In this document: positions 1 through 64,000 of the stretch, piece after piece | Layout of the letters: every line of letters begins with the position of its first letter | How positions within the stretch are numbered: the first letter of the stretch is position 1 | Virus record (IMG/VR): IMGVR_UViG_3300020577_003668 | Coordinates: 41,546 to 105,545 of that record | Direction: 5' to 3' (one strand) | Origin: a virus | Lineage: Duplodnaviria > Caudoviricetes | DNA length: 64,000 nucleotides | Made by a program: the position numbers and the translations under genes | Notes under the pieces: model-generated | Databases searched by the model: none | What the model saw: only the letters and a program-made list of their open reading frames with translations | What the model was told of the DNA's origin: nothing

Positions 1-108
1 TTTGAGACCAGTATGTATCTGGATAAAAGCTTAATTGTGATTGAAGCTCAGATCACAGCCTAGCTCGTTAGTCACTCAGCAAGTCTGTTTTCTACTGAGT
101 CTATTTTT

Positions 109-184
109 GCCCTGTTCGACTTCAGGTTGAGGTCAACGTCCTTTCAAGTCGTGCAGATGGGTTCGATTCCCATACAGGGTACCA
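109..184 (+). tRNA. tRNA-Glu(UUC)
   Basis: Acceptor gccctgt/acagggt + ACCA; anticodon loop CT-TTC-AA; T arm atggg-ttcgatt-cccat; one U-U mismatch in the anticodon stem. Confidence 0.92.
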
Positions 185-185
185 T

Positions 186-284
186 TCCTCTGATGAGTCC
201 ATGCAAGTTGGACGAAATCCTAGCGGCCCCAGGCAGGCCTCCTGATCCTTCCCAGGATCAACCTGCCCGGAGCTAGGATCAGGA
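186..284 (+). ncRNA. Type I hammerhead ribozyme
   Basis: Stem I tcct(186-189)/agga(281-284); core CTGATGA(190-196); stem II gtcc/ggac; GAAA(214-217); stem III tcctagc/gctagga; AUC cleavage triplet ending at C280. Confidence 0.9.
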
Positions 285-760
285 TATTCATACATATTGA
301 TGCTACGGCTGGCGTATGTACGAAATCTACTCGCGACCCAGAGTATAAATATGGTTAGTGTGCACACTATAAATGCCGGCCTGTGCCGTGAACACAAGGA
401 CCTAATATCCTGCTCGTGGGACTAGGTAGCGATACACGAGCGTTAGCCTACTCAGTACGGACGCTAGCAGTAGAGGTGAAGTTTAGAAGCCGAATAGGGT
501 GAGAAGCCCTTATTAGAAATAATGTACGCGTGTGTGCATTTATTGCCTTGAATGTATAGTTTTGCAAGACTCTACAGCCAACTATTATTTCTAGCAAAAT
601 CCTGAGCAGAGGTTTGATCACCCGAGCAATATGGTGGGACACCAGGGCCCTTGCACCTGGCTAGTACGAGTAATTTACTATTCCAACGTATCTAGTAACA
701 AAATCGGTGGTACGATTTACAGCCCCTGCAGCAGAAATGCTCAGGGGCTGCTTTCATTCG
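281..760 (+). ncRNA. Putative large structured ncRNA of unknown family
   Basis: No credible ORF; many hairpins (gctcgtg/cacgagc, aataggg/cccttatt, ccagg/cctgg, cagcccctg/caggggctg); starts at the ribozyme cleavage site. Confidence 0.45.
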
Positions 761-854
761 CGAGTCTCTTTTCTACGTGCGGCACCCAAATCCGCATAGC
801 GGCGCCAATTTTACAGTGCTAAACCTTGACTGTCAAGAGAGAATTTAGAAACGA

Positions 855-884
855 CAAAAGCCCTCAACAGCTAAACTGGAGGGC
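855..884 (-). terminator. Rho-independent terminator
   Basis: Minus strand gccctc-N-gagggc followed by tttt. Confidence 0.6.
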
Positions 885-1235
885 GAGGTAGGGCCTTGAA
901 GGTTTGATAAACTAGCAAGGTATAGGAAGTTATGTGCTGCTTGAGGGTGAGCCAACCCAGGTGCGCAGGCAAGAGCCGAAGGCTCAGATTGCGAGGCTAG
1001 AGTAATTTAATAAGGCGCTATTTTATAGTTACTAGAATATTCACTGGGGCCATACTTTACGTATCATTTCCCACCGGATAGGTTCGATCGAGTTTGCAGT
1101 TAATTTAAGGCTTACAGCCACCAGTAACTCTCAATAAGTTATTCCGATCTCTCAGTATCAATTCTTCAGTCTTGTAGTGATGGTCCTAGAGAAAAAGTCC
1201 TCTGGCCAATGGGCCGAACATAAAATCTGTGCGGT
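857..1235 (-). ncRNA. Putative ~380-nt ORF-free transcript
   Basis: Bounded by a consensus promoter (1242-1270) and a terminator; only very short ORFs. Confidence 0.45.
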
Positions 1236-1241
1236 TAATAT

Positions 1242-1270
1242 ATTATAACCTAGGGGCAAAAAAATTGCAA
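1242..1270 (-). promoter_or_regulatory. sigma70-type promoter
   Basis: TTGCAA-17 bp-TATAAT on the minus strand. Confidence 0.8.
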
Positions 1271-1280
1271 GTTTAAATTT

Positions 1281-1317
1281 AAAAAGCCACCAAATTTCAC
1301 AATTTGGTGGCGTTTTT
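1281..1317 (-). terminator. Rho-independent terminator
   Basis: gccaccaaatt-tcac-aatttggtggc flanked by A and T tracts, just after the A2-like gene. Confidence 0.8.
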
Positions 1318-1628
1318 CATTTATCAGCCGTTAAAGCGTCTTCTAACAACTTAAGTACGTTTTTATTGACTTTCTCTAGAGATTCTAGTCGATCAATGTT
1401 GACGTTAAGTAATATGGCGAGCCTATCGATGTACTCTTCCTTCTTAATCGGTACCTCACCGCGTTTGTTGAGGTAGGACTTCTTCTGGTAAACACCTAGG
1501 GAGGATAATTTAGCAATTACCGAGCGTACTGGTACGTCTAATTGAGCTGCAAGCTCCTCGGTTGACGCACCTGCTTGGTAGTCTGTTACCAGTTTGGCAG
1601 TTACTTCAGGAGTGTACTTCATTACCAT
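1317..1628 (-). CDS. T5 A2-like DNA-binding protein
   Basis: HTH-like VRSVIAKLSSLGVYQK and LESLEK motifs resemble T5 A2. Confidence 0.7.
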   Translation of the reverse strand: MVMKYTPEVTAKLVTDYQAGASTEELAAQLDVPVRSVIAKLSSLGVYQKKSYLNKRGEVPIKKEEYIDRLAILLNVNIDRLESLEKVNKNVLKLLEDALTADK

Positions 1629-2593
1629 GGCAGATTCGCGTCTGTGTACTTAGAAGCTTTACCACTTGCAATAGGATCCATAGTGATAAGGGGATCAGGC
1701 ATACTATCCCAGTCCAACGGGTTTAGGATCATATACTTAGTACGGTTGTTAGGGTGAGCACACCAGGTCTGGCACATCATGATCCTAAGCAGTAGTGGTG
1801 TGCCACTTAACGCAGTTCCAGCTGGAGTATACAGTGAGTAAGTAGTCAGGGCGCTACGTAAGGTGCCAGCGTCGTTACCTGTCTTAACCTTAAGACTCTC
1901 ATCACGAATCGCTAGTACCTCATCTACACTAACTTCTGGAAGCGTAGTCAAGGTCATAACCTCAGCTAGTCCCTTCTCAGTAATACCGTGAATCTCGCTA
2001 GGATCCCAGTCCATGTAAGGCACGTTCTGATAGCGTTTAAAGGCACTCATAATCAAAGGCACTAGTGAGCAGTAATTACGATGTTTGATATCCGTTTGCT
2101 TATCTAGGAAGGTGGACCTAGTGGGGTGCCTACTCAGTAGCCACATACCCATCATAGTGTCATTACTCTTAAAGTGGTCTAGAAATAAGTGTTTGGCACT
2201 GTATTTGCCAGAGTCGTTCTTACGCAGTTCTAAAGTGCCGATCTTTGCTAGCATCTGAGATAGGAACCACTCAGCATTCTTCTTCAGCTGATAGTCTGTG
2301 GCAAACTTCTCCACTAGTGCAGTCAGTTCCGACCCTAAGCCGGGCCAACCTGCGAATCTATTCGCAACCTGGCCTTCTAGATCAAACTCTGAGTAATCAC
2401 CTTCGTAGCTCCCTTCACCACCGTGGCTAGCATCAATCTGTAGCTTTAGTTTAGCTAGAAACTCCTGTTTAGCTTGTGCTAGTCGCTCTTGATTGTCAGC
2501 CACTAGATCACGGTAATCCCGTCCCAAGTGCTCAAGCGGAATACTTGATAAATCAGAAATACGTGTGTTGTATACTTTAGTCTTAGAATACAT
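1622..2593 (-). CDS. Hypothetical phage protein
   Basis: 323-aa ORF with phage codon usage, abutting the A2-like gene. Confidence 0.75.
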   Translation of the reverse strand: MYSKTKVYNTRISDLSSIPLEHLGRDYRDLVADNQERLAQAKQEFLAKLKLQIDASHGGEGSYEGDYSEFDLEGQVANRFAGWPGLGSELTALVEKFATDYQLKKNAEWFLSQMLAKIGTLELRKNDSGKYSAKHLFLDHFKSNDTMMGMWLLSRHPTRSTFLDKQTDIKHRNYCSLVPLIMSAFKRYQNVPYMDWDPSEIHGITEKGLAEVMTLTTLPEVSVDEVLAIRDESLKVKTGNDAGTLRSALTTYSLYTPAGTALSGTPLLLRIMMCQTWCAHPNNRTKYMILNPLDWDSMPDPLITMDPIASGKASKYTDANLPW

Positions 2594-2736
2594 TAAAATC
2601 CCGGAAAAATTGGGTCAGTCGGAGCGGCTCTTAAAGGTAAAAAGCCGTTAAATTCGGATTATTTCTTAGTAAAAAATTATTTGGGGGTTAAAAAAAAAAA
2701 ATACGCTCCGCGTTTAGATCACTTGATTAAAATACT

Positions 2737-2829
2737 CTACGGAGTGGTTTCTCTAGAACGTGCAAAACAATCAAAACAACGCAGTGGTTTTGTGGTTGTT
2801 TAGACGTTCTGAAGAGAACCCCTCCGTAG
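2737..2829. repeat. Long imperfect palindrome
   Basis: ctacggag..agaacgt..aaacaatca / tggttgttt..acgttct..ctccgtag. Confidence 0.8.
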
Positions 2830-2886
2830 GTGGAGGGCTATTTATTGTCATTATAGATATATTATATCACAACTTCCCTGCCGAAG

Positions 2887-3093
2887 TCAAGGTATAATTT
2901 TTTCTACCGGGTAATAGCTAGGATCAGCCCTGTCACTCAGTAAATCGGCAATTTCGTCAGCGATATAGCTGTTGGGCTTCGCATAGTCTAATAAGTGCTC
3001 TAGTACCAAGTATACTAGCTTACCAGCCCTAGGAGCAAGGTTAGGGGCCGCGTACCCTGCTTCTTGCATCAGCTCGTACAGCTTAGAGTTCAT
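2887..3093 (-). CDS. Hypothetical protein
   Basis: Short ORF in the leftward operon, preceded by an AAGGT RBS-like element. Confidence 0.65.
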   Translation of the reverse strand: MNSKLYELMQEAGYAAPNLAPRAGKLVYLVLEHLLDYAKPNSYIADEIADLLSDRADPSYYPVEKIIP

Positions 3094-3208
3094 TTATACC
3101 ACCTTTTTTACTTACATGCAAACAGGGATAGGCAGGGCAACAATAGTAATCGCACTTACCATTGTTGTAAAATCCCAGTAAGAAAAAGTTTAAATATTAG
3201 TAGTACAG

Positions 3209-3973
3209 TCATAGTTCAATCACCAGAGGTTCATAGGGTTCCTTACACTCGCCTGGGTAGCCAACTGGCCGCGCTAGGCAACGTACCTGGCCTACAGTCA
3301 CATCCACGGCATCGTGAGTATGACCAAATAGCCAAGTCGCGTCATCTAGCGTTGCTAACCACTCGCCCAGGCTAGAGAAAAAGTACTGGTTTAAGATGCT
3401 AGAAGCCACATCCACATTTTTCCAGCGTTCAGAAATACATTCCTGGGCTGGACCAAAGTGACTGAAGAATACTTGCTTCTTATCACGATCCCTATTCTCA
3501 TAGGCCGTCTTAAAATACTCTGTATGGTGCTTGTTGATACTTCTAAGATTATAAGCCGTACCATCGGGAATACGACGGTAGTCTTGAATGAACTTTTGGT
3601 ACATTAGCTCAGTATGAGGATGACTACCAAAGTCTGTCCACAGCGTGGCACCGTGGAATTCCACGTCATCGATCACAATACTACCCGGGTTAAGCATACG
3701 CACATTGCTGGGCAGCTTGTTAGAGAACTCATGGGCAATATTAAAGCCGTTAAGCTCTAGACCACCGTAGTACTCGTGGTTGCCTGGACAATACAGAACC
3801 TGCTTGTAGTGCCGAGCAAGCATCTTTAGGGTCTGGAGCGTGTTAGTACGCCCCACGTTAATGTCGCCAGCGGCGACTAGTACGTCGGCTGGGCGAATGA
3901 GAGCCTCAAGCCTTTCAACTTGATCTTCTCTCCAAAATTCGACGTGAATGTCACTTAATAGTTGAATCTTCAT
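3209..3973 (-). CDS. Calcineurin-like metallophosphoesterase
   Basis: SDIH, AGDI, PGNHE and FGHTH motifs; ATGA overlap with the upstream gene sets the start. Confidence 0.92.
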   Translation of the reverse strand: MKIQLLSDIHVEFWREDQVERLEALIRPADVLVAAGDINVGRTNTLQTLKMLARHYKQVLYCPGNHEYYGGLELNGFNIAHEFSNKLPSNVRMLNPGSIVIDDVEFHGATLWTDFGSHPHTELMYQKFIQDYRRIPDGTAYNLRSINKHHTEYFKTAYENRDRDKKQVFFSHFGPAQECISERWKNVDVASSILNQYFFSSLGEWLATLDDATWLFGHTHDAVDVTVGQVRCLARPVGYPGECKEPYEPLVIEL

Positions 3974-4296
3974 CTTAGTTGGTACCATACGGTAATTTCT
4001 TCGTCTTTTGATATTGGCTGTTTAGAATAGAAGTCTAAATGGCCTTCGGGATTTAGTTCCATCCTAGCATTTGGTGTTATACTACTATTAGTAAACATAA
4101 GTTCATCTGGCGAGCCATAAAAATCTAGATAAACATTGTCCGATATACGTAAAATTACATATGGATCCACAACTTTTCTAGCCTCTTCTAGTGTAATACG
4201 CTTACCATGCATCTCCCCGATCTTGGTATCCGCAGGTATATCTTCAGTAGCAAATACACCGTTGCCATGAATTGGACTTGGTTTAACTGTTATCAT
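3970..4296 (-). CDS. SET-domain protein (lysine methyltransferase fold)
   Basis: SPIHGNGVFATEDI, FTNSSITPNA (NHS-like) and ISKDEEITVWY motifs. Confidence 0.85.
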   Translation of the reverse strand: MITVKPSPIHGNGVFATEDIPADTKIGEMHGKRITLEEARKVVDPYVILRISDNVYLDFYGSPDELMFTNSSITPNARMELNPEGHLDFYSKQPISKDEEITVWYQLR

Positions 4297-4540
4297 TTTT
4301 CTTAAAAAGGTTAATAATTCTATTTTTCAGAGTAGGTTCCCAGTATTTACCATTAGGTCCGCAGCCGTATAAAGTAGTCCGCTCCTCTAGCGGAAAAGTA
4401 TCTTGCAAGGGTACATAGGTACTGCCGTATATCAGGTCCGGGTACTCTCTAGGTATTGGCCTTTCACACATATCACGCAGACTACTATGACGTAACAATA
4501 TACGAGTAGTAAGATGTTTACAATCTTTACACAACTTCAT
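4283..4540 (-). CDS. Small Cys-rich protein (MKLCKDCKH family)
   Basis: CxxC..C..CG pattern; paralog at 4660-4842. Confidence 0.75.
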   Translation of the reverse strand: MKLCKDCKHLTTRILLRHSSLRDMCERPIPREYPDLIYGSTYVPLQDTFPLEERTTLYGCGPNGKYWEPTLKNRIINLFKKNDNS

Positions 4541-4748
4541 AATATTTTCCAGTCTGGCTGCACATATTCTCAGATACTCTAGCGGTAACTGCTGCTACCC
4601 TACCTTCATATTTATCAGAGAATAATTTACACAATCCTTTATAGTAATAAGTACAGTTACTACAGCTTATTAAAGTAATAGGCGTCTTTTCCACACTTTC
4701 CATTTGCGCTCCTAGCTCGGCTACATAAAACAAGTTGTGATCTCCCAT
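4527..4748 (-). CDS. Small Cys-rich protein (start uncertain)
   Basis: CSNC..C..ARV...CSQTGKYY, same pattern as its neighbours. Confidence 0.55.
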   Translation of the reverse strand: MGDHNLFYVAELGAQMESVEKTPITLISCSNCTYYYKGLCKLFSDKYEGRVAAVTARVSENMCSQTGKYYEVV

Positions 4749-4842
4749 AGACAGGTTCAGGTGGGTTTACGGATGGATGTGTACAAATAGCTCTGAATAA
4801 AGTAGTGTTGTGAAAATGTTTGCAATCTTTACACAATTTCAT
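4660..4842 (-). CDS. Small Cys-rich protein (MKLCKDCKH family)
   Basis: N-terminal 9 aa identical to 4283-4540. Confidence 0.75.
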   Translation of the reverse strand: MKLCKDCKHFHNTTLFRAICTHPSVNPPEPVYGRSQLVLCSRARSANGKCGKDAYYFNKL

Positions 4843-5053
4843 TTAGTGTATACCTTACAAAGTCATTCTTACCGTTACACCCGCCGAATATTCTCCATGT
4901 GGTACGTCTAGTGATCACCAATGGAAAGATGGCCTCTCCCGTGATCCTACTATGACCCCTCTCTTTTCTGTAGCAGTACGGTTGTAGGGCAACCGTACCA
5001 TCCTTGTTACGCTCCACATAGGCACAACGATAGCAAAAATCTCCATCCTTCAT
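4829..5053 (-). CDS. Small Cys-rich protein
   Basis: CYRC..YC..GC pattern; AGGA RBS. Confidence 0.65.
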   Translation of the reverse strand: MKDGDFCYRCAYVERNKDGTVALQPYCYRKERGHSRITGEAIFPLVITRRTTWRIFGGCNGKNDFVRYTLNEIV

Positions 5054-5065
5054 GATATAGTCCTA

Positions 5066-5497
5066 TTATTCATAAAATATATGATTGTTAATTTGAGTTA
5101 CCTTGTTAAGAGATTTAGACCATTTAGGTCTAATTTTAGTTGTATGGTAGTGAGTAGCTTCTAATGGGTAGTCTCTACTCATCCAGGCAGCATGCCATGC
5201 TACAGCATATGCTCGCTTATCCTTTATACTTCTATCTTTCTTTGTGGTCCAAGAGAATTGAGCATGTTGATAAACTGTCTCACAAACGGTTGAAGCCCAT
5301 TTCCCGACACGATTAAGTGTGACTCTAGCCACAGCAATCTGACCTTCAAAAGGTTCTCCACGAGCTTCATGATACACATTCTCCACTAAACATTTCAATT
5401 CTTTTCGATCAAGCCAGGTAATTTTTTGATCGTTCTGCGCCCACCCCGAAAATAGCGGTAGTGCGACAAGAGCGGTAGCAACTATGAGTTTGCGCAT
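5066..5497 (-). CDS. Cell wall hydrolase (SleB/Hydrolase_2 family)
   Basis: N-terminal signal, CLVENVYHEARGE, VTLNRV, QFSW, HIFY. Confidence 0.93.
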   Translation of the reverse strand: MRKLIVATALVALPLFSGWAQNDQKITWLDRKELKCLVENVYHEARGEPFEGQIAVARVTLNRVGKWASTVCETVYQHAQFSWTTKKDRSIKDKRAYAVAWHAAWMSRDYPLEATHYHTTKIRPKWSKSLNKVTQINNHIFYE

Positions 5498-5730
5498 GGT
5501 CGAAATCTATCAGCCTCGCTAGTAAGCCATCTGCCATGCACAGCGGGATTTAGATTCCTCCACATCCCGTGCTTACGTTGCGAAGCTAGTCCAATAATTG
5601 AGTGCTCATTAGCTATTTTCTCTAAGCGCGTAATGTGGGAGGCCACTGTATCCAAATACAACCTAGAACGATCAGTAAGTTGGTTCTCTTGAATAACTAC
5701 TTCAAGTAAAGTTAGCAGTGTATTCTTCAT
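5482..5730 (-). CDS. Hypothetical protein
   Basis: Overlap-coupled ORF in the operon. Confidence 0.6.
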   Translation of the reverse strand: MKNTLLTLLEVVIQENQLTDRSRLYLDTVASHITRLEKIANEHSIIGLASQRKHGMWRNLNPAVHGRWLTSEADRFRPCANS

Positions 5731-5956
5731 TCATAACCTTTCTATACTCTTCCAGGGGGTTCGAGGTATCTAGTACCGTCATCTCCCTAGTTTGTAATTG
5801 TTGTAATGTACGGGATGCAGAGTCGTTCAGCGCAGCTAAATGCTGAATTGCTTTAGCTGCGCGTAACATGACTGCGGTAGGAGTTCTAATACCACTGGGG
5901 GTAATAACCGGCTCATTTAATTCTTTAATTAGATTTTGCATATACTGCATTCCCAT
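5702..5956 (-). CDS. Hypothetical protein
   Basis: First ORF after the leftward promoter. Confidence 0.6.
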   Translation of the reverse strand: MGMQYMQNLIKELNEPVITPSGIRTPTAVMLRAAKAIQHLAALNDSASRTLQQLQTREMTVLDTSNPLEEYRKVMNEEYTANFT

Positions 5957-5968
5957 AGTTTAATAAAA

Positions 5969-6059
5969 CATTATAGACTGTTTTGGGGAACAAATCAAGT
6001 GCAAGTTTTTCAGGTATCGAAAATTTATATTTGCGCGACGATAGCCCACATGCTATAAT
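5969..6059. promoter_or_regulatory. Divergent sigma70-type promoter pair
   Basis: Minus TTGATT..TATAAT (about 5998-5969); plus TTGCGC(6031)-17-TATAAT(6054). Confidence 0.75.
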
Positions 6060-6081
6060 ATAAAAAGATCATGGAGGAATA

Positions 6082-6264
6082 ATGCAAGATTATACTAGGC
6101 AATTAGAAACGCTCATTATTGATGTGCTACTACCAGTGTACTTAGAGCATGCCCGCCGTACAGGAGATACAGAAGCCTATAGGAAGATTAATTCCGAACT
6201 TCTAGCAGCTATGAAAGCTAAAAAGAAGGTTCCTAGGCTATTGATGAAGGATAGTTATGGATGA
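6082..6264 (+). CDS. Hypothetical protein
   Basis: GGAGG RBS. Confidence 0.7.
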   Translation: MQDYTRQLETLIIDVLLPVYLEHARRTGDTEAYRKINSELLAAMKAKKKVPRLLMKDSYG

Positions 6265-6442
6265 ACCCGACCCAAAGTTTACTAGTAGGAAGTTTGGCTT
6301 AACCTGCATAATTATAGTAACCTCTATAACTTTACTAGTATGTAAGATAATTACTCCAGAGATATATCTTACCCAAACCTCGGCCGCAATGGCTTTGTAC
6401 TTTGCTAGTAATGTAGCCGAGAAATATATACCAAAAACTTAG
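6257..6442 (+). CDS. Small two-TM membrane protein
   Basis: SRKF followed by two hydrophobic segments. Confidence 0.65.
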   Translation: MDEPDPKFTSRKFGLTCIIIVTSITLLVCKIITPEIYLTQTSAAMALYFASNVAEKYIPKT

Positions 6443-6820
6443 CGTGGTGTTTAGTGTTGACCACGAATGAGGATAGAACCCAAGAAACAACTCAACTACT
6501 ATAACGTCGATGTATGCCCAACGTCTAGAAGCCGCGGGAGTTTCGATGTGTAAGGGCGCAAGCAATCTCATTCTAGTGAGTGTGCCCGGACTGGCGACAA
6601 GAGTTATGTGAATAAGAGAAATGCTCCGTGACAAACAAGACTCGGACCAGAATATCAACATAATACCTGCCACCTATTAGTCCTACAATGCAAAGTAAAT
6701 CCTATAATGCAAGTGCGAAAGCAGCCAACCGTCGAAGATAACCAGATTGTTCGGTGCATAGGTTAGTAAAGAGTCTGATGCAATGTTAGACTGATCCCCT
6801 TCTCGGGGGATCACTCTAGC
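6443..6820 (+). ncRNA. Putative structured ncRNA
   Basis: ~380-bp gap with no sense ORF; hairpins cgtggt/accacg, gggcgca/tgtgccc, agtctga/ttagact, tgatcccc/ggggatca. Confidence 0.4.
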
Positions 6821-6835
6821 AACAACCCACCAACC

Positions 6836-7372
6836 ATGAAAAAGAAAATGAATAAGTTACGTCGCAAAGAAGATTGGCCGTTCCCACCAGTAGAGCCTAG
6901 TGAAGAAGTACATGTAAACCCAGTAGGTAATACCGCTAAGAATTATACGGACGGCTTTTATGATAGCTCCAATCATCTAAGTATACCAGCATATTTAAAA
7001 CCAATAGCAACTACTGTATTGCCACCACTAGAAACAGACCCTACGGGCGGATCACTCAACGAGCCAGGCAAGAAAGCAGATGCGGGTAAATTGTTGCCAT
7101 GGTTATTCTTCTCAGGCTTTGCCAATGCACTAGAAAAGGTAGCTGAAGTTACTACATTAGGTGCTAGAAAATATACACCCAATGGTTGGGCCAATGTTCC
7201 TAACGGACCCGAGCGCTACATGGAGGCCGCAATGCGTCATCTGATCTATCTTGGACAAGGTGAGAAGCTAGATAACGGCAAGGGCGGGATCGGAACGCTG
7301 CACAAAGCACAAATTATATGGAATCTTCTAGCCTCCTTAGAGCTAGAACTACGCGAAGAGAAGAAAACGTGA
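6836..7372 (+). CDS. dATP/dGTP diphosphohydrolase domain protein (DUF5664-like)
   Basis: GKKADAGK, VAEVTTLGARKYTPNGW, RYMEAAMRHL, HKAQIIWN. Confidence 0.85.
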   Translation: MKKKMNKLRRKEDWPFPPVEPSEEVHVNPVGNTAKNYTDGFYDSSNHLSIPAYLKPIATTVLPPLETDPTGGSLNEPGKKADAGKLLPWLFFSGFANALEKVAEVTTLGARKYTPNGWANVPNGPERYMEAAMRHLIYLGQGEKLDNGKGGIGTLHKAQIIWNLLASLELELREEKKT

Positions 7373-7692
7373 AAATTGAACCAGTGGCCTATAATAATCC
7401 TAGAAAGAATAACAATAGGCATCCTAAGATTGAAGCCGTAGCTGTTCTAGATGTGGATCGTGAACACATGTTCGTGTTACCTCCGCCAAATAGGCATCAC
7501 CATGTTATACGTGGAATGATGGAAAATGGTATTGTAGCTGGCAAAGAAGGGTTTATCACAGACGAGCTGAAATTCGTGGATCGTGAAGTTGCTTTAATCT
7601 ACGCAATGTCTAACAAGCAATTACGTATTCGCCCCGCTGCAAGTCCTACTGACTACGCTGGTAGCGAGTTGTTTAGCGAAGATCTATGGTAA
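7369..7692 (+). CDS. Hypothetical phage protein
   Basis: PPPNRHHHV..GFITD..FVDR..ELFSEDLW, a recurrent phage pattern; GTGA overlap start. Confidence 0.75.
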   Translation: MKIEPVAYNNPRKNNNRHPKIEAVAVLDVDREHMFVLPPPNRHHHVIRGMMENGIVAGKEGFITDELKFVDREVALIYAMSNKQLRIRPAASPTDYAGSELFSEDLW

Positions 7693-7901
7693 AGCTTAAT
7701 TCTCTAGACTATGTCCTATACAAGACGCATAAATCCGTGCTTGAAGCCTGTCGTGAATTGATGATAGAATATCATTCTGAAGTCGAAATTCATCTAAAGC
7801 AATGCACATCTTGCGGCATCTGGCTCAAACCGGAACAGCTCAAGAAGGATTTAGATGGGCTAGATATTTGCAATACTTGTTTAACAGCTTACGGACCCTA
7901 A
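7686..7901 (+). CDS. Small zinc-finger protein
   Basis: CTSC..CNTC. Confidence 0.7.
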   Translation: MVKLNSLDYVLYKTHKSVLEACRELMIEYHSEVEIHLKQCTSCGIWLKPEQLKKDLDGLDICNTCLTAYGP

Positions 7902-7902
7902 A

Positions 7903-8220
7903 ATGCTTTGGCTTATTAATTACGAATCTTCTGAGTGGTGTGGTGGAGAATCGCACGTCGTTGTAGTTGCTGAAACCGCCGACGAGGCAAACTATCTTGC
8001 CGAAGACCACATGGAATCGACCATGCGTGAACTTTTTAGCGATGAGTACGCCGAACTGGAAGCAGAATACGCAGAATACGCAGAAGACGGTATAGACGCA
8101 GTTTTTGACTGTGCTTATACTATCAACAGTATTGAAGCGTTTGACGAGAATCATGAACACTGGAAGTTCTATTGCGATCCTAGTCAAGAACAGTTCTATC
8201 CTACTATTGGTAGGTTCTGA
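7903..8220 (+). CDS. Acidic hypothetical protein
   Basis: Coupled ORF, very D/E-rich. Confidence 0.7.
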   Translation: MLWLINYESSEWCGGESHVVVVAETADEANYLAEDHMESTMRELFSDEYAELEAEYAEYAEDGIDAVFDCAYTINSIEAFDENHEHWKFYCDPSQEQFYPTIGRF

Positions 8221-8375
8221 TGCCTGAAGATGTAAAGTCCCGTATAGAAGATATTGAGAACCAGCTGCGATATCTGGATCAGCGTCTAGAAGAAAATCCT
8301 CTAAATGCTACGGCCAGGGCTAGATATACGTATCTAGAAACGCTACTTAAAGAGCTAACTAAATTTCAGAATTAA
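8220..8375 (+). CDS. 51-aa coiled-coil protein (not in ORF track)
   Basis: TGATG overlap; MPEDVKSRIEDIENQLRYLDQRLEEN... Confidence 0.6.
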   Translation: MPEDVKSRIEDIENQLRYLDQRLEENPLNATARARYTYLETLLKELTKFQN

Positions 8376-8376
8376 T

Positions 8377-8456
8377 ACGACTGTACCTCAACGCTCTTCT
8401 AAAGCGTAGCAGAGTAAGTGGAGTCAATGTAGGTTCGAATCCTATCAGTCGTGCCA
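8377..8456 (+). tRNA. Atypical tRNA-Arg(UCU)-like RNA (no D arm before the anticodon arm)
   Basis: Acceptor acgactg/cagtcgt + GCCA; ASL acgct-CTTCTAA-agcgt only 7 nt after the acceptor; T arm gtagg-ttcgaat-cctat. Confidence 0.8.
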
Positions 8457-8470
8457 AATATTACGTATAC

Positions 8471-8546
8471 GCCTCGTTAACTCAATGGATAGAGTACTGC
8501 GCTCCTATCGCAATAGTTAGTCGTTCGATTCGACTACGAGGCTCCA
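8471..8546 (+). tRNA. tRNA-Arg(CCU)
   Basis: gcctcgt/acgaggc + TCCA; loop CT-CCT-AT. Confidence 0.9.
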
Positions 8547-9233
8547 TCCTTTAGTGCTTTTAGCCTTTCCATTTAATACTTCGTTAAGGTGAGAATTACT
8601 CAAGTTATAGGCTCTAGCAATTTCACTAATATTGGTTATATTACTAATAATTTCCCCCGTTTTATTATTTATAATGGCGGGATATACTTTACCCTTTGCG
8701 ATGGTATTACGAGTAACTAATCTATTGGTGGTATTAAGCTGTGTATACTTTTCAGGAAACTTATCAGATAACCAAGTATGGCGTTTTCCTAGATTAATAT
8801 CTCTAACTAAAGACACATTAGTCTCTGTAATATCTGCTATTTCTTGATATAGTAATTCTGGCATTTCGGTAAGATAGTAAAATATTTCTATAATTGTATC
8901 GTTATCAAATTTAGAGCCAGGATGACTATCACCTACTAGCCCTTTACCGTTACATACTTTATTTCTACTATTAAGACCCGAATTATAGGAATCGTATTTA
9001 CTAATCATTAGCTCCTCTAAGTTATCTAATTCATGTTCTAAACATTCAGTCAATATTTCATAGGTAAATGGGCCGTACCTATTATATGCGTCCTGTAACT
9101 TAATGCTAGAAGCTCCTCCCTTAAGTTTTGTTTTATGCGAACTAATTCTACGCTCTATATTTACCGCTTGTCCGATATAGACACTATCTGAACCTTTAAA
9201 CCTCAAAATATAAATACCACATGTCATTTTCAA
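8517..9233 (-). CDS. GIY-YIG homing endonuclease
   Basis: CGIYILR..VYIGQ..RR..H..E..GLN; AT-rich; has its own promoter. Confidence 0.92.
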   Translation of the reverse strand: MKMTCGIYILRFKGSDSVYIGQAVNIERRISSHKTKLKGGASSIKLQDAYNRYGPFTYEILTECLEHELDNLEELMISKYDSYNSGLNSRNKVCNGKGLVGDSHPGSKFDNDTIIEIFYYLTEMPELLYQEIADITETNVSLVRDINLGKRHTWLSDKFPEKYTQLNTTNRLVTRNTIAKGKVYPAIINNKTGEIISNITNISEIARAYNLSNSHLNEVLNGKAKSTKGWSLVVESND

Positions 9234-9237
9234 CCTC

Positions 9238-9282
9238 CTTATGTTATCCTATAATTATATAGTTTTAGGATAACATAAGCAA
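9238..9282 (-). promoter_or_regulatory. Promoter inside a 14-bp inverted repeat reaching the RBS
   Basis: TTGCTT-17-TATAAT; cttatgttatccta/taggataacataag. Confidence 0.8.
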
Positions 9283-9313
9283 GTGGAAAATTTTTGACCC
9301 TGGACCAATTAAA

Positions 9314-10147
9314 ATGAATGATTTTCATAAGCATTTCCCTGCTAATACTAAGGGAAGAGATTTCGTGGTTGGCGACCTTCATGGTAGCCTATCTATTCTT
9401 GAGCACATGCTTAAGGAACTTAATTTTAACGAACAAACAGATCGCCTGTTTAGCGTAGGCGACATTGTAGATCGCGGGCCGGATAGTATAGGTTGTCTAC
9501 GTTTGCTACGTAAGCCTTGGTTCCACGCTATCATGGGGAATCATGAAGACATGATGCTTCGTGGGCTATCTGGAGAAGATTTGGGCCTGTGGCTAGCTAA
9601 CGGTGGGAATTGGTACATTTACCTTACTCGTGACGACGTGTATGATACTAAAGATTTGTGCATTGAGCATGTACAGCATCTGCCTTTTGCAGCTACTGTT
9701 GATATGACAGACGGCCGCAAGTTCCATCTAGTACATGCTGAGTTTGATAACGTTGAGCCGATCAACGACAATGATCTTGCGCAGCGTATGCCGGAACTAA
9801 TGAATGAGTTTTCTTTCGATGGTCCATTTCCTCTTTGGGGGCGTAAGCTATTTGAACTTATTTTTTGGCGCGATTTAAGTGCTAAAGATATAGAGGAATA
9901 CGTGGTGCAGATGAACAGCTTTAGGGCTATGGAACACTTTGGTAATCTGTCCACTATTTTCTCAGGACATACTCCAGTTCGTAAGCCAACACAAATTGGT
10001 CCCCAGATTAATCTGGATACCTTTGGGTACAGAGCATATGAAGGTATGGAAGATGCGGCTCTAACTATCGCAGAGCCCTTTACAGGCAAGTTCTGGTCGT
10101 CAACCGGCGGTCCAGTGGTCGAAGTTAACAAATTGGTAATCGTATGA
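9314..10147 (+). CDS. Serine/threonine protein phosphatase (NinI/PphA-like)
   Basis: GDLHG, GDIVDRGPDS, GNHE, GHTP motifs. Confidence 0.93.
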   Translation: MNDFHKHFPANTKGRDFVVGDLHGSLSILEHMLKELNFNEQTDRLFSVGDIVDRGPDSIGCLRLLRKPWFHAIMGNHEDMMLRGLSGEDLGLWLANGGNWYIYLTRDDVYDTKDLCIEHVQHLPFAATVDMTDGRKFHLVHAEFDNVEPINDNDLAQRMPELMNEFSFDGPFPLWGRKLFELIFWRDLSAKDIEEYVVQMNSFRAMEHFGNLSTIFSGHTPVRKPTQIGPQINLDTFGYRAYEGMEDAALTIAEPFTGKFWSSTGGPVVEVNKLVIV

Positions 10148-10435
10148 AAGAAACCCCAGAAGAACGTGAAGAACGTAAGCAACGTGAAAAGGATCGTCGC
10201 AATGCCAGACGTACAAAACGACCTCCGGTGGAAGAAGCCGTTCAACTGGGATGAGTTGTTAAGTTCCACCATTAGGTGGAACGACGACTTACCAGAAGTA
10301 GTGCATCTTGATGCTGACGAAGAAGAATGGAAGGCTGGCTGGAATCAGTATTGTTTAGCCGCAGGTCTTCTGCAGGATACTGATTGGGCAGGATTAGAAA
10401 ACGAGACTTGCGGGCCCGAATTGATTGTTCTATAA
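10144..10435 (+). CDS. Hypothetical protein, apparently frameshifted near 10250
   Basis: ATGA-coupled MKETPEEREERK... frame stops at 10254; removing one G of GGG joins it to the DELLSS... frame. Confidence 0.5.
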
Positions 10436-10460
10436 TAGATATTCGATTGGGGGAAACAGC

Positions 10461-10637
10461 ATGATTAATCAAGCCACACTAAACCAAGTTAATTTGCTTA
10501 CTACTAAGCAACTTATTAAGCAGATTAAATCTGCTATTTCTTTCGAGGAAAAGCATCCGGAATTTAAGCATGGTTGGCACAACGAATACGTCCAGCATAT
10601 GAAGATGATTCTAGCTAACCGTATAGGAAAGAAATAG
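10461..10637 (+). CDS. Hypothetical protein
   Basis: Follows promoter 10408-10436 and a GGGGGA RBS. Confidence 0.65.
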   Translation: MINQATLNQVNLLTTKQLIKQIKSAISFEEKHPEFKHGWHNEYVQHMKMILANRIGKK

Positions 10638-10638
10638 T

Positions 10639-10836
10639 ATGGCTAGTGGATATACAAAAGACTTTCTAGTATCGGCTTTTCTAAGTCGATACTACTCGCT
10701 TCCAGAAGATAAGTTTGACGCACTGGAAAAGATGGCTAATAGTTTCTATGATGAAGTGGGGCGCGACAAGTTCCGCGTTTCGTGCTCTCTAGATGCTGAT
10801 GCTATCAAGACCGCTAAAAATTCTGGCTTGATCTGA
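10639..10836 (+). CDS. Hypothetical protein
   Basis: Coupled ORF. Confidence 0.7.
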   Translation: MASGYTKDFLVSAFLSRYYSLPEDKFDALEKMANSFYDEVGRDKFRVSCSLDADAIKTAKNSGLI

Positions 10837-10856
10837 TTGGTCTTTATCTATATAAT
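10828..10856 (+). promoter_or_regulatory. sigma70-type promoter heading a 1-kb non-coding block
   Basis: TTGATC-17-TATAAT. Confidence 0.8.
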
Positions 10857-10877
10857 AGATATATCGGATGGGAAAAC

Positions 10878-11160
10878 AAGCCAAGCGCATAGATGTTATA
10901 TCGAACGTGTAACTCATAGCATTCCTATCCTACAGCCGTTACTGCTTAGGCTTGATTAAGCTGCTCCCTGACTTCGTGGAGTGAAAGTTGTCCTTAATGG
11001 GAGACTAAACCATTAAGTCTGAATACTACTAGAAGTAGTTTACGCAGAGAAACGAAACACTGCCACCTATAGGACACACGTATTTGTGTTCTTTGTGAGA
11101 GCATGATCCGATGGTATCTGTATCGCTAACTCTAACGCTGGCCAGCATAGTGTTCAGACT
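10878..11160 (+). ncRNA. Putative structured ncRNAs
   Basis: Closing stems aagcc/ggctt and aagtctgaatacta/tagtgttcagactt; ORF-free. Confidence 0.45.
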
Positions 11161-11164
11161 TAAT

Positions 11165-11251
11165 GGGACCCTTTCCTGCCGGGAGTCTGTAAAACTCTTG
11201 CTATATAAGGCGGGTTGGCTGCGTGAGGATCGAAACCTCGGGGGCCCACCA
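11165..11251 (+). tRNA. Atypical tRNA-Tyr(GUA)-like RNA (rearranged arms)
   Basis: gggaccc/ggggccc + ACCA; ASL gggagt-CTGTAAA-actctt nested in cctgcc/ggcggg; T arm tgagg-atcgaaa-cctcg. Confidence 0.8.
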
Positions 11252-11252
11252 G

Positions 11253-11528
11253 AATGTGGCTGTTGAATAGGGTGCCTTTACCGGCAATTCAACATAAGTG
11301 AGACTAACAATTGGCAGTGGACATGCCTTACAGCGCACGTTAGACCTTTCCTAGTTGAGCCCATTAGTTAAATCTAAGAGTTATGAGCATGTTACTTAGG
11401 ATCAAAACGGCTCGCCTGCCCCGGGCGCTATTCTAGATGTTCTCTAGGGGACGTATAGCAAGTACGAAGAAGTGCTCACCCGCTGGTTTAACGCGGTAAT
11501 CCAGCCCCAGGACGCGCGGTAACCTGGA
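11253..11528 (+). ncRNA. Putative structured ncRNA ending in a ccaggac..gtaacctgg hairpin
   Basis: ORF-free, multiple hairpins; 3' motif shared with 12634-12652. Confidence 0.5.
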
Positions 11529-11656
11529 ACTATAAATTAGTATACTTAGGCTATGCAGAGAATGTTATAAAGCCTAGTGACCACAAAGCTGGTAGTATAC
11601 TAACTTATAGTTAGAGAGTAATTAACTTTAACTGTAGCTGGGAGTCATGAACCTAG

Positions 11657-11753
11657 TGATCCGTGGTGATGAAATGGCAAACATAGGCCCCCGATAGGGT
11701 CGGCGTAGCTAAATAACGCTTGCAGGTATCGTAGTCCTGCCCACAATGGATCA
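11657..11753 (+). pseudogene. Degenerate type II tRNA-like RNA
   Basis: D arm gatgaaatggcaaacat, 6-nt anticodon loop ccgata, variable arm, enlarged T loop, closed tgatcc/ggatca end, no CCA. Confidence 0.6.
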
Positions 11754-11855
11754 ATTATATTTTAGCAGTTTACCTCTACCAGTCCAGCTGGCTCGGTAGG
11801 ATAAGTACGGATAAAGAAGAGGTCCGTGCCTGCTAAAATATAATTAGGAATAGTA

Positions 11856-12209
11856 ATGAAAGAAGAGTTTCCAAGACAACTAACTGAGGACTACTACGAC
11901 GATGGTAGAGGTCCGTCATTGACCTATCACGGGTACAATCTGTATAAAACCTGTATCGCGTGTCCTGAACAGTACGACGTGTTTAAGGATGGAAAGCTTG
12001 TAGGATATATTAGGCTTCGTGGTGGTTGGCTTCAGGCTTTTTGCCCTGATGTTTTCCTTGAGCGAGTTTACTTCCACGAGTTTCCTAACGACGAGTGGAA
12101 GGGTTGCTTTGAAACTGACGAAGAACAGGACTACTATCTAGAGTACGTAATCATAGCGATTGATGATTGGGTACGAAAAAACGAACTTGAATCGCAAAGC
12201 CTTTCTTGA
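11856..12209 (+). CDS. Hypothetical phage protein
   Basis: TCIACPEQYDVF..VGYIRLR, a recurrent phage pattern; AGGA RBS. Confidence 0.8.
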   Translation: MKEEFPRQLTEDYYDDGRGPSLTYHGYNLYKTCIACPEQYDVFKDGKLVGYIRLRGGWLQAFCPDVFLERVYFHEFPNDEWKGCFETDEEQDYYLEYVIIAIDDWVRKNELESQSLS

Positions 12210-12227
12210 TATAATAATTGTTCGATA

Positions 12228-12652
12228 TGTGATAATACCAAGCATACCGCTGAGGTACAAGGCGTAGTATGTTAGCCGGATCGCAAGACGCAAAACGAGT
12301 AATGCGGCGCACTCGGGTATATTTACTAGAGGATGAGCGCTCTAGTATCTTAATGTAGCTTCGATACCCAGGAAGACTGGTCACGGTCCTGGCAGTAATA
12401 TGTGACCGTCTACAGACCCAGAGTTGAGTTTACAACTCTTCAAAAAGAAAACTGGTGGAACAGTCTAACTATCGACATTAAATTTAGTCAATCTGTGAAA
12501 CACCAGGTTGGTCCCGACAGTCGCAAGTCTTTAACACGCGAGTAGGTAATATGTCTGACTATTCCGTCGAAAGATACGGTGCATTGGGGAAGACACGCTT
12601 TAAGCTGCTAACAGGCGTTTTCTATTGAGTTAGCCCAGGACCGAGTAACCTG
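12228..12652 (+). ncRNA. Putative large structured ncRNA(s)
   Basis: Downstream of promoter 12187-12215; ORF-free; possible pseudoknot ccagga/tcctgg with ggtcac/gtgacc. Confidence 0.5.
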
Positions 12653-12786
12653 GACCTTTATACGAAGTAATTAAGGCTGGACGGATACGACGTACTTGAA
12701 CTACGTCCGATAACGACCGCTGAGAATTGGTTGGTCCCTTTTCTACAGCTTCTAGCACGACCACTTAGTTGCTTCCTATAAAGGTT
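12653..12786 (+). ncRNA. Stem-clamped RNA carrying a Ser(UGA) anticodon stem-loop
   Basis: acctttata.gaagtaattaag/cttagttgcttc.tataaaggt clamp; gacgta-CTTGAAC-tacgtc at 12689-12707. Confidence 0.55.
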
Positions 12787-12794
12787 TTGAATTA

Positions 12795-12899
12795 CCCTGT
12801 ATTGCTAATATTGGTAAAGAGCGACCCTTATAAAGTCGTAGTAAGCACTCAATAGATAATTGAGCTTCAATCTTGGTTCGATTCCAAGTGCAGGGACCA
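12795..12899 (+). tRNA. tRNA-Ile(UAU) with very long variable arm
   Basis: ccctgta/tgcaggg + ACCA; loop CT-TAT-AA; ~33-nt variable region. Confidence 0.85.
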
Positions 12900-12903
12900 C
12901 AAC

Positions 12904-12966
12904 AGGCGAAAAGGGTAGCTCCCCTGACAGTGCCTATATCACTGTATAGCCTATCTTATATAGGAA
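12904..12966 (+). promoter_or_regulatory. GAAAAGGGUAGCUCCC pseudoknot motif, copy 1
   Basis: P1 aggc/gcct, P2 ggg/ccc, P3 acagtg/cactgt; loop cctata pairs tatagg at the RBS. Confidence 0.85.
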
Positions 12967-12970
12967 GAGT

Positions 12971-13561
12971 ATGTATACTAAAGAAATAGTCCCATTAAAG
13001 GGCCTAAAAGCTGGCTATGTAATATTCAGAGATCATAGCCACCCCTTAGCCTATGATGATGGCGCTGTATATTTGCACAGACATGTTGCAAGTATTAAGT
13101 TGGGGAGATGGGTTACAAGCGAAGAGTATGTTCATCATATTGATGAAAATAAGTTAAATAATGAACCTTATAATCTAGAAATACTATCTAACTCAGAGCA
13201 TAGTAAGATACATAATCCAAATAATTTAAGTAAGATTATTTGCCCAACATGTAAAAAAGAATTCCAACCCATTAGTTGCAAAATACAATATTGTTCTCCT
13301 AAATGTTACGCAGTAACAACTATTAAAAATACAAAGATAACAAAAGAATTATTAGATGAACTTATACCTAAGACTTCTTGGAGAGATTTAGGTAATATGT
13401 TTGGATATTCAGATAACGGAATAAAGAAGCGTGCTAAGGCTTTAGGGTGTGACACTTCTAATGCAAAGAATAAGCGAATGCCAGCTAGACCGAATGGGGG
13501 GTACACGCTTGATAAGCGTGCTGTACTTGGATCGAAACCAAGAGTTGGTACCAAAGGATAA
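12971..13561 (+). CDS. HNH homing endonuclease
   Basis: YLHRHVA..VHHIDENKLNN..NL..HSKIH plus CxxC..YCS..C. Confidence 0.92.
   Translation: MYTKEIVPLKGLKAGYVIFRDHSHPLAYDDGAVYLHRHVASIKLGRWVTSEEYVHHIDENKLNNEPYNLEILSNSEHSKIHNPNNLSKIICPTCKKEFQPISCKIQYCSPKCYAVTTIKNTKITKELLDELIPKTSWRDLGNMFGYSDNGIKKRAKALGCDTSNAKNKRMPARPNGGYTLDKRAVLGSKPRVGTKG
13480..13553 (+). tRNA. tRNA-Ile(GAU)
   Basis: gccagct/agttggt + ACCA; cacgc-TTGATAA-gcgtg. Confidence 0.88.
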
Positions 13562-13562
13562 T

Positions 13563-13645
13563 GCCCCTGTGACTTATGCAAATTGGCACAGCTACGAGTC
13601 TTAGAAGCTCGGTTTTTCCCGGTTCGAATCCGGGCGGGGGTACCA
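13563..13645 (+). tRNA. tRNA-Leu(UAG), short variable arm, extended acceptor-D linker
   Basis: gcccctg/cgggggt + ACCA; cgagt-CTTAGAA-gctcg. Confidence 0.88.
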
Positions 13646-13705
13646 AATTTTCAGATTGATTTTAGAATCCATCCATAGTATAATTATATTATGGAGGACT
13701 CAAAA

Positions 13706-14329
13706 ATGATCGAAGAATTAGTATACAAAATATGTACAGTAATCGGGGAGGACCCCGATAAAAAAATAAAGAGACCTATAAGAGGTCTACCAGGTATAAC
13801 TGTATTTAGTCTAATAGAGGCGCTATTAGTAGCCGGTACCCTTAATAAGGCTGCTGAATATTTAGGATATACCACCAATCCCGTAAAACAGGCAATTAAA
13901 GAGGTACTAATACCTACCTTTAGTACTAGGCATAAAGAATATGGTAGTGGAGGTGGTCTAACCCCCTGGAAATACGAGTTACTAAAGTGTATTAACTATA
14001 AGTGTTGTGGCCAATGTAATAGAATATTGCCACATAGCGAATATTACTCTAATACGTCTAGAATAGTAGATGGGCTTGCAAGTTTTTGTAAATCGTGTAA
14101 TATAGCTGCTTCAAAATCCCACAAGTATTATATAGTACAAAGAACCCCTTCCTGGTCGGAACTAGACTTAATAGCCGAATTCTATAGAAACTGTCCTATA
14201 GGTTATCACGTAGATCATATATTACCCCTCAGAGGGAATAACGTAAGTGGCTTACACGTATTAAGTAATCTACAATATCTCTCCGCCACAGAAAACATGA
14301 AAAAGGGTAATAAGTTTAGTATTGAATAA
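13706..14329 (+). CDS. HNH homing endonuclease
   Basis: C-terminal HVDHILPLRG..VSGLH..NLQ..EN..KGNK; GGAGG RBS; own promoter 13656-13684. Confidence 0.92.
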   Translation: MIEELVYKICTVIGEDPDKKIKRPIRGLPGITVFSLIEALLVAGTLNKAAEYLGYTTNPVKQAIKEVLIPTFSTRHKEYGSGGGLTPWKYELLKCINYKCCGQCNRILPHSEYYSNTSRIVDGLASFCKSCNIAASKSHKYYIVQRTPSWSELDLIAEFYRNCPIGYHVDHILPLRGNNVSGLHVLSNLQYLSATENMKKGNKFSIE

Positions 14330-14331
14330 TT

Positions 14332-14416
14332 GCCAGAGTGGAGTAACGGTAGCCTCTGCGGACTTAAAATTCGCCGTCCTTGTGGCGTACGGGTTCGATT
14401 CCCGTCTCTGGTACCA
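14332..14416 (+). tRNA. tRNA-Leu(UAA)
   Basis: gccagag/ctctggt + ACCA; loop CT-TAA-AA; long variable arm. Confidence 0.93.
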
Positions 14417-14422
14417 AATAAT

Positions 14423-14498
14423 ACGAAAATAACTCAAATGGCTAGAGTCCCGCCTCTTAAGCGGTGAGATCCTGGTTCGATCCCAGGTTTTCGTACCA
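14423..14498 (+). tRNA. tRNA-Lys(CUU)
   Basis: acgaaaa/ttttcgt + ACCA; loop CT-CTT-AA. Confidence 0.92.
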
Positions 14499-14613
14499 AG
14501 AACAGCGGAGTTGAGACCCGAAAACTAGAACCAACCGTATAAGTTACCTTATACGACTTAGGTGGTCGAATTCTAGCACGATAGTTGAAGCCTTAGACTA
14601 TCCTCTTACGTTT

Positions 14614-14763
14614 CTAAAACCGCGGGCTAGTTTAATAGGAAAAACACCGCGCGCGAAACTCCCTACCCTATGGCAGTATGTACGGTCTGCAGCCGACTAT
14701 ATACGTAAGCAATGGGACATACATGTGAGATACATCTTTCGAAGGATGTGCCCACGGTTTTAG
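14614..14763 (+). ncRNA. tRNA-like RNA with the anticodon arm replaced by a large domain
   Basis: ctaaaaccg.gggc/gccc.cggttttag stem, D arm tagtttaataggaaaaac, T-like arm acatc-tttcgaag-gatgt, no CCA. Confidence 0.6.
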
Positions 14764-14777
14764 GAACTTAACATAAA

Positions 14778-15212
14778 ATGATTACATATACAAAAGGTAA
14801 CGTAGCTTTAGCTAGAGAAGCTCATATTGCTCATGGCTGTAATGCTCAAGGCGTTATGGGTTCTGGCGTAGCTAAGGAAATTCGTAGGCTATACCCTGAT
14901 GCATATACTGCATATCGTATGGCGTACTTGCGTACAGGGCTTGAACTTGGTTCAGTTGTTGTAGCTACTCCTATTGACGGTAAGATCATCTATAACTGCA
15001 TTACTCAGCAGTATTATGGTAATGATGATAAGGTATACGCTTCGTATGAAGCAATTGCTAAATGCTTCGCCTTCATGAACGGTTGGGTAGCGGGCAGAGC
15101 TGCTTTAGCAATTCCACGTATTGGCTGTGGGCTTGGTGGACTTGAATGGGATAAAGTAGAAGCTATTATCTTGAAGGCTGCACGTTACGACGTTGTAGTC
15201 TACGATATTTGA
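14778..15212 (+). CDS. Macro domain protein (ADP-ribose processing, T4 Tk.4-like)
   Basis: AHGCNAQGVMGSGVA and IPRIGCGLGGLEW motifs. Confidence 0.93.
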   Translation: MITYTKGNVALAREAHIAHGCNAQGVMGSGVAKEIRRLYPDAYTAYRMAYLRTGLELGSVVVATPIDGKIIYNCITQQYYGNDDKVYASYEAIAKCFAFMNGWVAGRAALAIPRIGCGLGGLEWDKVEAIILKAARYDVVVYDI

Positions 15213-15267
15213 TCTTGATTTCAGCGCTTAGACAGTATATAATATTGTCTAATCAGTGAGATTTTGA

Positions 15268-15579
15268 ATGACTAAAAAGAGATTTGGCGTGACCGCTATC
15301 ATTTATGATAAGCGTGGTCGGGTTTTGAGTGTTGGTAGTAATAGTTATGTAAAGACCCACCCGCTTCAAGCGGATCACGCTCGTCGTGCCGGGGAACCCA
15401 GTAAGATTTACCTACACGCGGAAATTCATGCGATTACTCGCTGCCGCGACATTTCTAAAGCCTATCGTATGGCTATTTTTAGGTATCTTGAAGATGGTTC
15501 CCCGGCGAGGGCGTGTCCTTGTAATATCTGTCGTAGCGCTATTGACGCTACCCCTATTAAGATTGTTGAGCATACATGA
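15268..15579 (+). CDS. Zinc-dependent nucleotide deaminase fold protein
   Basis: HAE..PCNIC motif; own promoter 15215-15243. Confidence 0.88.
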   Translation: MTKKRFGVTAIIYDKRGRVLSVGSNSYVKTHPLQADHARRAGEPSKIYLHAEIHAITRCRDISKAYRMAIFRYLEDGSPARACPCNICRSAIDATPIKIVEHT

Positions 15580-15773
15580 CCACTAATACTAAAGGTACCC
15601 CCAAGTCTTGTTCGTGTTCCCAATGCCGTAGAGGCAAACACGACGGAGCAAAAGATATTGTAAAAGCAGATGAGCGGGCTTATCGGCACGCTGCAAAAAT
15701 TGCTCTAGCTAATATGGATCTAGAAGAAGGCGTTGTGCTTAATTCTGGGCCCATTGGAAATTACTACGATTAA
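15576..15773 (+). CDS. Hypothetical protein
   Basis: ATGA overlap; CSCSQC motif. Confidence 0.7.
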   Translation: MTTNTKGTPKSCSCSQCRRGKHDGAKDIVKADERAYRHAAKIALANMDLEEGVVLNSGPIGNYYD

Positions 15774-15774
15774 A

Positions 15775-15850
15775 CTCTCATAAGTGTTGCCTGATGGCAT
15801 ACTGCGTTTGGGGCGCAGTGGGGAAGGTTTGAATCCTTCATGGGAGACCA
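15775..15850 (+). tRNA. tRNA-Pro(UGG)
   Basis: ctctcat/atgggag + ACCA; ctgcg-TTTGGGG-cgcag. Confidence 0.9.
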
Positions 15851-15908
15851 ATTAAAAAAATTAACTTGATTTTGTGCTGCATTTCAAGTATAATGATTAC
15901 TAATCAGT

Positions 15909-15984
15909 GGGATTGTGGCGAAAGGGTTATCGCATCACCCTTTTAAGGTGTAAGTTATTGGTTCGAATCCAATCAGTCCTACCA
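15909..15984 (+). tRNA. tRNA-Lys(UUU)
   Basis: gggattg/cagtcct + ACCA; loop CT-TTT-AA; own promoter 15866-15894. Confidence 0.92.
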
Positions 15985-15991
15985 AAGAATT

Positions 15992-16134
15992 ACCGAGCAT
16001 TTTAGCTGGCGCTTCCGACAACCTCCGGATAGGCTACTATGTGTGTTAGAGGTGACGCGAGTAAGTGGCGATCTCAAGGGCCTAGCGTTAATGCAACGTA
16101 TAGGATATCCAAGTATCAAAACCTCGTTCGGTGT
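15992..16134 (+). ncRNA. Putative structured ncRNA
   Basis: Closing stem accgagc/gttcggt; contains acctccggatagg, also seen near 21422. Confidence 0.4.
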
Positions 16135-16207
16135 AGTGAGCTAATTTTGTATTTTTTACGAGTTCACTTTAATCTCTAGACGTTAAAAACCCTTAGTTCG
16201 CTAAGGC

Positions 16208-16280
16208 GTGATCTTATCTCAAGTGGAAGAGAGCAAGGCTGTGAACCTTGTAAGTACGATTTCGACTATCGTAGATCACC
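16208..16280 (+). tRNA. tRNA-His(GUG), lacking encoded G-1 and CCA
   Basis: gtgatct/agatcac, C73; caagg-CTGTGAA-ccttg; preceded by C, followed by CCT. Confidence 0.82.
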
Positions 16281-16300
16281 CCTTAACGAATTAAATTTAT

Positions 16301-16376
16301 TGCGGGCGAGGAAGACGGCAATCCAGCAGGCTCATAACCTGAAAATACTCAGTTCAACTCTGAGGCTCCGCAACCA
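16301..16376 (+). tRNA. tRNA-Met(CAU), initiator-like acceptor
   Basis: tgcggg/tccgca + ACCA; cagg-CTCATAA-cctg. Confidence 0.85.
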
Positions 16377-16595
16377 ATAAATAGCATAGGCGGTAGCATT
16401 ATGCGTAGGTGAGACTCCTACAACTAATTAAAGACTTAAGGTAACGAATATACGTAGGCAGGATGACCGGATCAAGTCGCTTCGGCGAATGAGAGTTCAA
16501 ATCGAACTTGTTCTTGTGAATAAGCCCATGCGCGGTGACGTACTTTTCGCGGAACTGAGGATACTGCGCTGGTAATTGTCGCCCTCATTATTTTA

Positions 16596-16667
16596 GCGGC
16601 TAAGGTGTTTATGGACGCACGTTAGTCTTCCAAACTTAAGGAGTCGGATCGTTACCGACTAGCCGCT
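16596..16667 (+). tRNA. tRNA-Gly(UCC), no encoded CCA
   Basis: gcggcta/tagccgc, U73; loop CT-TCC-AA. Confidence 0.88.
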
Positions 16668-16674
16668 CATCTAT

Positions 16675-16740
16675 AAGACGAAAAGGGTAGCTCCCCTGTC
16701 ATTGCCTATATCAATGACTAGTCTTTTCTTATATAGGAAG
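16675..16740 (+). promoter_or_regulatory. GAAAAGGGUAGCUCCC pseudoknot motif, copy 2
   Basis: P1 aagac/gtctt, P3 gtcattg/caatgac, pseudoknot cctatat/atatagg. Confidence 0.85.
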
Positions 16741-16744
16741 AATT

Positions 16745-17464
16745 ATGACAATAGGAATATACTCTCTTTATTGGGAGAAAGAAGACTTAGTTTATGTTGG
16801 GCTGTCTCAGAATATAGAAGATAGATACAGAGAACATATTCTAAAAATGAGAAAATTAAAGCATTCTAACTATAAAGTGCAGAATGCATATAATTTATAT
16901 GGAATACCCAGACTAGCTATATTAGAAGAATGTAGTATACCAGAATTAAACGATAAAGAAATCTTTTGGACAAAAGAATTTAATTCTATTAATGCTGGGT
17001 TAAATATAGTAGAGGCAGGCGAAGTAGGTTGGGGTGTTAATTCGAATGCATCCAAATATACTAAAAGACAAATATTAAAAGTATTTGCTGTATTATACAA
17101 TACTTTTAATTCTGCCGAACAAATAGCTAGTAGGTGCGGAGTCCCTACGTCTTTTGTGCACACTATCTCTAAAGGAGATAGTCATAAGTGGTTGGAAGAT
17201 GAATACCCGCAACAATTTGCAAAAATGCGTAAAATTGCTGAGTCGAGGGTAAGACAGAAATTTTCTTCTGATATTATCTATATTAAAAACAATATAGTAT
17301 ATCTAAAAAGTCCTACTGGTGAAATAGTAAAAATAGATACCTCTATACGTGAGTTTTGTAGAAAACATAATTTAAACTCAGGCCCTATGTCTGAAGTTAT
17401 AAAGGGCCAGAGAAATCAAAATAAAGGGTGGACTTTACATGCCCATTCTAAGAAAGAGGTATAG
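16745..17464 (+). CDS. GIY-YIG homing endonuclease
   Basis: IGIYSL..VYVGLS..R..H..E..GLN; paralog of 8517, 34387 and 43026. Confidence 0.92.
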   Translation: MTIGIYSLYWEKEDLVYVGLSQNIEDRYREHILKMRKLKHSNYKVQNAYNLYGIPRLAILEECSIPELNDKEIFWTKEFNSINAGLNIVEAGEVGWGVNSNASKYTKRQILKVFAVLYNTFNSAEQIASRCGVPTSFVHTISKGDSHKWLEDEYPQQFAKMRKIAESRVRQKFSSDIIYIKNNIVYLKSPTGEIVKIDTSIREFCRKHNLNSGPMSEVIKGQRNQNKGWTLHAHSKKEV

Positions 17465-17503
17465 TACGACCCGCAAATCAGTACTGCAAATAGAGATATT
17501 TGC

Positions 17504-17588
17504 TCCAAGGTGGCCAGAGTGGTAATGGTCCTCGCTGTTAACGAGATATGGTTAACTACCTTCGTAGGTTCGATCCCTACCCTTGGAG
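17504..17588 (+). tRNA. tRNA-Asn(GUU) with long variable arm, no encoded CCA
   Basis: tccaagg/ccttgga, G73; loop CT-GTT-AA; acceptor extended by agatatttgc/gcaaatatct. Confidence 0.88.
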
Positions 17589-17609
17589 CAAATATCTTTA
17601 GATACTACT

Positions 17610-17755
17610 AATAATTAAGTATTCTTTTGGGTATGAGTGTTAGACGTAACACCTATGGGCCTGTTCTGGCGAGGAACTACCCTGATATAACTGTCTAGTC
17701 GCTATGGGATGAAAGCATCAGACCCCTAAATAGGACATAAGAATACTTAATTATT
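17610..17755 (+). ncRNA. Stem-clamped unknown ncRNA
   Basis: Perfect inverted repeat ataattaagtattctt/aagaatacttaattat enclosing hairpins. Confidence 0.55.
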
Positions 17756-17777
17756 GGGCTTGTAGTATAGAATTATA

Positions 17778-17852
17778 GGGCTGTTCGTATACTGGGTATT
17801 ACTTCTGTTTTGCATGCAGAAAAAGGCGGATCGTAACCGCCACGGTCCACCA
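17778..17852 (+). tRNA. tRNA-Ala(UGC)
   Basis: gggctgt/acggtcc with G3-U70 + ACCA; loop TT-TGC-AT. Confidence 0.92.
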
Positions 17853-17855
17853 TAT

Positions 17856-17922
17856 TAAGCGAAAAGGGTAGCTCCCCCGCTGTTGCCAACTCAACAGCTA
17901 GCTTATTAGTTTCTAGTTGGAG
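17856..17922 (+). promoter_or_regulatory. GAAAAGGGUAGCUCCC pseudoknot motif, copy 3
   Basis: P1 taagc/gctta, P3 gctgttg/caacagc, pseudoknot ccaact/agttgg overlapping GGAG. Confidence 0.85.
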
Positions 17923-17928
17923 ATAAAA

Positions 17929-18429
17929 ATGATTATAAAAGAATTTGTATCTAAGGATACATCTAATAGAACTCGTATGTTTTTAGAACTTCAATGCGAA
18001 GTTTGTAAGACTATATTTAGTAGGCAAAAAAGACTAGTAAATACACATACGTGTTCTGCTAAATGTAGAAATGCCTTTACAGGTATAACTGTAGAATTAC
18101 AGTGTGATAACTGTGGGGTACCTTTCTTTAGAGCTAAATCTAAACTAGATAATTCTAAGTCTGGTAAGTATTTTTGCTGTAGACAGTGTAAAGATACTGC
18201 ACAAACATATATGGAAGAAATAAGGCCGGAACATTATGGTAATGGTAGAGCTTCCTATAGAGAAAAAGCTTTTAGACATTATAAACCTATTTGTACAAAA
18301 TGTGGTTTTTCTAATAGATTAGCCCTAGAAGTTCATCATAAAGACAAAGATCGTAATAATAACGAAATAGATAATTTAGAAATATTATGTGCTAATTGTC
18401 ATAATATTTCTCATGCTCTTTTAGCTTAG
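17929..18429 (+). CDS. HNH endonuclease with zinc-ribbon repeats
   Basis: Multiple CxxC; LEVHHKDKDRNNN..NLEILCANCH. Confidence 0.92.
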   Translation: MIIKEFVSKDTSNRTRMFLELQCEVCKTIFSRQKRLVNTHTCSAKCRNAFTGITVELQCDNCGVPFFRAKSKLDNSKSGKYFCCRQCKDTAQTYMEEIRPEHYGNGRASYREKAFRHYKPICTKCGFSNRLALEVHHKDKDRNNNEIDNLEILCANCHNISHALLA

Positions 18430-18489
18430 TGGAAAAGCCCCTACTTGGTATGTAGGAGAGCGTTAGTTCGATTCTAACATAGAGCACCA
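18415..18489 (+). tRNA. tRNA-Thr(GGU)
   Basis: gctcttt/atagagc + ACCA; cctac-TTGGTAT-gtagg. Confidence 0.9.
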
Positions 18490-18597
18490 TATTACTATTA
18501 TTCGATCTGGATTCGTCTCGCTAACTACTGTAGTTTATGAGTCAGTATCGCAAATAGCTCATGGCGATAGAGTTACTATGCCAACTAATTAAATACT

Positions 18598-18909
18598 ATG
18601 AAAATTAAAGACTTGATCGCTGAACTGGAAGCATTGTATAATACATATGATGATGAATACAAAGAGATTATGGGCGAGCCTGGAATCTCTTTGGATGTGT
18701 TTAGACGAAAGTACCCAGGCAGTCCTAACCCTGATAGGTTATATGCTGGTATTACTGCTGATATCAAAATAGAAAAGTATCCACGTAACTGGTACGAACC
18801 AGTTATCAACGCTTTTGCGGAACCTTATGATGAAGATCACGATAAAACTGAAGAAGGCAAGAAACGTATTGGTAGTCCTTGCCCGTGGCCGCAAAGCTGG
18901 CAAACATAA
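18598..18909 (+). CDS. Hypothetical protein
   Basis: MKIKDLIAELE start typical of small phage proteins. Confidence 0.75.
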   Translation: MKIKDLIAELEALYNTYDDEYKEIMGEPGISLDVFRRKYPGSPNPDRLYAGITADIKIEKYPRNWYEPVINAFAEPYDEDHDKTEEGKKRIGSPCPWPQSWQT

Positions 18910-19134
18910 AATTTCTGCTAGAAAGCTGGCACGTAACGAAGTATGAAAAGAGCTCTAGGATTTATTTTTATAATAGGCTCAGCGTTAGCTAGCTAGTTAC
19001 AAAAGGGTTGCTGCACTCCGCAACTGTATTCATTATTCTAGCCTGCTCGTCATTTATATTGGCCGAGCTAGAAGATATTAAGGATAAACTAAAATGAAAG
19101 ATTTATCGCGACAGCAGTCGATCGCCGCATCTAA

Positions 19135-19209
19135 TGCCGGTAAATCGACTGTATCAGATACTTGGCTTTGACCCAAGGTAAGTAGGTTAGATTCCTACAC
19201 CGGCTGCCA
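19135..19209 (+). tRNA. tRNA-Gln(UUG), atypical D arm
   Basis: tgccggt/accggct + GCCA; cttgg-CTTTGAC-ccaag. Confidence 0.85.
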
Positions 19210-19215
19210 AACATT

Positions 19216-19292
19216 CCCACCTTCGTATAACGGATTTATTACACAACGCTACGAACGTTAAAATTGGGGTTCGATTCCCTAAGGTGGGTCCA
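19216..19292 (+). tRNA. tRNA-Arg(ACG)
   Basis: cccacct/aggtggg + TCCA; loop CT-ACG-AA. Confidence 0.92.
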
Positions 19293-19303
19293 TTAATTTT
19301 TAC

Positions 19304-19332
19304 TTGAATACGCCAAGTTATTAGCGTATAAT
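19304..19332 (+). promoter_or_regulatory. Promoter of the Y RNA/Ro60 operon
   Basis: TTGAAT-17-TATAAT. Confidence 0.85.
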
Positions 19333-19357
19333 AGATTTATCGGTTGAGAGATCAGCC

Positions 19358-19590
19358 AGCTAAAGTAAGCTCCTATTGTAGCGAGGTATTCAGTTACTTC
19401 ATATAATAGAACTGTCCTGTAAAACCTTGGAGATAATAAACTCTTTAAAGTTGGGACAAAAACAAGAACCTTGACAAACGCATGAAATAAAGCAAAGCTA
19501 ATGGAATACCGCTAGCTAGATAAGTGGTCAAGCAAAAATAACACTTATCGGTCCTGAATCGAATAATCTCGATAGGAACTTACTTTAGCT
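19358..19590 (+). ncRNA. Y RNA-like unit 1 (long cargo)
   Basis: agctaaagtaag/cttactttagct stem, TAGCG, attcag/ctgaat stem, TTACTTC. Confidence 0.7.
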
Positions 19591-19724
19591 GTAGCGACAT
19601 AGATAGTTACTTCTTGGTTCAACTCCAAGTTTCGGGGCTTTGAGTATTATGTACTCAAAGCCCCGAAACTGAGCATGGTGCTCAACAGCCAGCAATGGCT
19701 ACTATTTATAAATTTTACTCAGCT
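19587..19724 (+). ncRNA. YrlA-type Y RNA unit 2
   Basis: TAGCG..TTACTTC, then T arm cttgg-ttcaact-ccaag, looped acceptor-like stem, D-like arm (permuted tRNA order). Confidence 0.82.
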
Positions 19725-19731
19725 TCTTAAT

Positions 19732-19887
19732 ATTGTGTGGTGTTAGAAACGGTTACTTCATTTTGGATATGACTGTATGTGGGTTCGAGTCCCGCCGGCC
19801 CTAATAAATGTACTAAGTATATTTATTAGGGCCGTAGGCAAATTGGTAAAGCCGGTAAAAAGCTCTGTTTCGCCTTGTTCCCACAGT
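19732..19887 (+). ncRNA. YrlA-type Y RNA unit 3
   Basis: TGGTG..TTACTTC, loop TT-TGG-AT, T arm gtggg-ttcgagt-cccgc, looped acceptor stem, D arm taggcaaattggtaaagcc, 3' TTGTTC. Confidence 0.88.
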
Positions 19888-19897
19888 TTTTAAATAC

Positions 19898-20005
19898 GAC
19901 ATAGCGTATTATTAGTTACTTCACTCACCACTTTAGAGTATGAACTGGTTCAATCCCAGACAGAGCTAGTCGGAATTGCTCATTACTAATAAGTTTGTTC
20001 TTGTC
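19898..20005 (+). ncRNA. Y RNA-like unit 4
   Basis: gaca/tgtc, TAGCG, ttattag/ctaataa, TTACTTC, T arm ctgg-ttcaatc-ccag, TTGTTCT. Confidence 0.78.
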
Positions 20006-20032
20006 ACCTTCTAATTAATTAAAGAAAACAAA

Positions 20033-21364
20033 ATGTCTAGCCTAAATCGTACTGTATATCGCCAAAATATTACTGGTGCCCAAATGGCCCAGAATCATCA
20101 CGGCCTGAAGGTTACTGCCCTATCTCCTGAAGCCAAGCTGACTCGCCTAACCATGGCGCACATGCTTTGGGAAAAGCAATTCTATGTTGACGGACAGAAG
20201 TCCGCCGACCTAATGGCGTCCCTTGTTACCAAGGTGTCACCATCGTTCGTGTCCAACCTGGCTCGCCAGGCGCGCGATAAGTTCAAGCTTCGTCACGTGC
20301 CTCTGCACCTGATGCGTTCACTTGCGAAGTCAGGCGCTCTCAAGGCGGCTGATCTAGCTGAAGTGATCCAACGTCCGGACGAACTTTCCGAGTTCGTTTC
20401 CCTTTACTGGGCCGACAAGAAGCAACCTCTGTCCAACCAGGTTAAGAAGGGTCTTGCACTTGCCTTTGGTAAGTTCAACGAATACCAACTTGCTAAGTGG
20501 GATAAGAACTCCGCAGTGGTATCGCTGCGCGACGTGATGTTCCTAGCACACCCAAAGCCTGCTAACGCAGAGCAAGCTGCCCTTTTCAAGAAGGTAGCAG
20601 ACCAAAAGCTAGAAACCCCTGATACTTGGGAAACCAATCTATCTGCGGGTGCGGATAAGAAGGCTACTTTTACCACCCTAATGCAGGATGGTAAGCTAGG
20701 TGCGCTTGCGTTCCTACGTAACCTTCGTAACATGGTGGAATCTGGTGTATCCGAATCTCTGATTCGTGATTACTCCAAGACAGTTAACACTGATCGTGTT
20801 CTACCTTTCCGTTTCCTTGCGGCAGCCCGCATTGTTCCTCAATTTGAGGACATGCTAGAAGCAATGATGTTCCGTTCCTGCGAAGGTATGGAAAAGCTGC
20901 CAGGCAAGACTAAGCTATACGTAGACGTTTCCGGCTCCATGTATACCCCTAAGGTTAGTGAAAAGTCCGACCTAACACGTCAGGATGCTTCGCTTGCCCT
21001 AGCTATTCTGTGTCGGGAACTATGCGAAGAAGTAGAAATCTACAGCTTCAGCGGAAAATCTCTACGTATTGCCCCTCGCCGAGGGTTTGCTCTAGCAGAC
21101 GCTATCAAGACCAGCCAAGGCTGCTCTGGTACTCAGCTAGGACATAGTCTGAAAGAAACCGAATCTAAAGCTGATCGCATCGTTGTAATCACTGATGAAC
21201 AATCTAGTGATATGCCTTCTGCTCCTTTTGGTGGAGCCAAGGGTTACCTAATCAACGTAGGTAGCTATCAGAACGGCGTTAACCATAACGCCTGGACTAG
21301 CATTACTGGCTTCTCCGAAGCTGTATTTAGCTATATCCAAATGTTCGAACGCGAAGGCGTTTAA
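20033..21364 (+). CDS. Ro60/Rsr-like TROVE + vWA domain RNA-binding protein
   Basis: LWEKQFY, LRHVP, QRPDEL, FNEYQLAKW, LRDVMFLAHPKP, TWET, LRNLRNM, LPFRF, MIDAS DVSGSM and ITDEQ. Confidence 0.95.
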   Translation: MSSLNRTVYRQNITGAQMAQNHHGLKVTALSPEAKLTRLTMAHMLWEKQFYVDGQKSADLMASLVTKVSPSFVSNLARQARDKFKLRHVPLHLMRSLAKSGALKAADLAEVIQRPDELSEFVSLYWADKKQPLSNQVKKGLALAFGKFNEYQLAKWDKNSAVVSLRDVMFLAHPKPANAEQAALFKKVADQKLETPDTWETNLSAGADKKATFTTLMQDGKLGALAFLRNLRNMVESGVSESLIRDYSKTVNTDRVLPFRFLAAARIVPQFEDMLEAMMFRSCEGMEKLPGKTKLYVDVSGSMYTPKVSEKSDLTRQDASLALAILCRELCEEVEIYSFSGKSLRIAPRRGFALADAIKTSQGCSGTQLGHSLKETESKADRIVVITDEQSSDMPSAPFGGAKGYLINVGSYQNGVNHNAWTSITGFSEAVFSYIQMFEREGV

Positions 21365-21369
21365 TACCT

Positions 21370-21612
21370 TTTCCCAGTAATCGACGAGGCTAGTGCCGCA
21401 CTAGTACTGGGAATAAAAACCACCTCCGGATAGGTCGGGGTTCGACTAAACTAAGAAGCGATAAGAAACCACACGCTGGCCGGTGACATTGGTGGAAGCC
21501 TTAGGGAAGGGGTCGACAATTAGGGTCAAAGCCTTATAAATAAATCTCCATTAATGACTGACCTGTAGTCAAGCAGGACGTACCCCCCAGATGGGGGTGA
21601 GAGAACCCAAAG
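21370..21612 (+). ncRNA. Putative structured ncRNA after Ro60
   Basis: ttcccagta/tactgggaa and ccccc/ggggg hairpins; ORF-free. Confidence 0.4.
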
Positions 21613-21615
21613 CTT

Positions 21616-21710
21616 TAGGGCTTTGGTAAGTATTTAGCGTATGGAATAGGTACTTCACTTGTAACGAAACCCACCCTTTTCCGCTTGTTCTAATACTTTC
21701 CAAAGCCTTA
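21616..21710 (+). ncRNA. Y RNA-like unit 5 (minimal)
   Basis: ggctttgg.aagtatt/aatactt.ccaaagcc, TAGCG, TACTTC, loop CT-TGT-AA, TTGTTCT. Confidence 0.78.
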
Positions 21711-21789
21711 GCGATATAAACAGTTACTTCAATTTTTCCTTCCACGAAAACTCGCCGAAAGGCAGTACGCTGTTTAGCCTGATCTAGGC
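21705..21789 (+). ncRNA. Y RNA-like unit 6
   Basis: gcct/aggc, TAGCG, taaacag/ctgttta, TTACTTC, ASL ttttc-CTTCCAC-gaaaa. Confidence 0.78.
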
Positions 21790-21800
21790 CCCTATTAAAT

Positions 21801-21917
21801 CCTTAGCGAATTTATCAGCTACATCCGCCAGTGGGTAAGACCACACTAATCATCTAGAGGCTGTCAATGGAATAAACAGTCCAGTCGAAAGACTATCTCT
21901 GATATAATTGTTCTAGG
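21801..21917 (+). ncRNA. Y RNA-like unit 7
   Basis: cct/agg, TAGCG, tatcag/ctgata, CTACATC variant, TTGTTCT. Confidence 0.7.
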
Positions 21918-21929
21918 TGTATATTTATT

Positions 21930-22019
21930 ATGAAAAGAACTATTCTTGATTACTGCATCTACTTATTCATTCTAGCAGTAGCAATTTTTAGTGTAATTTA
22001 TCCCTTATGGCCGAAGTAA
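21930..22019 (+). CDS. 29-aa membrane peptide (not in ORF track)
   Basis: MKRTILDYCIYLFILAVAIFSVIYPLWPK; AGGT RBS-like element. Confidence 0.5.
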   Translation: MKRTILDYCIYLFILAVAIFSVIYPLWPK

Positions 22020-22028
22020 GTAATTAAT

Positions 22029-22121
22029 GGATGGCTGCTAGAGCGGCAATAGTCTGGTTTGCTAAACCAAGGATATTCGGGAAGACCGGGTACATAGGTT
22101 CGATTCCTATGCCATCCTCCA
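22029..22121 (+). tRNA. tRNA-Ser(GCU)
   Basis: ggatggc/gccatcc + TCCA; loop TT-GCT-AA; long variable arm. Confidence 0.92.
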
Positions 22122-22198
22122 AGCATTTAAAATTTAATCTTGATTTATTTGGCCCATTGCAGTATAATGATTACTCAATGGGCCAAACTATTTTTAGA

Positions 22199-22369
22199 AT
22201 GACTAAACTAATCAACGATTTTAATACTAAATTTAAGGGCTCAACGGCTCCTAAACCAAGACAAATCTATACAGGCACAGAAATGATCGGCATCGCTCAG
22301 ATTCCTAAGTCTAATGCGGTACCAGTTTTTAGCGCTAAAGAAGCGCAAGGCACTGTGAAGGTGAAGTAA
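22199..22369 (+). CDS. Small conserved phage protein
   Basis: YTGTEMIGIAQIPKSNAVPVFS motif; follows promoter 22140-22168. Confidence 0.75.
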   Translation: MTKLINDFNTKFKGSTAPKPRQIYTGTEMIGIAQIPKSNAVPVFSAKEAQGTVKVK

Positions 22370-22704
22370 GATTGTCGTAATTCGGATCAAGCAGATGTGG
22401 GCCAGACGGGGCTTCGCCGCCCCCACCTCCACCAGTTAGTATAGAGTATAGATGCGCATCTAGTAATAGGCTAAGACCTAACAGAAATGTTCTCTGTACT
22501 AACTAATGGGGGTGAATATGTTTTCGATGGCGCAAATAAGTGAGATACGCGACACGGTAGGCGATGACCGTTAATCAAGCAAAACCTTTAAATGCAGCAA
22601 ACGATGCATACTTCGGAGAAGAACGCCTAGCGGCGTAATCCCGATGTAGGAGCTATCCTATATCAAACAAAATAGTTGGAGCGGCCCTGTCCATAAACAG
22701 GGCT
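22370..22704 (+). ncRNA. ssrA: Permuted two-piece tmRNA
   Basis: Acceptor piece ends cacctcc-A-CCA (22434); hairpin spacer; coding piece starts GGGGGTG (22508) with G3-U70; tag AANDAYFGEERLAA* at 22594-22638. Confidence 0.92.
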
Positions 22705-22887
22705 ATATAAGAAATTAGTCTAGATGTAGGGTTGCGGTAACTTCCTAGCATCGAACAATCTAGAGCCGCAGGGTTTACCGACCAAAATACGAAATAGAAC
22801 GTCAGACTTGTAATCTGAAAATCCCATAAAGGTACGAAGGGCTTGCCTAGGGCATGTAGTTTAATGGATCGACTAATTTCTTATATA
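22705..22887 (+). ncRNA. Stem-clamped RNA carrying a Thr(UGU) anticodon stem-loop
   Basis: 17-bp inverted repeat tatataagaaattagtc/gactaatttcttatata; tcaga-CTTGTAA-tctga at 22802-22818. Confidence 0.6.
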
Positions 22888-23248
22888 AAAAAATACATTA
22901 CTAAAACTGAACTATACTTAACTTTCCTCACTAGGCAGGACTCTTACATGGAGAAAGTACCTGCTGGTACTATTCTTACATTAGTAAATGGAGATTTGTG
23001 CTATAATGGAAAAATTAGTATAGATAACCAAATTGGGCTTCTCTATCATGGATATATCGCAGAGTACCCAAAGACTCTTTCAGATGTTGCATCAGGATGA
23101 TGATCCTAATTGGCGTAGAGCTAGTGGCAATATGTATTGCTACAAATGTTTAGCACAATATAGGAAACATCCATACTTTGACGAGCAGTTAAGTACTGGG
23201 CATCCTATAGATCACCGTTTATGTAATGGTGATGTGGTACACTTATAG
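22864..23248 (+). CDS. Two short overlapping hypothetical ORFs (starts uncertain)
   Basis: ORF track 22843-23100 and 23033-23248; the second has CYKC..H..C. Confidence 0.5.
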
Positions 23249-23335
23249 GGTAGTTAGCCAAGTGGTTTACGGCACCTGACTTGAAATCAGACGGTTCGAA
23301 AGGGCCCGTGGGTTCGAATCCTACACTACCCGCCA
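23248..23335 (+). tRNA. tRNA-Ser(UGA)
   Basis: gggtagt/actaccc + GCCA; loop CT-TGA-AA; long variable arm. Confidence 0.94.
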
Positions 23336-23401
23336 GAATTCTCACTTGATACTAGTAGTGAATCAGTTTATAATAATTCTTTAATTGATCGAGAAATACC
23401 G

Positions 23402-23677
23402 ATGAAAAAGTATGCAGTGGCGCTATACTCCAATTTTGACAGCGACGTTCAAATGGATATAGTATATGCCAAGTCTGAGCTAGAAGCAGGAAAGCAATTC
23501 CTACTATCCCAGGGAGATAATACTGTAGGTAACATGTTACATATTAAGACCTTTGAAGATCTAAAGAGGTTTGTGTTTGACCAGGACCATGCCATTGGCG
23601 TGCTAGCTGTAAACGAGACTGACTGGAAAAGATTCTCTAATGCAAATTCAGCAGAAATGCCAATTTCAATTCAATAA
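23402..23677 (+). CDS. Hypothetical protein
   Basis: Follows promoter 23346-23374. Confidence 0.75.
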   Translation: MKKYAVALYSNFDSDVQMDIVYAKSELEAGKQFLLSQGDNTVGNMLHIKTFEDLKRFVFDQDHAIGVLAVNETDWKRFSNANSAEMPISIQ

Positions 23678-23750
23678 TACGATGACCGAGCGGCTTAGGT
23701 ATCTGTCTGCAAAACAGAGCAGCCCGGTTCGATTCCGGGTCGTATTTCCA
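23676..23750 (+). tRNA. tRNA-Cys(GCA)
   Basis: aatacga/tcgtatt + TCCA; tctgt-CTGCAAA-acaga. Confidence 0.93.
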
Positions 23751-23829
23751 TGCTAGATCACACTCCTAAACCTACAGTTTATCTAGTGTGGTCTGTAGAT
23801 AAATACGGATTTGTATCCGTTGAAATTTT

Positions 23830-23904
23830 GCGTGTGTAGTTCAATGGTAGAATAGGACGTTGCCAACGTCTAGACGAGGGTTCGATTTCCCTCCACCCGC
23901 ACCA
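23830..23904 (+). tRNA. tRNA-Gly(GCC)
   Basis: gcgtgtg/cacccgc + ACCA; loop TT-GCC-AA; 8-nt T loop. Confidence 0.9.
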
Positions 23905-23999
23905 GATAGATGAGATTATAGGAAGTACAACTATAATCTGAGCCGAGGAAGTTAGTCGAAGGAGTGTTCGGCCCACAAAGGATTAGACTGATTCATCTA

Positions 24000-24070
24000 G
24001 AGTACGTTAGCTCAGTTGGCAGAGCGATAGCGACGGCATAGGTCAGGGGTTCGAATCCTCCTACGTACTC
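24000..24070 (+). pseudogene. tRNA-like RNA lacking a normal anticodon loop and CCA
   Basis: 8-bp stem gagtacgt/acgtactc; canonical D arm tagctcagttggcagagc and T loop ttcgaat; truncated anticodon arm. Confidence 0.7.
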
Positions 24071-24147
24071 ACTTTAGAAAATTTGAACTTGATTGTTCGG
24101 TTTTCAATCTGTATAATCTATTTATAGATTGAAAAAGGAACAAAGAA

Positions 24148-24471
24148 ATGAAGCATTATATTGTGCACATGCACGTTGGTTACGCAGGTATGGACGGCCA
24201 CGACATTTTGTCTATGCCGGACGATGCTACTATGGAAGAAGTTCAAGATGAAGCGCATCTGATGGCTTTGGAGCATGCAGAGTCTTACGGATACTATCCG
24301 CCTAGCGATGAGTATCCTGAAGAAGATGACGATGATTCTGATTGGAACTCTGATAAGATTTCTGACGGCATCGAAGGATGGGCTGAACCTTATGACCCTG
24401 TTAAGCACGACGGAAAGCGTGCTGGCGGTGGTTCTTTCATGGATGACATTGCTAAGAACGAGGCACGATAA
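24148..24471 (+). CDS. Acidic hypothetical protein
   Basis: Promoter 24089-24117, AAGGA RBS. Confidence 0.8.
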   Translation: MKHYIVHMHVGYAGMDGHDILSMPDDATMEEVQDEAHLMALEHAESYGYYPPSDEYPEEDDDDSDWNSDKISDGIEGWAEPYDPVKHDGKRAGGGSFMDDIAKNEAR

Positions 24472-24686
24472 TGGGTTGCGTAGCAAGTATTACTAAGGAT
24501 ACTTTCCCTAAGCAGGGAGAGTATCTCAATCAAAGAGCTAAGGTTTATTTCCATTACGATACCCAGACTGAATTTCTGGGTACTATCGTACGCGATGATA
24601 TGGAATCGCCCTGGCATACTATTATTAAGCTAGATGACGGCAGAGTTGTACTAACTACTGAGTGTCAATACTCTCCGGTTCCTTAG
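24471..24686 (+). CDS. Hypothetical phage protein
   Basis: MGCV..FPKQG..GTIVRDD..LDDGR..TECQY, a recurrent phage pattern. Confidence 0.8.
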   Translation: MGCVASITKDTFPKQGEYLNQRAKVYFHYDTQTEFLGTIVRDDMESPWHTIIKLDDGRVVLTTECQYSPVP

Positions 24687-24753
24687 CAAAGCAGGTCAAT
24701 GCAGCGGTTTCATACGCCGCCACGCAGTGGTTCGAATCCACTAGGAACTACCA
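24677..24753 (+). tRNA. tRNA-Met or Ile2 (CAU)
   Basis: ggttcct/aggaact + ACCA; gcggt-TTCATAC-gccgc. Confidence 0.9.
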
Positions 24754-24756
24754 ATA

Positions 24757-25098
24757 ATGGCAATAAAGTTCAGTAAGCTCAAAAATAAGCTCGGTCTTGA
24801 CGATACGCTACCATTCGGTAGGCATCAAGGATATACAGTAGAGGAAGTTCTAAAGGATAGACCAGAGTATATATCCTGGCTAATGCGGAATACTAGCCTT
24901 AAGTTCTACCCTAGTGTACATGATATGCTTAAAATAATGAAAGCCAAGCATGTACCACAATATACAAGTCTAAAACCAGTATATTTTTATGATGGTACTG
25001 CTCATGGTGAACAGGCTCATTATGAATTAACTATTAGAGACGAATCATATAACATATATTCGGACCAGGACGATTGGTTTGACGATGTTCCATTTTAA
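24757..25098 (+). CDS. Protein with PFGRHQG (ExoX C-terminal-like) motif
   Basis: LPFGRHQG..PEYISWL; SSB-like DDVPF tail. Confidence 0.7.
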   Translation: MAIKFSKLKNKLGLDDTLPFGRHQGYTVEEVLKDRPEYISWLMRNTSLKFYPSVHDMLKIMKAKHVPQYTSLKPVYFYDGTAHGEQAHYELTIRDESYNIYSDQDDWFDDVPF

Positions 25099-25114
25099 TT
25101 GAAAGAAATAAATA

Positions 25115-25411
25115 ATGTCTAACGACTCTTTTGCACAACTATTCGACAACGCACTAAACGCTAACCAAGTTAAGGTTGACCCTGCCTCTGCCCTTCTTAA
25201 CCATGTTAAGAATCGCGGCTTCATCGTAGGTTCCGTAGACGAACTTGGTAACGTATCTTTTGCATCTAAGCCAGTTGTACATCTAACCAAGGCTGACGCA
25301 GCTAAGGAAGCACAACGTCTAAGTGGCGTTAATCCTGGTAAGGCGTTTATCTATGTGCAGTTCGCTGGTGGATACCTAGTGCCACGTATTACTAACGCAT
25401 ACGTATTCTAA
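25115..25411 (+). CDS. Hypothetical protein
   Basis: Strongly biased codon usage. Confidence 0.8.
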   Translation: MSNDSFAQLFDNALNANQVKVDPASALLNHVKNRGFIVGSVDELGNVSFASKPVVHLTKADAAKEAQRLSGVNPGKAFIYVQFAGGYLVPRITNAYVF

Positions 25412-25421
25412 AAAAATTTTT

Positions 25422-25497
25422 GGGGGGTTGGTGTGAGAGGTTAGCCGCCATCCTTACAAGATGACTGATACTGGTTCGAGTCCAGTACCCCCTACCA
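25422..25497 (+). tRNA. tRNA-Val(UAC)
   Basis: ggggggt/accccct + ACCA; loop CT-TAC-AA. Confidence 0.9.
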
Positions 25498-25503
25498 AAA
25501 ATT

Positions 25504-25702
25504 CGTCAGTACGTCGTGACGTTAATCAATAGACGGCATCTAGCTAGGGGAGAATTGCCCTAGTAAAGTCCAAGGGAGCTCTGGGACCACGCGAGGATGG
25601 CTTTGACTCGCACTCTAGTAATGCATATAAGAGTATAATCTATTGCATTTGACAGCCGGAAAGTAAAAGGACGGCGGGGTCTGGGTGGAACCAGCAGACC
25701 AC
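25504..25702 (+). ncRNA. Putative structured ncRNA starting with an H-type pseudoknot
   Basis: cgtca/tgacg stem; loop cgtc pairs downstream gacg; further hairpins. Confidence 0.45.
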
Positions 25703-25705
25703 TTT

Positions 25706-25781
25706 CCTTACTTAGCTCATTAGGTAGAGCGGCATCTTGAAGCGTTGCGCGTGGGTGGTTCGAATCCATCAGTAAGGACCA
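25706..25781 (+). tRNA. tRNA-Phe(GAA)
   Basis: ccttact/agtaagg + ACCA; loop TT-GAA-GC. Confidence 0.88.
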
Positions 25782-25847
25782 TAAGTTTAGTAGTATTCTT
25801 TAATGCGCAAGTCGACATAAATTATACTAGAATACTACTAAACTTAT

Positions 25848-25923
25848 GGTGCTAAAGTGTTTATGGACGCACACTACACTGTCAATGTAGTAGAGTCGGG
25901 ATCGTTACCCGCTAGTACCGCCA
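25848..25923 (+). tRNA. tRNA-Asp(GUC)
   Basis: ggtgcta/tagtacc + GCCA; ctaca-CTGTCAA-tgtag. Confidence 0.92.
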
Positions 25924-25930
25924 GATAATT

Positions 25931-26018
25931 GGAGTCTTAACGCGTATGGACCGCGGCACGCTTGGAAAGCGTTGCGCTCGGGCAACCGGGCGGGGTTCGA
26001 TTCCTCAGATATCCGCCA
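25931..26018 (+). tRNA. tRNA-Ser(GGA)
   Basis: Bulged acceptor + GCCA; loop TT-GGA-AA; long variable arm. Confidence 0.85.
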
Positions 26019-26030
26019 AAAAGTAAAAAC

Positions 26031-26543
26031 ATGAGTTATAATATATTTTTAATTAGTGACTACCATTTTGGTCATGAAAAGCCCTATAATACATTTCTAA
26101 GAAAAGACGGGCGCTTTCTTAGATACGAGTTTGCAAATTCGGAAGAAGCAGACCAAGCTATGATTGATAGGCATAATAACGTAGTTAAAGATCAAGATAG
26201 AGTATATATTTTAGGGGATGTTTGCTTTCATAAAAAACATCTATATAAGATAGGTCAAATGAAGGGTCGCAAAGTACTAATTAAAGGAAATCATGATCTT
26301 CTAGAGACTAAAGACTATCTGGAATATTTTGATGATATACGGGGGATTCATCAATTTAAAGGACTTATTATGTCTCATATACCTATTCATCCCGATTGTC
26401 TAGGTAGATGGAATTTCAATGCGCATGGGCATACTCACAACAATAATATGTCAGATCCTAGATATTTCAACGTATCAGTAGAACAAATTAATTACACGCC
26501 GATTTCACTAGATGAAGTCAAGAAATTTAAACCAAAGGAATAA
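26031..26543 (+). CDS. Calcineurin-like metallophosphoesterase
   Basis: SDYHFGH, LGDV, GNHD, SHIP, HGHTH. Confidence 0.92.
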   Translation: MSYNIFLISDYHFGHEKPYNTFLRKDGRFLRYEFANSEEADQAMIDRHNNVVKDQDRVYILGDVCFHKKHLYKIGQMKGRKVLIKGNHDLLETKDYLEYFDDIRGIHQFKGLIMSHIPIHPDCLGRWNFNAHGHTHNNNMSDPRYFNVSVEQINYTPISLDEVKKFKPKE

Positions 26544-26547
26544 AAAA

Positions 26548-26889
26548 ATGTCTTGTTTTGATAAGAAGGCTTATAAGTATCTCAAGCAGGCTGCAAAGAG
26601 CGCTAAAGACGTTCACGTAATCAGCGATCCTTGCTATCTGGATGGTGCGGTAGGTGTTAGTATCGCGTATCGCCCCTCTATTGAAAATACTAACTGCCGA
26701 ATGCTGGACGTCGCTGTTTCTTATTGCTCACCGGAAGATAAGTACAAGCGCAAGCATGGGAAGTACCAAGCACTAAAACGCTTGGCAGCGGGTGAGGTTG
26801 TGAAGATGCCACATGCACAATTACTATTTAATGAAGGTCCTGAAGCAGTTAACGAAGTTCTAATTGCTGCTTTTACAGTTGATTATTAA
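26548..26889 (+). CDS. Hypothetical protein
   Basis: AAGGA RBS; YCSPEDKYKRKHGK. Confidence 0.75.
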   Translation: MSCFDKKAYKYLKQAAKSAKDVHVISDPCYLDGAVGVSIAYRPSIENTNCRMLDVAVSYCSPEDKYKRKHGKYQALKRLAAGEVVKMPHAQLLFNEGPEAVNEVLIAAFTVDY

Positions 26890-26892
26890 AGA

Positions 26893-26914
26893 ATACCCGC
26901 CTAGTGCGGGTATT
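26893..26914 (+). terminator. Probable terminator
   Basis: aatacccgc/gcgggtatt followed by a T-rich run. Confidence 0.55.
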
Positions 26915-27363
26915 TGTATTTGTGGAAAGACATAACGTGCAAGATATTACAACCATTGTAAAGGCACAGGAACAAATTGAAGGCCTGCGCCAAGCTTCAA
27001 AAATCCACGAGGCAGAGATATCCACTAATCTAAAGAAAATAGTGGAACTTCAGGACTTTATAGTTAAGAACTGCCCCCATTCTACTGTTAGTAGAAAGTC
27101 TAAGTACTCAAGTGGTGGATACGACTATAGATCCGAAACTACTAACTGGCAAGAGTGTACAATTTGCGGTCAACGATTCAATGAAAGAAAAACATATGGC
27201 GGCTTCCAATAATAGGTTTGCATTAGTGGATATTCTTGGTAAGACATTGACAGTATATGAAAAACGCAAGCCACTAGCAACCTATCACTTTGTCGATGGA
27301 AAGGTCCCTTCTGCCGAAGACATTGAATGGGCACGTACCGAAGAATATAAGGACAGAGCATAA
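26904..27363 (+). CDS. Two short hypothetical ORFs (about 26922-27212 and 27196-27363)
   Basis: ORF track; the first has CPH..CTICG. Confidence 0.6.
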
Positions 27364-27397
27364 AATTTGCTTGAATATAAAGGTAAAAAGTAATATA

Positions 27398-28057
27398 ATG
27401 AGTGAATGTTCAGTAAAATTAGTTGCCGTAACTAAGCCAGTAATTGAAGGACTAGAAACCGCAGAAGACTTTGTAGCTTATGCAGCTAGAGTATCTAATC
27501 CATCTAATCAGATGAATACAGAGACCTCTAGTAGGTTGCTAAAGTATCTGGTTAAAAACCAGCACTGGTCGCCGTTCGAAATGGCACATGCTGTCATGGA
27601 GATCAACACTACTAGAGATATTGCTAGACAGATTTTAAGGCATCGTAGTTTCTCCTTTCAGGAGTTTAGCCAGCGGTATGCTAATGCGGAAGATTTAGGC
27701 TTTCAACTAAGAGAAGCTAGACTGCAAGATACCAAAAATAGGCAGAATAGTCTAGAAGTAGAGGACGCTAATTTAGAAGCTGAGTGGGAGTACTTCCAGG
27801 AAGAGCTTCTAGAAGAGGTTAAAGAAATTTATCGCTGGGCCATTGATAATGGTATTGCTAAAGAACAAGCTCGCGCAGTACTACCTGAAGGCTTGACTAA
27901 TAGTCGTCTATATATGTCTGGTTCTCTACGCTCCTGGTTACATTATTGCGCAATTCGTACAGATAAAGCTACTCAGAAAGAACATCGTGAAGTGGCGGAT
28001 CAAGCTCTGCTAATTCTAAAGAAAGAATTCCCCTCAATCTCGGAATTAATCCTATGA
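27398..28057 (+). CDS. thyX: Flavin-dependent thymidylate synthase
   Basis: AARVS, HWSPFE, RHRSFSFQEFSQRY, EQARAVLP, TQKEHR. Confidence 0.97.
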   Translation: MSECSVKLVAVTKPVIEGLETAEDFVAYAARVSNPSNQMNTETSSRLLKYLVKNQHWSPFEMAHAVMEINTTRDIARQILRHRSFSFQEFSQRYANAEDLGFQLREARLQDTKNRQNSLEVEDANLEAEWEYFQEELLEEVKEIYRWAIDNGIAKEQARAVLPEGLTNSRLYMSGSLRSWLHYCAIRTDKATQKEHREVADQALLILKKEFPSISELIL

Positions 28058-28239
28058 TTATAAATAGTTCAGACTACAATCCTTTTCCTGCTATTAAAGA
28101 GCGCATTGTTGATAAAGCGTATTCACTAGCAGATATGGACTTTATCCGGCGGGAAATGTTTAAGGGTGGAATAGCCACTGAAACAGATGAAGAGTTTGAC
28201 CAAGTTCTCAACATGCTAGCAGAAATGGATATTATTTAA
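28054..28239 (+). CDS. Hypothetical protein
   Basis: ATGA overlap. Confidence 0.65.
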   Translation: MIINSSDYNPFPAIKERIVDKAYSLADMDFIRREMFKGGIATETDEEFDQVLNMLAEMDII

Positions 28240-28652
28240 TGGCACAAAAAACCAGTAAGTCTAATGAGGCTTACTTTGCACGTTACAAGCAGAGCAACCT
28301 ATATGCTGCTCACAGGAAAACTAAGCTAGAAAAGCTAATTAAGCTACAGCCTAACAACCTACAGCTACCCTTAGCATTGAAGAATGTAGCTAACTATAGG
28401 CGTAAAGCGTCTAATACTCCGGCTTGGAGTCATCAACAAATTGCGACGGCAAAACTATTCAAGTATTTCGTAGGCAAGTTCGATAAACTCATGTTTAGTC
28501 AGAAAGACGAGGACGCATTCGCGGCACGAAAGACTCGTAACGAAAACCTTTTCCCAGTCGAAAAGAAATCTTATACTAATAAGAAACGTATTAGTGAGTT
28601 CTCGCTAGCTGCTCGTGCGCATGATGGTAAGGGTAATCTAGTATGGAGTTGA
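28239..28652 (+). CDS. Basic hypothetical protein
   Basis: Coupled ORF. Confidence 0.75.
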   Translation: MAQKTSKSNEAYFARYKQSNLYAAHRKTKLEKLIKLQPNNLQLPLALKNVANYRRKASNTPAWSHQQIATAKLFKYFVGKFDKLMFSQKDEDAFAARKTRNENLFPVEKKSYTNKKRISEFSLAARAHDGKGNLVWS

Positions 28653-28912
28653 TCTACATTTATATTCTATTCGCTGTTACTACCGGTATCTGGTCAGCAT
28701 ATGAGTTATTTAGTCCTATTCTATCTGAACTTAGCGTAACTAATCCCGATGATATTTTAGTAAAGAATAAGTGGTTAACCATGGTCACAATGGCTGGATT
28801 AGCTGCATTATTTGCTCCTATCTTTATTGGCTTAGTAATGACACCAGGTATGTCCGAAGCTTTTAAGGATACACTGCTAAAGCAGGTATCTGAGCAACCC
28901 GAGAAAATTTGA
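28643..28912 (+). CDS. Two-TM membrane protein
   Basis: Two hydrophobic segments. Confidence 0.75.
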   Translation: MELIYIYILFAVTTGIWSAYELFSPILSELSVTNPDDILVKNKWLTMVTMAGLAALFAPIFIGLVMTPGMSEAFKDTLLKQVSEQPEKI

Positions 28913-28966
28913 TATTGACTTTGCGGTGCTAAACCGCTATAATATATACTCAATTCGGAAATCTAT

Positions 28967-29233
28967 ATGAAAACCATTACATTTAAGTACACGAAGAAAG
29001 ACGGATCTGTTTCGGAACGCACTTTACTCGCTATGGTAACTCCAGGCGACAAGTATGCTGGTATTGATGTTAGCGAACTTGACCCGTATATGGCAGGTAA
29101 GTTTATGGAAGCTGCAGAACAACTGCATGCTAAATATGTCGAATCACTTGCAATTCTACAAGAAGGGTTCGATCTTAAGCATAACTACCGTCAATTCCTA
29201 GCTTCAGGTGTTTCAGAATTGAGTGAAATTTAA
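28967..29233 (+). CDS. Hypothetical protein (WYL-like N-terminus)
   Basis: FKYTKKDGSVSER; promoter 28915-28943. Confidence 0.75.
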   Translation: MKTITFKYTKKDGSVSERTLLAMVTPGDKYAGIDVSELDPYMAGKFMEAAEQLHAKYVESLAILQEGFDLKHNYRQFLASGVSELSEI

Positions 29234-29234
29234 T

Positions 29235-29308
29235 AACTCGCAAGTGTTCCGGTAGCACAAGACACTCCAAACGTCTTTGACGGGGTTCGATTCCCTGGCG
29301 GGTTGCCA
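29235..29308 (+). tRNA. tRNA-Trp(CCA)
   Basis: aactcgc/gcgggtt + GCCA; loop CT-CCA-AA. Confidence 0.9.
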
Positions 29309-29321
29309 CCTAGGAGATTTT

Positions 29322-29423
29322 ATGGCCACAAAACCGAAGTTCCCACCAGTTAAGCCTGAAGATAAGCCTGAAGATAAGCCAGTAAAGCCGGTAAAAATGC
29401 CGCCTAAGAAACCTGGTTGTTAA
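29322..29423 (+). CDS. 33-aa Pro/Lys-rich peptide (not in ORF track)
   Basis: AGGAG RBS; MATKPKFPPVKPEDKPEDKPVKPVKMPPKKPGC. Confidence 0.6.
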   Translation: MATKPKFPPVKPEDKPEDKPVKPVKMPPKKPGC

Positions 29424-29484
29424 ATTTTAGCTTGATTTTCGAATCCTTAAGTGCTATAATATTTATAGTTAGAGGACTCGAAAA

Positions 29485-30097
29485 ATGGATTATGCCTTAG
29501 ATATTTGTAATAAGTTAAACCTAGATCCTAATTTTGTATTAAAGAAAAAGATACGTGGATTAAGCGGAATAACCATTTATAGTTTAATACATGCTTTAAT
29601 ACATAATAGTTCAATTGCCGAGGCATCTAAATTTTTAGGGTATAGTGATAACCCTATTAAACAAGCAATTAGAAATATATTAAAGCCAATCTTTTCTAAC
29701 AGAAAAGAAAGTTTCTGTGATGGAGGTTCCCCAGAGTGGCGAAATACTTTACTATATACTATAGGATATAAACATTGCCCTAGTTGCAGTGATATATTGA
29801 GTATTGACCAATATACTAATGATTCTAGTAGTGCTACCGGTAAAACCTATAGATGTAGATTTTGCCTATTACTTAAATCTAAGGAAGAAAAGCAGTATAT
29901 AATACAACGAACCCCTGCTTGGAGCGAGATTGATTTAATAGCAAAATTCTATAAAAATTGTCCGAAAGGGTATCATGTAGATCATGACTTACCCCCTAAG
30001 AGGGGAACTAGTATCAGGATTGCACGTATTATCTAATTTAAGATATTTACCTGCACTAGAGAATATTAGTAAGGGTAATAAATTTAATATAAGCTGA
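29485..30097 (+). pseudogene. HNH homing endonuclease, frameshifted in a C5 run near 29992-29996
   Basis: Paralog of 13706-14329; the alternate frame continues LRGELVSGLHVLSNLRYL..ENISKGNKF. Confidence 0.85.
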
Positions 30098-30175
30098 AGT
30101 CCCATAGCGGCGATTGGAACGGTTTTGTAAGCCGTTATAAAAACATCGTGAGTTCGAGTCTCACCTTCAGCACCA
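30093..30175 (+). tRNA. tRNA-Thr(UGU)
   Basis: gctgaag/cttcagc + ACCA; acggt-TTTGTAA-gccgt; enlarged variable loop. Confidence 0.9.
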
Positions 30176-30179
30176 CATA

Positions 30180-30434
30180 ATGTCAAAAAAATTCAGAGCT
30201 TACGATACTAAAATAATCGTAGATACATTCTCTCAAACAGCTCAAATTGAGCAAACTATCACAGGGATGCTGGGAGGTAAATCAAATATTGAAATAGTTG
30301 ATTTACCTGTGTCTACAATACCTACTACTATGTTGTATGCGATAGTAGTATGTTATAATGCTATGTTTAACATGCTAGAAGAAGCTCAGCTAATTCAAGA
30401 CGGGCATGTTAAACCCTCCGCGACCATTCATTAA
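30180..30434 (+). CDS. Hypothetical protein
   Basis: ORF immediately before the D3-like gene. Confidence 0.7.
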   Translation: MSKKFRAYDTKIIVDTFSQTAQIEQTITGMLGGKSNIEIVDLPVSTIPTTMLYAIVVCYNAMFNMLEEAQLIQDGHVKPSATIH

Positions 30435-30442
30435 GGAAACAA

Positions 30443-30814
30443 ATGTCAGACGACACAAACGAAAAACTAAAGCAAACCATTATTGATAAGTACCTAGCCG
30501 CGGAGCCTACTCCAGAGACTAGTACTGAAATTGTTAAAGAAATCGCAGAAGAACTAGATCAGTCACCTAATAAGGTGCGAATGCTACTTGTGAATGCACA
30601 AGTATATGTTAAGAAGGACGCTACCTCTACTTCCAAGGAAGGAACAGCTAAGAAGACAGTTGGAGAAGGTACCAAGCGCGTATCAAAGGAATCTCAGATT
30701 GCTGCTCTGAAGGCCGCTATTGTGGCGAAGGGTGCAACCGTAGATGATGATATTCTTGACAAGCTGACTGGTAAGGCTGCGGCATACTTTACTACTGTTC
30801 TAGGTAGTAAGTAA
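30443..30814 (+). CDS. T5 D3-like protein
   Basis: PTPETSTEIVKEIAEE..SPNKVRM..YVKK..LDKLTGKAA. Confidence 0.8.
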   Translation: MSDDTNEKLKQTIIDKYLAAEPTPETSTEIVKEIAEELDQSPNKVRMLLVNAQVYVKKDATSTSKEGTAKKTVGEGTKRVSKESQIAALKAAIVAKGATVDDDILDKLTGKAAAYFTTVLGSK

Positions 30815-30817
30815 TCA

Positions 30818-30842
30818 AAGGCTGCCTTAGTGCAGCCTTTTT
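30818..30842 (+). terminator. Rho-independent terminator
   Basis: aaggctgc/gcagcctt followed by a T tract. Confidence 0.8.
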
Positions 30843-30910
30843 GCTTTATAAAATTTGAATTTGCTTCGCTATAGCTAATATGCTATAATGATGCATTAAG
30901 GAGAAATTTT

Positions 30911-31519
30911 ATGGCAACTAAGCGCAGCAAATCCGCAGATAGTGAAAAACTAGACAGTGCACATATTGAGCATGTAATTAAGATGCTCAAACCAGCAGAT
31001 GGCAGTAAGCCTTGGACTAAGAAAGAATGTTGTGCCTATCTAGGTATGACATATAATACTACGCGTCTAGGTAACATTATTGAGAAGTACGAGGAAAATA
31101 AGGCTAAGGATGCCGCCCGTAGAGCTGAAAAGCGCGGAAAGCCAGCTACAGAAGCTGAGATTTCCTACATAGTAACAGGATACCTAGAGGGAGCAGCGAT
31201 TGATAGCATTTGTTCAGCGTTGTATCGGGGGCCTACTTTTGTACGTAGCATTCTGGATGGTCTTTCTGTTCCTATCCGTCAGTCTGCCCATAGTTATTTT
31301 CGCCCTGGTATTGTTCCCGACGAAGCTGTTAGGGATAGGTTCGCAGTAGGTGATCTAGTATATAGCATGAGATATGATTCTCTAGCTAAAGTACATAAAG
31401 AATTCTCGCCGGGCGTGTATCGGCTATATTTACTATCAGATAAGTGGTTACAGTATTGCTATCAACCAGCATATGAACTAGCTTCTCTAGAACATCTAAA
31501 GAAATACATTCATGTCTGA
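30911..31519 (+). CDS. T5-like conserved protein, putative DNA-binding
   Basis: TKKECC..LGMTYNTTRL; AGGAG RBS; promoter 30861-30889. Confidence 0.75.
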   Translation: MATKRSKSADSEKLDSAHIEHVIKMLKPADGSKPWTKKECCAYLGMTYNTTRLGNIIEKYEENKAKDAARRAEKRGKPATEAEISYIVTGYLEGAAIDSICSALYRGPTFVRSILDGLSVPIRQSAHSYFRPGIVPDEAVRDRFAVGDLVYSMRYDSLAKVHKEFSPGVYRLYLLSDKWLQYCYQPAYELASLEHLKKYIHV

Positions 31520-31838
31520 TGCACCGCTATACGAAAAAATTCTATCTGAAAACCCTGAAAAAGGTTCGCAACTACGACTTGTAGTAAGTCTATTTCGCGA
31601 TGTAGAATATTTGCATATCCGTAAATATTTTCTGTCATATGATGAAGGGTACGTACCGACTAAGGAAGGTATCTCCATGCCGGCCACTATTTCTAGTATT
31701 TATGCGTTATTGGACGGGCTAGTAGAAATTTGCTCATACGAAGAAAGCATTGACTCGGTAATTAAACACTTTGGCGAAAAGATAGAAGCACTAAAAAATG
31801 AACAAGCTAACAGAGTTCCTGAACCTAGCGGCTCGTAA
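31512..31838 (+). CDS. PC4-like ssDNA-binding protein
   Basis: FRDVEYLHIRKYF..PTKEGISMP. Confidence 0.8.
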   Translation: MSDAPLYEKILSENPEKGSQLRLVVSLFRDVEYLHIRKYFLSYDEGYVPTKEGISMPATISSIYALLDGLVEICSYEESIDSVIKHFGEKIEALKNEQANRVPEPSGS

Positions 31839-32754
31839 TTATTACGCCGGAAATCCGATTATTTCCGATGAAGTATTTGATAGGTTATCTGAATCGGCAG
31901 GATATGACAAAGTTGGGGCTAAACAACATGAGCATCTTGAAAAGCACCTATACCCAATGTATAGCCTTCAAAAACACTATGAAGGAGAGGGCACTAGGCC
32001 TGTGCTACCAGGAACCCGAATTGATACAAGTCCTAAGCTGGATGGCGCTGCTATTAGCGCTCTCTATATTAATGGTGCTCTTGTACGTGTACTCACTCGT
32101 GGCGATGGCGTAGAGGGTACCATTGTAACTGATAAGTTTTTAGTTACTAAACTTATCCCACATTATATTTCTGATTCCTCGATTCCAGATATACTGCAAA
32201 TTACCGGAGAACTATGTGCTCCAAAGCATGTGGAAAATGCTAGAAACTATGCAGCAGGTGCATTAAATCTAAAAGACGTGAATGAGTTCCGCACACGTAG
32301 TGTTGAATTCTTTGCCTATGGAGTTAATCCTGTCCTCACGGATTCTTTTCAGCACGATATGATGATGCTGAAGTCGTGGGGTTTCAATACAGTAAAAGAC
32401 CCTGAACTGTGGAATATCTTCCCAACCGACGGTATCGTTCATAGACTGGATTCAAATAAAGAGTTCTACGAAGCAGGATACACTTCCAAACATCCTAAGG
32501 GAGCATTGGCAGTAAAAGAGCGTGGAGCTAGTGTTGAAACTAAATTACTAGATGTAATTTGGCAGACAGGAAAATCCGGTAAAGTGACTCCTGTAGCAAT
32601 CCTAGAGCCAGTACTAGTAGGTGATGCGATGGTCTCTAGAGCAACACTGAATAATATTGCGTTCATTAAAGCCCTGGAAATTAAAATCGGAGACACTATT
32701 GGGCTCATTAGAGCGGGTGAAATCATACCCCAGATCACGCACAAGGTTGTATAG
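31798..32754 (+). CDS. NAD-dependent DNA ligase, subunit A (adenylation and OB domains)
   Basis: YYAGNPIISDEVFD, PKLDG, TRGDG, RATLNN, RAGEIIP. Confidence 0.95.
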   Translation: MNKLTEFLNLAARNYYAGNPIISDEVFDRLSESAGYDKVGAKQHEHLEKHLYPMYSLQKHYEGEGTRPVLPGTRIDTSPKLDGAAISALYINGALVRVLTRGDGVEGTIVTDKFLVTKLIPHYISDSSIPDILQITGELCAPKHVENARNYAAGALNLKDVNEFRTRSVEFFAYGVNPVLTDSFQHDMMMLKSWGFNTVKDPELWNIFPTDGIVHRLDSNKEFYEAGYTSKHPKGALAVKERGASVETKLLDVIWQTGKSGKVTPVAILEPVLVGDAMVSRATLNNIAFIKALEIKIGDTIGLIRAGEIIPQITHKVV

Positions 32755-32831
32755 CTGATAAAATTTGTACTTGCAGCAGCAGTCCTTATGCGTTATAATT
32801 ATATCATACTAAGTAAAAAAGCAACATAAAT

Positions 32832-33581
32832 ATGGAAATTATTGAGCCTCAGCATTGCCCCTCCTGTGGTTACACATTAGAGAAAGTGCAAGACCAGTTA
32901 TTCTGTAGAAATGTGTCATGTACCGCTCAGGTTAATGGTAAGCTGGTACATTTTTGCAAGACACTTGGTATTAAAGGTATGGGCCCAAAAACTGTAGAAA
33001 AGCTACAGTTGGGCGATATTACAGAGATTTTTTATCTTGATCCTAGTGAACTAAGTGAGCTACTCGGCGACAAGATCGCCACTAAGCTTCTTGATGAAAT
33101 TGAACGAGCCAAGGAAGCTAGCTTCGCAACAGTTCTTGAGTCAATGTCTATACCATTAGTAGGAGGAGTAGCTTCTAAAAAGTTAGCCGCATTAGTATCC
33201 AATTTTGAAGAGATTACAGAAAAGAAATGCGAAGAAGCCGGATTAGGTCCTAAGGTTACTCAAAACCTAATGAGCTGGCTAGAGAACGAATACCTACAAA
33301 TACAAGAATTTTTACCGTTCTCATATACAGAAGCTGAAATAGAATCAGCTGGAAAAACAGTTTGTATTACTGGTAAACTAACATCTTACAAGAAGAAAGC
33401 AGATGCCGAGGGCGACCTAAGGGCAGCAGGCTTCAGGCTAGTAGATTCAGTGACTAAATCGCTGGATTATCTAGTGGATGAGGGTGATGGTACATCAGCA
33501 AAACGTAAGAAGGCCGAACAATACGGCATTACTATTATAACCGATCTAAACGATCTATTGAAAGAAATCAACAATGAGTGA
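32832..33581 (+). CDS. NAD-dependent DNA ligase, subunit B (Zn finger, HhH, BRCT)
   Basis: CPSC..C..C, IKGMGPK, VCITGKL, SVTKS; split as in T5. Confidence 0.93.
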   Translation: MEIIEPQHCPSCGYTLEKVQDQLFCRNVSCTAQVNGKLVHFCKTLGIKGMGPKTVEKLQLGDITEIFYLDPSELSELLGDKIATKLLDEIERAKEASFATVLESMSIPLVGGVASKKLAALVSNFEEITEKKCEEAGLGPKVTQNLMSWLENEYLQIQEFLPFSYTEAEIESAGKTVCITGKLTSYKKKADAEGDLRAAGFRLVDSVTKSLDYLVDEGDGTSAKRKKAEQYGITIITDLNDLLKEINNE

Positions 33582-34326
33582 AACAAAGAGCAAAAAGTGG
33601 AATGACGAAGCCGTAGCAACTCTTATGAGTGTTGTAGGTGGTGAATCTCCTGTATCAGCAGCTACCGTAGAAAAGGCTGCTGCCGCACTAGAAGTTAGTA
33701 CACGCTCAGTAGCTGCTAAGCTACGCCAGCTAGATATGGAAGTTGCTTCCCTAGCCAAGGAAAAGGTATCAACCTTTACTCCCGAAGAAGGTGAAGCGCT
33801 AGCTAAGTTTGTAACCGATAACGCTGGACAGTATACCTATAAGGAAATCGCTGAACAATTCCCAGGTGAATTTACTGCCAAGCAAGTACAAGGTAAGCTT
33901 CTAGCACTAGAACTTACTGACAAGGTTAAGCCTACTGAAAAGATTGAAGTAGCGCGTACCTATACTCCTGAACAAGAAGCAACCTTCATCAAGATGGCAA
34001 ATGCTGGTAAGTTCATCGAAGAAATCGCTATTACTCTGGGTAAAGAAGTAGCGTCTGTTCGTGGTAAGGCCCTAAGCCTAACTCGCAGCGGTGCAATTAC
34101 TCAGATTCCTAAGCAAAAGGAAAGTCATGCTAAGGATGTAGTTGATGCTGTAGCCGCTCTAGGCGACGCTGTTAAGACTATGACTGTAGAAGCCATTGCA
34201 GCCGCTGTAGACAAAACAGAACGCGGTGTTAGGACCCTCCTTACTCGCCGTGGAATTACGGTAGCTAACTATGACGGAGCCGCTAAGCAGGCTAAAGCCC
34301 GCGCTAAAGCTGAAACTGTAGCGTAA
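33574..34326 (+). CDS. T5 D5-like DNA-binding protein
   Basis: Repeated RSVAAKL/VQGKL/SVRGKAL helices; synteny. Confidence 0.88.
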   Translation: MSETKSKKWNDEAVATLMSVVGGESPVSAATVEKAAAALEVSTRSVAAKLRQLDMEVASLAKEKVSTFTPEEGEALAKFVTDNAGQYTYKEIAEQFPGEFTAKQVQGKLLALELTDKVKPTEKIEVARTYTPEQEATFIKMANAGKFIEEIAITLGKEVASVRGKALSLTRSGAITQIPKQKESHAKDVVDAVAALGDAVKTMTVEAIAAAVDKTERGVRTLLTRRGITVANYDGAAKQAKARAKAETVA

Positions 34327-34343
34327 TACTTATATATAAGTAT

Positions 34344-34375
34344 AAAGCACGGTAGAGAAATCTACCGTGCTTTTT
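34344..34375 (+). terminator. Rho-independent terminator
   Basis: aaagcacggtaga-gaaa-tctaccgtgcttt plus T tract. Confidence 0.88.
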
Positions 34376-34386
34376 CATGTAAAGGA

Positions 34387-35115
34387 TTGACTACGATGGA
34401 GATAGATCAGTTACCAAAAAATAGCGGTATTTACTGTATGTATTTTGAACAGATATACAATAAAGTATATATAGGATGTTCAATAAATATTCATAAAAGA
34501 ATAACGGATCATTTAGGTGATTTAAGAAGAAATAATCACTGTAATTACTTATTACAAAATGCATACAATAAATATGGTTGTCCCCAGGTAGAAGTATTAG
34601 AGTTATGCTCAGGTGAATTTTTAGCTGAAAAAGAAGTTAGTTATATTGAGGAGTTTGATTCATTTTATAATGGATTTAATCTTACCCCCGGCGCAGAAGG
34701 AAGGTGTTTTGGTGAAGATAATGGCGCAGCCAAATACACTGAAAAAGTATATAAAGCAGTATTATTTGAATTAGCCTATACTAATAAATCCTGCCAGCAA
34801 ATAGCAAATGAAATAGGTGTCACTAGAGGTATTGTAAAACAGATAAGTGGGTTAAAAACACACCACTATTTAAAAGAATCTTATCCTGAAGAATATAGTA
34901 TGATAGAGCGGAAACACAATACTAAGGATAACTCTGCAAAAAGCAAGGGCATAAGCTACCCTATTTTAATATCTCCTATCGGAGAAGAATTTCAGGTAGA
35001 GAATATACATAAATTTGCCGAAGAGCACAGTTTACAGTATCAAAATCTACATAAGGTATTAACAGGTAAGAGAAAGCATCATCTTAACTGGCACCTAAAA
35101 GGAACAGTTTTATGA
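34387..35115 (+). CDS. GIY-YIG homing endonuclease
   Basis: SGIYCM..VYIGCS..R..H..E..GFN. Confidence 0.92.
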   Translation: MTTMEIDQLPKNSGIYCMYFEQIYNKVYIGCSINIHKRITDHLGDLRRNNHCNYLLQNAYNKYGCPQVEVLELCSGEFLAEKEVSYIEEFDSFYNGFNLTPGAEGRCFGEDNGAAKYTEKVYKAVLFELAYTNKSCQQIANEIGVTRGIVKQISGLKTHHYLKESYPEEYSMIERKHNTKDNSAKSKGISYPILISPIGEEFQVENIHKFAEEHSLQYQNLHKVLTGKRKHHLNWHLKGTVL

Positions 35116-35411
35116 AAGTACACATTGAGTATTACGATGGGGATAGCTTTACAGTTGAAGAAGTAGTAAAGTTAGCGCAACATAATTATGGCAAGTCCGC
35201 CCATGTAGAAGTGCAGGCGGACTCTCCCGCGCCACACGACGAAATATACTTCGCTTTACAGCAGATGGTTACGTATAGACAGTTATCTTTATTGTATGAT
35301 AATAAAGACACGTATCAGAAGGATATTAAGATGCTGAGAGCGGAAGTACTAAGTAAACTAGAAGATATTCTTGACTCAGTAATTATTGATAATGAATCAA
35401 GGGTAGCATAG
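35112..35411 (+). CDS. Hypothetical protein
   Basis: ATGA overlap; precedes the helicase. Confidence 0.75.
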   Translation: MKVHIEYYDGDSFTVEEVVKLAQHNYGKSAHVEVQADSPAPHDEIYFALQQMVTYRQLSLLYDNKDTYQKDIKMLRAEVLSKLEDILDSVIIDNESRVA

Positions 35412-35415
35412 TATA

Positions 35416-36804
35416 ATGGATACTAGTGCAATTGTACTTAACAAATTGCTACTAGATCGCAACCTTGACGTATGGGCTAAACTAAAATTATCCTTCCTAG
35501 ATTCGGCATATGCTACTCTATATAGTGCTATTTCTAGACACTATGACAAATACTCAGCAGTACCTTCATTCGAAGAATTAGAGTTAGAAGCTAGGGATCA
35601 GAGTTGGACCAAGACATTAGCTGCAATTAAGCTAATAGACGAACCAGATATTAGTGCCGAGGTTGCACTAGACGCATTACTAGACCAATATACACAAAAC
35701 CAGGCAATAAATCTATTAGATAAATTCGTAGACAAACTACCAATTTACGATAGCGCAGAAATCAAAGAATCATTAGCTAACATAGTATTAACACTAGACG
35801 AGAAGACGCTAACTACAGAAGGCGTATATACCATGGCGGATATTATGTTATTCAAGAATAGTGCCGATCTAGCAAGGGATCGGGTATTCTTAGGGCTAAA
35901 TAACCAATTCGACTCGGTATTGGGCGGAGTTGCGCGGCAAGAACTTATCTTAGTCGGAGGTCCTCGTGGAAGTGGAAAATCTATTACTTCCAGCAATATA
36001 GCAGTTAATCAATATGAAATGGGAAATAGCAGTGTGCTGTTTACTATTGAAATGTTGGCCCACGAAGTACATGAACGTAACTGTGCAATCTTGGCTAATG
36101 TACCCTATATGGGACTGAAACAAGGTACACTTAGTGCGGAAGACTGGCTAAAAGTAGTTAAAGTACGCGCAGGAATGTTCGTAGATGCGGATGACCTAGT
36201 ACGCGAATACATTTTACATAGAGATAGATTCAAGTTTGAGTCTACTCTAGTCAAAGAAAAGTTACTAAAGCCAGATAATCAGATAATTATTATCGACGAC
36301 AGAGCTTTAACTCTTAGCTCTATTGACTTGCATTTAGGAAAACTAAAAGCAAGATTTGGTGATAAACTAAAGGTAGCAGTAGTAGACTACTTGAATCAGA
36401 TTATTCATGGAGAAGCTCAAAGAGATAGTAAGTTTGATTGGAAGAACCAAGTAGAGATATCCGGGGGGCTTAAGAACCAAGCTAGAAAGCATGATGTAGT
36501 ACTATTTAGTCCTTATCAGATTGATGCTAGTGGCGAGGCTCGCTTCGCTAAAGGCATATTAGATGCTGCTGATATTGCTATGATCTTACAAGCTCATGAC
36601 AAGGAAACAGGTGCTATGTCTTTCGATACTACTAAGATTCGTGGAGGTCCTCCGCTGAAGTTTACTAGCCCAATCAACTGGGAAACTTTGAGAATTAGTC
36701 CTGAATCAATTGAAAAGCCTGAAGCTAAAGAAACCGTTAAACGCGCAAAGAAATCAGAAAAAACTGGAGAAAGTGCAACTGATACTCCTCCATGGGGTGT
36801 ATAA
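35416..36804 (+). CDS. Replicative DnaB-like helicase (T5 D6-like)
   Basis: GPRGSGKS, FTIEM, VVDYLNQI, SPYQID. Confidence 0.93.
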   Translation: MDTSAIVLNKLLLDRNLDVWAKLKLSFLDSAYATLYSAISRHYDKYSAVPSFEELELEARDQSWTKTLAAIKLIDEPDISAEVALDALLDQYTQNQAINLLDKFVDKLPIYDSAEIKESLANIVLTLDEKTLTTEGVYTMADIMLFKNSADLARDRVFLGLNNQFDSVLGGVARQELILVGGPRGSGKSITSSNIAVNQYEMGNSSVLFTIEMLAHEVHERNCAILANVPYMGLKQGTLSAEDWLKVVKVRAGMFVDADDLVREYILHRDRFKFESTLVKEKLLKPDNQIIIIDDRALTLSSIDLHLGKLKARFGDKLKVAVVDYLNQIIHGEAQRDSKFDWKNQVEISGGLKNQARKHDVVLFSPYQIDASGEARFAKGILDAADIAMILQAHDKETGAMSFDTTKIRGGPPLKFTSPINWETLRISPESIEKPEAKETVKRAKKSEKTGESATDTPPWGV

Positions 36805-37659
36805 ATGAGTGATGCAGTAGCAAATCTATTATCAGCCAATAACATTAGTTTTATTCCATCAGGGAAAGATTACCTAATTAGGTGTTTAAATCCTGACCAC
36901 GATGATAATAATCCCTCGTGTAGGGTAGACAGACTAAGTGGAATTACACACTGTTTTTCGTGTGGTTGGAAACGAAACATATTTAAACACTTTGGGGTAT
37001 TCAATAGTAACACTCCAGTAAAAGTAGCAAAGTTAAAACAGAAATTACAAGACTTAAGAGACGCTAATATAGAAATCGGGCTACCTGATGGAGCTACTCC
37101 TTATACCCAGGTATTTAGAGGACTCAGTGTAGCGACTCTTAAACACTTCGGCGCTTTCTATACGCATAAGGTAGAAGCCCTAGAAGATAGAGTAGTTTTC
37201 CCAATTAAGGATATAACAGGAAGACTAGTAGCTACTATCGGTAGACACGTATTATCGGATGCAAATCCTAGATATAAGGTTTATCCTAGTGGCAAGCCTT
37301 TACCTCTATACCCTGCTTTACTCGAAGACAGTAATAAAAAGCTAGTCTTAGTAGAAGGCATACTAGATATGCTGAATCTATTCGATAAAGGAATGCGTAA
37401 TGTAGTATGTACATTCGGTACTAGTACTATTTCTACTGAAAACGTATCCACTAAGCTTATGCCTTACAGAGTACAAGGCGTTGAGAAAATCTACATAATG
37501 TATGATGGAGATAACGCCGGACGAGAAGCAGCAAAACATATAAAACCTATCATAGAATCAGATGGATTCATTGTGGAGGTTTTAGAACTAGAAGAAGGTA
37601 CTGATCCTGGAGATATGTCTCAGGAATCGGTAGATATGATGAAGGAATATACAAGTTGA
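36805..37659 (+). CDS. DNA primase
   Basis: CLNPDHDD..CFSC zinc finger; TOPRIM LVEG..D and YDGD.AG. Confidence 0.95.
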   Translation: MSDAVANLLSANNISFIPSGKDYLIRCLNPDHDDNNPSCRVDRLSGITHCFSCGWKRNIFKHFGVFNSNTPVKVAKLKQKLQDLRDANIEIGLPDGATPYTQVFRGLSVATLKHFGAFYTHKVEALEDRVVFPIKDITGRLVATIGRHVLSDANPRYKVYPSGKPLPLYPALLEDSNKKLVLVEGILDMLNLFDKGMRNVVCTFGTSTISTENVSTKLMPYRVQGVEKIYIMYDGDNAGREAAKHIKPIIESDGFIVEVLELEEGTDPGDMSQESVDMMKEYTS

Positions 37660-39941
37660 AAATAGTACTAATAGACAAAGCACCTTCTCGCAATGATTAC
37701 ACTAAATACTTTCCTTTCGAATTCGAACACTATCATATGAGTAGTGTTCCTATTGCTAAGTTATTAAAGAAAGACGTAGACTTAGATATTGATCTTGATC
37801 TATACGATCTAGTAATCTTAGTAGGGTCGGAAGCTGCTAAGGAATACGCTAAGATCACTAGTGTAACGAACTATGCAGGGCAGCTAATGCATGATAAGTT
37901 TGTTTGCATTAGTAATCCCGCGATGTTAATATTCAAACCAGAGGGTAAGCCAGAGTTTGAGCGCGCAGTAGCTAAAATAATTGGTTATGCCAATGGTAAG
38001 CAAGGCGATGTAGTAAGTGGTGACTTCAAAGGAATTGATAATGAAGAAGAAGCCTACGAGTTTCTTTGGGAAGTTCTAAATAACGGAACTAAGTTTGTAA
38101 GTATAGACACAGAAGGTACAGCATTATATCCTCGCGATGGATATGTACTGGGAATTTCGTTTACTTATAAACCAAAACAGGGTAGGTACATACTTACTGA
38201 TGTTTTAACCGATAGACACTTTTATCTAATACAACAAATTGTAGATAAGTTTGAAATCATATTTCACAATCTAAAGTATGACGTGAAAATGATTGAGTAC
38301 CATACACCTATTCGTTTCCGTAGAGATCACTCTCATGATACGATGGTTATGCATTATGTACTAAACGAGAATAGTCCACACGGTCTAAAGCCCCTGGCAC
38401 TAAAGTATACTAACTACGGTGATTATGACTCGCCTTTGGAGGAATTTAAGAAGTCTTACTGTGCGCAGCACGGTATACTGCAAGAAAACTTTACTTATGA
38501 CTTAATTCCCTTCGATATTATCTGCGTATATGCTAGTGTGGATACCGCGGTTACTTTTGAATTGGCAATGAAATTCTTGCCAATTATTGAGCAAAACGAT
38601 AAACTACGATCAGTGTACTACAATATATTGATCCCAGCCACATTCTTTCTGAATGATATTGAAGAAGTGGGTATTCCTATTTATAAAGCACGCATGACTA
38701 ATGCTGAAAAGTATTTAAATGATGCAATAGACGAGGCAAAAAAGCAGATCTATGAATATGAGGAAATTAAGGCGTTCGAGGCAGCTGAGGGTATTATTTT
38801 CAACCCTAACTCTGTTCAGCAGTTACGCAAAGTACTCTTTGATTATATGGGGCTCACACCCACGGGCAAGCTTACGGCGACGGGGGCCATCAGTACGGAT
38901 GCAGAAGTGCTTGAGGAACTTAGCGATGAGCACCCTTTACCGGCAGCTATACTCAAAGTTAGACAACTAGGAAAGATTAAGAATACTTATATCAGTAAGA
39001 TTTTACCGGAGTTAGACAGAGATGAGCGTATTAGGACCAATTTTAATCTTATTTTTACTACTTCCGGTCGTCTTAGCAGTAGTGGTAAGTTTAATGCCCA
39101 GCAAATTCCCAGAGACGATCCGATTATTAAAGGCTGCATCGCTGCCCCCGAAGGCTACTCGATTGTAAGTCAAGACTTACAGACGGGCGAGATGTTCTTT
39201 GCGGCCGTATTATCAGGAGACAAAAATTTACAAGCAGTATTTAAGTCGAAAGGAGACTTCCACTCAAGCATTGCGAAGATGGTTTTTGAATTACCTTGCG
39301 CAGTCGAAGATGTTAAGGCACTATATCCTGCTATGAGGCAGAGTGCCAAAGCTATTAGTTTTGGTATATTGTATGGGTCAGGTAAGAAAAAGGTAGCTGA
39401 AACAGTCAGTAAGGCTACTGGAGAGTATTATGGTGAAGATAGGGCTCAAGACGACATTGACGCATACTTTACTAAGTTTAAGCAATTAAAGAAGTGGCTT
39501 AAGTCTCGGGAAGAATTTATTAAAGCTAATGGCTTTACTTACTCATTCTTCGGGCGTAAGCGTCGCCTAGTAAACGTATTCTCAGCTGACAAGGGAATTG
39601 CCGCACACGAAGTTCGCTCAGGAATTAACTCCGAAGTACAGTCTATTTGCTCCGACGTAAACCTACTCGGAGCCATGGACACAGCAAGTGCAATCAAGCA
39701 TCTAGATGCTAAGATATTCGCACTAGTACACGACTCTATTGTAGCTATTGTTAAAGATGAGCATGTTGAAGAGTACTGCCAAATTTTAAAATATAACACC
39801 CAAAAAGATAGGGGCTGCTCCATAGAGGGCTGTCCTATCGGAGTAGACCAGGAAATTGGAAAGGACTATTCCTTTGGAAAGTTTGACAAAACCTATAAGC
39901 TTGATGGAGATAAGTTATCCCGTATTCCGACTGGGAAGTGA
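37656..39941 (+). CDS. Family A DNA polymerase with 3'-5' exonuclease
   Basis: DTE, HNLKYD, TSGRLSS, RQSAKAISFGILYG, VHDS. Confidence 0.97.
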   Translation: MKIVLIDKAPSRNDYTKYFPFEFEHYHMSSVPIAKLLKKDVDLDIDLDLYDLVILVGSEAAKEYAKITSVTNYAGQLMHDKFVCISNPAMLIFKPEGKPEFERAVAKIIGYANGKQGDVVSGDFKGIDNEEEAYEFLWEVLNNGTKFVSIDTEGTALYPRDGYVLGISFTYKPKQGRYILTDVLTDRHFYLIQQIVDKFEIIFHNLKYDVKMIEYHTPIRFRRDHSHDTMVMHYVLNENSPHGLKPLALKYTNYGDYDSPLEEFKKSYCAQHGILQENFTYDLIPFDIICVYASVDTAVTFELAMKFLPIIEQNDKLRSVYYNILIPATFFLNDIEEVGIPIYKARMTNAEKYLNDAIDEAKKQIYEYEEIKAFEAAEGIIFNPNSVQQLRKVLFDYMGLTPTGKLTATGAISTDAEVLEELSDEHPLPAAILKVRQLGKIKNTYISKILPELDRDERIRTNFNLIFTTSGRLSSSGKFNAQQIPRDDPIIKGCIAAPEGYSIVSQDLQTGEMFFAAVLSGDKNLQAVFKSKGDFHSSIAKMVFELPCAVEDVKALYPAMRQSAKAISFGILYGSGKKKVAETVSKATGEYYGEDRAQDDIDAYFTKFKQLKKWLKSREEFIKANGFTYSFFGRKRRLVNVFSADKGIAAHEVRSGINSEVQSICSDVNLLGAMDTASAIKHLDAKIFALVHDSIVAIVKDEHVEEYCQILKYNTQKDRGCSIEGCPIGVDQEIGKDYSFGKFDKTYKLDGDKLSRIPTGK

Positions 39942-40428
39942 AAAACCACTAGTTGAGGATGGAGTAGTGTTATATCTATCTAGAGTTCGCGATGAAGATT
40001 CTTCAGAGATAAGAACTACTTATAAAATTATCGATGACCAGAATGTGCCAGGTGACTCCCTGGCAGCCAGAAGGCTCCGCCTTCTAAGCGATAGCGTACC
40101 GCTTAAAAAGCTTAGTGTTGCTATATTTTTTCTCGGTGATCTTATCAAACTTGCCAAAAGCTCGACGTGGTTTATAGATTCAATGGGCAACGTTTTTCGT
40201 TATCTAAAATCAACAAGAGTAGTTCTAGAAATCAAACGTATTACTAGAACTATTCTTATTCCTAGTGGTGGGGCAATAATAGAAGTTGAAGGTTTACCTT
40301 CGAGATTTAAGTGTATGTACAAACCTGCTGCGGACGAAAAATACGCAGGGATAATTAAATATGGACTGTCCTATATCTTATACGGGTTCTATACCGAGAA
40401 ACTGGACAATACCTGGAGATTAATATGA
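39904..40428 (+). CDS. T5-like conserved protein between polymerase and D10
   Basis: YPVFRL..LAARRL..FIDS; synteny. Confidence 0.75.
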   Translation: MEISYPVFRLGSEKPLVEDGVVLYLSRVRDEDSSEIRTTYKIIDDQNVPGDSLAARRLRLLSDSVPLKKLSVAIFFLGDLIKLAKSSTWFIDSMGNVFRYLKSTRVVLEIKRITRTILIPSGGAIIEVEGLPSRFKCMYKPAADEKYAGIIKYGLSYILYGFYTEKLDNTWRLI

Positions 40429-40658
40429 AAATTAGCGAAGTTACTATCTACAAACTAGAGGCTACTGATACGGAAGTAGAAAATATATACTATTTAATAG
40501 AAGGACCGTATTATCGAATTGATAGTAAATGGTACTATACTGAACCAAATAGGAATAGAATATATCCATTAGGTAATGGTGAAGAATACTTACCTGAGAA
40601 ACTAGAGACTAATTTTCAAGATATGATGCCATTTAAAGGTCAATTGGAGTTGTTTTGA
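40425..40658 (+). CDS. Hypothetical protein
   Basis: Overlap-coupled on both sides. Confidence 0.65.
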   Translation: MKISEVTIYKLEATDTEVENIYYLIEGPYYRIDSKWYYTEPNRNRIYPLGNGEEYLPEKLETNFQDMMPFKGQLELF

Positions 40659-41002
40659 AAGCTGTAATATCAGATCGTATCTATCTAAAAGGTACGCCTG
40701 AGCTAATAGATAGTATTAAGAAGAAACTTACTTATCGTATTGAAACTAAAATATCTGGTAGAGGAGGTAAAACTCAACTATCTGTGGATATTATTCGTAA
40801 CTACAAACAACTACCGCGCGATGTACTGTCTATCCCACGCGGACGCATTGATCTAGTACCAACAGATTATGAGATTGTAGATAAGCGAGTATTAAACTTC
40901 GCTGACTTTCCGGAACCTAGGCATAGTTTGCGGGAAGGGCAGCAAGCAGTATACGATGAAGTAGATAGCGATTGCTTCATTAATGCTCTAGTTGGCTGGG
41001 GT
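40655..41002 (+). CDS. D10-like SF2 helicase, exon 1
   Basis: Ends INALVGWG, the first half of Walker A. Confidence 0.9.
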
Positions 41003-42019
41003 AGCCCGATCAAGTCTTGCCCTCTTAATAAGTAATTATTAAGTAATTAAACTCGCTCAATTGCTGGAAGGCCTTCGGGATAATCAGCAGCCAGAATAGG
41101 TAGGAATACTTATAAATGGTTCAGAGACTGACAGTATTTCCAGAACGGAAATAGCTGCGATACTAGAAATAGTATAACACGGCGAGCATCTTTTACGTAT
41201 TCAATCCACATATGGGAATACAACATGAATGAATTAACAAAAGAATATTTTCTATCTCTAAGAGAACAAGGTCTAACTTTTAAACAAATAGGAGAACTAT
41301 TTGGGTTAACGGAGAGACAAGTCAACTATAGAACAGTTAATAAATGGGGTTTAGATTATTCAAAGAAGAAAAAACTAAATGAGTTCTTCTTTAGTAGTGG
41401 TACTAAAGCTTCCTATTATTGGGCAGGTATGCTGGCTGCGGATGGTTGGATAGAGGGAGATAGGAATAGAATTGGTTTAGCTTTACAGAAACAAGATATA
41501 GATCATTTATATAAGTTTAAGGAAGCAGTATCTTCAGAACACGATGTATGCCCATTCATGAATGGTAGTGCATATAGAATTAGATTTAATAGTATACAAA
41601 TGGTGGAAGATTTAAAAAATATTTTTAATATTACACCAGCAAAGACGCATACTTATAGTATGCCTTTATTCGAAGATACTTATCTAATGTTAGAATTCCT
41701 TAGAGGATATATAGATGGAGATGGTCACTTACAGAAAACGGATTCTGGTAAAGTAGCACTACATCTTTGTTCTGCTAATAGATTATTTCTGGTAGAGTTT
41801 AAAGAAATATGTGAATACCTACTAGCTAGAACTATTAACCAAGAAGTAAATCTTAATGTTAATTCAAAAGGACAGGTATATACTATCAGATTAGTTTTGG
41901 AGGATAGCAAAGAAATTATAAAACTTCTTTATGCTAATTCTACGGAAAAAACTAGATTAAATAGAAAATATATAACCGCTTTATGTGTATTAAAAGATGA
42001 AGGTATAGTCCAATAAAAG
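41003..42019 (+). mobile_element. Group I intron (IA2-like) in the D10 helicase gene
   Basis: Exon ends in U, intron ends in G; IGS gtctt-gccct (41014-41023) pairs both exons; P aattgctggaa, Q aatcagcag, R gttcagagact, S aaggtatagtcc. Confidence 0.93.
41225..42016 (+). CDS. Intron-encoded LAGLIDADG homing endonuclease
   Basis: WAGMLAADG and FLRGYIDGDG motifs. Confidence 0.93.
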   Translation: MNELTKEYFLSLREQGLTFKQIGELFGLTERQVNYRTVNKWGLDYSKKKKLNEFFFSSGTKASYYWAGMLAADGWIEGDRNRIGLALQKQDIDHLYKFKEAVSSEHDVCPFMNGSAYRIRFNSIQMVEDLKNIFNITPAKTHTYSMPLFEDTYLMLEFLRGYIDGDGHLQKTDSGKVALHLCSANRLFLVEFKEICEYLLARTINQEVNLNVNSKGQVYTIRLVLEDSKEIIKLLYANSTEKTRLNRKYITALCVLKDEGIVQ

Positions 42020-42970
42020 AAGACCTTTACTGCACTGCATATTGCTAGAAAGCTAGGTCAAAAGACTCTAGTAATTACTCATACTACTATGCTTCGCGAT
42101 CAGTGGATCAAAGAAGTACAGGAACTATACGGATTTACACCTGGTACTATTGGTGCAGGTATATTTGATATTGATAGTCCTATAGTAATAGGCAACGTAC
42201 AATCTGTAACAAAAAATGTGCTAACTATTGCTAAAGAGTTCGGTACTATCATAATGGATGAGGCTCATCATGCTCCTGCTTCTACTTTTACTAGTATTAT
42301 TGATTCTAGTCATGCCCGGTATCGTATTGCTCTTAGCGGCACTATGGTACGCAAAGACGGACGTCATATTCTATTCCCCGATTATTTCGGGCAATTAGTT
42401 CTCAAGCCGCCCCAATCGCACACACTCAATCCTACGATTAAGATTGTGAAAACGGGGTTACAGTTAACGCCTGGAGAAACCTGGGCTAGGAAGATTAACA
42501 ATCTGTTATACGACCCTGACTATCAGGAGTATGTCGCAACTATAGCGGCCACTCAGATTAGTATAGGACACCGAGTGTTAGTAATTGCAGATAGAGTGGA
42601 GTTTCTAGAAAATGTACAGAAATGGCTTGGAGAAGAAACCTGTGTGTTGGTTACTGGACAAACAAGTTTCGAGGACCGAGAACGAGTTAAAGACCAAATC
42701 AATTCCGGCGAAGTGTTGTGCATTGCTGGCAGTAGACAAATCTTCTCAGAGGGAATCTCGGTCAATAGCTTAAGCTGTGTTATTTTAGCGACTCCTATAT
42801 CTAACGAGGCACTACTAGAACAGATTATAGGTAGAATTATGCGAGACTTTCCTGGCAAACTTACTCCAGTTGTAATAGACCTACAGTTTGCAGGTGCAGC
42901 TGATAAAAAGCAGAATAATCTTAGGCTTTCTTTCTATTTGGGCAAAGGTTGGCAAATTTCTTACTTGTAA
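42020..42970 (+). CDS. D10-like SF2 helicase, exon 2
   Basis: Starts KTFTALHIA; DEAHH, LSGT, QIIGRIMR. Confidence 0.92.
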   Translation, partial: KTFTALHIARKLGQKTLVITHTTMLRDQWIKEVQELYGFTPGTIGAGIFDIDSPIVIGNVQSVTKNVLTIAKEFGTIIMDEAHHAPASTFTSIIDSSHARYRIALSGTMVRKDGRHILFPDYFGQLVLKPPQSHTLNPTIKIVKTGLQLTPGETWARKINNLLYDPDYQEYVATIAATQISIGHRVLVIADRVEFLENVQKWLGEETCVLVTGQTSFEDRERVKDQINSGEVLCIAGSRQIFSEGISVNSLSCVILATPISNEALLEQIIGRIMRDFPGKLTPVVIDLQFAGAADKKQNNLRLSFYLGKGWQISYL

Positions 42971-43025
42971 TTTTTTTACCCTACATGTTATAATATAAAG
43001 AGTGGTAAAATTTTATAGGATATTT

Positions 43026-43946
43026 ATGGGAACTATTTATTGCTTATATTTTGAATCAGATGATAATAAGTATTACATCGGTCAATCCATAAATACACCT
43101 GGTAGGTATACTAAACATAAGCGATTACTATTAACTAATACACATACTAATAGTAAGTTGCAAGAAGCTTATAATAAGTATAAGTACTATCCCTCTATAT
43201 ACTTATTAGAAAAAAACATATCTAATATAGAATTAGATAATAGAGAAGTATTCTGGATTAAAGAATTCGACTCCTATTATAATGGTTTTAATTCTACACC
43301 TGGTGGTAAATATTATGAGTTCGGCGAAAATCTTATTGCTAGTCGTAAATATCCAGAATATGTATATGTTAATATATTATTCGATTTAGTATACACTGAT
43401 AACACCTCTGCTGTAATAGCAGAAGAAAACGGGGTACTAGAACATACTGTAAGTAGTATCAGACAGTTAGCTAGCCATAATTATTTAGAGGACACGTATC
43501 CAGAAGAATATGCGATACTGAAAAATAAAGCTAATGTTAATAGTAGTATAAAGTATGATACTACTATCTGTGCTCAGATATTTACAAAAGTTATAGACAG
43601 AATACCTTATAAAGATATCTGCCAGGAATTATCTGTACCGTATACTTTGGTGACATCTATAGCGTATGGATTAACTCATAAAAATGAGTTACTAAACATA
43701 TTTGGAGAAGAACTTTATACTAATACTATATCTATTAGGGATAAGACAACCTCTAATAGAAAAAACAAATATCCAAATATATGTGATCCGCAAGGTAATA
43801 TACATATAGTTACGGTAGCTAATCATTTAGCTAAGAAATATAGTTTAGATCCTAGCTCTTTAGCTAAAGTATTAAATGGTAAACTTAAGCAATATAAGGG
43901 ATGGAAGTTGGATATAGGCAGTACACGTACAATACAAGCTCTATAA
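43026..43946 (+). CDS. GIY-YIG homing endonuclease
   Basis: TIYCL..YYIGQS..R..H..E..GFN; own promoter 42965-42993. Confidence 0.9.
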   Translation: MGTIYCLYFESDDNKYYIGQSINTPGRYTKHKRLLLTNTHTNSKLQEAYNKYKYYPSIYLLEKNISNIELDNREVFWIKEFDSYYNGFNSTPGGKYYEFGENLIASRKYPEYVYVNILFDLVYTDNTSAVIAEENGVLEHTVSSIRQLASHNYLEDTYPEEYAILKNKANVNSSIKYDTTICAQIFTKVIDRIPYKDICQELSVPYTLVTSIAYGLTHKNELLNIFGEELYTNTISIRDKTTSNRKNKYPNICDPQGNIHIVTVANHLAKKYSLDPSSLAKVLNGKLKQYKGWKLDIGSTRTIQAL

Positions 43947-44004
43947 AATTTGTACTTGTACTGTTACATCATTTCTGATATAATAATTGTTCATAGGGCA
44001 TATT

Positions 44005-44382
44005 ATGACCTTGTTCTTTAACCTAGAAACTTTGGAGGCGCAATGTAAGGGCGACTACGGCAAGTTCATAACATACTTACATCTACATTTACAGCGAAGA
44101 TTGTTCAAGCCTTTCAACTTACATGGCTTAAGCTTTCTACTGAATCCTGAACCGCTTTTTAGAAAAGACAACAAAGTGGATATACTGTACAAAATACAGT
44201 ATATAAAACTAGCGGCCAGGCGCGATTACGGCTTATATAAACTATACGGACAGAAAACCTTAGACTTATCTTATTTCCCCGATATAAATATATCTGCTAT
44301 ACGCACAAATCCACTAATATCAATCAAGAATAACCAAATATTCTTCCTCTATGAGGAAGCCAGCACGAAAAAAGGAAATTAA
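44005..44382 (+). CDS. T5-like conserved protein upstream of D11
   Basis: LFFN..GLSFLLNP..YIKLAARR..NPLI; synteny. Confidence 0.75.
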   Translation: MTLFFNLETLEAQCKGDYGKFITYLHLHLQRRLFKPFNLHGLSFLLNPEPLFRKDNKVDILYKIQYIKLAARRDYGLYKLYGQKTLDLSYFPDINISAIRTNPLISIKNNQIFFLYEEASTKKGN

Positions 44383-45030
44383 ATGGCTATTAGCTTTTCA
44401 AACACTAAGGGTACCGCTATTAAGGGCGCAGAAGCCTATAAGTACAAGGACGACGAAAACGTTGTTCGTATCGTAGGTGGAGTTCTTCCACGTTATGTAT
44501 ACTGGCTAAAGGGCACTAATGGCAAGGATATTCCCGCCGAGTGTTTAGCATTCAACCGCGATAAGGAAAAGTTCGACAATAAGGAAGTTGACTGGGTTCC
44601 TAAGTATCATCCAACCATTAAATGTGGGTGGGCTTATGCGGTTAACTGCATTGATCCAGCAGACGGTAAGGTCAAGGTACTAAACCTGAAGAAGAAGCTG
44701 TTCCAGCAAATTATGGATGCAGCTGGTGATGGTTTAGGCGATCCTACTGATCCAGATACCGGATGGGACCTAGTATTCAAGAAGAAGAAGACGGGCCCAC
44801 TAGCTTTCAACGTAGAATATACGCTTTCTGTTCTAAAGCTAAAGAAGCGTCCTCTTACCGAGGAAGAGCGAGCAGTAGTAGCGGCGGCTGATACAATTGA
44901 CGTAAAGATTCCACGTCCTACAGCCGATGAAATCAAGGCGCTACTTGAGAAGATCAAGAACGGTGAAGAAGAAGAAGCCGCTCCTGAAGGCTCAGCTGCT
45001 GGCGAAGCTATCAACGAACTAAACCAGTAA
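44383..45030 (+). CDS. D11-like ssDNA-binding protein
   Basis: LPRYVYW, NLKKKLF, GDPTDPDTGWD, acidic tail. Confidence 0.88.
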   Translation: MAISFSNTKGTAIKGAEAYKYKDDENVVRIVGGVLPRYVYWLKGTNGKDIPAECLAFNRDKEKFDNKEVDWVPKYHPTIKCGWAYAVNCIDPADGKVKVLNLKKKLFQQIMDAAGDGLGDPTDPDTGWDLVFKKKKTGPLAFNVEYTLSVLKLKKRPLTEEERAVVAAADTIDVKIPRPTADEIKALLEKIKNGEEEEAAPEGSAAGEAINELNQ

Positions 45031-45036
45031 CCCTCA

Positions 45037-45072
45037 AAAGCCCCCACAGGGTATACTTGTGGGGGCTTTTTT
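45037..45072 (+). terminator. Rho-independent terminator
   Basis: aaaagcccccaca/tgtgggggctttt plus T tract. Confidence 0.9.
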
Positions 45073-45085
45073 AACGAAAGTGCAG

Positions 45086-46048
45086 ATGAAAGTATTATTT
45101 ACAGCTGACCTGCACATTAAGCTGGGTCAGAAGAACGTACCAATAGATTGGGCTAAAAAACGCTACGATAGTTTATTTAAACAGATATGCAATCTTGCCG
45201 CTAAAGAAGATATTGAACTTATGGTACTAGGCGGAGATATATTTGATAGAGTACCTACTCTGGATGAGTTAGAGCTATACTTCGATTTTATGTTTCGTAT
45301 TAGATGCGATACTGTTATCTATAGTGGTAATCACGAAGCAACTAAGCGTAATGAGACATTTCTAAGTAATTTAAAGGATATTACTTATCAGATTTCTTGT
45401 TCTGCCATGGCTGGGCATAGAATACATATCATAGACGATTTTAAGTCTATGTACGGTATTGACTTTATCCCCTATAATAAATTAAAAGAGTTTGAAAAAC
45501 ATGGGTATACTCCTACTAGTAGCATTCTTTGCACTCATTGTCGCGGTGAAATTCCTCCCCACGTAAAACCAGAAATCAATCTAGGGCTATTTAAACCATG
45601 GAAGCTAGTTCTAGCAGGAGACTTACATAGTTACGAAAATTCGCAGGGTAACATCCTATACCCCGGCTCACCTATCACCACTAGCTTTCATAGAAATAGA
45701 GTTGATACTGGTGTTATTATCCTTGATACTGATACACTGGTACACCGGTGGATTCAATTGGATCTCCCTCAGCTAATTAGAAAGACTATTAAAGCCGGAG
45801 AAGATATGATTCCAGGCGACATAGATCACGTGATCTATGAGGTAGAGGGTGACTTAGCCGAACTGGCTGGCATAGATAATAATGATCTCATAGATAAAAA
45901 GGTAATTAAGAGAGAAAGTGATAGCGCTCTTATATTAGACTCTACTATGACTATATTGGAAGAAGTAGAAGAATACTTGCGCTATATTCAAAATCTTAAA
46001 GAAGAACAAGTAGCAAGTGCACTAAAGGAGTTACAGAACTATGTCTAA
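45086..46048 (+). CDS. D12-like SbcD/Mre11 nuclease
   Basis: TADLH, GGDIFD, SGNHE, AGDLH, YPGSP. Confidence 0.93.
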   Translation: MKVLFTADLHIKLGQKNVPIDWAKKRYDSLFKQICNLAAKEDIELMVLGGDIFDRVPTLDELELYFDFMFRIRCDTVIYSGNHEATKRNETFLSNLKDITYQISCSAMAGHRIHIIDDFKSMYGIDFIPYNKLKEFEKHGYTPTSSILCTHCRGEIPPHVKPEINLGLFKPWKLVLAGDLHSYENSQGNILYPGSPITTSFHRNRVDTGVIILDTDTLVHRWIQLDLPQLIRKTIKAGEDMIPGDIDHVIYEVEGDLAELAGIDNNDLIDKKVIKRESDSALILDSTMTILEEVEEYLRYIQNLKEEQVASALKELQNYV

Positions 46049-46274
46049 TAATGCCACTATGTGGAGTCAGTCAAACTGTCCATATTGCGTCATGGCTAGT
46101 AAACTACTGTGGGATCACGGATATACAGTAGTTGAGCACAAAATCGGAGTAAATGCTACTAAGGAAGAATTTCAAGAGATCCATCCAGGAATTCGTTCTG
46201 TACCTCAAATATGGTTAAATGGTGAATTAGTACCAGGTGGATATGTAGGTTTAAAGGCCATGCTAGATGATTAA
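46041..46274 (+). CDS. Glutaredoxin
   Basis: CPYC, SVPQI, GGY. Confidence 0.93.
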   Translation: MSNNATMWSQSNCPYCVMASKLLWDHGYTVVEHKIGVNATKEEFQEIHPGIRSVPQIWLNGELVPGGYVGLKAMLDD

Positions 46275-48060
46275 ATTCGGATTACTAGAATGGTCTCATG
46301 CTTTCTCTTATGGTGCAAATAACAGTATTGATCTATCTAAGGAGCCTCTCTTACAGTTAGTAGGTAAGAACGGTCATGGTAAAAGTAGCATAGCCTTAAT
46401 ATTAGAAGAAGTTCTATATAATAAAAACTCTAAGGGCACAAAGAAAGCTAAGGTGCTAAATCGTTATTCAGGAAGTAAGAATTATACTATTACTCTTACT
46501 TTTCAGAAAGATAACGATGTATATAGAATTAAAACGGTAAGAGGAATTACACAGAGCGTAGAACTTACTAAAAATGGAAAAGATATTTCTTCTCACACGT
46601 CTACGTCTACATACAAGCAAATAGAAGAAATTATTGGATATGACCATAAGACTTTCTGTCAAATTGTATATCAAAGCAGTGCTTTTAGTTTAGAGTTTTT
46701 AAAAGCTACAGATACTACTAGAAAGAAGTTTTTGATTGAGCTGTTGAAGCTTAACAGATATACTGAAATATCCGAACTTATTAAAGCAGATATTAAATCT
46801 GTGGACAATGATTCCAAACTACTCAGTATGAAAATCGATTCCATAGATAGTTGGCTAGCTAAGTACTCTAATACTGATTTAATAATTAGAGAATTAGTAC
46901 ATGTACCTGAGCAACCAACTGTAGCAACTCAACAGTTGGCGGCGCTAGAGGAGAAGCTACGTACTTTAGCGGACACTAATAGAAAGATTAGAGCTAATAA
47001 CAAATATATTGAGCTGCGTAATAGTATCGACTTACAAATTTTACCCGCGCCAACCACAGACATTGTAAAGTTAAAAGTTACGGAAGCAGAGTACGCAGCC
47101 AAGATAAAAACTTTGAAAGCCGTAATTAATAATACTGGCCCTATAGTTACTAAGTGTCCTTCATGTGGCCAAGCTGTAGATAATAGTCACAAAGCCTTAA
47201 TGTTGGAAGAAGCAAAGCAGGAGTTACCAGCTCTAGAAATTTTGAAAAGAAATGTTAGTTCACTTATACTGTTAGCCGAAGCAGACCTAAAAAAATATAA
47301 TACTGCTGTTTCTAATACTTCTGAGTGGGAAAAGTATTCTGCTTTAATAGATAAAAGTTTACCTACTGAAATAATTGAGCAGACATTAGTAGAGGCAGAA
47401 ATTACCAAAGTAGAACAGGCAATTGCTACTGCCACAAAAGCAATATCTACAGCTAATAGCCAAAACGTAGCGATAGAAGCTCATAATGCTAAAGTTAAAG
47501 TAGTATTAGAACAGATGGATTCTATGATGGAAGATAAGAAGTTTTTATCAGGGCAGCTCGAATTAGTACAAGCTAGACTAAGTACATTACAGATTCTAGC
47601 TAAGACATTCAGTACTACAGGGTTCATTGCATATAAGATAGAATCACTGGTCAAAGACTTGGAAGAACTTACTAATAAGTATTTAACTGATATGAGCGAC
47701 GGTAGGTTCCAGATTCAGTTCAGCGTTAGTTCATCAGACAAGCTAGATGTATTAGTTACAGATAATGGAGAGGATGTAGATATCTCCGACCTTAGTAACG
47801 GTGAGTTAGCCAGAGTTAATATTTCCACACTACTAGCTATTCGTAGTTTAATGCAATCGCTGTCCAACGTGCGCTCCAATTTATTGATTTTAGATGAAAC
47901 AATAGAGAACTTAGACGCCTTCGGTAAAGATAAGTTAGTAGAAGTTCTACTCAAAGAAGAAGCACTAAATACTGTGTTAATTAGCCACTCATTTACACAC
48001 CCCTTAATTACTAAGGTAGAGATAGTAAAAGAGAAGCGCATATCAAGGATACTAGAATAA
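46267..48060 (+). CDS. D13-like SbcC/Rad50 ATPase
   Basis: GKNGHGKSS, CPSC hook, LSNGE, LILDE. Confidence 0.95.
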   Translation: MIKFGLLEWSHAFSYGANNSIDLSKEPLLQLVGKNGHGKSSIALILEEVLYNKNSKGTKKAKVLNRYSGSKNYTITLTFQKDNDVYRIKTVRGITQSVELTKNGKDISSHTSTSTYKQIEEIIGYDHKTFCQIVYQSSAFSLEFLKATDTTRKKFLIELLKLNRYTEISELIKADIKSVDNDSKLLSMKIDSIDSWLAKYSNTDLIIRELVHVPEQPTVATQQLAALEEKLRTLADTNRKIRANNKYIELRNSIDLQILPAPTTDIVKLKVTEAEYAAKIKTLKAVINNTGPIVTKCPSCGQAVDNSHKALMLEEAKQELPALEILKRNVSSLILLAEADLKKYNTAVSNTSEWEKYSALIDKSLPTEIIEQTLVEAEITKVEQAIATATKAISTANSQNVAIEAHNAKVKVVLEQMDSMMEDKKFLSGQLELVQARLSTLQILAKTFSTTGFIAYKIESLVKDLEELTNKYLTDMSDGRFQIQFSVSSSDKLDVLVTDNGEDVDISDLSNGELARVNISTLLAIRSLMQSLSNVRSNLLILDETIENLDAFGKDKLVEVLLKEEALNTVLISHSFTHPLITKVEIVKEKRISRILE

Positions 48061-48512
48061 TGGTTGATTCAAGAGTTAAAGGTGCAACTGGGGAGACGAA
48101 AGTAAGGGATACGCTTCGTAGCTATACTAAACTACAGTGGGAAAGGGTCCCGGGCTCTGGGGCTCTTGATCCTAAACATGGTTTAAAAGGCGACTTATAC
48201 GTACCAGGGAAAATAAATAGATACTGTATAGAAGTAAAGAATTATAAAGACGATCATCTAACTTCTAAAGTACTTACTTCTAAGAACCCTCAGTTAATCG
48301 AATGGTGGGAACAAACACTTAGAGAATCTGCACAAGTATCAAAGATTCCTTTATTAATCTTCAAGTTTGATAGAAGTAAGTTATTCGTAGCTTATGAAGA
48401 CTTCCCTCCAGAAGACCTATGTTATATGTCGATACATACTGACAAACACGACTTTTATGTAAGCATGCTAGAAGACTTACTAGTATTATACACACCAAGG
48501 TTTATAGAATAA
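48060..48512 (+). CDS. D14-like PD-(D/E)xK endonuclease (resolvase-like)
   Basis: SRVKG..E..RVPGSG..GD..IEVK. Confidence 0.9.
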   Translation: MVDSRVKGATGETKVRDTLRSYTKLQWERVPGSGALDPKHGLKGDLYVPGKINRYCIEVKNYKDDHLTSKVLTSKNPQLIEWWEQTLRESAQVSKIPLLIFKFDRSKLFVAYEDFPPEDLCYMSIHTDKHDFYVSMLEDLLVLYTPRFIE

Positions 48513-49357
48513 TGGCTACAAGTTTTAAACAAATGGCAACGTTAGACCCTAATACTATTATGATAGTAGATAGCTTTAACCTAGCCTTCCGATACTGGCA
48601 TAAGAGACAATTCGACTTTTTAGACGATTATGTACGAACAGTGGATAGTCTTCGTAAGTCTTATAAAGCTGGCAACGTTATTATAGCTTGCGACCAAGGT
48701 AGCAGTTCTTATCGCAAGAATATCTATCCTGACTATAAGATTGATAGAAAGAAGAAACAGGAGTTACAAACCGATCAAGAGTCGAAGGACTTTAGCGAGT
48801 TCTTCGCAGGCTTCATGAAGGTAATTGATACGTATACTGAAGTAGACGATTATCCTGTATTAAGATTTGAGAAATGTGAAGCTGATGATATTGCTGCATA
48901 TATTGTAGGTAAATATCGTAAGACTTACAAAATATGGCTAATAAGTTCTGATCGAGACTGGGACTTATTAATTCACCCAAATGTATCTAGGTTCTCGTAT
49001 GTTACTGGAAAGGAAATAACCTATGATAATTGGGCTGAGTACTATGATTATCCTATGGATGATCATATCTCTATCAAGTGTCTTATGGGTGATTCTGGGG
49101 ATAGTGTTCCTGGTGTCACAGGGATCGGACCAAAAAAGGCCCAAGCCTTGGTGGAAGAATTTGGATCAACCTATGATATTATCGCTAATTTGCCAATTTC
49201 TAGCAGGTATAAACATATCGCTAATCTTAATGAGTTTGGTGCTGATAACCTTCTTCGTAACTATAAGCTAATGGACTTAGTGTCCCACTGCGACGAGGCA
49301 TTAGGTAAGGAAAACTGTAATAAAATTGATGAGGTATTATGCACGTATTTAAAGTAA
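48512..49357 (+). CDS. D15-like flap endonuclease / 5'-3' exonuclease
   Basis: YRK..YK..R, EADD, SDRD, GDSGD..PGV.GIGPK. Confidence 0.95.
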   Translation: MATSFKQMATLDPNTIMIVDSFNLAFRYWHKRQFDFLDDYVRTVDSLRKSYKAGNVIIACDQGSSSYRKNIYPDYKIDRKKKQELQTDQESKDFSEFFAGFMKVIDTYTEVDDYPVLRFEKCEADDIAAYIVGKYRKTYKIWLISSDRDWDLLIHPNVSRFSYVTGKEITYDNWAEYYDYPMDDHISIKCLMGDSGDSVPGVTGIGPKKAQALVEEFGSTYDIIANLPISSRYKHIANLNEFGADNLLRNYKLMDLVSHCDEALGKENCNKIDEVLCTYLK

Positions 49358-49782
49358 AAGTAAACGCTGAAACTCCAGAGTTTATACCAGTAAGAGCCCA
49401 TCCCTGGGATGCAGGAGCCGATCTTAAATCTAGTGAGGATCATACCTTGCTACCAGGAGAACAACATATGTATGACACAGGTGTTGCTATCGCAATCCCT
49501 CCTAGTTTTGTTGGATTAGTATTCAATCGCTCCAGCCAGGGTAAAAAAGGTATAACTATACCTAATTCAGTAGGAGTTATAGATAGCGAATATCGAGGTA
49601 ATGTCAAGGTATTACTCAGGAATGACTCTAACGCACACTATACAGTAAATATTCTGGATAGAATTGCACAACTAGTAATAGTACCTATTGTAGTTCCTGT
49701 ACTGGAACAGTATGAGGGCGACCCAGACGATTGGAATGACACGGTGCGTGGTACTGGAGGATTTGGGAGTACAGGACAATGA
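49339..49782 (+). CDS. dut: Trimeric dUTPase
   Basis: AGADL, RSS, GVIDSEYRG, RIAQL, RGTGGFGSTG. Confidence 0.96.
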   Translation: MHVFKVKVNAETPEFIPVRAHPWDAGADLKSSEDHTLLPGEQHMYDTGVAIAIPPSFVGLVFNRSSQGKKGITIPNSVGVIDSEYRGNVKVLLRNDSNAHYTVNILDRIAQLVIVPIVVPVLEQYEGDPDDWNDTVRGTGGFGSTGQ

Positions 49783-50206
49783 GCACATATGCTAGTAGTG
49801 CTAGTCAGATGTACTTAACATTAGAGACTCTTGTGCAAAATGCAGTAAAGAATAGCGGCGAACGTAAAGTATTAATTGGGAAGATGATGAATGCTTTGAA
49901 TAAAACCGCGGAGGAGATGATAAATTTAATAGGTTTATTAAATTTGGTAGATTCATATATTATACAGGATAACATTACATGACTAAACATATTCATATTA
50001 TTAATGCAGATTCATCTTCTTGGAAAGTAAAAGTACTGATACAAGATAAGTGGTTTAAGTTCGATGAAGATGGGAAAGTACTACCATGGGATAATACTTG
50101 GAAAACTGTAGAAACTATTGCACTAAGTAATCCTGGCCAGTTATTAACGAAGTATATCACTAATAGTAGACGTTTAGTAATTGAGGAAGATGGTGTAAAT
50201 ACATGA
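49779..50206 (+). CDS. Two short hypothetical ORFs (49779-49982, 49979-50206)
   Basis: Chain of ATGA overlaps between dut and nrdJ. Confidence 0.65.
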
Positions 50207-51540
50207 TTGATGGGGTGTATGAAACATTCATTGCTAAGTCTAGATACGCAAGATATTTAGACGAAGAGGCCAGGCGAGAAAATTGGTCGGAAACTACTAA
50301 CCGATATCTAGAATTCATACAAGAACACCTTCTAGAAAAGCACGAATATCTTATCCCTGAAGATGTCCTGGAAGAACTACGGGGTGCTATTCTTAACAAC
50401 GAAGTATATCCTAGTATGCGTGCATTGATGACTGCTGGTGAAGCTCTGGAGCGAGATAATACCGCGGGATTCAATTGTTCTTACTTGCCTGTTGATGATA
50501 TTAAATCATTCGACGAAGCAATGTATATCCTTATGTGCGGCGTTGGCGTGGGCTTCAGCGTGGAAAGGCAGTATATTTGTAAGCTTCCAGAAGTACCAGA
50601 TAGAATCTATCCTTCCGAGAGCTATATCATGGTACACGACTCTAAGGAAGGCTGGGCTAAAGCGCTACGACAACTCATTGCCTTACTGTATTCTGGTGAA
50701 GCTGCCAAATGGGATGTTAGTGAGGTTAGACCTGCAGGCGCAAGACTTAAAACTTTTGGAGGCCGCTCTTCAGGACCAGGTCCTTTGGTCGACTTATTTA
50801 GATTCGTTACAAAAATATTTAAAGGCGCGACAGGACGAAAACTAACCTCCCTAGAATGTCATGATATCATGTGCAAGATCGGCGAAGTTGTTGTAGTTGG
50901 CGGTGTTCGCCGATCCGCAATGATCTCGCTATCTAATCTGTCTGATGATCGTATGCGTCATGCTAAGTCAGGTGCATGGTGGGAGGCTAATCCACAACGT
51001 GCTTTAGCAAATAACAGTGCTTGCTATACTGAACGTCCTGAAGTGGGCGTATTTATGCAGGAGTGGTTATCTCTATATGAGTCAAAGTCTGGTGAAAGAG
51101 GAATCTTTAATAGAGAAGCAGCTACTAAAGTGGCTGCTAGGAACGGACGAAGAGAAACGGAAGGGCATGAATTTGGCACTAATCCATGTTCCGAAATTAT
51201 CTTACGGCCATATCAGTTTTGCAACCTATCAACAAGCGTTGTAAGAGCTACAGATACACGAGAGGATTTACTTAGGAAAGTCCGTCTAGCAGCGATATTT
51301 GGTACGTATCAGTCCACTCTAACTAATTTTCCTTACTTAAGAAAAATCTGGCAAAAGAATACAGAGGAAGAGCGTCTATTAGGCGTTTCAATGACTGGAC
51401 CTCTAGATAATCCCCTGCTTAATAATCCAGATGATCCTGGGTTAGAGAAATTACTAGAAGAGCTGAAAGCTGAAGCTGTACGCGTCAACAAGGTGCTTGC
51501 CATGCAAATTGGCATTCCTCAGGCGACGGCTGTAACGGCT
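50203..51540 (+). CDS. nrdJ: Class II (B12-dependent) ribonucleotide reductase, exon 1
   Basis: PSMRAL, NCSY, GGVRRSA, TNPCSEI, FCNL; ends ATAVTA. Confidence 0.94.
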
Positions 51541-52715
51541 TAACAAAATTTAGACTTGAAATTTTTCAACAACTGTTATATAATTATTATACTGGTATAA
51601 AAATACAGGAATAATAAAATGATAGATGTAGAAAAAGTATTAAATGAATATGGTATTGACAAGGCTAGAGACCTATTTTTAAGAGAAGGATATACTCTTA
51701 CTCAGTTTCATTTAGAAACTAAATTAAGTACTAGTAAAAATAGAACTTCGCAGAGAGTGTATGAAGAAGTATATAGAATACTCGGTATTACCGAGATTCC
51801 TTATAAAGAAGATACACAGCCTGTTAGAAAATTTAAATTAGAATTTGATAGAGTCTCCGGCAAGTACTGGGAGTCTGACTATATAGTAGAGGTTCTACTA
51901 GATAAGCTACAAAATCCAATACTTAATAAGGCGGAGAATAGAGAGAGATACGTAATAGGTTTCCCTAAACACCCTAATTCGGATCCTACGTCTAATCAAA
52001 TTAAAGCACATATTGTTCAATGGGAAATATTAAATGAACAATATGTGCCTAGTAATCATTGGGTAATACCCGTAGATGATGATTATACTAACTTAGATAT
52101 GGATAACTGGGTTTTGGTAAATACGACCGAATTTAAGTCAGATAGATTTACCAGTGAAGGTAACCCTTCATATAAGCACGGAAAATCAGGAAGACATAAG
52201 TTAGGCGGCTGGGCGTTAATTAGTAAAAATAGTATTAATAAGCATAGATTCTGTACAAGATGTAATACAGATAAAGGTTTAATAGTGCATCATATTATTA
52301 ACTATCATCTATTTACTAATCCCATGGAAGCGCATAATATAGATAATTTATTAGTATTATGCCAAAGTTGTCATGCCAAAATACATCTAACTAATCTAAA
52401 TATAAAGGCCCTTATTGAGGAAACTCAATATAGCAAATTACTTAAATTGCTGGAAACTCTCAAGAGCCAAGTTCCAGACTCCATGAAGGAAACTTACGTG
52501 GACGTAGAAAAGCAACTTGGACTAACAGACAATCAGCAGCCAAGCACCTAAAGAAAAGTATCTAAGGTGAAGGTTCAACGACTATCCATTTATGGAGTAG
52601 GACCGAAGACGGTTCGAAAAAGGTAATACCCTATTAATTATGGGTAATGATATAGTCTGAGCTATATAGAAATATATAGAGAGAATACGGAATCGGTATT
52701 CTCGTAACATAACTG
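51541..52715 (+). mobile_element. Group I intron in nrdJ
   Basis: Exon ends in U, intron ends in G; P aaattgctggaa, Q aatcagcagcc, R gttcaacgacta, S atgatatagtct; splicing restores AVTA|IKPEGT. Confidence 0.93.
51619..52551 (+). CDS. Intron-encoded HNH endonuclease
   Basis: CTRC..VHHI..NLLVLCQSCHAKIH; the 3' end runs through the P and Q elements. Confidence 0.9.
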   Translation: MIDVEKVLNEYGIDKARDLFLREGYTLTQFHLETKLSTSKNRTSQRVYEEVYRILGITEIPYKEDTQPVRKFKLEFDRVSGKYWESDYIVEVLLDKLQNPILNKAENRERYVIGFPKHPNSDPTSNQIKAHIVQWEILNEQYVPSNHWVIPVDDDYTNLDMDNWVLVNTTEFKSDRFTSEGNPSYKHGKSGRHKLGGWALISKNSINKHRFCTRCNTDKGLIVHHIINYHLFTNPMEAHNIDNLLVLCQSCHAKIHLTNLNIKALIEETQYSKLLKLLETLKSQVPDSMKETYVDVEKQLGLTDNQQPST

Positions 52716-53282
52716 ATCAAACCAGAAGGAACAACTAGCGAGCGAGCTGACTCTGCTAGTGGTCTGCATACACGACACGCTAAGTTCTATATTCGTAGAG
52801 TACGTGGAGATGTAAAAGATCCACTTACACAGTTTATGATGGCTAGCGGTGTACCTTGGGAACCGGATGTAATGAAACCGGATTCTACTGTAGTATTTAG
52901 TTTCGCAAAGAAGGCTCCAGAAGGTGCTCTAGTAAAGGCCGACCTATCTGCTATTCAGCATCTGAAGCTATGGCTAGCGTACCAACGATTCTACTGCGAG
53001 CATAAACCATCTATTACAGTTTCTGTAAAAGAGAAAGAGTGGCCTTCCGTTGGTGCATTCGTATGGGATCATTTCGATGAAATGAGCGGGGTTAGTTTCC
53101 TACCGGATGATGGTGGCAGTTATAGACAAGCACCGTATGAAGAGTGTACCGAGGAAGAATATAACGAGTTACTAGCTAAGATTCCTACTAATATAGACTG
53201 GGATTCTATTATTGAAACAGAAGACAATGTCGAAGGTTCACAAACCTTGGCATGTGCAGCCGGAGGATGTGAAATCAGATGA
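52716..53282 (+). CDS. nrdJ: Class II ribonucleotide reductase, exon 2
   Basis: IKPEGTTS..SASGLH..YIRRVR, EHKPSIT, SGVSFLP, C-terminal CAAGGC. Confidence 0.93.
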   Translation: MKPEGTTSERADSASGLHTRHAKFYIRRVRGDVKDPLTQFMMASGVPWEPDVMKPDSTVVFSFAKKAPEGALVKADLSAIQHLKLWLAYQRFYCEHKPSITVSVKEKEWPSVGAFVWDHFDEMSGVSFLPDDGGSYRQAPYEECTEEEYNELLAKIPTNIDWDSIIETEDNVEGSQTLACAAGGCEIR

Positions 53283-53578
53283 ACGATAAAGAACTAGAGC
53301 AACTAATCCAGTATAAACAGTTAACAGCTCCTAGACTAACCCCTGAGGATATAGATGCCAAAATCAAAAGTGTAACTTACACTATACTGCCTAGTGGTAA
53401 AGTTATGGTTTGCGAAATTACACTAGCTAATGGCTACAGCGTTAGAGGGGAAGCGGCAACAGTTAGCAAAGCTAACTTTGACGAAGAGATTGGTCAAATA
53501 ATCTCCTTAAAGAATGCTAAAAATAAAATTTGGCAACTCGAAGGTTATCTGCTTCAGGAAATACTAAGTAAAGGATAA
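53279..53578 (+). CDS. Phage protein, N4 Gp49/Sf6 gene 66 family
   Basis: APRLT..L.NGYSV.G...VS..NFD.EIG..IWQLEGYLL. Confidence 0.85.
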   Translation: MNDKELEQLIQYKQLTAPRLTPEDIDAKIKSVTYTILPSGKVMVCEITLANGYSVRGEAATVSKANFDEEIGQIISLKNAKNKIWQLEGYLLQEILSKG

Positions 53579-53580
53579 TA

Positions 53581-53616
53581 AAAAAGCCCCGTTAACGCGA
53601 GTTAACGGGGCTTTTT
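53581..53616. terminator. Bidirectional terminator at the early/late convergence
   Basis: aaaaagccccgttaac-gcga-gttaacggggcttttt. Confidence 0.93.
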
Positions 53617-53632
53617 ACTTTCTATCTACAGA

Positions 53633-54130
53633 TTAGGTTCCTAGAAGACCCTTACCCTGCATAGCTTGTGCAGGGGAGGTTTCAGGTAGATCTAGAGGAT
53701 CTACTAGTACTACGTAGTCGTCAATGAACTTCTCAGCCTTGTCTAGGATAGCTACGAAACGTGTGGCATCGAAGGCAATTAGGTTGGAGCTCATGCGGCT
53801 AGATTGGCTAGCAGCTAGCTCATCGCGAGCTAGTTCGAACAGAGTAGCTACGTCATATAGAGACTCGTTTTCGATCATAGGAATTACCGGAGAAACAGGT
53901 AGCTCGGTTGGACGAGGACCAGTTTCTGGTAGATCTAGTTCGGGTTGTGTAGTAACCCAAGTTAGATAAGCACGCATTGCAGCGATGTAGCTGCGCATAC
54001 GAGCAACATCAAACGTAGAAGTCTTAGAAACACCAGAACTTTGACTCTTTACTACTTCCATAATAAAGCGGTTAATTCGGCGCACTAGACCATAAACGTC
54101 TGTGTTGTAAGTGATATTTACTGTTGCCAT
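53633..54130 (-). CDS. Hypothetical protein
   Basis: AAGGA RBS; internally repeated LDLPET motif. Confidence 0.8.
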   Translation of the reverse strand: MATVNITYNTDVYGLVRRINRFIMEVVKSQSSGVSKTSTFDVARMRSYIAAMRAYLTWVTTQPELDLPETGPRPTELPVSPVIPMIENESLYDVATLFELARDELAASQSSRMSSNLIAFDATRFVAILDKAEKFIDDYVVLVDPLDLPETSPAQAMQGKGLLGT

Positions 54131-54205
54131 GTATAGCATCCTTTGTTGTCTTATTTCGCTGGCGAAATAAAATTGAAACAGCTAAGGGGCCAGCCCCGAC
54201 TTAAA

Positions 54206-54589
54206 CTAAAGAGTCGCATCGTGCGAGCTATCTTTTGTTTTTACTAGAAACGGAAAATACAGAATTCTCCATGGTAGGTATTTAGCCTTACTTCTATGAA
54301 TAGGAAACGAGTGCTCTACCTCTGCGGTACCTAGCGACTTGATCCATATGGCATGAGGTACTCTTAGTTTACCAAATATACGAATATCATCTGCGTATCT
54401 AATTCCTAAATATCCACCATGTTTAAACCATCTTGGTCCTACAAAGGACCAGCAGTTACCCCAAGTTGCATTTGGCCAGGCCTTATCTGCCAGCATGACC
54501 AGTATCAAACATAATACGCCCAAGGTAACAGCTATCATCCAGGGTATTATAGCTAAATATACAAGTATAATATGTAGTACTCTACCCAT
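54206..54589 (-). CDS. Membrane protein
   Basis: Long hydrophobic N-terminus. Confidence 0.7.
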   Translation of the reverse strand: MGRVLHIILVYLAIIPWMIAVTLGVLCLILVMLADKAWPNATWGNCWSFVGPRWFKHGGYLGIRYADDIRIFGKLRVPHAIWIKSLGTAEVEHSFPIHRSKAKYLPWRILYFPFLVKTKDSSHDATL

Positions 54590-54601
54590 ATTAGATTTCC
54601 T

Positions 54602-55288
54602 TTATTTTTCGTTGTAAGCTATAATAATTTGCTTACATAGTCTACTACGAACAATATCAGAATCCAGAAACTCTACTACTTCAACTCCTTCGATATGAGA
54701 GAGTCTATTTGAAGCATCTAGCAAGCCTGAATTTGATATATCTGACTGACTGGGATCGCCAGAAATGACGATCTTGCAATTCTTACCAATTCTCGTCAAA
54801 AACATTTTCAGCTCCTGCTTAGTTGCATTTTGAGCTTCATCTAATAGCACTATGGAGTTTTCAAAAGTGGCTCCACGCATAAAGCCTAACGGCCTAGGAT
54901 CAATGGTTTTATTTTTAATAGCCCACTCGTAAAAGCCTCTACCTAGCATTTTTGCAAATACTGAGTCGAAGGGTTCAAGATACGGTAGGTACTTCTCTTC
55001 TAAAGTTCCGGGTAAGAAACCAAGACTAGCTCCTGTTTCTATGTTGGGTCTAGTTAAGATTATCTTCTCTATCTTTTTATGATATAACTGACCGGCAGCA
55101 TATGCGGCGCTCACGTATGTTTTACCAGTACCAGCACTACCTATACCAAATACTATATCATTATGTTTTATTGCATCCAGGTATGTTTCCTGGATATAGT
55201 TTAAAGGTCTAACTTCAGTAAACTTCTCTGAAGAAAACTCTACTACTGGCGCTTGTTTTCGCGCTTTTTTCCCTGAACTAATAGCCAT
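54602..55288 (-). CDS. phoH: PhoH-family ATPase
   Basis: GSAGTGKT, LGFLPG, MRGATF, DEAQN, LTRIG, GDPSQ.D, DIVRS. Confidence 0.96.
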   Translation of the reverse strand: MAISSGKKARKQAPVVEFSSEKFTEVRPLNYIQETYLDAIKHNDIVFGIGSAGTGKTYVSAAYAAGQLYHKKIEKIILTRPNIETGASLGFLPGTLEEKYLPYLEPFDSVFAKMLGRGFYEWAIKNKTIDPRPLGFMRGATFENSIVLLDEAQNATKQELKMFLTRIGKNCKIVISGDPSQSDISNSGLLDASNRLSHIEGVEVVEFLDSDIVRSRLCKQIIIAYNEK

Positions 55289-55296
55289 TTAGGTCC

Positions 55297-55872
55297 TTAT
55301 CTAAAGAGCACTTCGTACTTTTTAGAACGAATGTTAAGCACATCCTGTACGTGGTGTCTATTTATGTCACAAGCACTACGTGAACCATATAGTGCCGCCT
55401 TACTTTTCAGACACAACTTTTCAGTGTGTCCAAACCATTTAGAAGGATCGCAGCCTGTCGTAAGGACACAAGCCCTTCTTTCCAAGTTAACTCCGGATAC
55501 ACCTCCATTATATGCAGCATCAGCAAAAGCTAATGCTTCTATATAATCGAATGCATAGGGTTTAAATATATAATAATTCTCTTTAAGCTTAAGAAGTCCG
55601 GCTCTAATTTGTAAATCTGGTCTAGAGTATATGTTTAACCAATTTAACTCGTATAACTCTGACCTATACTTTATTTTTAGCTCTTCTAAAGCGTCGAACC
55701 TAAGACTGTTATCTAGTCTATAGGCCCTAGTTATTTGAAATAATCCGGCACCTTCTTCTCTCTGTGTCTTCAAACGACTACTAGGATCCCAGCAGCGTGA
55801 GTGCGTTAGAGAGATACACGACTCATGCTCGATCAAACTGGCTACTAGATGTCTTTTGGGTGGTCGGGCCAC
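55297..55872 (-). CDS. Lytic transglycosylase-like endolysin domain
   Basis: IEHES, GAGLFQ, AAYNGG lysozyme-fold motifs; no good independent start. Confidence 0.85.
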   Translation of the reverse strand: MARPPKRHLVASLIEHESCISLTHSRCWDPSSRLKTQREEGAGLFQITRAYRLDNSLRFDALEELKIKYRSELYELNWLNIYSRPDLQIRAGLLKLKENYYIFKPYAFDYIEALAFADAAYNGGVSGVNLERRACVLTTGCDPSKWFGHTEKLCLKSKAALYGSRSACDINRHHVQDVLNIRSKKYEVLFR

Positions 55873-56252
55873 AGTCTTGATAGTTCCTGCTTAACTACAG
55901 GTAAGTGTACGTGGGCTTTAGCCGGAATAAACGTTGTTACATCGGCTGCTCTGGCGGAACTGCCAAATAACCCTAATAGACCAAAAACTACGATGCATAC
56001 ACCTATAAATGATAATCCCGCACCTGCCGCACTACTCTTAGCTTTTAAGTATAGTTCCTCCATATCCAGGTAGTCAAATAGAGCTACTCTAGTTAAGTAC
56101 GAAAACCATACGGCTACTATTGGCATTGCTAGATTTCCTAGCCATGCTGCTGTAATAGCACCACCATTAGGGTCAGTAAGAAAACTAAATAGTAATACTA
56201 GGATGCTTCCGCCAACTAAAAAGTAGTTTCTTGTTCGCATATACTTTCTCAA
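55845..56252 (-). CDS. Three-TM holin-like protein / N-terminus of the endolysin
   Basis: Three hydrophobic segments, then SARA|ADV; lies in the lysis cassette. Confidence 0.75.
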   Translation of the reverse strand: MRKYMRTRNYFLVGGSILVLLFSFLTDPNGGAITAAWLGNLAMPIVAVWFSYLTRVALFDYLDMEELYLKAKSSAAGAGLSFIGVCIVVFGLLGLFGSSARAADVTTFIPAKAHVHLPVVKQELSRLWPDHPKDI

Positions 56253-56530
56253 GGTTTATCCTTTATATTAGCAAACTCCTTAAGGAGCTTTATTGAAGTA
56301 TTCTGCTTATTACGGCAGTCTAGGTATATTTCCGCGTTACGAACGACCGAATCTATTAAGGTTTCAAAAGACTTGTCATTGTCCGGAATTGTTGTTAAGT
56401 CACTACATGGAATAAGAGCACGTGGATCAATATGTATAATCTTTTCAGATATAATTGCATCCGGTTTTTTTGCTAGGCTTCCACAACCTAATAAGCTGAA
56501 TGATAGTAGTAAAATCCATAAATATTTCAT
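56249..56530 (-). CDS. o-spanin (Rz1-like lipoprotein)
   Basis: Lipobox LLGC; follows the i-spanin. Confidence 0.85.
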   Translation of the reverse strand: MKYLWILLLSFSLLGCGSLAKKPDAIISEKIIHIDPRALIPCSDLTTIPDNDKSFETLIDSVVRNAEIYLDCRNKQNTSIKLLKEFANIKDKP

Positions 56531-56907
56531 TTTAGATTTGCCCTCGCCATTGCATCATTATAGGCTTTTATAAAATCCTCGGAAGGAGCGCAAACTCCTG
56601 CCTGAATAGTATATAATGGACGCCCCTTGGTGGCTTTCATTATAGCTCGGAAGTCATTAGCCGCACTCTCTTTTAAGGCTTCGTTCTGCTGAATAATAAT
56701 GGAACTATTTTGCTCTATAGTAGTTATTCTTGCAATTAGCTTATCCTCATATACTTTTATACGGGCCGTGCACTCCGCTTCTGCTACTGCACGGCCCTTA
56801 TTATAAATATGTTTATAACCACTATAACCAGCTGTTGAAATACCACCAATTATAGAAAATATTAGAACTATATGTAGCCAGTATCGTAGAAAAAATGCTG
56901 CAATCAT
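56527..56907 (-). CDS. i-spanin (Rz-like)
   Basis: N-terminal TM plus coiled coil. Confidence 0.8.
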   Translation of the reverse strand: MIAAFFLRYWLHIVLIFSIIGGISTAGYSGYKHIYNKGRAVAEAECTARIKVYEDKLIARITTIEQNSSIIIQQNEALKESAANDFRAIMKATKGRPLYTIQAGVCAPSEDFIKAYNDAMARANLK

Positions 56908-56908
56908 A

Positions 56909-59851
56909 TTATGCCGCCTTGTTGAATCTGTAATATTCAATTGATACATCATTAGCAGCAGTAATAGTACGAACTTCTTCTACAGTTACACCCTCTTCTA
57001 CGGAATTAATAACAACCGCAGTGTCAGTAGCTGTTACTACACGGTAATCAGGATTGCTAACTATAAATGTATCGCCGTTTGTACTTACTATTACTACAGA
57101 TGCAACTTCTGAAGATATATAGTAACCTTCGCGGTATGCATTAGCTAGTATTTCTTCAGCAGTAGATTGGTTTAGCTGAGTATCGGTACTTACTGATAAA
57201 TTGTGAACATGTACAATAACATTGGAGTCACCGTAGTTATTCTGGTAAGACGTAGCGTCTAGTAGAATATGTACCTGTGTTATACCATTTTCGGTACTAG
57301 TTGCAGAAGATACGGAATCTGCAGCAGCCAGTAATTGAATAAGAGTGATAACATTAGTGGACGAAGAAGATGTCTGTGTACTACTATCGGCAATAACATA
57401 TAAACCGATCTCCGCAGCACTAGTAGAACTACTATTGCTCTGTATATCGGTAGTAGAAGCTAACTCATGGTCTTGGGTTACAGCGAATACGCTATCGTTC
57501 GCCGCCTGAGTACTACTAGAAGCCAACAGTATATGAATATGTACTATCGAATTGCTAGTAGATGTGGCTGTTTGATTATCTGGATCAGCGTATAATAGTT
57601 GAGTACTAGTATAAATACCCGTACCGCTATCTGCATTTTGTACCGTGGTGGCTGCTGTAACGATATGTATCTGGTCAATGGAACCAGTTGTACATTCAGC
57701 ATTCTGTGAGGAAGAATCTCCAGATAATACTTGTACTAATGTTACTGCACTAGTATTAGCAGAGTTGCCTTGACTGGAAGGTGCACCTAATACAAAGTGT
57801 ACTTGCTGAATTATATCCGTACTAGAAGCTGCTGTTTGATTAGCAGGGGCAGATACAACAATATGGGTATTTGTTACCGAGCCTAATTCAGATGTAGCAG
57901 TCTGTGCAGTAGAATCGCCAGTTAACGTTTGTATTAGTGTTATTACATTAGTACTGGAGGAACTATTTTGAGTGGTACTACCACCAGAAAAGAAGCCATC
58001 GCTACCTATATAATTAGTACCAGAATCTGCGTTTTGTGTAGTAGTGCTAGCAGTAACATTATGTTGCTGCGATATAGCGCTTGTCGTAGATGCCGCGTCT
58101 TGAACAGTAGTAGTAGCTACTATATTGTGCAGATGCACAATAGAATCTGTAGTAGATGAGGCTACTTGATTAGAAGGAGCACCTACTAAATACTGAACAC
58201 TAGTTACTACGTTTAGGCTGGAAGTTGCATTCTGTGTTGTAGTATCGGCTACAGTAACATGAATCTGTGTTACTGAATCTATGCCACTAGATGCATCCTG
58301 AGTAGTACTGCTTGCAACTAGAGAGCCTATAGAAGATATAGCTCCGGTACCACTTGTAGCATCTTGAGTTGTTGTATCTGCTACTACTGTCTGACTTAGT
58401 GTTACAGCGTTTGTACCACTTGTAGCATCTTGAGTTGTTGTAGCTGCTACTACTGTCTGACTTAGTGTTACAGCGTTTGTACCACTTGTAGCATCTTGAG
58501 TTGTTGTAGCTGCTACTACTGTCTGACTTAGTGTTACAGCGTTTGTACCACTTGTAGCATCTTGAGTTGTTGTAGCTGCTACTACTGTCTGACTTAGTGT
58601 TACAGCGTTTGTACCACTTGTAGCATCTTGAGTTGTTGTAGCTGCTACTACTGTTTGACTTAGTGTTACAGCGTTTGTACCACTTGTAGCATCTTGAGTT
58701 GTTGTAGCTGCTACTACTGTTTGACTTAGTGTTACAGCGTTTGTACCACTTGTAGCATCTTGAGTTGTTGTAGCTGCTACTACTGTTTGACTTAGTGTTA
58801 CAGCGTTTGTACCACTTGTAGCATCTTGAGTTGTTGTAGCTGCTACTACTGTTTGACTTAGTGTTACAGCGTTTGTACCACTTGTAGCATCTTGAGTTGT
58901 TGTAGCTGCTACTACTGTTTGACTTAGTGTTACAGCGTTTGTACCACTTGTAGCATCTTGAGTTGTTGTAGCTGCTACTACTGTTTGACTTAGTGTTACA
59001 GCGTTTGTACCACTTGTAGCATCTTGAGTTGTTGTAGCTGCTACTACTGTTTGACTTAGTGTTACAGCGTTTGTACCACTTGTAGCATCTTGAGTTGTTG
59101 TAGCTGCTACTACTGTTTGACTTAGTGTTACAGCGTTTGTACCACTTGTAGCATCCTGTATGCAAGTGCCAACTGTTAATGTAATCTCATCGCTTAGAGT
59201 AGATAATATGCCGCTTACATCTACATTAGAGTAAGTTACATTATCAAACCAAACTGCTGCAATTCTGTAGTCTGTGTTCGGTGTTAAACCGGTAGCTGGT
59301 AATGAGAAGGTGAACGGAGCAGTAGTTACTGTAGGAGATATTTCACTATCGGCATATACTGCTGTACCAACCCAACCAGCTACAATTTGGGCCGCTGTTG
59401 GGGCCGATAGAGCCGCAGGATAGATTACATAGTAGATATATCCTATATCCTGTGTAACTTCACCAGTACTGCTTGTAGAATCCTGAGTAGTCGTACCAGC
59501 TACAACTACTTGTATTAATGTTACAGCACTAGTAGTGCTTGTTGCATCTTGTGTAGAAGTGGATGCTGTAACGTTTTGTACTAATGTTACAACGTTAGTA
59601 CCACTTGTAGAATCTTGGGTTACTGTGCTTGCTACAGTAATATGAATTTGAGCTACTACACTAGTAGAACTCGTAGAATCCTGAGTTGCTGTATCAGCAA
59701 CTGTAGTTTGTGTAAGTAGTATAGCAGTAGTAGTAGAAGTAGCATCCTGAGTACTAGAGGCACCTAATAAATTAATGCCGCCTAAAGATGTAGGGTCTTT
59801 GGTTTTCCAATAACTGCCTGCATCGGGGGAATGACTATACCAGATAGCCAT
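56909..59851 (-). CDS. Thr/Ser-rich repetitive virion (tail/fibre-associated) protein
   Basis: ~22-aa periodicity through most of 980 aa; late module. Confidence 0.75.
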   Translation of the reverse strand: MAIWYSHSPDAGSYWKTKDPTSLGGINLLGASSTQDATSTTTAILLTQTTVADTATQDSTSSTSVVAQIHITVASTVTQDSTSGTNVVTLVQNVTASTSTQDATSTTSAVTLIQVVVAGTTTQDSTSSTGEVTQDIGYIYYVIYPAALSAPTAAQIVAGWVGTAVYADSEISPTVTTAPFTFSLPATGLTPNTDYRIAAVWFDNVTYSNVDVSGILSTLSDEITLTVGTCIQDATSGTNAVTLSQTVVAATTTQDATSGTNAVTLSQTVVAATTTQDATSGTNAVTLSQTVVAATTTQDATSGTNAVTLSQTVVAATTTQDATSGTNAVTLSQTVVAATTTQDATSGTNAVTLSQTVVAATTTQDATSGTNAVTLSQTVVAATTTQDATSGTNAVTLSQTVVAATTTQDATSGTNAVTLSQTVVAATTTQDATSGTNAVTLSQTVVAATTTQDATSGTNAVTLSQTVVAATTTQDATSGTNAVTLSQTVVADTTTQDATSGTGAISSIGSLVASSTTQDASSGIDSVTQIHVTVADTTTQNATSSLNVVTSVQYLVGAPSNQVASSTTDSIVHLHNIVATTTVQDAASTTSAISQQHNVTASTTTQNADSGTNYIGSDGFFSGGSTTQNSSSSTNVITLIQTLTGDSTAQTATSELGSVTNTHIVVSAPANQTAASSTDIIQQVHFVLGAPSSQGNSANTSAVTLVQVLSGDSSSQNAECTTGSIDQIHIVTAATTVQNADSGTGIYTSTQLLYADPDNQTATSTSNSIVHIHILLASSSTQAANDSVFAVTQDHELASTTDIQSNSSSTSAAEIGLYVIADSSTQTSSSSTNVITLIQLLAAADSVSSATSTENGITQVHILLDATSYQNNYGDSNVIVHVHNLSVSTDTQLNQSTAEEILANAYREGYYISSEVASVVIVSTNGDTFIVSNPDYRVVTATDTAVVINSVEEGVTVEEVRTITAANDVSIEYYRFNKAA
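58347..59156. repeat. Coding tandem repeat, 66-bp unit x 12 plus a partial unit
   Basis: gtaccacttg recurs every 66 bp from 58347 to 59139; encodes TTTQDATSGTNAVTLSQTVVAA. Confidence 0.97.
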
Positions 59852-59852
59852 T

Positions 59853-60203
59853 CTATGAAGGAGCTACAGCAGTAGTTCTTACTGTTTCGCCTCCTACCTC
59901 AGCTAAAACTAAATATACGTTATCGGAAGTAGCTACTTGAAAAGTAGCTACTCCTGCCGTTGTAGTGCCACTGCCAACTAAAGCGTGGGTAGTAGCATGG
60001 AATGCGTGTACTACAGTGCCATCAGCAACGTTTACATCGGCGGATGTTTTAAACGTTTCTGATATACTCCAATATCCTCCAAAGTAGTTAGGCGACACAT
60101 ACGAACTTAAAGTAGCGAAGTGAATATCAGGAAGCACACCGCCGTTGCCTCTAGAAACTTCACTACTTGCATCAGAACCATAAAGGATATCGTCTAGTGG
60201 CAT
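59853..60203 (-). CDS. Tail-associated hypothetical protein
   Basis: Coupled ORF, beta-rich composition. Confidence 0.7.
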   Translation of the reverse strand: MPLDDILYGSDASSEVSRGNGGVLPDIHFATLSSYVSPNYFGGYWSISETFKTSADVNVADGTVVHAFHATTHALVGSGTTTAGVATFQVATSDNVYLVLAEVGGETVRTTAVAPS

Positions 60204-60204
60204 A

Positions 60205-62361
60205 TTAGTACTCCGTTAATACACCTCGCACGCGGATATTATCAGCAAGGCCGGTAGGCGTAACTCTAACATATGTGGTCGCGTTAGCCCTATCAGTTGA
60301 ATCATAGGCACCCCACGCACCTCCACCGTTAGTACTTTTGGCCCAGGTCCATGCTTGTGTAACACTATCATCACTGCCCAGTGATACGCCTGATTCAGCG
60401 TCAAATAGTTCACATTTCAATCTAGGAACAGTAGAGCCATAAGCTACAGCATGGCGGAAACCAAATCGCTTGTTAGTAATGTCAGTACCGACATTAGTAC
60501 TACCTTGCCAGTGGTCGGACATACCGTTATCATTGTAAATTATACCCCAGTTAAGTAATCGTGATGGAATTAGTAGATTACCCATACGGAACTCAACACG
60601 GAACTGAATATGCGAAGCGCCAGCAACACCACCAAGATCCATGGTATCATCCAGTGGAGTCCAAGCCCCACTATTATCATCTATACCACTAGTACGGAAC
60701 TGTAAACGGAATGGTTCAGGCTGTAAACCTAGGTTTTTACCAGTAGCACCCCCTACTACCTGTACTGCATTTACAAACGCGCTAACGTAAGATTTGCAAT
60801 CGGGGGTAGCAATTTTGGGCGTATGCATACGACCATTACTTGTTGCGACGTATTCCCAATCCGCACCAAGTGGAATAGCGTACAACTGATTTAAAATTGC
60901 CGTTGTACCAAAGCGGCTAGCGTACAACATACCGCCCTCAATCCAACCCGAGAAGAACGATACTAACGGGCTAGGGGTAGGTGTAGTTGAACTATCTGCT
61001 GAGCCTTGATCAATCTGCTTGATGTCCGCAAATAGAATACGATCGATCTGTCCACCATCAGTACGGTATTGTGTAATATAGGACCTAATACCCGCCGCGC
61101 CAGTGGTCATTACTAGGAATCTATCTATTACGGACGAATATTCAATAGCCTGTAGACCAGCACCTGCAGCGAAGGTGTTTGTGCCTCCTGGAGGTACTTC
61201 AGTCATATTGTCTACTACCCAGCCAGTCTGGGCGGCAACTATAGTGCTCAGTGCGGCTGTACGATAAATACGGGTAGAAGTTGTGAAGTATATACAATCA
61301 AGACCACTACCAGGGCCGTGTGACGGGTTAGCTATCCGACCGTTATTTAATTGTGAAGTGGTACCAGTAACGGCCCCGCCGGCACCAGTAACCAGTACTG
61401 CCCCCGTATGGGCCCCAGCGGTTAGCGTCAGCGCACCATAGATATCATATTTAATTGCAATCGGATTTGCCAAAGTGTGTAAAATCCAACACATACGACT
61501 GGTTTTGCTAATGGTATTTTCTAAACCCATTCCGAAACCAACAGTAGCGGTACCTGATGCTGCATCTTTCATGAAGTAGCAAGCTTTAATATTATCCACC
61601 GTGGTAGCAGCGGGAACAGCACCACCGGCACCAGTGAAATGATTACGATTCAAACCTTTGGCGATATATAGACCACCTAGGTTGGTGGTTACGCTAGTTA
61701 CCAGCATACAGGCTCGTAAGTCTTCAATTACATAAGCTGTACCAGCACTAATAGTACCTGCAGAGGTAGCCAACGTGATACCCGTATCACTAGCCATTGC
61801 ACTAATTTCATACCAGGTAGTAATAGCCTTCGGATCAGTACTACCAAAACCAATACGATTACCAACACAGCAACGATTGGTTAACCATGCTGTATCAGAA
61901 CCAGTAACTGCTGTAGCCGCTACCTGAACAGTACCAGTACTATACTTTTCGTACGTCATACGAAGGCCACGAATAGTCTTAGCCTCTGACGTGCCTGGAA
62001 AGGTTACAGTTAAAAAACCGACGTAATTTAATACACCAGTAAGTCTATCGTATTCCCACATGCCGAGACGCCGTGTTGCGGCCGCCGTGGCTATATCAGC
62101 CTGGAAAATCCAGTCCTTCTGATCAGTAGCAGTCTCAGACCATCGCATTGCCCAGGGGAAGGAATATGGAATAGCGGTACTTGCTTCCATCGGGCGTGCA
62201 ACAGCAATCGGTAGAGGTCCGCAAAAATTATCCGTAGGGGCAACGCCACTATTTTGATACATAAGTGGACCAAGACCTAGCTTAGTAGAGTCGTATGTGT
62301 CTAAATCAATATGAAAGTGCGGAAGTCCTCCGGCTACTACTTGTTTTGCTCTAATTGCCAT
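60205..62361 (-). CDS. Putative tail fibre/receptor-binding protein
   Basis: YSTGTVQV..VTG..T.W fibre-type motif; Gly/Thr-rich. Confidence 0.7.
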   Translation of the reverse strand: MAIRAKQVVAGGLPHFHIDLDTYDSTKLGLGPLMYQNSGVAPTDNFCGPLPIAVARPMEASTAIPYSFPWAMRWSETATDQKDWIFQADIATAAATRRLGMWEYDRLTGVLNYVGFLTVTFPGTSEAKTIRGLRMTYEKYSTGTVQVAATAVTGSDTAWLTNRCCVGNRIGFGSTDPKAITTWYEISAMASDTGITLATSAGTISAGTAYVIEDLRACMLVTSVTTNLGGLYIAKGLNRNHFTGAGGAVPAATTVDNIKACYFMKDAASGTATVGFGMGLENTISKTSRMCWILHTLANPIAIKYDIYGALTLTAGAHTGAVLVTGAGGAVTGTTSQLNNGRIANPSHGPGSGLDCIYFTTSTRIYRTAALSTIVAAQTGWVVDNMTEVPPGGTNTFAAGAGLQAIEYSSVIDRFLVMTTGAAGIRSYITQYRTDGGQIDRILFADIKQIDQGSADSSTTPTPSPLVSFFSGWIEGGMLYASRFGTTAILNQLYAIPLGADWEYVATSNGRMHTPKIATPDCKSYVSAFVNAVQVVGGATGKNLGLQPEPFRLQFRTSGIDDNSGAWTPLDDTMDLGGVAGASHIQFRVEFRMGNLLIPSRLLNWGIIYNDNGMSDHWQGSTNVGTDITNKRFGFRHAVAYGSTVPRLKCELFDAESGVSLGSDDSVTQAWTWAKSTNGGGAWGAYDSTDRANATTYVRVTPTGLADNIRVRGVLTEY

Positions 62362-62838
62362 TTAGGGCCTTTCTATATCTTGTATTGGAGCAGAAAGAAT
62401 TTCTGCCGCTCGTCCAGGCCCAAGTAATCCAAAAGCCTCTAATGTCTGAACCCCTGTTATCGTATCTGTTCTAGTTAGATCAATCCACTTAGCCGCGGCC
62501 ATATCTACTTGACTCGACCTTAGGGTCGCGGCTAGTTGCCTGGCCTGCATAGATGCTGCGGGATCATCTAGTGACGCTATTTCAATAGTTACTCGCTCAG
62601 TAGTAGTAAATCTTTGTCTAAAGGCGAGTTTTGTAATAGCTGAATCTGGGATACTAGCAGGTGTTATGAAACTTATTTCAGCCTGCTCCTTAGTATCGAA
62701 CCAGTACCAACCGTCTATTGGAAAAACATATGTTTCTTTCCATTCACGATCTAGATTATAATTGTCCCCATATACCGCATGCGGAGCGTATAGAAGACCA
62801 TATTCTGGTATATACTTATAAAATCCTGATGTATCCAA
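62362..62838 (-). CDS. Tail fibre-associated/assembly protein
   Basis: ITKLAFRQRFT..ER..IDL..LL.PGRAAEIL. Confidence 0.75.
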   Translation of the reverse strand: MDTSGFYKYIPEYGLLYAPHAVYGDNYNLDREWKETYVFPIDGWYWFDTKEQAEISFITPASIPDSAITKLAFRQRFTTTERVTIEIASLDDPAASMQARQLAATLRSSQVDMAAAKWIDLTRTDTITGVQTLEAFGLLGPGRAAEILSAPIQDIERP

Positions 62839-62849
62839 AATATTCTCCT

Positions 62850-63017
62850 CTATGAGAAGGTAATCGTTACTCTAGGAGTACCGGAAGTAGTGCCAAGGGA
62901 TATTAGAGTTATTCCTGATAGCACTACTACTACAGGGCCTTCTTTCCATGAAGGTGTAAATGTTGGTTTAGTTAGTAAAGCGTTGTACGCGGGTACTAGT
63001 TTTGCTTGTACTGCCAT
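62850..63017 (-). CDS. 55-aa hypothetical protein (not in ORF track)
   Basis: GGAG RBS; MAVQAKLVPAY.. resembles the start of 60205-62361. Confidence 0.55.
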   Translation of the reverse strand: MAVQAKLVPAYNALLTKPTFTPSWKEGPVVVVLSGITLISLGTTSGTPRVTITFS

Positions 63018-63029
63018 AGTGCCCTACTC

Positions 63030-63647
63030 CTAGATTTGAATCCAGCCATAAACACCTGGTTCCCAGACGTTGTTAGCAACGATGCTCTTCCAATTAAATC
63101 CATTATGTGTGACCTCTGCATCCACTGGATACGAGTCATGTGCTCCCGTAGGTTGAACCCACGTTGGGAGTGGGGGCACGCCAGACGGCGGCACAATTGC
63201 GGCTTTCCGCCAGGCGCTAACCCCCGGTTCCCATACGTTGTTGTCCAACAGTGAAGTCCAAAGACTGCCATTGTGTTTCACCAAGGCGTCTTTCACATAC
63301 GAGTCATGGGCACCTGTGGGTTGAATCCAGGTCGGAGTATCGGAATCAGCGTCAGCCCATCCACTCACTCCAGGCTCCCATACGTTACCCTTAATCGTAG
63401 AACGCCATCGCGTGCTGTTGTGGCTCACAATCGCTCCAAGATCGTAGGCAGCGTTTGGGCCTTCCGGTTGAGTCCAAGGCAAAGCTAACGAATCATCGGT
63501 GATGCTGTCGGCTACGTAGTACCACCCATCTTGAACGTGGCCTTCAACCGAATAATCGACCACATAGAGGCTGTATCCAGGCGCATGTACAAAGTTGTCG
63601 GCAATCACTACATGACCGTCCGGAAATGTCTTAATGAGTTTACCCAT
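63030..63647 (-). CDS. Protein with three CBM5/12-like carbohydrate-binding repeats
   Basis: W.QP.G.H.SY..V.HNG..W.S...NNVWEPGV..W repeated three times. Confidence 0.88.
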   Translation of the reverse strand: MGKLIKTFPDGHVVIADNFVHAPGYSLYVVDYSVEGHVQDGWYYVADSITDDSLALPWTQPEGPNAAYDLGAIVSHNSTRWRSTIKGNVWEPGVSGWADADSDTPTWIQPTGAHDSYVKDALVKHNGSLWTSLLDNNVWEPGVSAWRKAAIVPPSGVPPLPTWVQPTGAHDSYPVDAEVTHNGFNWKSIVANNVWEPGVYGWIQI

Positions 63648-63652
63648 GTTGC

Positions 63653-64000
63653 TTATCCTGTTACCGTCCAGCCCTTTGATGTGGCTATTGAAGGTGTGTC
63701 GCCGGTTGTGCCGTAATTGTTGGTAACTGTGATGGTTTGAGCGCCAGCTGCTGTGCCGAGGCCTGTATAGATATTATTGAGCTCATTGGCCGATAGTTTG
63801 CAGTTCGAATAGCTGATCGCCCTGGTGGGACCGGCCGTCCTGCCTCCTTCCAACGAGAAGCAGCTGTTGAACATGTTGGAGAAATTGGTACCGGCCGCTG
63901 TGTTTAGCAATGGTATAGATTGTAATGAAAAACAGCTGACGAACATGTTGGAGAAATTGGTACCGGCCGCTGTGTTTAGCAATGGTATAGATTGTAATGA
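63653..64000 (-). CDS. BspA/DUF285-type repeat protein, C-terminal part
   Basis: 72-bp repeats encoding NTAAGTNFSNMF.SCFSLQSIPLL; C-terminal IATSKGWTV; open to the window edge. Confidence 0.85.
   Translation of the reverse strand, partial: SLQSIPLLNTAAGTNFSNMFVSCFSLQSIPLLNTAAGTNFSNMFNSCFSLEGGRTAGPTRAISYSNCKLSANELNNIYTGLGTAAGAQTITVTNNYGTTGDTPSIATSKGWTVTG

Follow-up and report, generated by a model that had tools for sequence, protein, structure and literature searches.

The tRNA-Glu locus

The DNA analyzed here (the window) is a 64-kb stretch, bases 41546–105545, of a complete 105,545-bp phage genome, an IMG/VR virus record. The phage is an uncultured, distant T5-like virus, the DNA polymerase of which is 47% identical to that of Vibrio Demerecviridae, its nearest cultured relatives by this protein; it, or relatives almost identical to it, have been sampled from wastewater, activated sludge, and rivers. 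The locus consists of a tRNA-Glu gene, a hammerhead ribozyme motif, and an ORF-free stretch. Its features, with positions counted from the first base of the window, are as follows.

109..184, plus strand: tRNA-Glu (UUC) with an encoded CCA at 182–184 (ARAGORN; 40.1 bits with the Rfam tRNA model)
186–284, plus strand: complete type I hammerhead (sequence; descriptor match)
186..189, plus strand: 5' strand of stem I, UCCU, pairing with 281–284 (descriptor; covariation)
190..196, plus strand: catalytic core bases C3 U4 G5 A6 U7 G8 A9 (CUGAUGA) (sequence)
197..213, plus strand: stem II (197–201/209–213) with the G10.1-C11.1 closing pair (G197-C213) and the loop UGCAAGU at 202–208 (fold; covariation)
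214..216, plus strand: catalytic core bases G12 A13 A14 (GAA) (sequence)
217..224, plus strand: 5' strand of stem III, first base A15.1, pairing with 272–279 (fold; descriptor; covariation)
225..271, plus strand: stem III extension, 47 nt (fold)
272..280, plus strand: 3' strand of stem III (272–279; U16.1 is 279) and cleavage nucleotide C17 (280) (descriptor)
281..284, plus strand: 3' strand of stem I, AGGA, the predicted first bases of the 3' cleavage product (descriptor; covariation)
281..760, plus strand: ORF-free RNA, predicted to be released with a 5'-OH (no credible ORF; comparison with locus L081; putative extent)
721–752, plus strand: terminator-like hairpin followed by GCUUUCAUU (putative terminator)

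Identification of the hammerhead

The initial annotation had described a complete type I hammerhead that starts 1 nt past the CCA of the tRNA. When the motif at 186–284 was verified base by base, the core and all three stems were found as described, and the sequence and ARAGORN agreed on the position of the CCA, which leaves U185 as the single linker base between the tRNA and the hammerhead. All core bases are canonical, and H17 is C, not G. The helix order is I-II-III-I with stem I open, as judged from the descriptor, the RNAalifold consensus, and the pair counts. The A15.1-U16.1 pair corresponds to A217-U279, and the predicted scissile bond lies between 280 and 281, in agreement with the earlier assignment of cleavage to C280, which is C17 in the descriptor. 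By its sequence, the segment 186–284 is a genuine hammerhead of the active type.

A search pattern consisting of the core and stem II alone matched the window once, yet it was also present in 15 of 100 shuffles; a full descriptor, comprising the core, the three stems, the A15.1-U16.1 pair, and H17, was therefore written. In its loose form (at least 4, 3, and 4 bp for stems I, II, and III, respectively), the descriptor gave a single match on the two strands of the real genome, and 4 of 200 dinucleotide shuffles contained any match. The strict form, set to the observed stem lengths (at least 4, 5, and 8 bp), gave one match in the real genome of 105.5 kb, and a match appeared in 1 of 1000 shuffles. 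The hammerhead motif is not a chance occurrence.

An Infernal search with hammerhead models, which the initial annotation had proposed as a check, did not reach the Rfam cut-offs and gave a sub-threshold match to Hammerhead_3. The window hammerhead scored 21 bits (E 0.15) with Hammerhead_3 (RF00008), the cut-off of which is 48.5, and 10.8 bits with Hammerhead_1 (RF00163) against a cut-off of 34. At the gathering thresholds, neither the window nor any of 31 related loci yielded a hammerhead in Rfam, and the permissive mode returned sub-threshold Hammerhead_3 matches only. None of the relatives is recognized by the models, not even the cousins that have a short stem III and are plainly hammerheads, because the models cannot span the stem III insert and because the cut-offs are high. 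The score below the cut-off is thus a weakness of the models, and on every criterion that can be tested on sequence, other than the Rfam score, the element is a member of the hammerhead class. The whole subfamily is missed by standard Rfam scans, and virome counts of hammerheads that carry large stem inserts are probably too low.

Relatives and covariation

Viral contigs were scanned with two patterns. The first, a tRNA T-loop followed by a hammerhead core, revealed type I hammerheads directly behind tRNAs in the unrelated phages L005, L013, L016, L017, and L024. It also identified L006, L008, and L009, which are syntenic with the window (neighbor proteins 34–71% identical) and carry tRNA-Glu(UUC) and a hammerhead at the same place, with an insert of ~47 nt and stems of different sequence. 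The second pattern was keyed on the conserved loop II and yielded ~25 distinct hammerheads, many of them on contigs of ~100 kb, in which stem III is extended by 39–54 nt.

When 26 relatives were folded jointly with RNAalifold, exactly the three hammerhead stems were obtained, and 15 of the 17 pairs had changed on both sides in at least one sequence. In alignment A2 (15 sequences, MAFFT-based), the helices I, II, P3, P3a, and P3b were paired in 89.7% of cases, as compared with 32–43% in controls with slid partners, and the covariation score was 0.47 versus 0.06–0.12 after sliding. A covariance model (R1) built from A2 gave the window hammerhead 95 bits and found no second copy in the 64-kb window; the phage genome has one hammerhead copy, as has a relative that is 98% complete. 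In alignment A3, which contains 61 hammerheads and was fitted to R1 and is therefore biased toward the structure, 93.6% of the cells pair (31–40% when slid), and 30 of 32 pairs have changed on both sides: 3/3 in stem I, 4/5 in stem II, 8/9 in stem III, 10/10 in P3a, and 5/5 in P3b.

The G-C closing pair of stem II and the A15.1-U16.1 pair are invariant in the relatives, and H17 is C or A throughout. G12, A13, and A14 are likewise invariant in A1 and A2, in part since the search pattern demanded them. The core has been kept in related phages, a condition on which the initial annotation had made its reading depend; L228 departs from it at N7 alone. This relative was found by a tRNA-Glu D-arm pattern that is blind to hammerheads, and it carries the same ribozyme. 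N7 is the sole core position that is free to vary. Another relative, L081, is 80–93% identical, depending on the stretch, and ~80% identical over the hammerhead locus; the core and the whole insert are kept there, and all of stem II and one pair of stem III have been swapped compensatorily.

Loop II (UGCAA) and the flanks of stem I are conserved across the family, in which stem I measures 3–5 bp. A tertiary contact between stem I and loop II is the usual source of fast cleavage by natural hammerheads at cellular Mg2+, and ~40% of natural hammerheads use a pseudoknot as this brace (PMC3088659). No covariation indicative of a stem I-loop II pseudoknot or loop contact was seen when loop II was compared with the stem I tails in the A1 and A2 alignments. 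The 3' flank of the window copy is AUAUU and differs from the YGAA that is conserved in the family.

These observations bear on the explanation that the motif resembles a hammerhead by chance or is a relic, inactive and today without a function. The missed Rfam cut-offs, the minimal stem I, and the deviating flank are what such a relic might display. It is nevertheless highly improbable, as the core is fully intact, a match arises in 1 of 1000 shuffled genomes, every helix shows compensatory changes among ~25 relatives, and the position is kept in syntenic phages.

Among cultured phages, a blastn search with 1–1500 against 50,697 phage records gave no match, and R1 found no copy in T5, Vibrio phage pVp-1, or AG74. 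The neighboring 323-aa protein used as a query retrieved no related loci. A pattern scan of bacterial and archaeal sequences returned at least 120 stretches; the pattern was too loose to be informative on prophages, and no hammerhead core was present among the matches listed.

Hammerhead arrays were also seen. Nine hammerheads lie within ~7 kb of one viral contig (L060 5202–11951), and smaller arrays are found in L126 (4), L109 (3), L072 (3), and L130 (3). In all of these, stem III is short and loop II is again UGCAA.

The stem III extension

The structured insert of ~47 nt in stem III, together with both helices named in the initial annotation, was recovered when 225–271 was refolded. The fold consists of a 2-bp helix (227–228/269–270), P3a (GGCAGG/CCUGCC, 232–237/262–267), a 5-nt bulge (238–242), and P3b (UGAUCCU/AGGAUCA, 243–249/254–260) capped by UCCC (250–253). 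An extension of similar size and layout is found in ~24 relatives, and the apical loop reads UUCCCA in most of them. According to the individual folds of most members, the family plan is P3 of 8–9 bp, an asymmetric internal loop, P3a of 6–10 bp, a 5'-side bulge, P3b of 5–7 bp, and a cap loop containing UUCCCA. The bulge motif is UGCG/UGCA in most members and CCUCC in the window phage.

Since the plan and the letters of the loop are conserved and the helices covary, the extension must be under selection. It is a clade-specific add-on that could serve as a folding aid, as a tertiary or protein contact, or as a stable 3' hairpin on the trailer. In a comparison by eye, no consistent complement of the UUCCCA loop was seen in the tRNA T-arm, the flanks, or the downstream RNA.

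In the window phage and L081, 240–249 in the insert can also pair perfectly, over 10 bp, with 275–284 in the 3' strands of stem III and stem I; this alternative pairing was not seen in L084, the one more distant relative checked. In folding terms, this pairing could compete with the active fold and trap the ribozyme in an inactive one.

An alternative is that the hammerhead is a device whose cut is regulated or whose ends are passed on. The extension would, in a first version, bind a protein or ligand, or fold onto loop II, and so time the cut; in another, the 5'-OH and cyclic-phosphate ends would feed RtcB-type joining or circularization. The size and layout of the extension, its UUCCCA loop, and its UGCG/UGCA bulge, conserved in most members, exceed what a spacer would need, and the conserved UGCAA loop II faces a stem I that is too short to be its usual tertiary partner. 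However, the bulge motif is not kept in the window phage, no covarying long-range pairing was found, neither RtcB nor an Rnl2-type RNA ligase was found encoded in the phage genome, and no second ribozyme flanks the downstream RNA, so that circularization would have no partner site. We therefore consider such a device unlikely.

Upstream partner and genomic setting

A tRNA-Glu is the upstream partner in 11 of the 26 family members, directly adjacent in eight and at a distance of 95 nt in three. Many other members have no tRNA within 1.5 kb and carry instead a conserved RNA of ~70 nt that forms a three-way junction. Conversely, of 97 distinct phage tRNA-Glu genes that have this D-arm, only five are followed by the hammerhead, which is therefore not a general feature of tRNA-Glu.

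The ~70-nt RNA lies directly before the hammerhead at L026 5450–5528, L121 10348–10426, and six more loci (A4). It is composed of GGYG, UUAUGAG, a variable hairpin, AUAACAACUURAU, and a hairpin with a CGAA..CUCUA loop; 10 of its 21 pairs covary, Rfam has no entry for it, and the genome of the window phage lacks it.

Two further observations were made around tRNA-Glu genes. In L141–L255, other conserved sequences are found repeatedly right after phage tRNA-Glu genes, CCAGTTTTAGGATAC...CAGCAA and CCATATTAAAACAYATT being examples; they are possible further trailer elements or ribozymes. Just upstream of the window (L002 1077–1310), there are two tandem units of ~110 nt that start with GGGTGGACAGCGGT and end with CGTCAGCCC; they differ in their internal hairpins and are located behind promoter-like TATAAT boxes, upstream of the tRNA-Glu.

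Another reading is that the hammerhead serves the maturation of tRNA-Glu, ending the precursor without reliance on a terminator, with the downstream RNA being incidental. In that case, loss of the 4-bp stem I would expose the single-stranded linker past the CCA to cutting of the host RNase E or RNase Z type. The start of the ribozyme 1 nt past the CCA, the tRNA-Glu partner in 11 of 26 members, and the tRNA-linked hammerheads of the unrelated phages found in the first scan are all compatible with this, and phage theta ribozymes have been proposed to process tRNA trailers (PMC10879173). On the other hand, the predicted cut lies 96 nt past the CCA, so that the tRNA, far from being trimmed, would carry a stable folded trailer that ends in a cyclic phosphate, and in the many members without a tRNA within 1.5 kb the hammerhead and the downstream RNA have both been retained. 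For trimming, moreover, a type III arrangement would be far better suited, as follows from the established topology of hammerheads. A role in tRNA-Glu maturation is thus improbable.

In two wastewater metatranscriptomes, the tRNA, the ribozyme, and the downstream region are all represented among the contigs from RNA libraries. Four RNA-library runs were compared with the locus; as these are contigs, they are uninformative on RNA ends or strand, and a stretch over the convergent genes that the RNA contigs leave uncovered is not evidence. Contig breaks near 280–285 (L002 1671, 1685, and 1686) represent strain variation rather than RNA ends, because the contigs continue into unlike sequence.

The downstream RNA

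Comparison of 281–760 with L081 showed that perfectly conserved blocks alternate with hairpins that cannot be aligned, and at least one of these hairpins has been rebuilt compensatorily in L081, as read from the alignment by eye. A two-sequence fold contained eight compensatory pairs, a weak indication of structure. In every family member, 0.6–1 kb with no credible plus-strand ORFs lies behind the hammerhead, and in many of the longer loci this stretch is followed by convergent genes for proteins of ~110 aa and ~300 aa. The ORF-poor RNA with shared motifs that the relatives have kept measures 0.5–0.7 kb. The 110-aa protein of the window matches a DNA-binding PHROG.

In most members, the RNA past the cut opens with the conserved AGGAYGAAAACC. 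GAAAUGAGUAA is another shared motif, as is a 30-nt block that terminates in AAAAUGGUCUU; 500–720 nt downstream of the hammerhead, the relatives have a U-rich block that is likewise conserved. The downstream RNA of the window phage aligns with the main family in short motifs only, and when 285–1310 was searched with nhmmer against all fetched loci, L081 was the only hit apart from a weak match in L095. We also looked for pairing partners of the released 5' end. In the window phage, AGGAUAUU can pair with 404–411 and AGGAU with 598–602; both pairings were rejected, as neither is kept across the family. The sole recurrent partner found was a U-rich block, probably the tail of a terminator.

The segment 281–760 appears to be an undescribed large phage RNA and has no match in Rfam. 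The covariance models of GOLLD and ROOL, even in permissive mode, matched neither the window nor the relatives, and the downstream RNA was thus rejected as a member of either family.

The region beyond the putative terminator has some features of its own. The highest contig depth in the two wastewater RNA libraries is found at 778–1140 (L002 2179–2541), the segment 840–1310 is almost identical in L081, leftward promoter-like sites are present at 1270–1242 and 836–808, and a two-way terminator at 1286–1311. The 778–1140 region may represent a second noncoding RNA, possibly on the minus strand. A 17-nt repeat occurs at 79–95 (GCAAGTCTGTTTTCTAC), just before the tRNA-Glu, and at 760–776 (GCGAGTCTCTTTTCTAC), just after the 721–752 hairpin; its core, AAGTCTGTTT, is also present in L081 and L066, and the repeat may mark the boundary of a unit or act as a signal for processing.

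Proposed role of the hammerhead

The reading that we favor, with a probability of roughly 60%, is that the type I hammerhead forms part of one RNA with the upstream tRNA-Glu and a structured noncoding RNA of ~480 nt (281 to ~760), and that its cut frees the downstream RNA. The motif, its non-random occurrence, its conservation and covariation, its single copy per genome, and its constant association with the downstream RNA are established by the comparisons, and the cleavage itself, the chemistry of the ends, the promoter, the co-transcription of the three parts, and the purpose of the arrangement are inferred.

The three-way junction would fold during transcription and cut between C280 and A281, thereby separating two RNAs. 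The downstream RNA would begin at A281 with a 5'-hydroxyl and four bases derived from the ribozyme, and the tRNA-Glu would retain all 96 nt of the ribozyme as a 3' trailer, closed by a 2',3'-cyclic phosphate, that host nucleases would then have to strip. With its 4 bp, stem I would permit the products to depart after the cut. In the type I topology, nearly all of the ribozyme lies 5' of the cleavage site (PMC3088659; this is also established knowledge). Because a type I hammerhead in this way retains nearly its whole sequence on the 5' product, the tRNA would bear a 96-nt structured trailer and the downstream RNA would have a clean 5'-OH. Since the hammerhead and the ORF-poor RNA are constant and the upstream element varies, the downstream RNA is most likely the one to which the ribozyme belongs. 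The same two arguments, topology and a constant downstream but variable upstream partner, speak for the earlier suggestion that the tRNA would not be trimmed and that a 5'-OH end would be set for the downstream ORF-free RNA. Limits on the proposal are set by the 4-bp stem I and by the departure of the window 3' flank from YGAA. On the evidence of the sequence comparisons, it is plausible that the hammerhead acts as the 5'-end maker of a conserved phage noncoding RNA.

A joint reading would combine this role with the structure of the extension. The extension would bend at the hinge provided by its internal loop and place P3b and the UUCCCA loop beside stem II and the UGCAA loop, bracing the active site in place of a distal stem I, and the ribozyme would be dedicated to making the 5' ends of phage noncoding RNAs of 0.5–0.7 kb, a new class that travels with tRNA-like RNAs. 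Taken as a whole, this combination is quite unlikely; if it were true, the stem III brace would be a new way to build a fast hammerhead.

Hammerheads are the best-studied small ribozymes, and the jobs of the thousands of them in bacteria and phages are mostly unknown. The context of the family suggests a job that can be tested, as a single-copy, syntenic ribozyme is always placed before the same long noncoding RNA and often behind a tRNA. If cleavage does take place, this would be a natural hammerhead serving as a 5'-end generator in a noncoding RNA operon of a DNA phage and a counterpart to the theta ribozymes, whose action is on the opposite side of phage tRNAs. It would then be possible to dissect the conserved stem III domain of 45–50 nt with regard to folding, protein binding, and regulation.

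Comparison with known systems

The window hammerhead shares the 13-base core, the junction, and the U16.1-H17 rule with bacterial and phage type I hammerheads (RF00163 and clan; Perreault et al. 2011, PMC3088659), and likewise has an open stem I and an intergenic phage setting. Unlike these (PMC3088659), the window family has a covarying stem III extension of 39–54 nt and no evident contact between stem I and loop II, and it is present as a single copy at a fixed syntenic place, with a folded RNA before it and a long noncoding RNA after it. Judged by sequence, the stem III domain, the lack of an evident stem I-loop II contact, and the fixed place in a noncoding RNA operon set it apart from the type I hammerheads described. 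Loop II (UGCAA) and a short stem I are common to the window hammerhead and the phage hammerheads with a short stem III, some of which occur in arrays of up to nine.

The placement of the ribozyme resembles that of engineered 5' cassettes, in which a type I hammerhead precedes an RNA of interest and gives it a defined 5'-OH start. The window hammerhead differs from these in being natural, conserved in a clade, and equipped with an elaborate stem III.

HDV-like ribozymes cut at their own 5' end. The view of the initial annotation that the known phage tRNA-trailer ribozymes are HDV-like agrees with the literature, in which theta ribozymes are proposed to process the 3' trailers of tRNAs (PMC10879173) and in which theta/HDV-like ribozymes were the only phage tRNA-trailer ribozymes that we found described. 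Theta ribozymes and the window hammerhead are both self-cleaving classes situated directly 3' of a phage tRNA gene (PMC10879173), and the theta paper nowhere mentions hammerheads (Kienbeck et al. 2024, PMC10879173). They differ in several respects: theta ribozymes form a nested double pseudoknot and are proposed to process the tRNA trailer (PMC10879173), whereas the window hammerhead is predicted to cut at its own 3' end and to stay on the tRNA. Theta ribozymes were reported in gut phages and often with suppressor tRNAs (PMC10879173), and the window hammerhead in a T5-like wastewater phage with an ordinary tRNA-Glu. An HDV-like or theta identity of the element itself was rejected, as the fold is that of a hammerhead and no HDV-family match was obtained in 1–1200 at E values up to 10. 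In the full-text literature, subscription journals excepted, we found no description of hammerheads in DNA phages that are linked to a tRNA or extended in stem III.

Like the downstream RNA, GOLLD and ROOL are large, ORF-free, and structured, adjoin phage tRNAs, and are possibly co-transcribed with them (Weinberg et al. 2017, PMC5737381). The paper on these RNAs links neither family to a hammerhead (PMC5737381).

Elsewhere in the window, we noted a permuted tmRNA at 22373–22638 (96.7 bits), a group I intron at 52387–52679 (79.6 bits), and matches to the tRNA model at 8377–8453 and 19135–19206 that were not called by ARAGORN.

What the first reader, a model, noticed from the sequence alone, without database searches (positions are those of the whole stretch)
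8377..8456. tRNA-Arg(UCU)-like RNA with D and anticodon arms in swapped order
Seen: perfect acceptor, T arm, G73 and CCA, but the anticodon stem-loop follows the acceptor after only 7 nt, and a D-loop-like AGTAAGTGGA element lies after it in the variable region. The same layout occurs at 11165-11251. Inference: a non-cloverleaf tRNA class that may rebuild the elbow with the GG supplied from the 3' side.
Basis: partly seen in the sequence, partly recalled or inferred. Interest (0 to 1): 0.8.

Follow-up and report, generated by a model that had tools for sequence, protein, structure and literature searches.

The report
Phage tRNAs with rewired D-arm
Two genes in this phage's tRNA cluster are very probably working arginine and tyrosine tRNAs whose D-arm is not a hairpin but is paired across the anticodon arm. 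Many phages share this non-cloverleaf design, gene finders miss it, and I found no paper describing it.

Summary
Window 8377-8456 has a perfect 7-bp acceptor stem, G73, an encoded CCA, a canonical T arm and a UCU anticodon arm. Only 7 nt lie where the D arm belongs, and a D-loop-like TAAGTGGAGTCAAT follows the anticodon arm. Rfam's tRNA model scores it 38.3 bits only by deleting the D arm. ARAGORN misses it.

It is not a swap of two hairpins. In 17 distinct homologues, 3 nt before the anticodon arm pair with 3 nt after it. Pairing is 100%, with six different compensated combinations. So one D-stem strand plus the D-loop (positions about 10-20) has moved behind the anticodon arm.

The second RNA (11165-11251, GUA) uses the same idea. 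A 6-bp covarying helix spans the anticodon arm, and a covarying variable stem makes it a pseudoknot. There are 14 distinct homologues.

With these two RNAs the phage's tRNA set covers all 20 amino acids. AGA is its commonest arginine codon. In two contigs a mobile cassette that splits the rewired gene brings an ordinary tRNA-Arg(UCU).

Charging and decoding are untested. This scan has met both designs before on other phage DNA, and one earlier check of that claim elsewhere partly failed (details not shown to me). I found no publication.

The parts
8377..8456 (+). RNA1: rewired tRNA-Arg(UCU), 80 nt with encoded CCA. It starts 1 nt after an ORF's stop and lies 14 nt upstream of the canonical tRNA-Arg(CCU) at 8471-8546.
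   Evidence: (model R1 scores 100.5 bits)
8377..8383 (+). RNA1 acceptor stem, 5' strand. It pairs with 8446-8452. G73 is at 8453 and CCA at 8454-8456.
   Evidence: 7/7 pairs here. 98.3% of cells are paired in 17 sequences, and 6 of 7 pairs show double changes.
8384..8386 (+). Invariant U-A-C linker. I read it as U8, an A in the place of A21, and C22 opposite U13.
   Evidence: Invariant in 17 sequences. The position mapping is inference.
8387..8389 (+). D-stem strand lying 5' of the anticodon arm (CTC, equivalent to positions 23-25). It pairs with 8412-8414.
   Evidence: 100% paired in 17 sequences. Pair types are UA7/GC6/AU4 at one position and CG9/GC5/AU2/UG1 at the other.
8391..8407 (+). Anticodon arm: 5-bp stem and loop CTTCTAA, with anticodon UCU at 8398-8400.
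   Evidence: The loop is also UCU in the 9 homologues found without fixing the anticodon.
8408..8411 (+). AGCA linker, with A-G in the place of positions 44-45. It is 3-4 nt long in the family.
8412..8414 (+). D-stem strand lying 3' of the anticodon arm (GAG, equivalent to positions 10-12).
8415..8428 (+). Relocated D-loop-like segment U-AA-(G)-U-GG-A-GUCAAU. I read it as U13, A14, A15, U17, G18, G19, A20, then a tail leading to the T stem.
   Evidence: Nearly invariant in the family. Its AAUGGA core matches the D-loop AAUGGAUA of the neighbouring canonical tRNA-Arg(CCU). The numbering is inference.
8429..8445 (+). RNA1 T arm: GTAGG, loop TTCGAAT, CCTAT.
11165..11251 (+). RNA2: rewired, pseudoknotted tRNA-Tyr(GUA), 87 nt with A73 and encoded CCA.
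11175..11180 (+). RNA2 helix H, 5' strand (CCTGCC). It pairs with 11209-11214 (GGCGGG) across the anticodon arm.
   Evidence: 100% paired in 10 sequences, with 3 pairs showing double changes. 11 different strand combinations occur among 14 sequences. The close relative L032 has the compensated change C-G to A-T.
11182..11198 (+). RNA2 anticodon arm: GGAGT, loop CTGTAAA, ACTCT, with anticodon GUA at 11189-11191.
   Evidence: L032 has the compensated change G-C to U-A.
11199..11201 (+). RNA2 variable stem, 5' strand (TGC). It pairs with 11221-11223 (GCG) and crosses helix H, which makes a pseudoknot.
   Evidence: 95% paired, with 2 pairs showing double changes. The strands are swapped between L075 (TGCC/GGCA) and L006 (GGCA/TGCC).
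11209..11214 (+). RNA2 helix H, 3' strand (equivalent to positions 10-15).
11215..11218 (+). UUGG. Counted from the start of the H 3' strand, the two G fall at positions 18-19.
   Evidence: T51, T52, G53 and G54 are invariant or nearly so. The position count is inference.
11224..11240 (+). RNA2 T arm: TGAGG, loop ATCGAAA, CCTCG. The same unusual T loop occurs in this phage's tRNA-Ile(GAU) at 13480-13553.

Best explanation
Both RNAs are elongator tRNAs of the phage, Arg(UCU) reading AGA and Tyr(GUA) reading UAU/UAC. Their core is wired in a different strand order from the cloverleaf.

Shown:
- Acceptor stem, anticodon arm and T arm are standard.
- In RNA1 the D stem forms between 3 nt just before the anticodon arm and 3 nt just after it. 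The D-loop sequence follows that second strand and then runs into the T arm.
- RNA2 does the same with a 6-bp helix. It also keeps the class II variable stem, which makes a pseudoknot.

Inferred from the known tRNA 3D structure:
- The segment at positions about 10-20 has been cut out and re-inserted after position 45.
- The three new chain joins are 8 to 21, 45 to 10, and 20 to 47/48. Each connects residues that already touch in a normal tRNA, through the base triples 8-14-21 and 10-25-45 and the neighbouring 20/47 bulges.
- The same L shape could therefore form, with G18-G19 reaching the T loop at the elbow.
- In RNA2 the two extra base pairs would stand in for the 8-14-21 and 15-48 layers.

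Also inferred: the RNAs are cut out of tRNA-cluster transcripts, charged by the host ArgRS and TyrRS, and used on the ribosome.
For: 1. Structure of RNA1. 17 distinct sequences come from Pseudomonas and Limnohabitans phages and IMG/VR contigs. All four helices covary. The cross-arm helix is paired in 51 of 51 cells, as CTC/GAG, CGT/GCG, CGG/CCG, CAC/GTG, CGA/TCG or CAG/CTG. The search patterns left those positions free. RNAalifold finds the same structure unaided.
2. Structure of RNA2. All four differences from the close relative L032 form two compensated pairs. 14 distinct homologues show helix H in 11 combinations and a covarying variable stem.
3. tRNA features. Both have a 7-bp acceptor stem, N73 and encoded CCA, and a 7-nt anticodon loop with U33 and A37. 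RNA1 has a UUCGAAU T loop.
4. Known E. coli identity elements are present. For Arg these are C35, U36, G/A73 and an A directly after GG (A20). For Tyr they are G1-C72 (10 of 10), A73, U35 and a variable stem (the identity rules are from the literature as I know it).
5. The tRNA set. All 22 ARAGORN tRNAs of the 105.5-kb genome lie in the window. None is Tyr or Arg(UCU). Adding Gln (Rfam), Ile and these two RNAs covers all 20 amino acids.
6. Codon use. AGA is the commonest Arg codon in the phage's long ORFs: 364 of 980, or 37%.
7. A natural replacement. In L042 and L044 the rewired Arg gene is split by a 701-nt insert that carries a canonical tRNA-Arg(UCU). None of the 24 loci with an intact rewired gene has a canonical Arg(UCU) in the stretch I held.
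8. Position. RNA1 lies 14 nt upstream of a canonical tRNA. In the cultured-phage genomes its homologues sit inside the tRNA arrays.
Against: - There is no direct evidence of expression, end processing, aminoacylation or decoding.
- The only RNA libraries holding the region cover coding and non-coding DNA alike.
- The 3D argument is reasoning, not a model.
- RNA2 has an A4-G69 mismatch in the acceptor stem and an A54 T loop. Rfam's tRNA model does not see it.
- Several contigs with an RNA2-type gene also have ordinary tRNA-Tyr genes (L061, L087, L094). The rewired Tyr is therefore not always the only Tyr tRNA.
- Some family members lack an encoded CCA (L022, L033, L060).
- My second IMG/VR pattern fixed the UCU loop. 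Anticodon invariance is therefore independent only for the 9 sequences found by other means.
- An earlier check of the same claim on other DNA partly failed. The detail is unknown to me.
Confidence: 0.75

Rival explanations
1. They are tRNA mimics, not decoders. The RNAs keep a tRNA-like shape and anticodon loop so as to bind or titrate something. Candidates are a host anticodon nuclease or another tRNA-targeting defence, a modification enzyme, or a phage protein. On this reading they are not charged or used on the ribosome.
For: - The architecture departs from every tRNA known to work in bacteria.
- Arg and Tyr tRNAs are known targets of anticodon nucleases: colicin D, colicin E5, and retron-linked PtuAB (my knowledge of the literature).
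- Some contigs carry ordinary tRNA-Tyr genes beside the rewired one.
- Notes from this scan describe phage tRNA look-alikes mounted on Ro60-type handles elsewhere (unchecked).
Against: - A decoy does not need an exact 7-bp acceptor stem, a discriminator base and an encoded CCA. Nor does it need the synthetase identity positions (A20, G1-C72, A73), which are conserved here.
- The two RNAs fill exactly the two gaps in an otherwise complete tRNA set.
- A cassette that destroys the Arg gene brings a real tRNA-Arg(UCU).
- No handle or extra domain is attached to either RNA.
Confidence: 0.15
2. They are precursors that are re-ordered or spliced after transcription into ordinary cloverleaf tRNAs. Permuted or intron-containing tRNA genes behave this way.
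For: Permuted tRNA genes processed through circular intermediates exist in the red alga Cyanidioschyzon merolae (my knowledge). This phage also has a group I intron elsewhere, at 52387-52679.
Against: - The 5' and 3' ends are already the mature acceptor ends with CCA.
- Removing any single contiguous segment cannot place the D-loop before the anticodon arm.
- The covarying helix across the anticodon arm shows selection on the fold of the RNA in its genomic order.
- Rfam finds no intron in or next to either gene.
Confidence: 0.03
3. They are decaying pseudogenes or rearrangement scars of ordinary tRNA genes, with no function.
For: Gene finders reject them. RNA2 has an acceptor-stem mismatch. 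One family member (L087/L095) has a poor acceptor stem.
Against: - Dozens of divergent copies in unrelated phage contigs keep every helix through compensatory changes.
- In L032 the flanks diverge while the RNA stays 95.7% identical, and conservation starts and stops at the RNA's ends.
Confidence: 0.02

Closest known systems
Canonical bacterial and phage class I tRNA-Arg (Rfam RF00005), for example this window's tRNA-Arg(CCU) at 8471-8546 and the canonical tRNA-Arg(UCU) at L042 1860-1934
   Same: Acceptor stem, discriminator, CCA, anticodon arm and T arm are the same. The D-loop core AAUGGA with A20 after GG matches. A D stem of 3 Watson-Crick pairs plus one non-Watson-Crick pair is also present.
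   Different: The order of segments along the chain differs. The 5' D-stem strand and the D-loop lie after the anticodon arm, so there is no D hairpin and the RNA is not a cloverleaf.
Bacterial class II tRNA-Tyr(GUA), including canonical phage copies such as L070, L077 and L078
   Same: G1-C72, A73, the GUA anticodon loop and a stem at the base of the variable region.
   Different: The variable stem does not close a small hairpin. It encloses the relocated D strand and UUGG, which pair back across the anticodon arm to give a 6-bp helix and a pseudoknot.
D-arm-lacking mitochondrial tRNAs (nematode and other metazoan mt tRNA-Ser and similar; reviewed in PMC7609411)
   Same: Only a short linker lies between the acceptor stem and the anticodon stem.
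   Different: Those tRNAs are truncated to about 54-65 nt and lack the D stem, G18-G19 and the normal elbow contacts. They need adapted mitochondrial factors. The RNAs here are full length (80-87 nt) and keep all the elements in a new order.
Non-canonical bacterial tRNAs: tRNA-Sec, tRNA-Pyl, and allo-tRNAs with 8/4 or 9/3 acceptor/T branches (PMC5389517, PMC7609411)
   Same: They are natural, functional departures from the standard tRNA dimensions and were found mainly by sequence mining.
   Different: All of them are still cloverleaves with the arms in the usual order.
Permuted tRNA genes of Cyanidioschyzon merolae
   Same: tRNA segments are in a non-standard order in the gene.
   Different: There the whole molecule is circularly permuted in the DNA and is restored to a normal cloverleaf by processing. 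Here the ends are normal and the permutation is internal, so it persists in the RNA.

Membership tests
Elongator tRNA (Rfam RF00005 cloverleaf) | 7-bp acceptor stem, discriminator base and 3' CCA | tested here: met
   RNA1 has 7/7 pairs, G73 and CCA. RNA2 has 6/7 pairs (A4-G69), A73 and CCA. The acceptor stem covaries in both families.
Elongator tRNA (Rfam RF00005 cloverleaf) | 5-bp anticodon stem with a 7-nt loop, U33 and purine 37 | tested here: met
   The loops are CTTCTAA and CTGTAAA. The stems are 100% paired and covary.
Elongator tRNA (Rfam RF00005 cloverleaf) | T arm of 5 bp with loop U54-U55-C56-R-A58 | tested here: met
   RNA1 has TTCGAAT. RNA2 has ATCGAAA, with A at position 54. The same loop occurs in this phage's tRNA-Ile(GAU) at 13480-13553, and other RNA2-family members have TTCGAAT or TTCAAAT.
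Elongator tRNA (Rfam RF00005 cloverleaf) | D hairpin (stem 10-13/22-25 closed by the D-loop) between position 9 and the anticodon arm | tested here: not met
   Only 7 nt (RNA1) or 10 nt (RNA2) lie there. Infernal deletes the D arm. The D-stem strands lie on either side of the anticodon arm.
Elongator tRNA (Rfam RF00005 cloverleaf) | Score at or above Rfam's gathering threshold of 29 bits | tested here: inconclusive
   RNA1 scores 38.3 bits and passes. RNA2 gets no match even at E<=10. ARAGORN calls neither.
Elongator tRNA (Rfam RF00005 cloverleaf) | Aminoacylation and use in decoding | not testable with these tools
   Only indirect evidence exists: a complete tRNA set, codon use, and replacement by a canonical tRNA.
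Rewired (re-threaded D-arm) phage tRNAs, met repeatedly by this scan and unpublished as far as I could find | A covarying helix between a strand 5' and a strand 3' of the anticodon arm, followed by a GG-containing D-loop-like segment before the T arm | tested here: met
   Further members with UCG, UCU, UAU and ACG anticodons were found with model R1.
D-armless mitochondrial-type tRNA | Loss of the D stem and of G18-G19, with a truncated length | tested here: not met
   The D stem and GG are present and conserved, and the length is 80-87 nt.
Bacterial class II tRNA-Tyr | Long variable arm forming its own hairpin, with G1-C72 and A73 | tested here: inconclusive
   G1-C72 and A73 are invariant, and a variable stem of 3-5 bp covaries. 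But its loop holds the D strand and pairs elsewhere.
Permuted tRNA gene (Cyanidioschyzon type) | 3' half encoded upstream of the 5' half, with the mature ends inside the gene | tested here: not met
   The acceptor strands are at the two ends of the gene and the CCA is at the 3' end.

The most novel reading that the evidence does not exclude
The rewired core is an adaptation, not an accident. These tRNAs stay substrates for the host synthetases, EF-Tu and the ribosome, but they are no longer recognised by host (or phage) nucleases or other factors that read the D-arm, elbow or core of ordinary tRNAs. Phages would then keep AGA and Tyr decoding going while cellular tRNAs are attacked. If true, the cloverleaf is not required for translation in bacteria, and tRNA topology itself is a battleground between phage and host.
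Probability: 0.2. Interest if true: 0.92.

Novelty: new variant of a known kind. Interest (0 to 1): 0.8.

Why it matters
Textbooks and reviews treat the cloverleaf as universal for cytoplasmic tRNAs. The exceptions they list change arm lengths or lose arms (PMC7609411) but never change the order of the strands.

If these genes work, a large hidden class of phage tRNAs shows that the L shape can be built from a different chain topology and still be accepted by bacterial synthetases, EF-Tu and ribosomes.

Practical consequences:
- tRNA finders and phage annotations undercount tRNAs. All 11 cultured-phage records with an RNA1 homologue leave it unannotated.
- Analyses of phage codon-usage compensation are biased as a result.
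- The design gives a natural scaffold for engineering orthogonal tRNAs.
- It is directly testable in cultured systems: PAK_P2 and JG003 on P. aeruginosa, the Amme-3 group on P. putida, phiPsa397 on P. syringae, and DC31 on Limnohabitans.

Tried and rejected
1. Expression from public runs. Two wastewater metatranscriptome runs hold about half of the sampled words of 8300-11300. Only contigs are kept for them, and these cover coding and non-coding parts of 8000-12000 about evenly. This shows neither transcription nor RNA ends.

2. PAK_P3 sRNA2. This small RNA is highly expressed, lies in the tRNA region and carries a T-loop-like 11-mer (PMC4933390). I suspected it was RNA1's homologue. Its sequence in Table S6 has no UCU loop, so it is a different RNA. 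No supplement is held for the PAK_P4 paper.

3. In-silico un-permutation. Moving alignment columns 35-46 to between columns 8 and 9 makes ARAGORN call tRNA-Arg(tct) in 17 of 17 sequences, against 0 of 17 in the native order. With the moved block shuffled it still of 170. The test mainly restores spacing and says little about the mapping.

4. The single-sequence MFE fold of RNA1 pairs CUC with the second GAG, inside UGGAGU. I rejected this because homologues covary with the first site only, and sliding the partners destroys the pairing.

5. The MFE fold of RNA2 pairs GGGUUGGC with the 3' end. Nothing in the family supports it, and it scores no better than shuffled sequence (z = +0.46).

6. No fourth Watson-Crick pair exists in RNA1's D helix. 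C at 8386 opposite U at 8415 is an invariant mismatch.

7. An intron in the split copy (L042) is rejected. Rfam finds no intron there, only a canonical tRNA. The insert is a gene cassette. Its 198-aa ORF has no Pfam match.

8. My first scan of bacterial genomes used a mistyped spacing and found nothing. The corrected scan found 3 true members, all on contigs of metagenome-assembled genomes.

9. Seven literature searches and several papers read found no description of this architecture.

Full report
WHAT IS THERE

The window is the right-hand 64 kb of a complete 105,545-bp phage genome from IMG/VR. The genome has direct terminal repeats and 41% G+C. All 22 tRNA genes that ARAGORN finds in the genome lie in the window.

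RNA1 is at 8377-8456 on the + strand. Its parts, in order:
- acceptor strand ACGACTG
- TAC
- CTC
- A
- anticodon arm ACGCT-CTTCTAA-AGCGT
- AGCA
- GAG
- TAAGTGGAGTCAAT
- T arm GTAGG-TTCGAAT-CCTAT
- acceptor strand CAGTCGT
- G, then CCA

Rfam's tRNA model matches it at 38.3 bits, above the gathering score of 29. It does so only by deleting the 15 D-arm positions and inserting 18 nt in the variable region. ARAGORN does not call it.

The second RNA (11165-11251) has the same order of parts with a GUA anticodon. Rfam's tRNA model does not detect it even at E<=10.

HOMOLOGUES AND STRUCTURE OF RNA1

BLAST against cultured phages finds the RNA in 11 records:
- Pseudomonas phages PAK_P2 and JG003
- five P. 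putida phages of the Amme-3 group
- phiPsa397
- Limnohabitans phage DC31

In all 11 it is unannotated. In Amme-3 it sits inside the tRNA array, between tRNA-Trp and tRNA-Leu.

Two pattern scans of IMG/VR added about 20 contigs. Together this gives 17 distinct sequences.

All four helices covary. Overall 99.1% of cells are paired, against 70.9% in shuffles and 34-46% when the partners are slid.

The decisive helix joins the 3 nt before the anticodon arm (8387-8389) to the 3 nt after it (8412-8414). It is paired in every sequence, in six forms: CTC/GAG, CGT/GCG, CGG/CCG, CAC/GTG, CGA/TCG and CAG/CTG. The search patterns left these positions free. RNAalifold recovers exactly this structure without my input.

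The single-sequence MFE fold pairs CUC with a second GAG further on. The homologues contradict that fold.

HOW I READ THE TOPOLOGY (INFERENCE)

The strand after the anticodon arm runs N-N-G-U-A-A-(N)-U-G-G-A. That is the sequence of positions 10-20 of an ordinary tRNA-Arg. The neighbouring canonical tRNA-Arg(CCU) has ACUC-AAUGGAUA at the same positions.

The strand before the anticodon arm, U-A-C-C-N-N-A, reads as U8, then A21-C22-C23-N24-N25-A26.

So positions about 10-20 have been moved from between positions 8/9 and 21 to behind position 45. The three new chain joins are:
- 8 to 21
- 45 to 10
- 20 to 47/48

Each connects residues that are neighbours in the classical tRNA structure, through the base triples 8-14-21 and 10-25-45. 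This would let the usual L shape form, with G18-G19 docking on the T loop.

The arms are not swapped as hairpins. Half of the D arm has been re-threaded.

THE TYR RNA

A close relative of this phage (L032) carries the same RNA with four differences. All four form two compensated pairs: C-G to A-U in the helix CCUGCC/GGCGGG that spans the anticodon arm, and G-C to U-A in the anticodon stem. Conservation starts and stops exactly at the RNA's ends.

Two more IMG/VR scans gave 14 distinct members. The spanning helix occurs in 11 strand combinations, including ACACAC/GUGUGU and CCUUUC/GAAAGG. It is 100% paired in the aligned subset.

A note from an earlier agent of this scan led me to test a second helix. 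The first 3-5 nt after the anticodon arm pair with the last nt before the T arm, which in the window means 11199-11201 with 11221-11223. This helix covaries as UGCC/GGCG, UGCC/GGCA, GGCA/UGCC, UGCUG/CAGCG and UGUC/GACG. It is the class II variable stem, and it crosses the spanning helix, so the fold is a pseudoknot.

Counting from the first base of the 3' strand of the spanning helix as position 10, the invariant UUGG puts the two G at positions 18 and 19. The two extra base pairs would then replace the 8-14-21 and 15-48 layers (inference).

IS IT A WORKING tRNA?

Direct evidence is lacking. The indirect evidence is consistent:
- Both RNAs keep the exact acceptor geometry, the discriminator base and an encoded CCA.
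- They keep the synthetase identity positions known from E. coli. For Arg these are C35, U36 and A20 directly after GG. For Tyr they are G1-C72, A73 and U35.
- The phage's recognisable tRNAs lack only Tyr, Arg(UCU), Gln and Ile. Rfam finds Gln at 19135-19206. My covariance model picked up an Ile(GAU) at 13480-13553. The two rewired RNAs then complete all 20 amino acids.
- AGA is the phage's commonest arginine codon, at 37%.
- In contigs L042 and L044 the rewired Arg gene is split after UGGAGU by a 701-nt insert. The insert carries a canonical tRNA-Arg(UCU) and a 198-aa ORF on the other strand.
- These two are the only loci with a canonical Arg(UCU). None of the 24 loci with an intact rewired gene has one in the stretch I held.
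- For Tyr the exclusion is not strict. Three contig groups also have ordinary tRNA-Tyr genes.

Public RNA libraries were uninformative.

BREADTH

The covariance model built from RNA1 (R1) also finds rewired genes with UCG, UCU, UAU and ACG anticodons in other contigs. The design is therefore not tied to one isoacceptor.

Among one genome for each of 185,579 prokaryotic species, the RNA1 pattern occurs three times. All three are on contigs of metagenome-assembled genomes. This subfamily is essentially phage-borne.

The DNA of this phage and its relatives turns up in river, wastewater and activated-sludge runs.

WHAT IS KNOWN

Seven full-text searches found no description of a tRNA with this strand order. 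That includes the 2020 review of non-canonical natural tRNAs (PMC7609411) and the allo-tRNA paper (PMC5389517).

This scan's own notebook shows that other agents have met both the Arg/Ile design and the pseudoknotted Tyr design many times in other phages, and they too found no paper. One later check of that claim on other DNA is recorded as 'part of it fell', without detail. I treat those notes as leads.

VERDICT

Function as tRNAs is probable (about 0.75) but unproven.

Noticed in passing
window 13480-13553 (+): A tRNA-Ile(GAU) missed both by ARAGORN and by Rfam at its gathering score. It is an ordinary cloverleaf but has the T loop AUCGAAA (A54), the same odd loop as RNA2. It completes the phage's set of amino acids.
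   Followed up: partly
window 13563-13645 (+): A tRNA-Leu(UAG)-like gene with good acceptor, anticodon and T arms and CCA. It has 25 nt between the acceptor stem and the anticodon stem and only a 6-nt variable loop, so it lacks the class II long arm. CTA is the phage's commonest Leu codon (36%). The D-region fold is unresolved because no homologue was examined.
   Followed up: partly
window 12826-12899 (+): A tRNA-like RNA with a T arm and CCA. Its anticodon-type loop is UAGAUAA, with A instead of U33, and its acceptor stem has a mismatch. It may be a pseudo-tRNA or another non-standard design.
   Followed up: no
window 19135-19209 (+): A tRNA-Gln(UUG) found only by Rfam (39.8 bits). It has a 3-bp D stem and a D-loop without GG.
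   Followed up: no
window 22373-22638 (+) and 52387-52679 (+): The phage encodes a permuted (two-piece type) tmRNA (96.7 bits) and carries a group I intron (79.6 bits).
   Followed up: no
L042 1207-1987 (-) and the same arrangement in L044: A rewired tRNA-Arg(UCU) gene split between UGGAGU and CAAU by a 701-nt insert. The insert holds a canonical tRNA-Arg(UCU) (L042 1860-1934) and a 198-aa ORF on the opposite strand (L042 1276-1872). The ORF has no Pfam match, but its N-terminus (YVYRITN...HYYGK) looks GIY-YIG-like to my eye. It looks like a mobile nuclease cassette that brings its own replacement tRNA.
   Followed up: partly
L033 6977-7055 and L054 7162-7240: RNA1-type genes without an encoded CCA. 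Their acceptor helix continues into the flanks for 13 bp (CTTTGCTCGCCAG/CTGGCGAGCAAAG), which may be a processing stem.
   Followed up: no
L075 6090-6168, L093 6880-6961, L082 374-458, L006 5134-5229: Further rewired tRNA genes with anticodons UCG, UCU, UAU (Ile) and ACG. The L006 copy has an extra hairpin before the T arm. L006 and L028 carry both a rewired Arg and a rewired Tyr gene, as this window does.
   Followed up: partly
Pseudomonas phage PAK_P3 86344-86477 (PMC4933390, Table S6): The published, highly expressed 'sRNA2' lies between phage tRNA genes and contains a T arm (GGAGGTTCGATTCCTC). It is not a homologue of RNA1 but may be another unrecognised non-standard tRNA.
   Followed up: no
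window 10860-11850: RNA2 lies in an ORF-poor block downstream of a promoter-like site (TTGATC, 17 nt, TATAAT at 10828-10856). In relatives seen in public runs, homology breaks exactly at the RNA's ends (11160/11167 and 11251), so the RNA behaves as a module between variable flanks.
   Followed up: partly

Follow-up and report, generated by a model that had tools for sequence, protein, structure and literature searches.

Known tRNA architectures and the layout of the phage RNA

In bacteria, tyrosine identity is determined mainly by the G1-C72 pair, the discriminator base A73, and the anticodon bases G34/U35. The closest described counterpart of the RNA that we examine here is the canonical class II tRNA-Tyr(GUA), represented by E. 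coli tyrT/tyrU and by T5t22 of phage T5 and covered by the Rfam tRNA model RF00005. Several other systems approach it in one respect or another. The D-armless tRNAs of mitochondria (metazoan mt-tRNA-Ser(AGY) and those of nematodes and mites) are adaptors that lack a D hairpin and that tRNA finders miss, although these are molecules of only about 50 to 65 nt in which the D helix has simply been lost and which work with co-evolved mitochondrial factors. The tRNA-like structures of BMV-type plant viruses use pseudoknots to imitate the shape of a tRNA and can be tyrosylated, but they are located at the 3' ends of RNA genomes, their acceptor is itself pseudoknotted, and they have no decoding role. 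YrlA-type Y RNAs mimic the acceptor/T/D elbow without a cloverleaf, yet they possess neither an anticodon arm nor a CCA-ended acceptor.

Departures from the standard stem lengths have also been described. Acceptor and T stems of 8/4 or 9/3 bp occur in allo-tRNAs, in the tRNA-Ser and tRNA-His of alphaproteobacterial phages, and in tRNA-Sec (Mukai et al. 2017, PMC5389517), and it is the combined acceptor and T length of 12 pairs that EF-Tu reads (PMC5389517). All of these retain the cloverleaf and its D arm, and the paper describes neither a tyrosine species nor a long-range D pairing among them (PMC5389517). A 2024 paper described all known bacterial tRNAs as cloverleaves (PMC11551756), and we found no published description of a non-cloverleaf design for phage tRNA-Tyr in the literature. 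A pseudoknotted class of phage tRNA-Tyr, such as the one we present below, is thus apparently undescribed.

The RNA in question is an 87-base element on the + strand at 11165-11251 of the window, a term we use for the whole 64,000-nt stretch of DNA analyzed. This stretch is the right-hand part of a virus record that is complete, at 105,545 bp, and carries direct terminal repeats. The DNA polymerase of this phage shares 47% identity with its counterpart in T5-like Vibrio phages, and judging by this match the phage is T5-like. Its DNA was present in at least eight studies of river, wastewater, and activated-sludge metagenomes. The tRNA genes that ARAGORN and Rfam detected in the complete genome are all on the + strand, between window positions 109 and 30175, and the tyrosine RNA gene sits within a stretch of approximately 900 nt (10960-11855) that is devoid of sizeable open reading frames. 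A promoter-like site is found at 10828-10856, about 310 nt upstream of the gene, and we found no terminator near it. Two RNA-library runs yielded contigs that cover the gene, although such contigs are silent on transcription, ends, and strand and could stem from DNA carry-over.

The initial annotation had described this RNA as a rearranged tRNA-Tyr(GUA)-like molecule without a D arm, in which the anticodon arm is nested in a cctgcc/ggcggg helix and a TTGG element precedes the T arm. Each of these elements is found in the layout below, as are the G1-C72 pair, A73, the GUA anticodon, and the CCA end that it had listed. "Family" refers to the relatives that are introduced in the next section.

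11165-11171 (+), 5' strand of the acceptor stem (positions 1-7), paired with 11241-11247 and including G1-C72
11172 (+), U, candidate for an eighth acceptor pair with G11240
11173-11174 (+), UU linker at the place of U8/N9, at least 70% conserved in the family, with the second U at least 90% conserved
11175-11180 (+), CCUGCC, 5' strand of the long-range helix X, in place of a D-stem strand and paired with 11209-11214
11181 (+), junction G, resembling position 26, which may pair with U11199 and lengthen the anticodon stem
11182-11198 (+), anticodon arm, with a 5-bp stem (11182-11186 with 11194-11198) and a 7-nt loop (11187-11193)
11189-11191 (+), anticodon GUA, with U33 and A37 in the same loop
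11199-11201 (+), 5' strand of the variable-arm helix V, partner of 11221-11223, with 2-3 bp in this RNA
11202-11208 (+), A/U-rich linker in the variable-arm loop, 7-16 nt long and A/U-rich in all family members
11209-11214 (+), GGCGGG, 3' strand of helix X, within the variable-arm loop
11215-11220 (+), UUGGCU, directly after the 3' strand of helix X, with its GG at 11217-11218
11221-11223 (+), 3' strand of helix V
11225-11239 (+), T arm, with a 4-bp stem (11225-11228 with 11236-11239) and a 7-nt loop
11240 (+), G, either the eighth acceptor pair or the fifth T pair
11241-11247 (+), 3' strand of the acceptor stem
11248 (+), discriminator A73
11249-11251 (+), encoded CCA

The acceptor stem of the window RNA has 7 bp with a single A.G mismatch at the fourth pair. 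Only 10 nt separate it from the anticodon stem, which leaves no D hairpin in the region from position 9 to position 26. Six of those 10 spacer bases (11175-11180) are instead complementary to 11209-11214, in a pairing that encloses the anticodon arm. At the place where a class II tRNA is expected to carry its variable-arm stem, two to three pairs are possible, and because helices X and V interleave, the predicted fold departs from the cloverleaf and is a pseudoknot. The variable-arm loop, at 18-25 nt, holds the D-like strand, unlike that of any class II tRNA. The T stem comprises 4 bp, or 5 bp if G11240 is used, and the T loop opens with A, not U, and continues with UCGA, whereas the family consensus is normal. 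The same unusual T loop is present in the phage's own tRNA-Ile(GAU) at 13480-13553.

Compared with canonical tRNA-Tyr, then, the design shares the 7-bp acceptor with G1-C72, A73, and CCA, the U33/GUA/A37 loop, a T arm with a UCGA core, a length of 84-93 nt, a location within tRNA arrays, and a helix that spans from the anticodon stem to the T stem as a variable arm does. It differs in having no D hairpin and in that a D-like partner strand, together with GG, lies 3' of the anticodon arm, within the loop of the variable arm. With the 8/4 and 9/3 tRNAs it has in common the 12 stacked pairs seen in most members and an occurrence in phage tRNA clusters. In contrast to the mitochondrial tRNAs, its D helix would be rebuilt from distant strands in a molecule of normal length that would need to work with the bacterial apparatus, and unlike the BMV-type structures it comes from a free-standing gene of a DNA phage, has a true anticodon loop, and has an acceptor stem of the normal kind. 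Whereas YrlA lacks these parts, the phage RNA bears the full set of tyrosine identity features. The Ro60/TROVE protein, a further point of likeness to the Y RNA systems, is also encoded by this phage, from a gene about 8 kb from the tyrosine RNA.

Standard tools do not recognize the element. ARAGORN reported nothing at 11165-11251 at default settings, at lowered thresholds, or with introns allowed, and Rfam gave no match there even at E<=10, RF00005 included. The single-sequence folding energy of the RNA was no better than that of shuffled sequences (z +0.46), which makes this fold uninformative. With neither a finder match nor a significant fold, the window RNA, taken alone, could be a wreck.

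A phage-borne family with covarying helices

We therefore rely on relatives of the RNA to assess its structure. An exact search of IMG/VR with the anticodon arm returned mostly ordinary tRNA-Tyr genes, along with five sequences of the same odd layout that differed from one another in the sequence of the long-range helix. A pattern derived from these five led to approximately 75 further loci, and the distinct family sequences from phage contigs now number at least 57. The search patterns left the helices unconstrained, and the window RNA itself did not match them.

We aligned 52 distinct family sequences and the window RNA with MAFFT (alignment A1). Under the structure set out above, 92.6% of the cells in this alignment were paired, compared with 66% in shuffles; 25 of the 27 pairs had changes on both sides, and the covariation score reached 0.70, whereas shuffles gave 0.20 and sliding the partners out of register gave no more than 0.14. 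An alignment made with the family model agreed with these results. Support extended to each part of the fold. The acceptor pairs were 99% paired and all co-varied, and an eighth acceptor pair was formed, in four pair types, wherever the base for it exists. All five pairs of the anticodon stem co-varied, at 99.6% paired. In helix X, the feature with no counterpart in a cloverleaf, all six pairs had changed on both sides, with 90.9% paired in the MAFFT alignment and 97.7% in the model alignment. Helix V, which opens directly 3' of the anticodon stem, closes just 5' of the T stem, and encloses the 3' strand of helix X and a UGGUU element, has 3-5 bp in the family and, as counted on the MAFFT alignment A1, was about 85% paired, with three of its four pairs changed on both sides. 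The two inner T-stem pairs were formed in every member. When no structure was supplied, RNAalifold predicted the acceptor stem, helix X, and the anticodon stem, and it also paired alignment columns 17 and 35, mostly as G.U, which is the basis for the possible pair between G11181 and U11199.

Most members combine an 8-bp acceptor stem with a 3-4-bp T stem, while a minority are 7/5; the extra acceptor pair stands in for the fifth T pair in most members, and the stack thus stays at about 12 pairs. G1-C72 is present in 51 of the 53 aligned sequences, and the discriminator (alignment column 96) is A in at least 90% of the family. The GG after the 3' strand of helix X is invariant and the U's flanking it are at least 90% conserved in A1, although the GUA loop, UGGUU, and the T loop were all set in the search patterns, which in part accounts for the conservation of these motifs.

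To this comparison we added a covariance model (R2), built on an alignment (A2) of the 57 family sequences from which the window RNA was left out. Run on the whole genome, it gave 11165-11248 a score of 57.9 bits with an E value of 2.7e-14; the second-best match, at 21 bits, was the tRNA-Arg(UCU)-like RNA discussed below, and the ordinary tRNAs of the genome scored at most 17.9 bits. The nearest relatives of the window RNA (L060, L066, and L093) share its UUGG form and have a helix V of 5 bp. By these alignments and this model, the window RNA is a true member of a family, carried by phages, of class II tRNA-Tyr(GUA) molecules whose core is rewired. Beyond the arrangement first described, the comparison adds the helix V pseudoknot, the possible eighth acceptor pair, and the breadth of the family. 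Rare members have the same architecture with other anticodons, namely Arg UCG (L037) and UAU (G029).

A sister strain offers a closer view of the same locus. Its allele occurs in contigs from three runs of three studies and has four differences across 11160-11251, which fall into two pair changes: 11179 C>A with 11210 G>T converts a C-G pair of helix X to A-U, and 11183 G>T with 11197 C>A converts a G-C pair of the anticodon stem to U-A. Similarity between the strains starts at approximately 11159-11160, some five bases upstream of G1, and its other border is precisely 11251, the end of the CCA, with unrelated sequence on both flanks. Such a pattern of paired substitutions and sharp borders is, on the sequences compared, the signature of a discrete RNA gene selected for its structure.

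The tRNA finders fared little better with the rest of the family. ARAGORN found none of 55 family sequences, and it called two family copies in genome context only, with wrong borders. Against Rfam, other members gave sub-threshold matches to tRNA (23.5-26.8 bits) or to tRNA-Sec (23.6-28.6 bits), the latter being the best match, below threshold, for two of them.

The family also reaches a cultured phage. In the Bacteroides phage crAss001 (MH675552), whose published genome has tRNAs for 17 amino acids (PMC6235969), the model search located a 95-nt member at 4141-4235 that is unannotated and occupies the gap between tRNA-Lys and tRNA-Phe. Searches by blastn with the region, the RNA, and a typical member gave no match among 50,697 GenBank phages, a null result that reflects the limited sensitivity of blastn, since the family model later found the crAss001 copy. 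A scan of 185,579 species genomes of bacteria and archaea returned two real members among the 80 matches listed, both on short MAG contigs, and from these listed matches we treat the family as phage-borne. The tRNA-Tyr of T5 had been a candidate member and was rejected, as it is a normal cloverleaf, D arm included, to which the family model gives only about 22 bits.

The tyrosine slot and a second rewired RNA

If the RNA were an adaptor, one might look for its place among the other tRNAs of its genome. The initial annotation had noted that it is the only tyrosine tRNA in the window, and this extends to the whole phage: ARAGORN and Rfam detected no canonical tRNA-Tyr anywhere in the complete 105,545-bp genome, the window included. 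The other tRNAs of the genome, which we typed by hand, cover all 19 remaining amino acids, and none of them has a GUA anticodon.

The same vacancy recurs in other carriers. Across 74 family loci, the rewired RNA almost always lies within a tRNA array. Fifteen of these loci have at least 20 tRNAs, and a canonical tRNA-Tyr is present in one of them, whereas each other amino acid is represented in 11 to 15. In five near-complete carrier genomes, canonical tRNA-Tyr is absent among all Rfam tRNA sites; one of these phages has 27 tRNAs and is missing only tyrosine, while another has only Leu, Ser, and Ile(UAU) tRNAs in addition to the rewired RNA. Within the arrays of near-complete carriers, the rewired RNA occupies a tRNA-sized gap between neighboring tRNA genes. 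Roughly one-tenth of family loci contain a canonical tRNA-Tyr beside the rewired copy, so replacement of the canonical form is not absolute. We also looked for a gene of the TyrRS type (PF00579) and found one in a single carrier record, with none in the other 37 of 38, which means that charging would fall to the host enzyme.

The window holds a second RNA for which the initial annotation had proposed a decoding role, and which we compared with 20 hand-picked relatives.

8377-8456 (+), rewired tRNA-Arg(UCU), comprising in order acceptor, UA, CUC, anticodon arm, linker, GAG, a D-loop-like stretch with GG, T arm, G73, and CCA
8387-8389 (+), CUC, paired at long range with 8412-8414
8412-8414 (+), GAG, partner of 8387-8389

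This RNA scores 38.3 bits on the Rfam tRNA model and was missed by ARAGORN. In its long-range helix, the strand after U8-A9 pairs with one located 3' of the anticodon arm, and the D-loop-like GG stretch comes next. Among the relatives, the 3-bp helix is 95% paired, and all three pairs have changed on both sides; a CCUC/GGAG pairing that had been considered for it was replaced by CUC/GAG once the relatives were aligned. Judging from this covariation, the Arg(UCU) RNA is real and is a member of a second rewired family.

The proposal that the two RNAs fill real decoding slots can now be divided into its parts. For tyrosine, the slot is vacant, the structure is under selection, the tyrosine identity set is in place, and the gene sits among tRNA genes; for arginine, the RNA is real. 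Charging and decoding are steps that we infer from these features, and the claim that a real decoding slot is filled is, as a whole, well supported, if indirectly.

Proposed role, alternatives, and meaning

We consider that 11165-11251 probably encodes the phage's own working tyrosine tRNA, as a member of the class II family with a rewired core. Its fold can be read by analogy with an ordinary tRNA. A single base links the 5' strand of helix X to the anticodon stem, which is how the 3' strand of a D stem is connected, and GG comes after the 3' strand of helix X in the same way that the D loop comes after the 5' strand of a D stem. Most simply, the D helix would be assembled from two distant strands. 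Helix X would then stack on the anticodon stem at the usual site of the D stem, and the GG at 11217-11218, a likely stand-in for G18 G19 of the D loop, would dock on the T loop to form the elbow, giving an L shape with altered strand connectivity. The RNA would presumably be cut from its transcript in the same way as the neighboring tRNAs and charged by the tyrosyl-tRNA synthetase of the host, as the phage encodes none, and the charged RNA would read UAU and UAC on the ribosome. Against the adaptor reading, the window RNA is a weak member of its family, with the A.G mismatch in its acceptor, the A that opens its T loop, a helix V of two to three pairs, and a z score of +0.46.

These weaknesses bear on the alternatives, of which decay is the most direct. 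If the locus were a tRNA pseudogene that had lost its D arm by deletion and formed a long-range helix by chance, its absence from finder reports, its mismatched acceptor, and its insignificant fold as a single sequence would all be expected. This explanation is scarcely credible, since compensatory changes preserve every helix across the relatives, of which there are at least 57 distinct sequences, all four sister-strain differences are likewise compensatory, and covariation already contradicts decay even before one considers the E value obtained with the window RNA left out of the model. The element might instead serve in processing or regulation, for example as tRNA-like punctuation for RNase P or RNase Z or as part of a longer noncoding RNA in 10960-11855, with no adaptor function. 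The long stretch without sizeable open reading frames, the upstream promoter-like site, and the lack of a nearby terminator would suit such a role, and the T5 annotation contains "tRNA-like stable RNAs with unknown functions." We nevertheless find it very unlikely: sister strains keep only 11160-11251 and differ in the flanks, the element has the spacing of a tRNA between tRNA genes in other phages, and punctuation would have no need for a conserved tyrosine anticodon loop or for tyrosine identity bases.

Other alternatives grant that the RNA is a functional tRNA or a mimic of one. It could be a GUA tRNA that works in translation and yet is charged with another amino acid, such as Ser or Leu, following the loss of the class II core, and the orientation of the variable arm, which is altered here, is established as an aid to discrimination among class II tRNAs (PMC9976931). 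However, G1-C72, A73, and G34/U35 are retained, misreading of tyrosine codons would be costly, and tyrosine is precisely the amino acid missing from the remaining tRNA set, all of which make mischarging extremely unlikely. We give somewhat more weight to a role outside translation, in which a mimic of tRNA-Tyr acts as a decoy or sponge for a PtuAB-type nuclease, for another tRNase, or for TyrRS, and thereby guards or manipulates the host pool. Overexpressed phage tRNA-Tyr neutralizes PtuAB toxicity and partly protects host tRNA-Tyr (PMC12673091, PMC13096335), the coexistence of canonical and rewired copies in some phages suggests that the two are not equivalent, and the core is strongly altered in an RNA whose use by the ribosome we only infer. 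A decoy is still rather unlikely to be the explanation, because it is canonical tRNA-Tyr, specifically, that is missing from otherwise complete phage tRNA sets and because a decoy would not need a 12-pair acceptor/T length, G1-C72, A73, and an encoded CCA.

Under the reading that we prefer, that of a working tyrosine tRNA, defense nucleases may still help explain why the design exists. The variable arm is where Septu and retron-Eco7 PtuAB cleave tRNA-Tyr (PMC13096335, PMC12673091), with the Septu cut site at C48/A49 (PMC12673091, PMC13096335, PMC11555353), and the tRNA-Tyr of T5-family phages escapes via its variable loop (PMC12673091, PMC13096335, PMC11555353). The rewired design could persist because the normal variable arm, where PtuAB-type nucleases cut, has been removed or buried, and the phage could then go on translating once host tRNA-Tyr has been destroyed. 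The nuclease-resistant form suggested in the initial annotation is in this light plausible, and we regard escape from nucleases as a possible rationale for the design, by comparison with nuclease systems that are those of E. coli. The fuller proposition, that non-cloverleaf tyrosine tRNAs and the arginine tRNAs of the second family have been kept repeatedly by phages and work on bacterial ribosomes, and that the tyrosine design persists as an escape from PtuAB-type nucleases, is one that we consider less likely than not.

If the tyrosine RNA is charged and decoded, then RNase P, the CCA-adding and modification enzymes, TyrRS, EF-Tu, and the ribosome would all have to accept a pseudoknotted core, and the tRNA sets of phages, crAss001 being an example, would be systematically under-annotated. 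The rewired tRNA-Tyr may also serve as a natural scaffold for the engineering of orthogonal tRNAs. For the biology of these phages, it provides a testable case in the debate on why phages carry tRNAs, in which escape from tRNA-cutting defenses would be the reason.

Rewired tRNA-Arg(UCU) and the flanks of the rewired tRNA-Tyr

The D hairpin is also absent from a rewired tRNA-Arg(UCU) in the window, and its long-range pairing joins CUC (8387-8389) with GAG (8412-8414), the latter lying 3' of the anticodon arm. A D-loop-like stretch containing GG follows directly after the GAG strand. Its relatives show covariation across 20 aligned sequences, and UCU loops at the same abnormal distance from the T loop occur in at least 119 viral contigs.

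8377-8456 (+), rewired tRNA-Arg(UCU)
10828-10856, sigma-70-like promoter site

Within the roughly 900 nt that flank the rewired tRNA-Tyr(GUA) (10960-11855), the longest ORF is at most 51 amino acids. On both sides, the flanking sequence differs in sister strains, the metagenome contigs with a near-identical allele of this RNA, with joints and loose ends at 11159 and 11251.

Other unusual tRNA genes

12795-12896 (+), 102-nt tRNA; D arm present, variable arm very long, C1-G72, A73
13480-13553 (+), tRNA-Ile(GAU), ARAGORN with lowered thresholds only
13572-13645 (+), tRNA-Leu(UAG), ARAGORN with lowered thresholds only
17504-17589 (+), tRNA-Asn(GUU), 86 nt, long variable region
24001-24069 (+), tRNA-like sequence
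30093-30175 (+), tRNA-Thr(UGU), 83 nt, long variable region

The 102-nt tRNA, which was missed by ARAGORN, scores 35.2 bits against the Rfam tRNA model; its anticodon loop can be read as 9 nt long, or as 7 nt with a C.A closing pair, and has UAU at the anticodon position. The UAU loop and C1-G72 recur together in a Tyr-type rewired RNA of another phage (G029:22905-22993). The tRNA-Ile(GAU) gene and an HNH endonuclease ORF (12971-13561) overlap at the 3' end of the ORF, and the unusual T loop of this tRNA, with A at the first position, is shared with the rewired tRNA-Tyr. The acceptor stem of tRNA-Leu(UAG) is poor. Compared with class I tRNAs, tRNA-Asn(GUU) and tRNA-Thr(UGU) have unusually long variable regions, and a similar long tRNA-Asn is found on a contig that carries a member of the rewired tRNA-Tyr family (L047:1908-1994). 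The tRNA-like sequence reaches 29 bits, exactly the Rfam tRNA threshold; its acceptor, D and T arms are well formed, but it lacks a convincing anticodon stem.

Non-tRNA elements in the window

20033-21364 (+), phage Ro60 homologue, ORF with TROVE and Ro60 vWA domains
22373-22638 (+), tmRNA gene of the phage, circularly permuted (two-piece), Rfam RF04321, 96.7 bits
52387-52679 (+), group I intron, Rfam, 79.6 bits

The Ro60 homologue is located midway through the tRNA region. Circularly permuted tmRNAs are known to occur in alphaproteobacteria, some betaproteobacteria and cyanobacteria, and the tmRNA therefore provides a hint to the host of the phage. The group I intron overlaps the end of an ORF (51619-52551), and a ribonucleotide reductase-like ORF (50203-51543) lies alongside.

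Rewired RNAs in other phages

G037 52300-53200 (locus L147), rewired Tyr with a small tRNA set
L037:240-321 and L037:642-727 (both -), rewired RNAs of one 155-kb phage
MH675552 4141-4235 (+) (L273:2542-2636), 95-nt rewired tRNA-Tyr family member of crAss001, unannotated

The tRNA genes of G037, a complete 103-kb phage with terminal repeats, are limited to Leu(UAG), Leu(UAA), Ser(GCU), Ser(UGA) and Ile(UAU) besides the rewired Tyr, a complement that is essentially class II tRNAs only. In the 155-kb phage, a rewired Tyr and an Arg UCG-loop RNA of the same architecture lie about 320 nt apart, and the latter scores 41.5 bits on the covariance model of the Tyr family; the rewired design has apparently been reused there for a second anticodon. 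In the Bacteroides phage crAss001, the rewired tRNA-Tyr lies in the gap between the annotated tRNA-Lys and tRNA-Phe, and no tRNA-Tyr is annotated among entries t1-t23 of the tRNA array. This copy places the rewired tRNA-Tyr in a cultured system that is open to experiments.
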